NCBI GenBank assembly: GCA_964510165.1
Contig: CAZEBC010000109.1
Location: forward strand, 1-13,399
DNA: 13,399 bases
From: an uncultured bacterium
GTDB lineage: Bacteria > Abyssobacteria > SURF-5
Direction of reading: 5' to 3'
In this document: positions 1 to 13,399 of the stretch, in pieces
Layout: every line of letters starts with the position of its first letter
Position numbering within the stretch: position 1 is the first letter of the stretch
Made by a program: the position numbers and the translations under genes
Notes under the pieces: model-generated
Database searches by the model: none
What the model was told of the DNA's origin: nothing
The model's input: only the letters and a program-made list of their open reading frames with translations

Positions 1-6
1 TCCCTC

Positions 7-35
7 TTGACATTCCGCCAAATCGTTTGTATAAT
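7..35 (+). promoter_or_regulatory. sigma70-type promoter, perfect consensus
   Basis: TTGACA at 7-12, 17-bp spacer, TATAAT at 30-35; upstream of the Rrf2 gene. Confidence 0.9.
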
Positions 36-44
36 TACCCCAAA

Positions 45-67
45 AGGTGATGTAAATACCCTAAATA
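45..67. promoter_or_regulatory. candidate Rrf2 operator (autoregulatory site)
   Basis: AT-rich imperfect dyad AGGTGATGTAAATACCCTAAATA just downstream of the -10 box; 15/23 identity to 604-626. Rrf2 proteins commonly autorepress via such sites (inference). Confidence 0.35.
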
Positions 68-93
68 AGGTGTCCGCACCTTGGCTTTCTGTC

Positions 94-119
94 GTAGGGG
101 CGGCCCTGGGTGGCCGCCC
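94..119 (+). repeat. GTAG-type REP element
   Basis: GTAGGGGCGGCCCTGGGTGGCCGCCC: GTAG tetranucleotide followed by hairpin GGGCGGCC (98-105)/GGCCGCCC (112-119); related copies at 7060-7111. Confidence 0.75.
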
Positions 120-161
120 GCCACCCCAGGTAGGGACAAGCTCAAACAGGGCCTTCGTTAC

Positions 162-581
162 ATGGATATCTCCAAAGCTTCAGTCACCGCGATTCACGGA
201 CTCGTCTATCTCGCCAACAACGGCAACGGCGGGCCCCTCGACGTGGGCGAGATCGCCCGCGAACTCGGCATTCCCCAAGGCTACCTTGCCAAAATCTTCC
301 AGCAGATATCCAAAGCAAGGCTCGTCTACTCCGTCCGCGGACCACAGGGCGGATACCTTCTTGCCACTGCCCCCGATAACATCAACCTGCTCGATATCGT
401 CGAGGCCATCGATGGCCCCATGGTCACCGGCCGATGCCAACTCGGCCCCGGCAGCCAATGCCCACAGTTCGACCGATGCAAGATACGCAGGCAGCTTGAC
501 TCCATAAGACAGCAAACCCGCGAACTTTACAAGGGCATCACCCTCGACACCTTCAGCAAACAATTCAGGAAAGAGTCATGA
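162..581 (+). CDS. Rrf2 family transcriptional regulator (IscR/NsrR-like, three Cys, probable Fe-S sensor), 139 aa
   Basis: Start reassigned to ATG 162 (MDISKASVTAIHGLVYLA). Winged HTH (EIARELGIPQGYLAKIFQQI), SVRGPQGGYLLA, INLLDIVEAIDG, C-terminal C-x7-C-x5-C. Confidence 0.93.
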   Translation: MDISKASVTAIHGLVYLANNGNGGPLDVGEIARELGIPQGYLAKIFQQISKARLVYSVRGPQGGYLLATAPDNINLLDIVEAIDGPMVTGRCQLGPGSQCPQFDRCKIRRQLDSIRQQTRELYKGITLDTFSKQFRKES

Positions 582-600
582 TAGAATTTTTTTGTCTCGA

Positions 601-626
601 TTTAAGTGATTTAACATCTTAAAATA
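601..626. promoter_or_regulatory. candidate regulator binding site (TTTAAG-N11-CTTAAA dyad)
   Basis: Inverted repeat 601-606/618-623 in an AT-rich patch upstream of the respiratory genes; resembles 45-67. Confidence 0.4.
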
Positions 627-637
627 CGTATTTCCGT

Positions 638-666
638 TTGCGTTTCGGAATGACGGCTAACATAAT
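638..666 (+). promoter_or_regulatory. candidate sigma70 promoter of the respiratory operon
   Basis: TTGCGT (638-643), 17-bp spacer, CATAAT (661-666). Confidence 0.45.
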
Positions 667-694
667 GTAAATGCTTCTTTTACGAAGACGGCTT

Positions 695-740
695 GGATTC
701 CCGCTTTCGCGGGAATGACACAGAAGGGACGGGAATGACA
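695..740 (-). repeat. dRS3/CGTC-type REP-like palindrome plus partial copy
   Basis: GGATTCCCGCTTTCGCGGGAATGAC (695-719) contains ATTCCC-N8-GGGAAT (697-716); GGGAATGACA is repeated at 711-720 and 731-740, with a degenerate copy ending CGGAATGACG at 646-655. Confidence 0.7.
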
Positions 741-834
741 TCTTCCGGCATAGCGGTTTTCTTAGTCAAGTCTCTTCCGCCTGTGGTGGGGATGAAGTTG
801 CGCGCAAGAGAAACTGATAAGGACAATCACTACC

Positions 835-2709
835 ATGCCTGAACGCCGCTTCAACGTCAGGATACCCGACGCCGCCTATTGGCGAAGTCTGATCAATTGC
901 CAGGACGCTTGCCCCGTCCACACCGACGCGCGCGGGTACGTCCGCGCCATCGCCGCCAAGGACTACGAACTGGCCTACCTCATCGCGCGCGGACCCAACC
1001 CGCTCGCCTCAATCTGCGGCCGAATCTGCGGCGCTCCCTGCGAGGTCAACTGCCGCCGTGGCTCGCTTGACCGCCCCATCTCCATTCGCGCGCTTAAAGG
1101 CTTTGTCGCCGAACGCTTCGGCCCCGAAGCCTGGGCCGCCGAAGGCGACTACTTCCGCGAATGGCTCAGCAAGAAGGTCACGCCGCAGCTCTGCCAGAGT
1201 CGAGACGAACTGCTCTGGCTCCTCCACGGCTCAAATAATCTTCAAACCCAAAAAGCAACGGTCGCGATCATCGGCTCAGGGCCGGCCGGCCTGGCATGCG
1301 CTCACGACCTCGCGCTGCTCGGTTTCAAGCCGGTCATCTACGAGATGGAATCCGTGCCCGCCGGAATGCTCTACGTCGGCGTCCCCGAATACAGGCTTCC
1401 GCGAGAGGTCATCCGCGCCGAGGTGTCCGTCATCGAGTCGCTGGGGGTCGATATCCTCTGCGGAATTCAGGTCGGCAAGCACGTGGAGTTCGACACGCTT
1501 CGCGCCGAGCACGCAGCCGTCGTCGTGGCCGTCGGCGCCAAGAAATCCCGAAGCCTGCCAATCCCCGGCGTGCAGGGGCCGGACGTCCTCGGCGGCGTGG
1601 ACTTTCTCCGCGACGTTGCGCTCCGCAATCCCGTCACGCTCGGCAATCGGGTGGTGGTTATCGGTGGTGGAAATGTTGCGTATGACGTGGGACGCACCGT
1701 CCTCCGACAGGCCTATTTCGACATGGCTCGAACCGCAGTCCGGCAGGAAGCGGTCCGCGAAGTGCATCTCTGCTGTCTCGAATCGCTCATGGAAATGCCC
1801 GCCGACGACATCGAAATCCGCGAGGGCGCCGAAGAGGGAATCCTGCTCCACACAAGCCTCGGCCCCAAGGAAATACTTCGCGACCGCGACGGCAAAGTCA
1901 CCGGCGTCGTCTTCCAGAAGGTGTTGCGCGTCTATGACGAAAACAAGCGGTTCGCCCCCCAGTTCGATCCATCCGAGATCACAACCATCGAATGTGACAC
2001 CGTGCTCCTCGCCGTCGGGCAGTCCGCCGACCTCTCGTTCATAGAGCCCGCGCGCGACGGAGTCAAGATAAGCGAACGCGGAATCCCAACCATCAATGCG
2101 GACACGCTTGAAAGCAGCGCCAGCGGCGTATTCTTCGCCGGAGACGTGGCGCACGGGCCGGGCCTCATGATCGGCGCCATCGCCAGCGGCAAGAAGGCCG
2201 CGCGGTCCGTCTTCGAGCACATAACGGGCAGGCGTCTCGACGTCAACCTCCGCGAACTTCATCTCGAACTCACCGGCTACAGGCGCGAGAAGGGATACGA
2301 GCGCATCGCGCGCGTCGAAGTACCCGCAGCCGATCCCGAATCCCGCGTGCGTTCGCATGGCATACCGGTCGAACTCGGCTACTCCGAGCGAATGGCCCTC
2401 AGAGAGTCTTCCCGCTGCCTCGATTGCGGCGTCAACACCATCTTCGATTCGGAAAAATGCGTGCTCTGCGGCGGATGCGCCGACGTGTGCCCAACGCTCT
2501 GTCTCCGTCTGGTCTCTCTCGAAAACATGGAGTTCAACGATGACCTGACAGAGGCGATCAAGGCTCGGCCCTCCGAGAACCCGCATCAACCGCTTTCTGC
2601 CATCATCAAGGATGAGGAAAAATGCATCCGTTGCGCATGTTGCGCCATGCGGTGTCCGACCGGCGCGATTACCATGGAACGCTTCTGCTTTCAGGAGAAA
2701 CCGCTATGA
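835..2709 (+). CDS. FAD-dependent NAD(P)H oxidoreductase, GltD/NfnB/DsrL-like, with C-terminal 2[4Fe-4S] ferredoxin domain, 624 aa
   Basis: CQDACP and CGRICGAPCEVNC (N-terminal Fe-S domain), GSGPAG (FAD), GGGNVAYD (pyridine nucleotide), FFAGD, ESSRCLDCG, CVLCGGCADVCP and CIRCACCAMRCP. No signal peptide or TM segment; AAGGA RBS at 819-823. Confidence 0.92.
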   Translation: MPERRFNVRIPDAAYWRSLINCQDACPVHTDARGYVRAIAAKDYELAYLIARGPNPLASICGRICGAPCEVNCRRGSLDRPISIRALKGFVAERFGPEAWAAEGDYFREWLSKKVTPQLCQSRDELLWLLHGSNNLQTQKATVAIIGSGPAGLACAHDLALLGFKPVIYEMESVPAGMLYVGVPEYRLPREVIRAEVSVIESLGVDILCGIQVGKHVEFDTLRAEHAAVVVAVGAKKSRSLPIPGVQGPDVLGGVDFLRDVALRNPVTLGNRVVVIGGGNVAYDVGRTVLRQAYFDMARTAVRQEAVREVHLCCLESLMEMPADDIEIREGAEEGILLHTSLGPKEILRDRDGKVTGVVFQKVLRVYDENKRFAPQFDPSEITTIECDTVLLAVGQSADLSFIEPARDGVKISERGIPTINADTLESSASGVFFAGDVAHGPGLMIGAIASGKKAARSVFEHITGRRLDVNLRELHLELTGYRREKGYERIARVEVPAADPESRVRSHGIPVELGYSERMALRESSRCLDCGVNTIFDSEKCVLCGGCADVCPTLCLRLVSLENMEFNDDLTEAIKARPSENPHQPLSAIIKDEEKCIRCACCAMRCPTGAITMERFCFQEKPL

Positions 2710-3173
2710 GTGATACGAGGAAACCGGAACCGATCAAACGCCGCGATTTCCTGGGCAGGACCGCGATGCTCACGTGTGGCGCTTCACTCGGACTGGCCGC
2801 CGTCGGAATCGCCAGGCTGCCGTTCCCCGCCGTCATCCCCGGCGAATCGAGCAAGGTGAAAGTCGGCCGCCCCGACGATATCTCCTTCGGCGAGCCGCGC
2901 TGGATAGCCAAGGCGCGCGCATTCCTCTTCCGCGACGGAGACGGCGTGTTCGCCATCTCGGGCGTATGCACGCACCTCGGCTGCATTGTTGCCCGGTCCA
3001 CCAACGGATTCGACTGTCCCTGCCACGGTTCGAGGTTCGGTCCGCTCGGCGAAGTGACAAAAGGGCCGGCGCCGGCGCCGCTTCCCTGGCTTGAAGTCGC
3101 CCTCGCGCCCGACGGCCAACTCGTTGTTGACGTGCAAACTACGGTGCAGCCGGGATTCCGGTTCAAAGTGTAG
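2706..3173 (+). CDS. Rieske [2Fe-2S] subunit of a Rieske/cytochrome b complex, 155 aa
   Basis: Start reassigned to ATG 2706 (ATGA overlap with the upstream stop; AGGAG RBS). Twin-Arg KRRDFLG plus hydrophobic anchor; CTHLGC and CPCHGSRF boxes; GPAPAPL. Confidence 0.95.
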   Translation: MSDTRKPEPIKRRDFLGRTAMLTCGASLGLAAVGIARLPFPAVIPGESSKVKVGRPDDISFGEPRWIAKARAFLFRDGDGVFAISGVCTHLGCIVARSTNGFDCPCHGSRFGPLGEVTKGPAPAPLPWLEVALAPDGQLVVDVQTTVQPGFRFKV

Positions 3174-3182
3174 GGGGGACCA

Positions 3183-4739
3183 GTGAAAGAGTCTGACAAG
3201 GAATCTGCATCCGCGCTCCAAACCTTTATCGCAAATCTTCGAGAGACGCCCGGGCACTTGCGCGACGCTGTCTTTCGGCACGACCGCCCAAACACCGACC
3301 GCACCCGCTCGCAAGCGGTCTTCGCGAACTTCTTCCTCCATATCCATTCCACCCGCATCCATGAGCGCAGCCTGCGCTTTTGGAGCACCTGCGGACTCGG
3401 CGTCGGCGCACTGGCCTGTTTCATAATTCTGACCTTCACCGGCATCTTGCTTATGGTGTATTACAAACCGGCCACTTCACAGGCCTACCAATCAATCAAA
3501 GACATCCATTTCGTGGTTCCCACGGGCCTGTTCATTCGCAATATCCACCGCTGGAGCGCGCATCTTATGGTGCTGCTTGTGTTCCTTCACATGGCCCGCG
3601 TGTTCTACACTAACTCATATAAGAGTCCGCGCGAGTTCAATTGGCTGATAGGCCTGGCACTGCTCGTCGCCACGCTTGGGCTCAGCTTCACAGGCTATCT
3701 TCTGCCCTGGGACCAGTTGGCGTATTGGGCCATCACCATCGGCTCGAATATCGCGCAATCGCCTCGCGAGGTCACCGATGCGCTGGGCATCACCCGATAC
3801 TTCGACCCGGGCGGGTTGCAGAAAAGATTGCTGCTTGGCGCTGACACCGTTGGTCAGGAGGCGCTCACGCGGTTCTATCTGTTGCACGTGATACTGCTTC
3901 CGCTTGTCGCTGCGATCCTTATTGCTGTGCACTTCTGGCGAGTTCGCAAGGACGGGGGCTTGGCGCGGCCGCCCGACGAACCAGGCGAACCTGTCCGTTT
4001 GCTCACCGGCCAGAGTGTATCGTTCGGGCTCGATCCTCGGAAAACTTACGGCCTGATGGCGCTCGTTCGCGGAAAGACGCCCCAAGTGGACCATGGCCCG
4101 GAAAAGACGGTGACCACGTGGCCGAACGCCTTCTATGCGGAACTCGCGGTCTTCATGGCCACGTGCGCGATCTGCCTCGTGCTGGCCTTGCTCGCCGACG
4201 CGCCACTTAAGGAACTCGCCAACCCCAACATTCCCGAAAACCCCGCGAAGGCGCCCTGGTATTTCCTCGGGCTGCAAGAACTGGTTTCATATTCGGCGTT
4301 CATGGGAGGAATCGGAATTCCCACCCTCGTGCTGATCGGGATCGGTCTGATACCGTTTCTTGATCGAGAGCCGGAGGTTGGCGGCGTGTGGTTGTCGGGC
4401 CCGAACCACAAACTGATCGCCGGCCAAAGCGCGCTGTACGCCATGTTCGTAGTGCTTGCCATGCTCATCTTCACGATCAACATGGGCTGGCTCCGCAACT
4501 GGATACCCGATATCCCCCAACTCATCATAATTGTGCTCAATCCGGGCACCATTTTTGTGGCGCTCTTTGCGTGGTGGTCGCTGTTCATCGTGCGGCGGCA
4601 CAACTCAACGCGCGCGGGCGCCATCGCTCTGTTCACATGTTTTCTTGTTGCGTTCACGATCCTCACCTATGTGGCTACGGTCCACCGAGGACCGAACTGG
4701 AACTTCTACTGGAGTCACAGCCAATGGCCGATACACTGA
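3183..4739 (+). CDS. cytochrome b of a Rieske/cytb complex (fused cyt b6 + subunit IV type), 518 aa
   Basis: TGILLMVYYKP, IRNIHRWSAHLMVLLVFLHMARVF (H-x13-H), FTGYLLPWDQLAYWA, RFYLLHVILLP...IAVHF (H-x14-H), Qo-region NPAKAPWYF, C-terminal RGPNW. GTG start after GGGGGA. Confidence 0.94.
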   Translation: MKESDKESASALQTFIANLRETPGHLRDAVFRHDRPNTDRTRSQAVFANFFLHIHSTRIHERSLRFWSTCGLGVGALACFIILTFTGILLMVYYKPATSQAYQSIKDIHFVVPTGLFIRNIHRWSAHLMVLLVFLHMARVFYTNSYKSPREFNWLIGLALLVATLGLSFTGYLLPWDQLAYWAITIGSNIAQSPREVTDALGITRYFDPGGLQKRLLLGADTVGQEALTRFYLLHVILLPLVAAILIAVHFWRVRKDGGLARPPDEPGEPVRLLTGQSVSFGLDPRKTYGLMALVRGKTPQVDHGPEKTVTTWPNAFYAELAVFMATCAICLVLALLADAPLKELANPNIPENPAKAPWYFLGLQELVSYSAFMGGIGIPTLVLIGIGLIPFLDREPEVGGVWLSGPNHKLIAGQSALYAMFVVLAMLIFTINMGWLRNWIPDIPQLIIIVLNPGTIFVALFAWWSLFIVRRHNSTRAGAIALFTCFLVAFTILTYVATVHRGPNWNFYWSHSQWPIH

Positions 4740-7054
4740 ACGAGAGCAACGACAAGCAAGAGCGGCGAGACATCTTCGCGGAGGTACCCGTCCCGACGTT
4801 CGACCCGGTGACGCCGGAGGGCCGCAAAGCGCGCTGGGCGCTTCTCATCACCTCGCTCATAACGCTTGTGTGCCTGCTCGCGGCAATCGTGTCGGAGCAC
4901 TATACCAAACCCTGGAGGATATACCAACGACGCTTTGGCGACGTACTCGCCGCGCAAGCTCGCGCACGCGGCAAGCGCCCGGTCTCCTTTCCCCAGGAGG
5001 TCAAACAAGTCACGGTTCAGGCATTCGATGTGGTGGATAGATGCACGACATGCCACGTCGGTATTGACGACCCATCAATGTTCAATGAAGACCAGCCGTT
5101 CCGCGCGCATCCGAAATGGGCCTTCGACATTCATTCGCCCGACCGGTTCGGGTGCACCACCTGTCACGGAGGCCAGGGACTCGCCACAACCGCCGAGGAC
5201 GCACACGGCTACGTCGAGCACTGGGAAGACCCAATGATCCCAAAAGATTATTACCAGGCCGGCTGCGGCAGTTGTCACACTCACATCAAAGTACATTCCA
5301 GGGAACTGGCTGATTACGGGCTCAGGCTTTTCGAGCGAAACGACTGCTTCGCGTGTCACCGGATCAACGGAAGGGGCCGCGGAAACGGGCCGGACCTCTC
5401 CGCCATCGGAGCAAAGCGCCCGCGAACTGACTGGCACACGCAGCATCTCGCCCTCAAAGAGCAGGTCGCCGATGAACAGTGGCTCCAGAGTTACGGCCCT
5501 CTCGAACAGGATGAAGTGTTTGCCATCAACGCGTTTCTCGACCAGTTGATGCAAGCCCCGCAACTTGTCGAAGCGAAAGCGGTCGTGTACGAGAATGGCT
5601 GTCTGGGATGCCACCGCATAAACGGAGTGGGCGGAGATGATGGACCGGACCTCTCAGGCACGGGGAAGAAGAATCTCGCGCGACTCGATTTCTCGAACGT
5701 CTCGGGAGACCGAAATCTCGCAAACTGGCACAAGGCCCATCTCAAGAACCCCGGCCTCATCGTTCCGAACAGCCAGATGCCGCAGCCCGACCTCGCGGGC
5801 GAGGAACTTGAAGCCGCAACGCTCTACATGCTCTCTCTGCGAGGAGCGGATGTCCCAATGAGTCGGTGGCCGCCCGCCCGCTTCGAGGCCGAGCGGCTGG
5901 GCGTGCGCGATTTTCCGCAGGATGGCAAATCCCTGTTTAAGGCGTTCTGCATTTCCTGTCACGGCGAGGACGGGATGGGAACCAGATTCGGCATATCGCC
6001 GCAGGCGTTCCCCGCCGTTGCGCATCCTGAATTTCTTGAGGTCGCCTCCGACCGCTTCATTCGCGAAAATCTGTTTCAGGGGCGGCCGGGGCGCCGCATG
6101 CCCTCGTGGGGCACAAAGGAAGCCGGGCTGAAATCTTCGGAGATCGAGGCATTGGCTCGTTATCTTCGGTCGTTCGAGCCGTCTGCGCCCGAATGGATAG
6201 CGGTATCGAACGCGACGCCCGACAAAGAGCTTGGCGGGCGCTTATATCGAGAAAACTGCGCGATGTGTCACGGAGCCAGCGGCGAAGGCGCAATCGGGCC
6301 CGCCCTTTCAAATCCCGTCTTCCTCGCGACAGTCGAACCGAAATACATTCACACAATGATAGCCGAAGGGCGCGAGGAAACCGCGATGGGCAGCCAGGCC
6401 ACGCTCGACGCTCATGAGATGGCCTCGATCATCGCGCACGTCTTGAATTGGCGACAAGGCAAAACTATGCCACTCCCTGAGTTGCCCGAGCCGGGGCCGC
6501 TTCACTTGGGGGAGGCGGTTTTTTCAGCGTCCTGCTCGCCGTGCCATGGGGCAAGGGGCCAAGGGAATCTTTCGGCAAATCTTGTAAGTCCGGCCTTCCT
6601 GGAAGCAGCGTCAGACGGGTTCATGGCCGCCGCAGTCAAGTATGGCCGCTGCGCGCCGCCGGAAAGCGCACCGCCTGGGGTTTCCGCTCCGGAAGTGACC
6701 GACCAACAACTTGCCGATGCCATCCATTACATCCGCGAGCGTCTTGGACCGGGAATCAAGCAGCCGCCTGGCCGGCTCGCAAGTGGAGACACGGCAAATG
6801 GGCGAGAGCTGTTCAGCGAGATGTGCGCAGGCTGTCATGGCGCTGATGGCCGCGGCGGAGGTTCGCCGGAACTCACCAATTTGGCGCTGCTCGCGAGCGC
6901 GACCGATGGCTACTTGCAGGCCTCGATCCTTCGCGGGCGCCCGTCGGCGGGCATGCCTGCGTTCGGCAAAGATAGCATCACGTACAGAAAGCTCACGGCA
7001 GAAGAGGTGAGCGATATCGTGAAATACCTAAGGTCATTCGAGTCTGGGTCGTGA
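4724..7054 (+). CDS. membrane-anchored multiheme cytochrome c (9 CxxCH), 776 aa
   Basis: Start reassigned to ATG 4724 (GGAG at 4711-4714). One N-terminal TM helix (WALLITSLITLVCLLAAIVS); motifs CTTCH, CTTCH, CGSCH, CFACH, CLGCH, CISCH, CAMCH, CSPCH, CAGCH. Confidence 0.93.
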   Translation: MADTLNESNDKQERRDIFAEVPVPTFDPVTPEGRKARWALLITSLITLVCLLAAIVSEHYTKPWRIYQRRFGDVLAAQARARGKRPVSFPQEVKQVTVQAFDVVDRCTTCHVGIDDPSMFNEDQPFRAHPKWAFDIHSPDRFGCTTCHGGQGLATTAEDAHGYVEHWEDPMIPKDYYQAGCGSCHTHIKVHSRELADYGLRLFERNDCFACHRINGRGRGNGPDLSAIGAKRPRTDWHTQHLALKEQVADEQWLQSYGPLEQDEVFAINAFLDQLMQAPQLVEAKAVVYENGCLGCHRINGVGGDDGPDLSGTGKKNLARLDFSNVSGDRNLANWHKAHLKNPGLIVPNSQMPQPDLAGEELEAATLYMLSLRGADVPMSRWPPARFEAERLGVRDFPQDGKSLFKAFCISCHGEDGMGTRFGISPQAFPAVAHPEFLEVASDRFIRENLFQGRPGRRMPSWGTKEAGLKSSEIEALARYLRSFEPSAPEWIAVSNATPDKELGGRLYRENCAMCHGASGEGAIGPALSNPVFLATVEPKYIHTMIAEGREETAMGSQATLDAHEMASIIAHVLNWRQGKTMPLPELPEPGPLHLGEAVFSASCSPCHGARGQGNLSANLVSPAFLEAASDGFMAAAVKYGRCAPPESAPPGVSAPEVTDQQLADAIHYIRERLGPGIKQPPGRLASGDTANGRELFSEMCAGCHGADGRGGGSPELTNLALLASATDGYLQASILRGRPSAGMPAFGKDSITYRKLTAEEVSDIVKYLRSFESGS

Positions 7055-7059
7055 CCATC

Positions 7060-7111
7060 GTAGGGGGGCCCCTATGTGAGCGCCCGTGCGGCCACACAGG
7101 ACCGCTCCTAC
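7060..7111. repeat. inverted pair of GTAG-type REP elements (REPIN-like doublet)
   Basis: 7060-7085 GTAGGGGGGCCCCTATGTGAGCGCCC matches the 94-119 copy at 20/26; the reverse complement of 7086-7111, GTAGGAGCGGTCCTGTGTGGCCGCAC, matches at 22/26. Confidence 0.75.
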
Positions 7112-7171
7112 GACGAATGGCGCAACACGTTAGACAATTTGCAGAACCTTGACCGGTCCAGGAGGGACACC

Positions 7172-10647
<3,476 letters not shown>

Positions 10648-10648
<1 letters not shown>

Positions 10649-11778
10649 TGGCGCGCGTATATAACTGGCAGATAGGCCGGAAGATGAGCTACTGGTACGG
10701 CGAGGCGCGGCCACAGCGCCAGTTCGCCGCCGTCTTCGACATAAACAAGTGCATCGCGTGCCAGACATGCACAATTGCGTGCAAGACGACGTGGACGTCG
10801 GGCCGGGGGCAGGAATACATGTTCTGGAACAACGTCGAGAGTAAGCCCTATGGGGGTTACCCGACCGCGTATGACGCGAGAATACTGGAATTGCTGGGGC
10901 CGCAGTCATGGGAGGGCGAGCGCTACGAAGGCAGGACCATCTTTGAGGCGGCTCCGCCGGGAGAGCGGCTGCTGGGATTTCGTCCCGAGAGCGAGGATTA
11001 TGCGCATCCGAATCTCGGCGAGGATGAAAGCTTTGGAGGGGTAGAGCGAGGGGCCGCGATGAATCTGCCTCAGCCGATGTGGATGTTCTACCTGGCGCGT
11101 ATCTGCAATCACTGCACCTATCCGGCGTGTCTGGCGGCGTGTCCGCGCGGCGCCATCTACAAGCGGCAGGAGGACGGCATTGTGCTTGTGGACCAGAAGA
11201 GATGCCGGGGATACCGCGAATGCGTGCGCGCGTGTCCGTACAAGAAGGTATTCTACAACTCGCACACCAATACGTCTGAGAAGTGCATCGGCTGTTATCC
11301 TTTGGGCGAGCAGGCGACTCAGCCTCGCTGCTTCACGGAATGCATCGGAAAGATTCGGTTGCGCGGCTGGTTGAGCACTCCAGAGAAAGCGAGCGAGGAC
11401 AACCCGCTGGATTACCTGGTTCACGTCAAGAAGGTGGCCTTGCCGTTGATGCCGCAGTTGGGACTTGAGCCGAACGTGTACTACATTCCTCCGGTTCATG
11501 TGCCGGAGCCGTTCCTTGTGCAGCTTTTTGGCCCTCGGGCGGCGCAGGCGGTGGAGACATATCAGATGGCTCAAGAGAATAACGTCGAGCTTGCGGCACT
11601 GATAGCGCTGTTTGGCTGTACGCCGAATGTTATTCCCAAGTTCAAAGTGCGAAACGACAAAGTCAGCGCTTTGGATGATCGAGGGAGCACGTTGATCAGC
11701 GTGCCGATGCGGGAACCCGTGACGGTGAGAACCGCATTTGACCAGAGGCACGGAGTCCCTCGAACGAACATAACCTGA
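10648..11778 (+). CDS. nxrB: NXR-like beta (Fe-S) subunit, 3x[4Fe-4S] + [3Fe-4S], 376 aa
   Basis: TAATG coupling to alpha. [11 protein letters not shown]-terminus, [64 protein letters not shown]...[19 protein letters not shown]. Confidence 0.9.
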
Positions 11779-11792
11779 GTGGAGGAATCCCG

Positions 11793-12692
11793 ATGCGATC
11801 CAGAGTTCGCTTATTGCTGATGGGGGCGGCCATGTTGACCGCCACGCTCGCAGGTTGCGGAAAGGCGTCGCAGAAAGTGGCGGCGACCGGTCCCGGCATA
11901 ACTGCCGTGCATATCGCCGGCGACGCCGGTAAGCTTGAGCCGGACAGTCCAGAGTGGCGGAAAGCGCCGGAGATGGCCGTGGCGCTCTTGCCGCAGGATA
12001 TGACCGATCCGAAGCTGATTGAGGTAGCCATTTCGCAGGTGAAAGTGAAGGCGATGTGCGGCGGCCAACGCATCGCATTCAGGATCGAGTGGGATGACCC
12101 CACGGAGGATATGATTTCCGAGGACGGCCGTTTTTCGGACGCGGTCGCGATTCAGCTTCCGCCCGCGCCGGGCGGCCAGGTTCCCGATCCGACAATGGGG
12201 CTCACGGGGCAGCCGGTTCTCATACATCTTTGGAAGGCGTGTTATCAGAGGAGGCTCGAGTTCGGTCCCTGGGACATCCGGCAAACGTTTCCGAACGCGA
12301 CGGTGGACCACTATCCGTTTGAGGCCGCTTCTGACGAAGAGAGGGGCCAACTGACGGCGCAGTACACCATTGCGCTGTCGGCGGGCAATCCGCTCGCGGC
12401 GTCTCGGACGTCGAGTGTGGACGATCTGACGGCGGAGGGCTTCGGGACGCTGCGGCCGCTTCCCGCGCAGGCGTCGGCGGGCAAGGGGAAATGGGCGAAC
12501 GGAAAATGGTCAGTGGTCATCACGCGGCCGCTCTCGGTCCCGGAGTGGTTGAGCGGTCCGGGTTTCAAGCCGGGCGACAGCACGTTCGCGGCATTTGCGG
12601 TTTGGGACGGGGGCAGGGATAACGCAGGTTCACGAAAGGCGAGGTCGGTCTGGACGCCCTTGACTTTGGAGGCGGGAGGGACCAATGGATGA
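11793..12692 (+). CDS. nxrC: heme b-binding gamma subunit (EbdC/NxrC-like, EB_dh/DOMON family), predicted lipoprotein, 299 aa
   Basis: GGAGG RBS at 11781-11785; lipobox LAG|C; IAFRIEWDDPT, FSDAVAIQLP, PTMG (Met ligand), AEGFGTL, GKWSVVITRPL, AFAVWDGG...GSRK (Lys ligand). Confidence 0.85.
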   Translation: MRSRVRLLLMGAAMLTATLAGCGKASQKVAATGPGITAVHIAGDAGKLEPDSPEWRKAPEMAVALLPQDMTDPKLIEVAISQVKVKAMCGGQRIAFRIEWDDPTEDMISEDGRFSDAVAIQLPPAPGGQVPDPTMGLTGQPVLIHLWKACYQRRLEFGPWDIRQTFPNATVDHYPFEAASDEERGQLTAQYTIALSAGNPLAASRTSSVDDLTAEGFGTLRPLPAQASAGKGKWANGKWSVVITRPLSVPEWLSGPGFKPGDSTFAAFAVWDGGRDNAGSRKARSVWTPLTLEAGGTNG

Positions 12693-13329
12693 GATGAAAT
12701 GTTTGCTGAGAGCCGGAGCGAGATACAGGTTTTGTTCCCTCCTGTTTCGTTATCCGAGCGAGGACGTTATTTCAGCGGCGAGCGCTCTGGTGGATACGTT
12801 CGCTCCCGAAGTTCAGCGCGACGCGAGCGAGTTGGTTGGGTTGATGGCGAGCGCGCAGGCGCGGACGGAATATCATTTCTTGCTTGGGAGCGGCGGCTCG
12901 GTCTCTCCATACGAATCGGCATATCAGGCGGATGGGAGCGCTCGAGACAAAGGGGCGGTGCTCGGCGACGTTGCGGGTTTCTACCGCGCATTCGACTTTG
13001 AGCACATGAGAGATGCACGTGAGGCGCCGGACCATGTAGCGGTTGAGCTTGCATTTCTCAGCTTTCTGAAGCTGAAAGCGGCGTACGCGCTGATGAATAG
13101 AGACGAGGGGGCACATCGCATCTGCCGCGATGCGGAAGAGCGTTTTCTTGATGACCACCTGTCCGGTTGGCTTCCCGAATTTCTCAAGCGAATCGGGGAG
13201 CGGGCCGCGAGCGAATTCTATCGAAGGGCGGCTCGCTTAACTACAGAGACACAGAAACACAGAGAAAGACCGACCATTGGCCGTGGACGTCGTGGACGAT
13301 GTGGACGAACACGGACATACACAGGCTGA
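12685..13329 (+). CDS. TorD/DmsD-family molybdoenzyme maturation chaperone (delta subunit), 214 aa
   Basis: SPYESAY, DVAGFYRAF, EAPDHVAVELAFLSFL, FLDDHLSGW; 8-nt overlap with the gamma gene. The last ~29 residues derive from repeats. Confidence 0.88.
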   Translation: MDEMKCLLRAGARYRFCSLLFRYPSEDVISAASALVDTFAPEVQRDASELVGLMASAQARTEYHFLLGSGGSVSPYESAYQADGSARDKGAVLGDVAGFYRAFDFEHMRDAREAPDHVAVELAFLSFLKLKAAYALMNRDEGAHRICRDAEERFLDDHLSGWLPEFLKRIGERAASEFYRRAARLTTETQKHRERPTIGRGRRGRCGRTRTYTG

Positions 13330-13336
13330 CACAGAC
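13240..13336 (+). repeat. cluster of three short tandem triplet repeats
   Basis: ACAGAR x3, period 8 (13243, 13251, 13259); GTGGACG x3, period 9 (13283, 13292, 13301); CACRGRC x3, period 10 (13310, 13320, 13330). Confidence 0.7.
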
Positions 13337-13399
13337 CTATGGTCCTCGTTTCGCCGTTTCCCCTCTTGAAAAACGCCTGGGGTACCGCGCCCGGGCGCG

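What the first reader, a model, noticed from the sequence alone, without database searches (positions are those of the whole stretch)
835..13329. One operon joins an NAD(P)H oxidoreductase-Rieske/cytb-nonaheme module to a periplasmic NXR-like enzyme
Seen: eight same-strand genes with overlaps or short gaps (ATGA at 2706-2709, 9 bp, 16-nt overlap, 117 bp, TAATG, 14 bp, 8-nt overlap); no narI-type quinol oxidase. Known: Rieske/cytb clusters with an NAD(P) oxidoreductase and multiheme cytochromes occur in anammox bacteria, encoded apart from nxr; Rieske/cytb-linked periplasmic Nar occurs in haloarchaea and Methanoperedens. Inference: the cluster encodes a membrane-spanning chain, cytoplasmic NAD(P)H <-> cyt b/quinone <-> Rieske <-> 9 hemes <-> heme b <-> Fe-S <-> Mo. 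It could run as Q-cycle or bifurcating nitrate respiration, or as nitrite oxidation with built-in reverse electron transport. I know of no characterised complex with all these parts.
Basis: partly seen in the sequence, partly recalled or inferred. Interest (0 to 1): 0.9.

Follow-up and report, generated by a model that had tools for sequence, protein, structure and literature searches.

The report
Nitrate reductase wired to bc complex
Eight tightly packed genes join a periplasmic nitrate/nitrite molybdenum enzyme to its own Rieske/cytochrome b complex, a many-haem cytochrome and an NAD(P)-binding flavoprotein; the same set recurs in many uncultured bacteria and has not been studied biochemically.

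Summary
All eight genes, their junctions, the nine CxxCH motifs and the domain assignments are as described.

The set is a conserved cassette. Among the 80 best NxrA relatives in species genomes, 49 of 51 loci with enough upstream DNA carry flavoprotein, Rieske, cyt b and cytochrome c in the same order. 17 of 18 shorter loci show as much of it as fits. In most relatives the cytochrome c and nxrA genes overlap.

Most likely it is energy-conserving nitrate respiration. Quinol is oxidised by the Rieske/cyt b complex and electrons run through the multihaem cytochrome and a lipoprotein haem-b subunit to a TAT-exported NXR-type enzyme. The flavoprotein is probably a cytoplasm-side subunit. Whether it makes NAD(P)H by quinol bifurcation, as proposed for anammox, or feeds NAD(P)H in, is open.

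Nitrite oxidation is unlikely here: no cytochrome c oxidase was found.

The halves are known separately, in haloarchaeal Nar clusters and in anammox complexes. Their adjacency was noted in Thermogutta terrifontis in 2017. I found no paper on the whole cassette. This scan has met the cassette before on other genomes. It is a new variant of a known kind.

The parts
835..2709 (+). Cytoplasmic FAD/NAD(P)-binding iron-sulfur flavoprotein (NfnB/GltD-like), 624 aa, with an added C-terminal 2x[4Fe-4S] ferredoxin domain. It has no signal peptide.
   Evidence: Pfam Fer4_20, Pyr_redox_2 and Fer4. The nearest solved chains are NfnB-like domains: 9bov_A at 3e-73, 8oh5_C at 1.2e-65, 5jca_L at 2.7e-57. Six N-terminal and eleven C-terminal Cys are invariant in 50 of 50 sequences.
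2706..3173 (+). Rieske [2Fe-2S] protein, 155 aa, with a twin-arginine N-terminus and one membrane anchor.
   Evidence: Pfam Rieske. CTHLGC...CPCHGS has Cys and His invariant in 53 of 53. R12 and R13 are invariant. Ser109 is invariant and Phe111 is kept in 50 of 53.
3183..4739 (+). Cytochrome b, 518 aa: a b6-like part fused to a subunit-IV-like part plus extra C-terminal helices.
   Evidence: Pfam Cytochrome_B. The nearest solved chains are cytochromes b6 at 1.5e-40, against about 6e-25 for bc1 cytochromes b. H122, H136, H235 and H250 are invariant. APWY replaces PEWY in 48 of 48. H53 is invariant; H60 and H518 are kept in 47 of 48. C70 is kept in only 4% of sequences. NCBIfam's nearest models are ExtP and ExtQ, below their cut-offs.
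4724..7054 (+). Membrane-anchored nine-haem cytochrome c, 776 aa. Four N-terminal haems lie in a compact multihaem part, followed by class-I monohaem domains.
   Evidence: Nine CxxCH motifs and one hydrophobic segment at 35-60. Pfam Cytochrom_C, Cytochrome_CBB3 and Cytochrome_C7. The haems at C512 and C604 are insertions that most homologues lack.
7055..7171 (+). 117-nt spacer between the two modules.
   Evidence: No promoter-like or terminator-like site lies inside it. Its fold is not unusual, z -0.43. In relatives this junction has a median of -4 nt.
7172..10648 (+). TAT-exported Mo-bisPGD catalytic subunit of the Kuenenia/Nitrospira-type NXR / periplasmic Nar clade, 1158 aa.
   Evidence: 7b04_B, Kuenenia NXR-A, matches at E 4.6e-281 over residues 12-1154. 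The FS0 motif C71-x3-D75-x3-C79, Asn74 and the Mo ligand Asp279 are invariant in 68 of 68. The RR pair is kept in 67 of 68.
10648..11778 (+). Iron-sulfur beta subunit (NxrB/NarH-like), 376 aa.
   Evidence: Pfam Fer4_11 and others. NCBIfam DMSO_red_II_bet at 3.6e-81, below its cut-off.
11793..12692 (+). Haem-b gamma subunit (EB_dh family), 299 aa, predicted lipoprotein.
   Evidence: Pfam EB_dh. 7b04_C, Kuenenia NXR-C, matches at 1.5e-22, and Met135 and Lys282 align to its haem ligands Met155 and Lys305. Both are invariant in 64 of 64. The lipobox Cys22 is kept in 63 of 64.
12685..13329 (+). NarJ/TorD-type assembly chaperone, 214 aa.
   Evidence: Pfam Nitrate_red_del. NCBIfam DMSO_red_II_cha, below its cut-off.

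Best explanation
The eight genes encode one respiratory unit that reduces nitrate outside the cytoplasmic membrane.

Menaquinol is oxidised at the outer quinol site of a b6-type Rieske/cytochrome b complex. The high-potential electron goes Rieske -> membrane-anchored multihaem cytochrome c -> haem b of a lipid-anchored EB_dh-type gamma subunit -> the Fe-S chain of the beta subunit -> FS0 -> Mo-bisPGD, where nitrate becomes nitrite. Routing quinol oxidation through a Rieske/cyt b complex makes an outward-facing nitrate reductase electrogenic, which a simple quinol dehydrogenase would not.

The flavoprotein is a built-in subunit on the cytoplasmic face of cytochrome b. It exchanges electrons between the b haems and NAD(P)(H) through its Fe-S clusters and FAD. 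I lean to the direction proposed for anammox complexes: the second, low-potential electron of quinol reduces NAD(P)+, driven by the large drop from menaquinol to nitrate.

Shown here: the gene content, the cofactor ligands and the conserved linkage. Inferred: the substrate, the contacts between subunits, and above all the direction of flow through the flavoprotein.
For: Linkage:
- A-B-C-D lies directly upstream of nxrA in 49 of 51 loci with at least 6.4 kb upstream, and as far as the DNA reaches in 17 of 18 shorter loci. F-G-H follows in 63 of 64.
- The cytochrome c to nxrA junction has a median of -4 nt in 63 loci.
- Six of the ten other genomes held for the host phylum carry NxrA at 82-84% identity and the flavoprotein at 73-77%. 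In five of them both lie on one contig at cassette spacing.
- The flanks differ from locus to locus.
- Distance matrices of the two modules correlate at r 0.66-0.80. The Mantel test gave 0.001 with 999 permutations.

Cofactors: every expected ligand is invariant.

Orientation: the TAT motifs on NxrA and Rieske and the lipobox on gamma are conserved.

Nitrate as substrate:
- The whole protein is similar to Kuenenia NXR-A, with Asn74 and Asp279 kept.
- The nitrate-respiring isolate Thermogutta terrifontis has TorD, 'NarI', NarH, NarG, cyt c1, cyt b and Rieske as neighbouring genes THTE_1506-1512, in the same order (PMC5673643, passages and supplement rows).
- Rrf2, Crp-type and hemerythrin genes recur beside the cassette.

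Reductive direction: the host has no COX2, and its only haem-copper enzyme is qNOR-like.

Flavoprotein as a subunit:
- It is always the first gene and overlaps the Rieske gene.
- The complex prediction of cyt b with flavoprotein residues 145-624 scored 0.52 against a best control of 0.00. That is weak support: the mark was reached by 116 of 157 solved complexes and 2 of 215 mismatched pairs, but scores of 0.60 or under by only 18 of the 157 and by both mismatches. The runs agreed in at least 94% of contacts and the partner's pLDDT was at least 78.

Leaning to NAD(P)H production:
- The Rieske Ser109/Phe111 pair is the pattern of Kustd1480, measured at +335 mV. Near-invariant His residues lie just before helix A of cyt b, the region where the published models of the Kuenenia complexes place an extra haem b next to the flavoprotein (PMC12954380, passages).
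- The host has MqnA, which points to menaquinone, and two NuoD-like genes, so it needs no extra NADH oxidase.
Against: - No expression or activity data exist for this locus or any homologue that I could find.
- Only the best 80 of at least 686 relatives were examined, so the share of the wider family with the cassette is unknown.
- Three loci have the NXR genes without the upstream module: L027, L047 and L030. The enzyme can therefore work with other partners.
- The ABC and EFG blocks correlate better within than between themselves. A subgroup combines a much more divergent module 1 (flavoprotein about 42% identical) with an equally similar NxrA (67-69%). The halves have therefore sometimes been exchanged.
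- Castelle et al. 2013 reported that a Zixibacteria NXR-like protein lacks three of five conserved substrate residues and might act on another substrate (PMC3903129, passage). I checked only Asn74 and Asp279.
- The window has a 117-nt gap where most relatives have an overlap.
- The PEWY glutamate of the quinol site is replaced (APWY), and the Cys that carries haem c_n in b6f is absent. Quinol-site chemistry may differ from known complexes.
- The equivalence of cyt b H53/H60 with the Kuenenia haem ligands was not tested by alignment.
- Many carriers are probably heterotrophs with no obvious need to make NAD(P)H from quinol.
- The complex score is of the weak class and used my own alignments.
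Confidence: 0.55

Rival explanations
1. Same chain, opposite role of the flavoprotein. It is an electron input. NAD(P)H reduces FAD and the Fe-S clusters, which reduce the inner b haem or quinone on the cytoplasmic side. The unit is then a self-contained NAD(P)H:nitrate oxidoreductase with a Q cycle, comparable to FNR feeding cytochrome b6f in cyclic electron flow (that comparison is recalled, not from a call).
For: The gene content fits equally well. Many carriers are labelled Acidobacteriota or Planctomycetota and are likely organotrophs with surplus reductant. T. terrifontis grows on sugars with nitrate. NADPH is not a substrate of complex I (established knowledge).
Against: It bypasses proton-pumping complex I, of which the host has two NuoD-like genes. 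The authors of the Kuenenia study reject this direction for the homologous complexes as an 'enormous energy loss' (PMC12954380, passage). The Rieske Ser/Phe pattern matches a high-potential Rieske in a menaquinone organism, which fits bifurcation better.
Confidence: 0.25
2. The unit runs as a nitrite oxidase. Electrons from nitrite enter at the Mo enzyme and are pushed backwards through the bc complex to quinone and NAD(P)+. This is reverse electron transport for autotrophy.
For: NxrA belongs to the clade that holds the Kuenenia NXR, which works in both directions (PMC8387239, abstract and passages). Suarez et al. 2023 read such genes in Planctomycetota as possible nitrite oxidoreductases (PMC10732223, passages).
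Against: This host has no cytochrome c oxidase: no COX2 was found, and the one COX1-family gene carries a NorB-type N-terminal domain. Its bd oxidase takes quinol, not cytochrome c (established knowledge). With menaquinone, one nitrite electron plus one NAD(P)H electron cannot reduce quinone exergonically (my arithmetic from standard potentials). The cultured carrier reduces nitrate.
Confidence: 0.06
3. The molybdoenzyme acts on another substrate, such as chlorate, perchlorate, selenate or an organic compound. The bc module then serves that reaction.
For: Castelle et al. 2013 note missing substrate residues in a related protein. No NCBIfam model reaches its cut-off for any subunit. The same genome holds a second EbdA-like enzyme joined to a cyt b and a multihaem cytochrome, so such modules serve several enzymes.
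Against: The protein matches nitrite oxidoreductase over its whole length at 938.7 bits, against 175 bits for perchlorate reductase and 125 for ethylbenzene dehydrogenase. The substrate-facing Asn and the Asp ligand are invariant. NO- and nitrite-type regulators recur beside the cassette. In the genome paper on T. terrifontis this is the nitrate reductase described.
Confidence: 0.07
4. The genes are co-transcribed but make separate complexes. The bc complex reduces soluble carriers for several acceptors, and the flavoprotein is a free cytoplasmic enzyme.
For: Three loci carry NXR without the module. The modules have partly separate histories. The complex prediction gave only weak support.
Against: The order and the overlapping junctions are kept across at least nine phylum-level labels in otherwise unrelated surroundings. 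In Kuenenia the homologous flavoprotein co-migrates with its Rieske/cyt b complex, as cited in PMC12954380 (passage).
Confidence: 0.07

Closest known systems
Haloarchaeal periplasmic Nar clusters (narGH with narB Rieske, narC cytochrome b, Orf7 haem-b protein, narJ; Martinez-Espinosa et al. 2007, as cited in PMC4683180, passage seen)
   Same: A TAT-exported NarG-type enzyme, an EB_dh-type haem-b subunit, a chaperone, and a Rieske protein plus cytochrome b in one gene cluster. A Q-cycle-type coupling is proposed for an outward-facing nitrate reductase, and antimycin A inhibits it.
   Different: Those clusters are archaeal. As far as I recall they have no multihaem cytochrome c and no flavoprotein. 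Here the catalytic subunit belongs to the Kuenenia/Nitrospira NXR clade (Asp-ligated FS0) and the gamma subunit is a lipoprotein. I did not compare sequences with haloarchaeal proteins.
Anammox Rieske/cytochrome b complexes with an NAD(P) oxidoreductase subunit (Kuenenia Kuste4569-4573 and Kustd1480-1485; Kartal 2013 and de Almeida 2016 recalled; Hauser et al. 2025, PMC12954380, passages seen)
   Same: An FAD/Fe-S flavoprotein related to NfnB-like proteins is encoded with Rieske, cyt b and multihaem cytochromes c. The Rieske Ser/Phe pattern is that of Kustd1480. Conserved His residues lie before helix A of cyt b, the region where an extra haem b is modelled in Kuenenia.
   Different: In anammox the high-potential partner is not encoded with the complex and is unknown. 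Here it is an NXR-type enzyme in the same operon. The Cys for haem c_n is not conserved here, whereas the Kuenenia models include c_n. There is no HAO-like octahaem partner here.
Thermogutta terrifontis R1 genes THTE_1506-1512 (Elcheninov et al. 2017, PMC5673643; passages and two supplement tables seen)
   Same: Same gene order from Rieske to chaperone, in a pure culture that respires nitrate. The authors suggest that complex III takes part in nitrate respiration. A Thermoguttaceae MAG holds two full copies of the cassette.
   Different: The paper calls the enzyme cytoplasmic NarGHI and does not mention a flavoprotein. THTE_1513 appears only as an expression row in what I saw. I did not see the T. 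terrifontis sequences themselves.
Kuenenia stuttgartiensis NXR-ABC (PDB 7b04; Chicano et al. 2021, PMC8387239)
   Same: Alpha, beta and gamma subunits with the same cofactor ligands: Asp on FS0, Asp on Mo, Met/Lys on haem b.
   Different: The Kuenenia enzyme is soluble, forms tubules with NXR-T, and its nxr cluster has no Rieske/cyt b genes. Here gamma carries a lipobox, and the operon supplies a membrane complex.
Membrane-bound NarGHI of E. coli (PDB 1q16 and others)
   Same: The same enzyme superfamily and the same reaction.
   Different: NarGHI faces the cytoplasm, has a His-ligated FS0 and uses the dihaem NarI quinol dehydrogenase. Its similarity is limited to 131-136 bits, with the best-scoring stretch at query residues 49-406.

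Membership tests
Periplasmic NXR / pNar clade of type II DMSO-reductase enzymes (Kuenenia/Nitrospira type) | Twin-arginine signal on the alpha subunit | tested here: met
   RRDFL at residues 14-18. Pfam TAT_signal. The RR pair is kept in 67 of 68 homologues.
Periplasmic NXR / pNar clade of type II DMSO-reductase enzymes (Kuenenia/Nitrospira type) | FS0 cluster with 3 Cys + 1 Asp (C-x3-D-x3-C), an Asp ligand to Mo and a substrate-facing Asn | tested here: met
   C71, N74, D75, C79, C119 and D279 are invariant in 68 of 68. They align to Kuenenia Cys67, Asn70, Asp71 and Asp275.
Periplasmic NXR / pNar clade of type II DMSO-reductase enzymes (Kuenenia/Nitrospira type) | Full-length similarity to a characterised NXR alpha subunit | tested here: met
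   7b04_B matches at E 4.6e-281 and 938.7 bits over residues 12-1154. The next family scores 175 bits.
Periplasmic NXR / pNar clade of type II DMSO-reductase enzymes (Kuenenia/Nitrospira type) | EB_dh-type gamma subunit with Met/Lys-ligated haem b | tested here: met
   Met135 and Lys282 align to Met155 and Lys305 of 7b04_C. Both are invariant in 64 of 64.
Periplasmic NXR / pNar clade of type II DMSO-reductase enzymes (Kuenenia/Nitrospira type) | Nitrate reduction or nitrite oxidation activity | not testable with these tools
   Only indirect: the nitrate-respiring T. terrifontis has the same gene order.
Rieske/cytochrome b complexes (b6f-like branch) | Rieske CxH...CxxH cluster ligands | tested here: met
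   C88, H90, C93, C104, C106 and H107 are invariant in 53 of 53.
Rieske/cytochrome b complexes (b6f-like branch) | Four His ligands for two b haems, with the helix-D pair spaced as in b6 | tested here: met
   H122, H136, H235 and H250 are invariant in 48 of 48. H235 and H250 are separated by 14 residues (sequence). That this spacing marks the b6 type is recalled.
Rieske/cytochrome b complexes (b6f-like branch) | PEWY motif at the quinol-oxidation site | tested here: not met
   APWY at 357-360 is invariant in 48 of 48. The Glu is replaced.
Rieske/cytochrome b complexes (b6f-like branch) | Cys that binds haem c_n covalently | tested here: not met
   C70 is present in the window but kept in only 4% of 48 sequences.
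Anammox-type Rieske/cyt b complexes with NAD(P) oxidoreductase | FAD/NAD(P)/Fe-S flavoprotein encoded within the Rieske/cyt b operon | tested here: met
   It is the first gene and overlaps the Rieske gene. It is present in 49 of 51 loci.
Anammox-type Rieske/cyt b complexes with NAD(P) oxidoreductase | His on the cytoplasmic side of cyt b that could ligate an extra inter-monomer haem b next to the flavoprotein | tested here: inconclusive
   H53 is invariant, H60 is kept in 47 of 48 and H55 in 46 of 48, all just before helix A. Their equivalence to Kuste4571 His43 or Kustd1481 His62 was not aligned.
Anammox-type Rieske/cyt b complexes with NAD(P) oxidoreductase | Physical association of the flavoprotein with cyt b | tested here: inconclusive
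   The complex prediction scored 0.52 against a best control of 0.00, which is weak support.
Anammox-type Rieske/cyt b complexes with NAD(P) oxidoreductase | Sequence orthology with Kuste4570/4571 or Kustd1483/1481 | not tested
   No Kuenenia sequences were at hand. The GTDB class reached from locus L009 holds only 9 genomes, and only two of them, L009's own and one other, have a close flavoprotein homologue.
Haloarchaeal Rieske/cyt b-linked pNar | Rieske and cyt b genes in one cluster with TAT-NarG, NarH, a haem-b protein and NarJ | tested here: met
   The haloarchaeal pattern is taken from a passage in PMC4683180.
Haloarchaeal Rieske/cyt b-linked pNar | Common descent of the subunits with the haloarchaeal ones | not tested
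   No haloarchaeal sequences were compared.
NarGHI (cytoplasm-facing respiratory nitrate reductase) | NarI dihaem quinol dehydrogenase and no export signal | tested here: not met
   No Nitrate_red_gam domain lies in the window, and a TAT signal is present.
NfnB / GltD / SudA flavoprotein family | N-terminal two-cluster domain followed by an FAD/NAD(P) two-dinucleotide fold | tested here: met
   Fer4_20 at 21-95 and Pyr_redox_2 at 142-452. Matches to 5jca_L, 4ylf_B and 2vdc_G. No NCBIfam model reaches its cut-off.

The most novel reading that the evidence does not exclude
The cassette is a quinol-bifurcating machine. During nitrate respiration each menaquinol sends one electron downhill to nitrate and one uphill, through the b haems, an extra cytoplasm-side haem and the Fe-S flavoprotein, to NAD(P)+. 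That would be the mechanism long proposed but never shown for anammox complexes. Here the high-potential partner is written into the same operon, the cassette is spread by gene transfer over many phyla, and it is present in bacteria that grow in pure culture.
Probability: 0.33. Interest if true: 0.9.

Novelty: new variant of a known kind. Interest (0 to 1): 0.68.

Why it matters
1. Genome surveys often count NXR-like genes of this clade as signs of nitrite oxidation, or model them as cytoplasmic Nar. The cassette context argues that in many uncultured Acidobacteriota, Planctomycetota, Binatia and others they are outward-facing nitrate reductases fed by their own bc complex. That changes nitrogen-cycle budgets inferred from metagenomes. 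It includes the 'nar' of Ca. Abyssubacteria, whose SURF_5 protein is 82% identical to this NxrA.

2. It explains how a periplasmic Nar can still conserve energy.

3. Whether Rieske/cyt b complexes that carry a flavoprotein make NAD(P)H by splitting quinol electrons has been open since 2013. It is hard to test in anammox bacteria. This cassette names the high-potential acceptor and, by the gene order reported for T. terrifontis, occurs in at least one pure culture, so the question becomes testable with ordinary biochemistry.

Tried and rejected
- Haem c_n idea. The window's cyt b has a Cys (C70) near the place of the b6 haem-c_n Cys. It is kept in only 4% of 48 homologues, so I dropped it.
- Apparent fusion of cytochrome c and NxrA in L032 and L033. 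This was an artefact of my ORF-merging script; a stop codon lies between the genes. The same script mis-merged L031 and the cyt b of L014. Those rows make the extreme values of the junction table meaningless; the medians stand.
- Separate transcription of the halves. No terminator-like or promoter-like site and no unusual fold lie in 7055-7171. Consensus scans cannot exclude an internal promoter.
- Reaching anammox genomes through locus L009, which is labelled Brocadiia. Its GTDB class holds 9 genomes, and the only close flavoprotein homologues are in L009's own genome and one other. No comparison with true anammox complexes was made.
- Complex prediction of cyt b with flavoprotein 145-624: weak support, score 0.52 against a best control of 0.00, with the counts given in the For line. 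Only one job was allowed, so cytochrome c with gamma and the cyt b dimer were not tried.
- Literature. No paper on the whole cassette was found, in a library that lacks most subscription journals. Lucker 2010 (PMC2922143) is not held, so the 'five conserved residues' of Castelle 2013 could not be identified. Kartal 2013, de Almeida 2016, Martinez-Espinosa 2007 and ten Brink 2013 were not seen and are cited from recall or through other papers.
- The region upstream of 835. The 168-aa open frame at 1-507 has no Pfam match, and I assign no gene there.

Full report
1. What is there

The window is a complete 13,399-bp contig (C109) of a 4.17-Mb, 325-contig genome that is 97% complete.
- A: an NfnB/GltD-like flavoprotein. 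It has an N-terminal two-cluster domain, an FAD/NAD(P) fold and an extra C-terminal 2x[4Fe-4S] domain.
- B: a Rieske protein with an RR motif.
- C: a 518-aa cytochrome b.
- D: a membrane-anchored cytochrome c with nine CxxCH motifs.
- E: a TAT-exported molybdopterin subunit.
- F: its Fe-S subunit.
- G: an EB_dh haem-b subunit whose N-terminus ends in a lipobox (LAGC).
- H: a NarJ/TorD chaperone.
These assignments rest. No NarI domain lies in the window. The best NxrA homologue, at 92% identity, is named after a Candidatus Abyssubacteria MAG. The SURF_5 protein of that lineage is 82% identical.

2. The catalytic half

E matches the solved Kuenenia NXR-A (7b04_B) over residues 12-1154 at E 4.6e-281. 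Perchlorate reductase, E. coli NarG and ethylbenzene dehydrogenase follow at 175, 136 and 125 bits. The Asp-containing FS0 motif (C71-x3-D75-x3-C79), the substrate-facing Asn74 and the Mo ligand Asp279 align to Kuenenia Cys67, Asp71, Asn70 and Asp275 (passages of PMC8387239). They are invariant in 68 of 68 sequences. G aligns to Kuenenia NXR-C, and both haem ligands, Met135 and Lys282, are invariant in 64 of 64. The lipobox Cys is kept in 63 of 64. Unlike the soluble Kuenenia enzyme, this one should therefore be tethered to the membrane by a lipid. No NCBIfam model reaches its curated cut-off for any of the eight proteins.

3. The membrane half

- Cytochrome b is closest to b6 (1.5e-40), ahead of bc1 cytochromes b at about 6e-25.
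- The four haem-ligand His are invariant. PEWY is replaced by an invariant APWY. The window's Cys70 is not conserved, so a covalent haem c_n is not a family feature.
- H53 is invariant, and H60 (47 of 48) and H55 (46 of 48) are nearly so. They sit just before helix A, on the cytoplasmic side. H518, the last residue, is kept in 47 of 48, C331 in 94% and C486 in 90%; these three are unexplained.
- The Rieske protein keeps all cluster ligands, an invariant Ser109 and Phe111 in 50 of 53.
- The flavoprotein's nearest solved relatives are NfnB-like domains of bifurcating enzymes (9bov_A, 8oh5_C, 5jca_L), ahead of GltD and dihydropyrimidine dehydrogenase. Its 17 cluster Cys are invariant in 50 of 50.

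4. Is the joining of the halves real?

A scan of one genome per species found at least 686 NxrA relatives, and the best 80 were kept at 56-82% identity. I searched them with the window's eight proteins by tblastn.
- Of the 51 loci with at least 6.4 kb upstream, 49 have A-B-C-D in order directly before E. The exceptions are L027 and L047.
- Of the 18 loci with 250-6399 nt upstream, 17 show as many of D, C, B and A as fit. The exception is L030.
- Eleven loci have too little upstream DNA to tell.
- F-G-H follows in 63 of 64 loci with enough downstream DNA. The exception is L072.

Gene starts were set by a heuristic of mine. With that caveat, the D-to-E junction has a median of -4 nt in 63 loci, with quartiles of -19 and -4. 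The window's 117-nt gap is the unusual state. It holds no terminator-like or promoter-like site.

The record titles name Acidobacteriota in many orders, Planctomycetota, Binatia, Eisenbacteria, Myxococcota/Deltaproteobacteria, Lentisphaerae, Acidimicrobiia, Limnocylindria and Zixibacteria, among others. The flanking genes differ from locus to locus: transposase, group II intron reverse transcriptase, restriction systems. Only Rrf2-type regulators, hemerythrin and a Crp-type regulator recur. The cassette has therefore moved as a unit.

In the ten other genomes held for the host's phylum, six have NxrA at 82-84% identity and the flavoprotein at 73-77%. In five of them both lie on one contig at cassette spacing. 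In the sixth they are split over contig ends. One Thermoguttaceae MAG holds two copies.

Pairwise distance matrices were computed over 35 sequences that have all seven proteins complete. They correlate at r 0.91-0.95 within A-B-C, 0.86-0.89 within E-F-G and 0.66-0.80 between the blocks. The Mantel test gave 0.001 with 999 permutations. Relatedness inflates such tests.

Against strict unity, a subgroup (L012, L014, L019, L024, L031, L061, L063) joins a much more divergent module 1 (A at 41-43% identity) to an NxrA as similar as the rest, at 67-69% where the whole protein aligned. Three loci lack module 1 altogether.

Seven haems are the family norm: 50 of 59 complete homologues have seven, five have eight and two have nine. 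One count of six and one of four come from loci where my ORF calls are doubtful. The window's haems at C512 and C604 are inserted domains.

5. Direction and substrate

The host has one COX1-family gene, and its 759-aa product carries the NorB cytochrome-c-like domain, so it is qNOR-like. No COX2 was found. The host has a cytochrome bd, no NrfA above the cut-off, MqnA of the futalosine menaquinone pathway (menA not found) and two NuoD-like genes. Without a cytochrome c oxidase, nitrite oxidation cannot pay. This agrees with Momper et al. 2018, who found no cytochrome c oxidases in Abyssubacteria and read 'nar' as nitrate reduction, although they modelled it as cytoplasmic (PMC6121073, passages).

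The best physiological anchor is Thermogutta terrifontis R1, a pure culture that respires nitrate. Its genes THTE_1506-1512 are TorD, 'NarI', NarH, NarG, cytochrome c1, cytochrome b and Rieske, and the authors suggest that complex III takes part in nitrate respiration (PMC5673643, passages and supplement rows). I did not see those sequences. The link to this cassette rests on the gene order and on the Thermoguttaceae MAG.

Castelle et al. 2013 raised the possibility of another substrate for a Zixibacteria relative (PMC3903129). Suarez et al. 2023 read such genes in Planctomycetota as possible nitrite oxidoreductases (PMC10732223).

6. The flavoprotein

For the homologous Kuenenia complexes, Hauser et al. 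2025 measured Rieske potentials of +303 and +335 mV. They modelled an extra haem b between the cyt b monomers, ligated by His43 or His62 next to the flavoprotein. They argue for NAD(P)H production and against NAD(P)H input (PMC12954380, abstract and passages).

Several points fit that picture:
- The window's Rieske has the Ser/Phe pattern of the +335 mV protein.
- Its cyt b has near-invariant His residues in the corresponding region.
- The host probably uses menaquinone and has complex-I-type enzymes.
- The operon supplies an acceptor about 500 mV above menaquinol (standard potentials, recalled).

A complex prediction of cyt b with flavoprotein residues 145-624 scored 0.52 against a best control of 0.00. 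The tool rates this as weak support. The mark was reached by 116 of 157 solved complexes and 2 of 215 mismatched pairs, but scores of 0.60 or under by only 18 of the 157 and by both mismatches. The runs agreed in at least 94% of contacts, the partner's pLDDT was at least 78, and my own alignments were used.

I therefore lean to bifurcation, at about one in three. NAD(P)H input is about one in four.

7. Comparison and novelty

Rieske/cyt b-linked periplasmic Nar is known from haloarchaeal gene clusters. In Methanoperedens the two sets of genes lie apart (PMC4683180). Flavoprotein-bearing Rieske/cyt b complexes are known from anammox bacteria.

The union of both in one widespread bacterial operon, with a lipoprotein gamma subunit and a seven- to nine-haem cytochrome, was not described in any paper my ten searches reached. 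That library lacks most subscription journals.

Earlier notes of this scan describe the same cassette on other genomes, with the same reading. They are unchecked leads. One pointed me to the Kuenenia gene names, through which I found Hauser et al.

My verdict is a new variant of a known kind. It is of real interest because it makes the anammox bifurcation hypothesis testable in ordinary bacteria, and because it changes how 'nxr' hits in metagenomes should be read.

Noticed in passing
window 640-745: Two exact copies of CGGGAATGACA lie 20 nt apart (710-720 and 730-740). A third, shortened copy (CGGAATGAC) lies near 648, about 100-190 nt upstream of the first gene. They could be binding sites for a regulator. 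No regulator gene lies on this contig.
   Followed up: partly
window 7-35: A perfect sigma-70 consensus (TTGACA, 17 nt, TATAAT; 12 of 12 matches) sits at the very start of the contig, 800 nt before the first gene. The open frame behind it (1-507) has no Pfam match.
   Followed up: no
G000 contig C59 (L101:3-8973): The same genome holds a second cluster: an EbdA-like type II DMSO-reductase alpha subunit (NCBIfam EthbenzDh_ebdA at 9e-211, below its cut-off), then an EB_dh gamma, a beta and a chaperone. These are followed by a split cytochrome b 46% identical to the window's and a multihaem cytochrome c. No Rieske or flavoprotein hit was found in the 9 kb read. A related cyt b / cytochrome c module thus serves another molybdoenzyme.
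   Followed up: partly
L100 (G001:C23:14000-33900): One genome of the host's phylum has an NxrA-like gene only 43% identical, without the upstream module. Its gamma subunit is fused to two cytochrome c domains (524 aa), and a multihaem cytochrome gene lies nearby. This is a different way of wiring the same enzyme type.
   Followed up: partly
L012, L014, L019, L024, L031, L061, L063: This subgroup of cassettes has a flavoprotein only 41-43% identical, a cyt b that matches over a shorter part, and mostly eight-haem cytochromes (nine in L063; my L031 call is unreliable). Its NxrA is about as similar as in the main group. The two halves seem to have been re-paired at least once.
   Followed up: partly
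L104 (G012:C39) and G012:C16: A 9.3-Mb Thermoguttaceae MAG has the full eight-gene cassette on contig C39 and a second close flavoprotein homologue next to the L070 cassette on C16.
   Followed up: partly
window 3183-4739 (cytochrome b residues 331, 486, 518): Cys331 and Cys486 are kept in 90-94% of homologues, and a His as the very last residue in 47 of 48. None has a counterpart that I know of in bc1 or b6f complexes.
   Followed up: no
window 13280-13329: The chaperone gene ends in a short run of GTGGACG-like repeats that encodes an Arg/Gly-rich tail (RGRRGRCGRTRTYTG). Whether relatives have this tail was not checked.
   Followed up: no
G000 contig C16:18805-20780: Two adjacent open frames (461 and 698 aa) match cytochrome bd subunit I only weakly (E 1e-7 and 1e-10). 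They are separate from the true bd oxidase on C49.
   Followed up: no
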